Virus record (IMG/VR): IMGVR_UViG_3300045988_005223
Coordinates: 1 to 5,829 of that record
Length of the DNA stretch: 5,829 bases
Strand: one strand, 5' to 3'
From: a virus
Both the position numbers and the translations under genes were made by a program. Below, in pieces: positions 1 through 5,829 of this stretch (its first letter is position 1; the number at the start of each line of letters is the position of its first letter). Below the pieces are notes generated by a model. The model saw only the letters and a list, made by a program, of their open reading frames with translations, did no database searches and was not told where the DNA came from.

Positions 1-55
1 CACTATACGGAATGAAGCCGGCAAAGGCCGGCAAGTTCCACGACTACTTTACGAG
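1..55. repeat. Terminal direct overlap, copy 1. It is identical to 5775..5829 and is the signature of a circular genome that was linearised.
   Basis: I compared the two copies base by base. CACTATACGGAATGAAGCCGGCAAAGGCCGGCAAGTTCCACGACTACTTTACGAG occurs at both ends. Confidence 0.97.
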
Positions 56-1094
56 CTGCTTACCGTCACCAATGAAAGCTGACCCGGTAGAAATCAGCAT
101 GACGGGCAATGCAATCATTAGCGGATACACAAACGACCAGCTCAACGAAAAAGCACCCCTATATGTAAACAGTTTTCACGACGGAAGCACAAACCCGGGC
201 AACATCAAAAACAAACTGTACGCAATCGCAGAAGACGGAGGCACTGGAGCAGCATATCTGGCCATCGGAGACGGAACAGGAAGCGACCATAGTGTAGTAT
301 ATCTAGGCGCAGACCTCGACGGAGTAAACGCAATCAGCATTCAGGACTTGCGCATGGCAATCGCATTACAGCACATCTTCGAAGCGGATGCACGCAACGG
401 CACTCGTTACCGCGAGTTCCTTTCCGGCACGTGGGGCGTGACAAGTCCGGACAGCCGTCTACAGATTCCTGAATACATCGGCGGGCAGCGCATCGCAATC
501 AATGTTAATCAGGTTGTCCAGACGAGCCAGACAGACACCACAACCGGGCAGGCACTGGGCAACACGGCAGCATACAGTCTGACCACGTGCAGCAAACAAA
601 TGGTGGACTATGCAGCGACCGAATACGGCTTCATCATCGGGCTGGCAGTGGTACGAGTAGAGCACAGCTATCAGCAGGGACTTGCAACCAAGTGGACACG
701 TGGCGGGCGATTCACGTACTACGACCCGCGACTGGCAGCACTAGGCGAACAACCGGTATATAACCGCGAAATCTATACACAGGGCACAGCAGAAGACAAT
801 GAAATCTTTGGCTATCAGGAAGCGTGGGCAGACTACCGATACAAGCCTTCCTACGTAACCGGAGAAATGCGGTCTAACCACAAGACCAGTCTGGACGCAT
901 GGCACTATGCAGACAATTATAACGCACTTCCGCGACTCTCAGCAGAATGGATTCAGGAGGGACAGCAGAACATTGACCGGACGATTGCAGTAACAAGCAA
1001 CATCAGCCATCAATTCTTATGTGACTTCTACTTCAACGAGGAGTGGTACCGCGAGATGCCAATCTACAGCATCCCGGGCATCGAAAGAATCTAA
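1..1094 (+). CDS. VP1: Major capsid protein VP1 (phiX174 F-like), 3' part. It continues from 5207..5774 across the circular junction.
   Basis: The frame stays open from the window start (first full codon at 3) to TAA at 1092-1094. It is in phase with the ORF that begins at ATG 5207 once the 55-nt overlap is collapsed. The Met at 12 used by the ORF track is internal. The combined length is 1662 nt, or 553 aa. Confidence 0.93.
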   Translation, partial: LYGMKPAKAGKFHDYFTSCLPSPMKADPVEISMTGNAIISGYTNDQLNEKAPLYVNSFHDGSTNPGNIKNKLYAIAEDGGTGAAYLAIGDGTGSDHSVVYLGADLDGVNAISIQDLRMAIALQHIFEADARNGTRYREFLSGTWGVTSPDSRLQIPEYIGGQRIAINVNQVVQTSQTDTTTGQALGNTAAYSLTTCSKQMVDYAATEYGFIIGLAVVRVEHSYQQGLATKWTRGGRFTYYDPRLAALGEQPVYNREIYTQGTAEDNEIFGYQEAWADYRYKPSYVTGEMRSNHKTSLDAWHYADNYNALPRLSAEWIQEGQQNIDRTIAVTSNISHQFLCDFYFNEEWYREMPIYSIPGIERI

Positions 1095-1096
1095 GA

Positions 1097-1103
1097 AAGG
1101 AGG
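1097..1103 (+). promoter_or_regulatory. Strong Shine-Dalgarno sequence (AAGGAGG) placed 29 nt upstream of the VP2 ATG, separated from it by a hairpin.
   Basis: AAGGAGG lies at 1097-1103. No ATG, GTG or TTG start sits at normal spacing after it. The VP2 frame is closed by TGA at 1130-1132, so ATG 1133 is the first possible start. Confidence 0.55.
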
Positions 1104-1104
1104 A

Positions 1105-1130
1105 AGCCCCGCAAAAGCGGGGCTATTTTT
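1105..1130 (+). terminator. Rho-independent terminator or attenuator hairpin immediately after VP1.
   Basis: AGCCCCGC (1105-1112), loop AAAA, GCGGGGCT (1117-1124). This is a perfect 8-bp stem followed by A and TTTTT (1126-1130). Confidence 0.75.
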
Positions 1131-1132
1131 GA

Positions 1133-1993
1133 ATGGAAACATTATTGAGCTTCATGCCGTACCTCATGCAAGGACTAAGCCTATTGACGGGTATCATCAC
1201 AAACAGCAACCAGAGCAGCGCCAAGAACAGCCAAGGAGCAGGCAACGAGACAAGCACAGGCAGCGAGAGCACCACGGGCAGCTTAACAGCACCACAACAA
1301 ATCGGTTCAACACAAATTAGCACACCAACAGGTATTAGCACATTCAACAACCAAAGCAGCGTAAACACCGCAAACGCACTACAAATGATGAGCGGACTAC
1401 TGAGCAACCTCGCAAATGCAGGAAGCCAAGCAAGCGCCAAAAAATACAACAGCGCAGAGGCAGCAGCAGAGCGAGCGTTTCAGAAAGAAATGCGCGGGAC
1501 AGCCTATCAAGACACCGTAAAAGATATGATTGCAGCAGGAATCAATCCTATTCTGGCAGCAACCAACGGGGCGACAAGCGCAACGGCAGGAGCATCAGCG
1601 AGCATTGGAAGTCAACGTTATAACCAGCAGAGCGCACAAGCTGCAAGCGTATCCGCTATGTACGAATACGGCAACAACACAGCTGAACTGGCAGACAAAT
1701 ACTTACAGCTGGCAAAACAGGCCACCAGCGCAAAACAGCTTAAAGCTGCAAAAAGCTGGGAACAGTCGGCAAGCGAACTGGCAACATCAAGCGCAAAACA
1801 GGCACAGCAATACAGCTATGCAGCTAACAAGCTAGGTGCAGGCCTTGCGGGAGCTGGTAAAGCAGCCAAAGACGCAGTAAAAAAAGCTGGCAAAGCAGCC
1901 AAAGAAAGCGTTGACAAGACAGCAAAAAGTTATGCAGACAAACAAATTGAAAAATATCAATCTGGACAGTTTGACGCATACAGAGGAGATTAA
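1133..1993 (+). CDS. VP2: Minor capsid / DNA pilot protein VP2 (functional analogue of phiX174 H).
   Basis: The 286-aa ORF lies directly after VP1. It has a hydrophobic N-terminus (LLSFMPYLMQGLSLLTGII) and an S/T/Q/N-rich low-complexity segment. It also has the pilot-protein-like core AERAFQKEMRGTAYQDTVKDMIAAGINPILAA and an Ala/Lys/Gln-rich helical C-terminus. Confidence 0.8.
   Translation: METLLSFMPYLMQGLSLLTGIITNSNQSSAKNSQGAGNETSTGSESTTGSLTAPQQIGSTQISTPTGISTFNNQSSVNTANALQMMSGLLSNLANAGSQASAKKYNSAEAAAERAFQKEMRGTAYQDTVKDMIAAGINPILAATNGATSATAGASASIGSQRYNQQSAQAASVSAMYEYGNNTAELADKYLQLAKQATSAKQLKAAKSWEQSASELATSSAKQAQQYSYAANKLGAGLAGAGKAAKDAVKKAGKAAKESVDKTAKSYADKQIEKYQSGQFDAYRGD
1853..1918 (+). repeat. 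Imperfect 33-bp tandem duplication inside VP2, encoding AGKAAKDAVKK / AGKAAKESVDK.
   Basis: Unit 1 is 1853-1885 and unit 2 is 1886-1918. The first 20 nt of the two units match at 19/20 positions. The repeat is in frame and gives an 11-residue period. Confidence 0.8.
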
Positions 1994-2071
1994 AAGCCCC
2001 TCCGCGCAAAGCTAAGGTTCCCCAACACAGGGGCACCAAACAAGCGGCAACCAAAACATAATCATGTATAG

Positions 2072-2104
2072 AGGGGGGCCGCAAAATTGGTTTGCGGCCC
2101 CCCT
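2072..2104 (+). other. 14-bp perfect GC-rich hairpin (G6...C6) in the non-coding region.
   Basis: AGGGGGGCCGCAAA (2072-2085), loop ATTGG, TTTGCGGCCCCCCT (2091-2104). I checked every pair. No T-run follows. Confidence 0.85.
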
Positions 2105-2112
2105 TGCGTCGC

Positions 2113-2131
2113 GCCCCCCTACGCGGGGGGC
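2113..2131 (+). other. Second hairpin, with its homopolymer runs in the opposite order (C6...G6).
   Basis: GCCCCCC (2113-2119), loop TACGC, GGGGGGC (2125-2131). The stem is 7 bp and lies 9 nt after the first hairpin. Confidence 0.75.
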
Positions 2132-2165
2132 TGCCGCTATAGTAAGACAAACAGTCTATTATCAC

Positions 2166-2202
2166 TATACGCGCGCGCGCACGAAGCGTGCACACACGCG
2201 CA
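2166..2202. repeat. Two alternating purine-pyrimidine tracts (Z-DNA-prone), containing a CGCGCGCGCGC core and a (CA)n run.
   Basis: TATACGCGCGCGCGCACG (2166-2183, 18 nt of strict R/Y alternation), then AA, then GCGTGCACACACGCGCA (2186-2202, 17 nt). Confidence 0.8.
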
Positions 2203-2242
2203 AAGAGACAATAATCCAAAAAATAGAGAATGTGGAAAACTT

Positions 2243-2411
2243 GAGTTTTCAACACTTTCAACAGGTTTTCAACAACAAGTTGCACAAAGAAATCCGTCAA
2301 AATGACGAACATTCAACAATTCAACAAGTTTTCAACAAAGTTTTCAACAGGCAAAAAGGCAATAAATAAACGTAGAAACGTTAAAAAAACGAGTTTTCAA
2401 CACTTTCAACA
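2243..2411 (+). repeat. Iteron array of nine same-orientation TTCAACA cores in three clusters. Five are the full 10-mer GTTTTCAACA.
   Basis: Cores start at 2248, 2257, 2268, then 2312, 2320, 2331, 2343, then 2396, 2405. GAGTTTTCAACACTTTCAACA at 2243-2263 is repeated exactly at 2391-2411. Spacing within clusters is 8-12 bp. No inverted copy occurs in the block. Confidence 0.85.
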
Positions 2412-2413
2412 CC

Positions 2414-2428
2414 ACTACTACTACTACT
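2414..2428. repeat. (ACT)5 trinucleotide microsatellite.
   Basis: ACTACTACTACTACT lies at 2414-2428 and is non-coding. It sits immediately after the last iteron pair. Confidence 0.9.
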
Positions 2429-2464
2429 ACAACAAGTTAATATATAAAGAAAGCGAGGTGTCAA

Positions 2465-2497
2465 CCGGCACAAGATAGACAAGGAAGCTTGTGCCGG
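2465..2497 (+). promoter_or_regulatory. Perfect 10-bp stem, 13-nt loop hairpin abutting the Rep start. It may be an origin or translational-control element.
   Basis: CCGGCACAAG (2465-2474), loop ATAGACAAGGAAG, CTTGTGCCGG (2488-2497). The loop contains the SD-like AAGGAAG (2481-2487). The right arm covers the GTG at 2491. Confidence 0.7.
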
Positions 2498-2505
2498 TAA
2501 CAAAA

Positions 2506-3495
2506 ATGCCATGTACAAAACCATTAGTATTTCAAATGGAAACGAAAAAACCGCAACTATGGGGAAGTCTGGAAAACCTATCAAAACAAGGACTGCAAGC
2601 GAACATCATGGACGGAGTAAAAAAAGGAAAATTCGCACTATTGCCATGCGGTAAGTGCGAGTATTGCCGCAAACAGATGGCTGACCAATGGGCAACCAGA
2701 ATCGAGCTGGAGGCTAAAGAATGGGACGATGTGATTTTTCTAACACTAACGTATGACGATGAACATATTCCATACGGCGAGATTCTCAAAGGCTACCAAA
2801 GTATCCAAAGTCAAACAGTAAGCAAACGAGACGTGCAACTATTCTTAAAACGGCTACGGAAAGCGTACAAGAAACCAATTAAATACTTTCTAGCAGCCGA
2901 ATACGGCGACAGAACAAAAAGGCCACACTATCACGCAATAGTATTTGGGCTTAAACCACCAGATGCACAATGGTACAAAAACCAAAAGGGAAACAGCTAT
3001 TTTAAAAGCGAGTGGTTACAAAAAATCTGGGGCAAAGGCATGATTGACTTTTCACCAGCACAACCAGGAAGCTTTGCATACGTGGCACAATACGTGAACA
3101 AAAAAGCCATTGGTGCAGAAGAAAGCGTAAAATACTGGATGCAAGGCAGAGAACCAGAATTTAGAATCATGTCAAAAGGTATTGGCGAAAAGTATCTGAA
3201 CGAACACAAAGATGAAATCTTGAAAACAGATAAAATCGTATGCGCAGGAGGACGCGAGAAAAGGCCTCCACGCTATTTTGATAAGATTCTAGATAAGGAT
3301 ACCAGCCAAGACACGGAAAGCTATTTTAAAGCACATTCTGACGAGCTAAGAGAGGTTAGAGCCAGACGCAGACGCAATGCAGTACAAAGTTTGGTCAATC
3401 TCGAACAGAGCACAAGCGTGGATTATGAAACCTATCTTAACATCCAAAAAGAAAAAGACAAGCTAAAGCAAAAGTGGCGTGAACCGAAAACATGA
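2506..3495 (+). CDS. VP4: Replication initiation protein VP4 (phiX174 gpA-like HUH rolling-circle endonuclease).
   Basis: Motif I is FLTLTY. Motif II (HUH) is HYHAIVF, with H-Y-H at 2926-2934. Motif III is YVAQYVNKK at 3079-3105, with two catalytic-type Tyr spaced Y-x3-Y. The N-terminus reads MPCTKP followed by CGKCEYC. The start is taken as ATG 2506. An in-frame GTG at 2491 is the alternative used by the ORF track. Confidence 0.92.
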   Translation: MPCTKPLVFQMETKKPQLWGSLENLSKQGLQANIMDGVKKGKFALLPCGKCEYCRKQMADQWATRIELEAKEWDDVIFLTLTYDDEHIPYGEILKGYQSIQSQTVSKRDVQLFLKRLRKAYKKPIKYFLAAEYGDRTKRPHYHAIVFGLKPPDAQWYKNQKGNSYFKSEWLQKIWGKGMIDFSPAQPGSFAYVAQYVNKKAIGAEESVKYWMQGREPEFRIMSKGIGEKYLNEHKDEILKTDKIVCAGGREKRPPRYFDKILDKDTSQDTESYFKAHSDELREVRARRRRNAVQSLVNLEQSTSVDYETYLNIQKEKDKLKQKWREPKT

Positions 3496-3628
3496 CGCGC
3501 ACAGCGCTAAAAAGGAAGATTTTATTAAGCCGAGTTCCGCTTGCGCTACACACGGCAGGGCGCTAAAGCGCCATTCAAAACAAAGGAGCAAAGGCTGGTT
3601 ACAAAATTATTACAAAGTGCAAAAAGCA

Positions 3629-3657
3629 TTGAAAAACCTATTGACATATGATAAAAT
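3629..3657 (+). promoter_or_regulatory. Sigma70/SigA-type promoter with an extended -10 element.
   Basis: TTGAAA (3629-3634), a 17-nt spacer, and TAAAAT (3652-3657) preceded by TGa (3649-3651). It lies in the 194-nt spacer after rep and upstream of the 50-aa ORF and the peptidase. Confidence 0.5.
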
Positions 3658-3689
3658 AGAATCAGAAAAAAAAAGGATGGTGCAACACC

Positions 3690-3842
3690 ATGAAAGGTTA
3701 CAACGAATCTACAGGACTATTTGAATCCCGCTACTACGCAAAAAAATATGCAAAAAGCGATGAGATAGTCGTAAAAGTTGAGGGTGGATACACAATAATG
3801 AACGATGGTTATTATTACAAAATCTGGAAAAATCAAAAATAA
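3690..3842 (+). CDS. Hypothetical 50-aa protein, absent from the supplied ORF track.
   Basis: The translation is MKGYNESTGLFESRYYAKKYAKSDEIVVKVEGGYTIMNDGYYYKIWKNQK. AAAGGA lies 12 nt upstream. The composition is not low-complexity. The ORF ends at TAA 3840-3842, which overlaps the SD of the next gene by two bases. It fills a gap that would otherwise be empty. Confidence 0.5.
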   Translation: MKGYNESTGLFESRYYAKKYAKSDEIVVKVEGGYTIMNDGYYYKIWKNQK

Positions 3843-3855
3843 GGAGCTAACAAAA

Positions 3856-4248
3856 ATGATTGAAAGTTATATTATAGAAACAGATGGAAACGCAAATCTT
3901 GGAAGACACTTCAAGGTAAAAGAATTCGCCTGCAAAGACGGAAGTCCAGTAGTGTTTGTAGACAGCTACCTATACAACATCCTGGATATCTTAAGAAAAA
4001 AGATAGAAAAACCAATCATAATCACCAGCGGATACCGTACACCAAGCTGGAACGCAAAATGCGGGGGAGCAAAATACAGCTACCACATGCGCGGTATGGC
4101 AGCAGATATCCGGGTAGATGGGATGAGCCCAAAAGAACTTGCCAACAAACTGAATGAAATCGTCCCGGATGAATGCGGCATTATCGTATACAAAAGCTGG
4201 GTACACTTTGATGTGAGACATAAAAAATACAGAAAGGGGATGAAGTAA
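3856..4248 (+). CDS. Zinc D-Ala-D-Ala carboxypeptidase-fold peptidase (M15 family, Peptidase_M15_3/VanY-like). Putative endolysin.
   Basis: SGYRTPSWNAKCGGAKYSYHMRGMAADI carries the H-x6-D zinc motif (His 4084-4086, Asp 4105-4107). The third ligand context is WVHFDV (His 4204-4206). AAGGAG at 3841-3846 lies 9 nt before ATG 3856. The ORF-track start at 3805 has no SD and overlaps the 50-aa ORF. Confidence 0.85.
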   Translation: MIESYIIETDGNANLGRHFKVKEFACKDGSPVVFVDSYLYNILDILRKKIEKPIIITSGYRTPSWNAKCGGAKYSYHMRGMAADIRVDGMSPKELANKLNEIVPDECGIIVYKSWVHFDVRHKKYRKGMK

Positions 4249-4364
4249 TGGCACACCGAAGTGGAGCGGGTCGAGGCGACCAGCGCCGATTCACGCAGAC
4301 CGCAAAACGGGTAAAAAACATCAACGTAAGACCGAAGGTCTCGCGCGGTGGCATCCGACTGTAA
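4248..4364 (+). CDS. Small Arg-rich DNA-binding / packaging protein (phiX174 J or gokushovirus VP8 analogue), 38 aa. Absent from the ORF track.
   Basis: The translation is MAHRSGAGRGDQRRFTQTAKRVKNINVRPKVSRGGIRL. It is highly basic and ends in RGGIRL, which I recall as typical of these proteins. The start overlaps the peptidase stop as TAATG. AAGGGGA lies upstream. Confidence 0.65.
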   Translation: MAHRSGAGRGDQRRFTQTAKRVKNINVRPKVSRGGIRL

Positions 4365-4392
4365 ACAATACAAAAAGAAAAGAGGTAATTTA

Positions 4393-4509
4393 ATGGCACT
4401 GATTAAGGTCAAAGACGTCAAAGAAGCAATCGCACTGATGATGAGCATCCTCGAAAAGCTCGACGAAATTTACCACGCACTGAAGGATGCAAGCAAAGAC
4501 GAAAAGTAA
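4393..4509 (+). CDS. Hypothetical 38-aa acidic helical protein, absent from the ORF track.
   Basis: The translation is MALIKVKDVKEAIALMMSILEKLDEIYHALKDASKDEK. AAAGAGGT at 4378-4386 lies 6 nt before the ATG. The stop codon is immediately followed by the SD of the next gene. Confidence 0.45.
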   Translation: MALIKVKDVKEAIALMMSILEKLDEIYHALKDASKDEK

Positions 4510-4520
4510 AGGAGAAAAAC

Positions 4521-4775
4521 ATGAAACTGAAATTCTACTCATTCCACGATGCATTGACCAACGGCTATTCTCAGCCGTTTCTGCAAAACAACAGGGCACA
4601 AGCAGTCCGAACGGCACGATGGAAAGCAAACGAAAGCAAGCCAAGCGAAATCGAAGATATCAGCCTAGTTGAACTGGGCGAGTTTGACACGGAGACGGGA
4701 TACATGAGCGAGGCAATGCCCGAGCACATCGCACGGCTCATCGACCTGAAGGAGACGGCCAATGTTAAATCCTGA
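4521..4775 (+). CDS. Small non-structural protein, VP5-like (gokushovirus-type, thought to act in ssDNA synthesis or packaging).
   Basis: This is an 84-aa ORF with AAAGGAG at 4508-4514, 6 nt upstream. The pattern MKLKFYSFHD...GYSQPF...AQAVRTA...EDISLVELGEFDTETG resembles VP5 proteins as I remember them. No search was done. Confidence 0.5.
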   Translation: MKLKFYSFHDALTNGYSQPFLQNNRAQAVRTARWKANESKPSEIEDISLVELGEFDTETGYMSEAMPEHIARLIDLKETANVKS

Positions 4776-5181
4776 AGTAATGGTACGCTACTACGGTATG
4801 CCAACCGAAAAAATGGTAAACAATCCGGGCAGCAAAACCGCACCAACATGGAAAGCAATCAAACGAACGAACGGCACTACCGACTACATCGAGCAGCCGG
4901 ATGAGAACACATACGAGAAAATCCAGCGAGCGGGAGAGGGCTACGACCTTGCAAGCGCGATTGCACGACTGGAAGCGGGAGACACCAGCATCAAAGCAAA
5001 GAGTGTAGTATACACCGAGGGCACTGACCTCGAAAATCTGCCGAAAGACATCATGACGATGCACGAAAAAGTAGAAGCCTCAGCTGAGGCTATGAAGCAG
5101 CTGAAACAGGTGCAGCAAACCGAACAGCCGAAGCCGGAAGAAAAAAAGGAAGAGGTGAAGGAAAACGAACAGAAACAGTGA
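4762..5181 (+). CDS. Putative internal scaffolding protein (VP3-like).
   Basis: This is a 139-aa ORF with GAAGGAG at 4748-4754, 7 nt upstream. It overlaps the previous gene by 14 nt and lies directly before VP1. It has an acidic body and a K/E-rich tail (QPKPEEKKEEVKENEQKQ). The call rests on position and composition only. Confidence 0.4.
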   Translation: MLNPEVMVRYYGMPTEKMVNNPGSKTAPTWKAIKRTNGTTDYIEQPDENTYEKIQRAGEGYDLASAIARLEAGDTSIKAKSVVYTEGTDLENLPKDIMTMHEKVEASAEAMKQLKQVQQTEQPKPEEKKEEVKENEQKQ

Positions 5182-5206
5182 AAACCATTTTGCGCAAGTG
5201 CCGAGA

Positions 5207-5829
5207 ATGCAACGACCGAGAAGCAAATTTGACAGAAGTCATCAGCTCTTGACGACCATCAACGAGGGTGATTTAGTACCTATCTACTGCGATGAGGTAC
5301 TTCCGGGCGATACCGCACGAGTACGGCTAAACGGACTTATCCGTATGAGTACGCCTATCTATCCTATCATGGATAACTGCTATATGGACACTTATTTCTT
5401 CTTTGTGCCGTGCCGTCTGCTTTGGGAGCACTGGGAGAACATGTTCGGCGAGAACGACACCAATTACTGGGCAGAAAAAACCGAATACAGCACACCGACA
5501 AGCATCATCGGCACAAAAATTGGTATCAAAAACGGAAGCATCGGAGATTACTTTGGACTGCCTACGCAGGTAGACAAAGAAATCAAAGTAAACGCGCTAC
5601 CGGCACGTGCATACGCGATGATTTACAACGAGTGGTTTCGAGACGAAAACACTGAAGCACCGTTAATGCTGGGATACAAAAAAACCGATGATGGTGGAGT
5701 AGCTCAGAGCGGAGAAACGGACATCAAAAAATACGCAAACCAACCGGACCAAACAACCAACACAAACGAAGCTACACTATACGGAATGAAGCCGGCAAAG
5801 GCCGGCAAGTTCCACGACTACTTTACGAG
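5207..5829 (+). CDS. VP1: Major capsid protein VP1, 5' part. The frame is open through the window end and continues at base 56 (bases 5775-5829 duplicate 1-55).
   Basis: From ATG 5207 the translation is MQRPRSKFDRSHQLLTTINEGDLVPIYCDEVLPGDTARVRLNGLIRMSTPIYPIMDNCYMDTYFFFVPCRLLWEHWENMFGEN..., followed later by GDYFGLPT...NALPARAYAMIYNEWFRDEN. These are hallmark Microviridae F/VP1 motifs. I translated by hand to 5829 and found no stop. The ORF track omits this ORF because it has no stop in the window. Confidence 0.93.
   Translation, partial: MQRPRSKFDRSHQLLTTINEGDLVPIYCDEVLPGDTARVRLNGLIRMSTPIYPIMDNCYMDTYFFFVPCRLLWEHWENMFGENDTNYWAEKTEYSTPTSIIGTKIGIKNGSIGDYFGLPTQVDKEIKVNALPARAYAMIYNEWFRDENTEAPLMLGYKKTDDGGVAQSGETDIKKYANQPDQTTNTNEATLYGMKPAKAGKFHDYFT
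5775..5829. repeat. Terminal direct overlap, copy 2 (identical to 1..55).
   Basis: Exact 55/55 identity with the window start. Confidence 0.97.

Follow-up and report, generated by a model that had tools for sequence, protein, structure and literature searches.

A candidate mimic of the Ruminococcus/Oscillospiraceae chromosomal origin in the genomes of gut gokushoviruses

The microvirus DNA analysed here (the window, 5,829 nt in full) carries on its plus strand, at 2229–2453, a module of about 225 bp in which box arrays, tandem boxes, DnaA-trios and a candidate AT-rich unwinding element follow one another. From sequence comparison we propose, with a probability of roughly 0.6, that this module is a miniature mimic of the dnaA–dnaN side of the Ruminococcus/Oscillospiraceae chromosomal origin, which would be bound by host DnaA and melted at the trios. 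It holds ten DnaA-box-like 9-mers, placed head-to-tail or inverted at spacings of 8–12 bp. Its right edge was set by the empty site in a related genome, L123.

The module lies in a block (1994–2505) between VP2 (1133–1993) and the gene for Rep (VP4), which starts at 2491 or 2506 and ends at 3495. Two open reading frames, at 2064–2369 (101 aa) and 2302–2478 (58 aa), run through the repeat array, and the region could on that account encode a small protein or a non-coding RNA. This is scarcely credible. Neither frame has a match to a PHROG family, a reading frame across the module is open in at most 2% of 193 homologous elements in any frame on both strands, and 9-mers rather than codons set the conservation pattern. 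An Rfam search of the module likewise returned no match near the gathering score. Protein-coding and RNA genes were ruled out on these results, and the earlier view of the block as non-coding is upheld. A consensus scan found no promoter inside the module. The neighbouring GC hairpins at 1994–2225 are strongly folded (z = –6.4).

The heptamer TTCAACA occurs 11 times in the window, always on the plus strand, where about one copy is expected (shuffle mean 1.05; 0 of 200 shuffles reached 11). Nine of these copies fall within 164 bp at 2248–2411 and form three clusters with start-to-start spacings of 9 and 11, of 8, 11 and 12, and of 9 bp. The longer repeat GTTTTCAACA is found five times without mismatch, at 2245, 2265, 2328, 2340 and 2393, and once inverted with one mismatch, as GTTTTCCACA at 2231–2240. 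A 21-bp unit, GAGTTTTCAACACTTTCAACA, is duplicated exactly 148 bp apart (2243–2263 and 2391–2411), and its copies sit in a 35-nt pair that is 83% identical. The preliminary description of this DNA had reported the nine same-orientation heptamers, the three clusters at 8–12 bp, the five longer repeats and the duplicated 21-bp unit, all of which were recovered here. Two features are absent from it. One is an (ACT)5.7 repeat at 2414–2430, directly after the last two boxes, which was identified with Tandem Repeats Finder, and the other lies on the minus strand at 2231–2239, where TTWTNCACA is matched perfectly for the only time in the window.

This perfect match lies at the left edge of the module and represents an inverted canonical-type DnaA box, TTTTCCACA (plus strand: TGTGGAAAA). 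About 23 of 123 related modules have this box, essentially those of the window's own clade. Box array A (2246–2274, plus strand) follows with TTTTCAACA at 2246–2254, CTTTCAACA at 2255–2263 and TTTTCAACA at 2266–2274. Its columns are at least 80–90% conserved across 123 genomes, and its spacings of 9 and 11 bp are those seen in host origins. Box array B (2310–2349, plus strand; columns about 90% conserved) is made up of CATTCAACA at 2310–2318, AATTCAACA at 2318–2326 and TTTTCAACA at 2329–2337 and 2341–2349. Between the arrays lies a conserved phage-specific spacer (2279–2307, plus strand; columns 60–88% conserved), composed of GTTGCACAA and the palindrome CGTCAAAATGACG (2295–2307), for which no counterpart was seen in the host dnaA–dnaN spacers. 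A variable A-rich spacer with ACGT..AACGTT (2350–2393, plus strand) separates array B from the last boxes and has the lowest conservation in the module (30–70%). Overall, conservation is at least 90% in boxes and trios and 30–70% in spacers.

The last two boxes, TTTTCAACA at 2394–2402 and CTTTCAACA at 2403–2411, stand in tandem on the plus strand next to the trios. In most other phages the second of them is the canonical TTTTCCACA, and in three of the host origins (L210, L134 and L145) the corresponding pair reads TTCAACA-nn-TTCAACA. A short GC spacer, CCA (2412–2414, plus strand), leads from the boxes to the trios; in other phages and in hosts GCCC or CCCC takes its place. The five DnaA-trios at 2415–2429, delimited with Tandem Repeats Finder, read 5'-CTA-3' on the plus strand and 3'-GAT-5' on its complement. 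Across 42 modules picked without regard to trios, conservation of the trio columns is at least 90%. Phages selected on the array carry variants such as CTACTACTACGACTAC besides runs of at least four consecutive CTA, and the box–trio junction falls into subtypes, TTCAACAnnTTCAACAcca versus TTCCACAgccc.

Past the trios comes the heptamer CAACAAG (2430–2436, plus strand), which is phage-specific, at least 90% conserved and not present after host trios. The mimic model leaves this heptamer, GTTGCACAA and CGTCA..TGACG unexplained. The module closes with the AT-rich candidate duplex-unwinding element TTAATATATAAAGAAAG (2437–2453, plus strand), identified by nearest-neighbour free energy. By this measure, the whole-genome minimum of duplex stability falls at 2434–2453 for a 20-bp window and at 2414–2453 for a 40-bp window. 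A dif/Xer-type integration site in the AT-rich part was also considered, and comparison by eye with dif sequences gave no convincing match.

The arrangement corresponds closely to the basal unwinding system of bacterial oriC. Published search criteria for this system call for a DnaA box with at most two mismatches and a second box no more than 3 bp away, followed by a spacer of 0–16 bp (peak 10–13) and at least three trios with a central A, 3'-GAT-5' being preferred; a GC-rich spacer of about 4 bp is also described. In the window, the TTTTCAACA box at 2394–2402 has two mismatches to TTATCCACA and one to TTWTNCACA, and CTTTCAACA abuts it. The five CTA repeats begin after a 12-bp spacer from the upstream box, CCA included, and the genome's least stable duplex lies directly past them. 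No shuffle reproduced the box–trio pattern. The orientation from box to trio is that given for B. subtilis in the published table, where the oriC boxes of R. albus 7 are the complement of TTTTCAACA GGT TTTTCAACA. In addition, CACCACTACTACTACTACTAC of the window is similar to the published oriC2 trio of C. difficile, CACCTACTACTATTACTACTATGA. The system as defined belongs to a chromosomal origin, typically in the dnaA–dnaN spacer, whereas our module sits between VP2 and VP4 of a microvirus genome. Since its host counterparts do lie in dnaA–dnaN spacers, we term it a mimic of the system and not a member.

These counterparts emerged from an array scan over 185,579 species genomes, which identified at least 120 bacterial TTCAACA arrays, about half of them (58 by record titles) in Oscillospiraceae, Ruminococcus or unclassified Clostridia. 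Searches by tblastn with VP1, VP2 and VP4 found no microvirus proteins at the bacterial array loci, which excludes microvirus contamination behind the matches. In ten loci the array fills the dnaA–dnaN spacer, with 4–29 boxes, which are 20–60 times as dense there as in the remainder of the locus. The dnaA–dnaN spacers of Ruminococcus and Oscillospiraceae contain TTTTCAACA arrays spaced as in the phage, and box spacing peaks at 9 and 11–12 bp in phages and hosts alike. The array ends, which run from box through GC and trios into AT-rich sequence, are also nearly the same, as exemplified by agttTTCAACAgtTTCAACAccccCTACTACTACTACTAttttataaatag (L210) and cttTTCCACAgcccCTACTACTACTACTAaaataaatat (L181) in hosts, agttTTCAACActTTCAACAccaCTACTACTACTACTACaacaagttaatatataaag in the window and TTTTCAACTTTTCCACAGCCCCTACTACTACTACTAC in the phage consensus. 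Comparison of the element with 120 bacterial loci by blastn yielded stretches of 30–46 bp at 83–97% identity and no long collinear match; the longest stretch was 138 bp at 74%, in Mesoaciditoga. The resemblance to the sampled host origins is thus one of motifs and architecture. With short blastn stretches only, a recent wholesale capture from a sampled host genome was not seen. Taken with Shine-Dalgarno sites read from the sequence and a sigma-70-type promoter, the origin mimicry makes Ruminococcus/Oscillospiraceae (Clostridia) the probable hosts of these phages.

The box itself departs from the canonical type, as TTTTCAACA deviates from the otherwise conserved C6 of TTWTNCACA. The DnaA proteins of the hosts have A, S and Y at the positions where P, T and H of B. 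subtilis contact bases, so that three of the five contact residues differ. These changes are a plausible reason for A in place of C at box position 6. The deviation from the DnaA consensus at a conserved position would have a different cause if the array served some other host DNA-binding protein active at the host origin too, for instance one of the Spo0A type (box TTCGACA). TTCAACA is one mismatch from the 0A box, which we take to be TTCGNCA. Spore formation is common in Oscillospiraceae, and in the oriC of B. subtilis the 0A and DnaA boxes overlap; phage development would then follow the physiological state of the host, as in phi29 with its Spo0A boxes. We nonetheless consider such a protein improbable. 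The mismatch to the 0A box falls on a conserved position as well, the base-contact residues of host DnaA are altered, and the canonical DnaA boxes TTTTCCACA and TTATCCACA take the place of TTTTCAACA at homologous slots. Moreover, in the origins of L134, L145, L210 and L227 no box type other than TTCAACA stands next to the trios, and its distance from them is the one proper to the unwinding system.

The module is widespread among gut gokushoviruses. The stretch shows 70–83% DNA identity in 37 GenBank gokushovirus records, and the module is present in more than 190 IMG/VR microvirus genomes (gut gokushoviruses) whose VP4 proteins are only 32–39% identical. The preliminary description makes no mention of this conservation across many otherwise unrelated gokushoviruses. 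When relatives were chosen on VP4 alone, the module was present in all 51. There is normally one per genome, the exceptions being L341, a 10.7-kb contig with two, and L345 and L348 with partial duplications. Its site varies between upstream and downstream of rep, and it is found in either orientation, opposite to the genes in 97 cases and the same in 26. AT and GC skew of the coding strand are unchanged by its orientation. Genome L123 has no module upstream of rep and one downstream; its VP4 is 95% identical to that of the window, but its module is the version of the other clade. The module is missing from 26 of 27 genomes in a gokushovirus sister group with VP1 about 55% identical, and no substitute dense array was found there, which rules out a general gokushovirus feature. 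The module is thus not required for gokushovirus replication as such.

This distribution bears directly on the first reading given to the repeats, namely that they are iterons for Rep. As in iteron plasmids or CRESS-DNA viruses, they would then bring the phage HUH endonuclease into position at the plus-strand origin. The direct repeats, their roughly helical spacing and their position next to rep and an AT-rich stretch fit such a reading, as do the conserved phage-specific pieces within the module. CAACAAG with the AT-rich part is also faintly like the phiX174 origin, presumably CAACTTG/ATATTAATAAC. The preliminary description had made its case depend on close relatives carrying the repeats in conserved form, as they do, and had suggested checking the repeats for co-variation with Rep. 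Here motif and layout stay the same while VP4 identity ranges from 32% to 100%, and their persistence in phages with VP4 only 32–39% identical to that of the window argues that there is no such co-variation. Iterons would hold a fixed position and orientation relative to nick site and rep, yet the module occurs on both sides and in both orientations with an unchanged skew, L123 combines a near-identical VP4 with another clade's module at another site, and the same arrays occupy bacterial dnaA–dnaN spacers without microvirus genes nearby. A phiX-like Rep nick site at CAACAAG/TTAATAT is unsupported for the same reason of skew, and a CAACAAG-type site at a conserved position is absent from the 26 relatives without the module. 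The repeats are therefore probably not Rep iterons, and we regard that explanation as very improbable.

The alternative offered at the same time, that the repeats are degenerate DnaA boxes which recruit or titrate host DnaA, is the part of the earlier interpretation that stands; TTTTCAACA appears to be the box type of Ruminococcus/Oscillospiraceae origins. It can be extended, as the array ends in a full unit of box, spacer, DnaA-trios and AT-rich stretch. The accompanying suggestion of ABC-primosome-type priming on single-stranded DNA is not supported. In that case packaged ssDNA would fold into hairpins with duplex DnaA boxes (ABC-primosome A site), or offer an entry site for RNA polymerase or primase, for complementary-strand synthesis, and TGTGGAAAAC-TTGA-GTTTTCAACA (2231–2254) can indeed form a 9/10-bp hairpin with a box. 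However, the inverted box is limited to the window's clade, the ssDNA fold of the module is unremarkable (z = –0.87, equalled or exceeded by 33 of 200 shuffles), and a strand-specific signal should not tolerate both orientations at the same strand composition. The single-strand hairpin origin was dropped for the module on the fold value. The neighbouring GC hairpins would suit this role better, and for the module itself the idea is extremely doubtful.

Microviridae replicate by Rep-driven rolling circle, and we know of no DnaA-dependent step in their replication. For the origin mimic, the following course can be envisaged. Host DnaA would occupy the boxes on the double-stranded replicative form, and ATP-DnaA would extend from the trio-proximal boxes along the trio strand, so that the trios and the AT-rich region melt. 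The opened region would admit the host helicase-loading machinery and, as its most likely use, start or assist replication of the replicative form, providing an origin driven by the host initiator beside Rep-driven rolling-circle replication; plasmid-like persistence may also be allowed. Because it would act on duplex DNA through a host protein, such a cassette would work whichever way it points and whether it lies upstream or downstream of rep. Its occurrence in both orientations, the unaffected strand composition, the absence of a significant ssDNA fold and the weakest duplex of the genome are all consistent with action on duplex DNA.

The outcome could be origin firing or helicase loading, or else titration of DnaA. 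As a decoy, the module on the many copies of the replicative form would soak up DnaA, above all ATP-DnaA, without replication starting there; chromosome initiation of the host would be shut off or delayed and replication resources freed. In a sensor variant, phage gene expression would be tied to the host DnaA level. The DnaA-box evidence is the same for decoy and origin mimic, and ten boxes in a 5.8-kb genome, occasional partial duplications that add boxes (L345, L348, L282) and a family that as a whole can do without the module, as with an accessory takeover device, all suit a decoy. Extra copies of the B. subtilis DnaA-box regions incA, incB and incC, or of E. coli datA, disturb initiation through titration. 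Boxes alone would suffice for a sink, whereas conservation in the module extends equally to the trios, their distance from the boxes and the AT-rich stretch, the trio/AT-rich stretch coincides with the weakest duplex of the genome, and there is normally a single module and no expanding array. We therefore judge a pure decoy rather unlikely, and retain the origin mimic as our preferred reading.

Searches of the available literature library found no paper linking Microviridae or gokushoviruses with DnaA boxes, and a search for TTTTCAACA gave unrelated primer matches only, in agreement with the earlier statement that no microvirus module of this kind has been described. Microviridae are among the most abundant gut phages and are thought to need only their own Rep and host elongation factors. 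The module suggests that tiny gut ssDNA phages enlist DnaA, the replication initiator of the host. Through a conserved copy of the DnaA-box/DnaA-trio unit of the host origin, the smallest DNA phages would gain a host-initiator-dependent step or a host-shutoff device; this copy would be, to our knowledge, the first DnaA-trio unit outside a bacterial chromosome. The comparison also shows a 225-bp regulatory cassette that moves and flips among phage lineages, assigns probable Ruminococcus/Oscillospiraceae hosts to hundreds of uncultured gokushoviruses by a non-coding signal, and indicates that in these bacteria a variant DnaA box, TTTTCAACA, goes with altered base-contact residues of DnaA. More tentatively, a portable, orientation-free host unwinding module might turn the replicative form into a DnaA-fired minichromosome that replicates, perhaps plasmid-like, independently of Rep and under host initiation control; the match between phage and host in box and trio sequences would then be a host-range determinant and a readable host signature for uncultured microviruses.

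In comparison with known systems, direct repeats, helical spacing and proximity to rep are shared with the Rep iterons of CRESS-DNA viruses, rolling-circle plasmids and iteron plasmids, but the module has neither co-variation with Rep nor a fixed geometry to rep or a nick-site hairpin, and its motif is common to bacterial chromosomes. The phiX174-type origin, where gpA recognises and nicks a 30-bp site within gene A, belongs to the same virus family with a Rep/gpA-like HUH initiator, and resembles the module faintly in CAAC..G and the AT-rich stretch. Unlike it, the module is intergenic, rich in repeats and host-type motifs and variable in orientation, with no sign of Rep nicking. The plasmid and phage origins of pSC101, F, P1 oriR, RK2 and R6K combine their own initiator with host DnaA boxes, and DnaA helps to open the origin or load the helicase. 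They thus offer a parallel of a mobile replicon with both elements. However, these are theta replicons with one to few canonical boxes beside Rep iterons, whereas the module, in a rolling-circle ssDNA phage, combines trios with a complete array of host type, and Rep iterons were not detected.

DnaA-titrating loci, such as E. coli datA and the box clusters or inc regions of B. subtilis on plasmids, are likewise box clusters outside the chromosomal origin and can sequester the initiator. They are without a trio/unwinding unit, which in the module is conserved like the boxes. In phi29, sites for a master regulator of the host, Spo0A, are embedded in the phage genome. As in the module, arrays of sites for a host chromosomal regulator that acts at oriC are carried by a phage, but protein and motif are different, and the phi29 sites repress promoters and origins and copy no unwinding module.

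The closest relationship is to the basal unwinding system of bacterial oriC, represented by B. subtilis incC boxes 6 and 7 with their DnaA-trios, C. difficile oriC2 and the predicted oriC of R. albus. In contrast to these, the module resides in a 5.8-kb ssDNA phage and not beside dnaA, shifts between two intergenic sites with flips of orientation, and contains the additional conserved phage-specific CAACAAG, GTTGCACAA and CGTCA..TGACG. It is also one-sided and only about 225 bp long; in B. subtilis-type origins, autonomous replication needs box clusters at both sides of dnaA. In common with bacterial oriC, the module has head-to-tail box arrays at 9–12 bp spacing further upstream, then tandem boxes that point toward the trios, a short GC spacer, trios 10–13 bp from the upstream box (at least three 3'-GAT-5' in bacteria, five here) and finally an AT-rich stretch.

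The repeats upstream of rep belong to an oriC-like module of DnaA-box-like arrays, tandem boxes, DnaA-trios and an AT-rich stretch (2229–2453, + strand), which is equivalent to host origins and indifferent to orientation. The window is the genome of a gokushovirus, circular and about 5774 bp long, with bases 1–55 repeated at 5775–5829 and all genes on the + strand. VP1 crosses the circular junction and ends at 1094; VP2 (1133–1993), Rep/VP4 (start 2491 or 2506, end 3495), an M15 peptidase gene ending at 4248, VP5 (4521–4775) and VP3 (4762–5181) follow. The array lies in the 512-nt gap separating VP2 from VP4. TTCAACA occurs 11 times in the window, always on the + strand, compared to a mean of 1.05 in shuffled sequences (0 of 200 shuffles reach 11), and nine copies fall within 2248–2411; GTTTTCAACA is present five times. 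The array reported in the preliminary description is therefore confirmed, as are its 21-bp unit, duplicated exactly 148 bp apart, and its repeat spacing of 8–12 bp. Three further elements had been overlooked: an inverted TTTTCCACA at 2231–2239, which is the sole perfect TTWTNCACA in the window, an (ACT)5.7 run directly after the last two boxes, and TTAATATATAAAGAAAG directly after that run. The module contains ten boxes in total, and duplex stability reaches its genome-wide minimum at 2434–2453 (20-bp window) and 2414–2453 (40-bp window). Both TTCAACA copies outside the module lie in VP2 (1306–1349), in an 18-nt imperfect tandem repeat (CAACACAAATTAGCACAC, 1.9 copies).

The bacterial basal unwinding system consists of one or two DnaA boxes, a GC-rich spacer of ~4 bp, at least three DnaA-trios and an AT-rich region (Pelliciari et al. 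2021, PMC8287927). Its trios read 3'-GAT-5', hence 5'-CTA-3' on the strand of the boxes, and box-to-trio spacers peak at 10–13 bp. The B. subtilis unit, as complement, reads AATAGGTGT TTAGGTGT TCGG GATGATAATGAAGATGAT, which fixes the orientation (PMC8287927, supplementary table). The window unit reads TTTTCAACA CTTTCAACA CCA CTACTACTACTACTA with a spacer of 12 bp, and no shuffle reproduced this box-spacer-trio pattern. Across 123 modules, the boxes comprise TTTTCAACA (346), CTTTCAACA (303), TTTTCCACA (103) and TTATCCACA (18), with A at position 6 in 88% and C in 12%. Most other phages have the canonical TTTTCCACA as their trio-proximal box, with GCCC after it. Conservation is 90% or more in the 9-mers and the triplet run, and 30–70% in the spacers. 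A gene within the module was considered and rejected: a frame across 260 nt is open on either strand in at most 2% of 193 modules, the ORFs crossing the array match no PHROG family, Rfam gave no score near the gathering threshold on the module, and conservation follows the 9-mers.

When the 512-nt gap was compared with GenBank phages by sensitive BLAST, 37 gokushovirus records from human, pig, mink, raccoon and monkey faeces matched window positions 2247–2451 at 70–83% identity. Their genomes share almost no other DNA with the window, and none of the GenBank gokushovirus records inspected annotates the module. A 22-nt core pattern was found in at least 119 IMG/VR contigs, all microvirus-sized except one of 10.9 kb (L058). 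Among 123 genomes oriented with VP1, VP2 and VP4 as tblastn queries, the cassette runs against the gene direction in 97 and along it in 26. Relative to VP4, it precedes the start by ~94 nt in the window's clade (VP4 identity 80% or more) and lies downstream of the stop in clades with 32–39% identical VP4, and it is present in all 51 relatives picked by VP4 alone. The related genome L123 (VP4 95% identical) has a clean, empty site upstream and instead carries the version of the other clade, in inverted orientation, 56 nt past the VP4 stop. The cassette is a discrete, widely shared unit, as the exceptional case of L123 demonstrates, and the rule is a single module per genome, at two possible sites and in either direction.

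Window positions 3496–3590, past the VP4 stop (CGCGCACAGCGCTAAAAAGGAA...GGGCGCTAAAGCGCCATT, with a small conserved hairpin GGCGC-TAAA-GCGCC), represent the empty alternative downstream site, since they are homologous to the flank at the module's box end in other clades. In all clades the module is accompanied by Z-DNA-prone GC tracts of alternating purines and pyrimidines (CGCGCGCGCACG...GTGCACACACGCGC, 2166–2203), on the box side in the window and on the AT-rich side in other clades. Among related microviruses, array A is occasionally doubled (L345), as is the box-trio segment (L348, L282); L341, a contig of 10.7 kb that carries two modules, is probably a dimer or chimeric assembly. In a sister gokushovirus group (VP1 ~55% identical), 26 of 27 genomes lack the module and no substitute array was found in them, which makes the module an adaptation of particular lineages rather than a family requirement. 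Module and M15 peptidase tend to co-occur (both 153, module only 51, neither 26, peptidase only 8), in counts that are phylogenetically non-independent. In a whole-genome megablast against GenBank phages, the peptidase gene and the module made up most matches to otherwise unrelated gokushoviruses.

A search for three TTCAACA boxes in succession across 185,579 species genomes yielded at least 120 stretches, against ~0.3 expected by our own estimate. Oscillospiraceae, Ruminococcus or unclassified Clostridia account for about half of them, on contigs of up to 420 kb. Microvirus proteins are encoded at none of the loci in the full set. In ten loci the array occupies the dnaA-dnaN spacer (both genes identified by Pfam in L181 and by tblastn in the remaining loci), with 4–29 boxes per spacer, packed 20–60 times more densely than elsewhere in the locus. 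Host spacers end in the phage-type box-trio unit (L210, agttTTCAACAgtTTCAACAccccCTACTACTACTACTAttttataaatag; L134, TTCAACAttTTCAACAccaCTACTAATACTACTAaaattaat; L181, cttTTCCACAgcccCTACTACTACTACTAaaataaatatac), so that both phage subtypes have host counterparts, and box spacing peaks at 9 and 11–12 bp in phages and hosts alike. No counterpart of the phage-conserved GTTGCACAA and of the palindrome CGTCAAAATGACG was seen in host spacers. TTTTCAACA is far commoner there than TTTTCCACA. Independently, the R. albus 7 oriC boxes are listed as the complement of TTTTCAACA GGT TTTTCAACA (PMC8287927, table). DnaA of Ruminococcus/Oscillospiraceae reads A-x9-D-H-S-x3-Y, where B. subtilis DnaA (8btg) reads P-x9-D-H-T-x3-H. 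The base-specific contacts are P, D, H, T and H (PMC7561715), and three of these five are changed, with A, S and Y (or T) for P, T and H in L181, L133, L145, L210 and other loci. Together with the prevalence of TTTTCAACA in the spacers, this suggests a lineage-specific DnaA-box variant; the changes may plausibly explain why box position 6 is A rather than C.

Among the bacterial loci, the phage module is matched over the greatest length by blastn (74–78% over 92–138 bp) in Mesoaciditoga/Athalassotoga MAGs (Thermotogota; L153, L185, L195, L230). All four carry TTCAACA arrays, and a regex check found CTA/TTA trio runs in L153 and L195; Ruminococcus protein queries found no dnaA or dnaN in their 8-kb pieces. 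A 39-kb, tailed-phage-sized record (IMGVR_UViG_3300045988_134603, L300:1870-2000) holds ~11 TTCAACA boxes in an array ending in TTCAACAgtttcaaccgcccCTACTACTAtaaatataat, next to ORFs that by eye resemble tail genes. Origin mimicry may therefore extend beyond microviruses.

The repeats had mainly been read as Rep-binding iterons, placed as they are just before rep in the window. This reading is unlikely and was not borne out, because no co-variation of the motif with Rep was found across VP4 clades, its geometry relative to rep varies, and it belongs to bacterial chromosomes. The CAACAAG heptamer that follows the trios is invariant in phages. A role as phiX-like nick site was not supported, as coding-strand AT skew is +0.33 to +0.37 (+0.5 at four-fold sites) irrespective of module direction; no CAACAAG-type site was found at a conserved place in module-less relatives.

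We favour a host-initiator-driven opening or helicase-loading site that would start or assist replication of the replicative form. Host DnaA would occupy the ten boxes while the replicative form is double-stranded; growing outward from the tandem pair, ATP-DnaA would then reach the trio strand and open the trio and AT-rich region. Action on duplex DNA fits best, because inversion is tolerated and the ssDNA fold of the module is ordinary (z = –0.87). The main competing reading is that the module serves as a sink or sensor for DnaA, for which boxes would suffice. However, trios, spacing and AT-rich stretch equal the boxes in strength of conservation, and this, together with one module per genome, favours the replication-opening use.

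The first half of the non-coding block (1994–2225) has a very strong ssDNA fold (–53.8 kcal/mol, z = –6.4) with hairpins at 2072–2104 and ~2113–2131 (one GC stem of 14 bp, perfectly paired, and another of 7 bp), and is a candidate complementary-strand origin or VP2 terminator; the close relatives L345 and L123 differ in sequence here. A pre-rep hairpin (2464–2498, arms ACCGGCACAAG/CTTGTGCCGGT) is supported by compensatory double changes, which relatives show in three kinds (GGCGCAAG/CTTGCGCC, GGCCCAAG/CTTGGGCC and ACTGGC/GCCAGT), and is kept in L123 although the module there sits elsewhere. Its loop, ATAGACAAG(G/T)AAG, is almost invariant, a few relatives having single substitutions in the last four bases. 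Since the loop contains AAGGAAG and the 3' arm GTG 2491, the hairpin may control Rep translation. The genome's only strong sigma-70-type promoter match (3629–3657; TTGAAA, 17 nt, TAAAAT, TG extension) and clear Shine-Dalgarno sites before several genes point to a Firmicutes-like host. VP4 would then come last in the transcription unit, beyond two terminator-like hairpins.

It is well established that DnaA boxes can accompany the initiator sites of plasmids and phages. The preliminary description knew of no comparable microvirus regulatory module, and this holds: our search of the Microviridae literature found no report of DnaA boxes or a box-trio unit. To our knowledge, a complete, host-matched and mobile box-trio cassette in an ssDNA rolling-circle phage is undescribed. 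The box-trio unit itself is already known from chromosomes. The window shares with the basal unwinding system the tandem boxes, the short spacer and the trios, followed by an AT-rich region, and its CTA run is close to the C. difficile oriC2 trio, CACCTACTACTATTACTACTATGA (PMC7561715).
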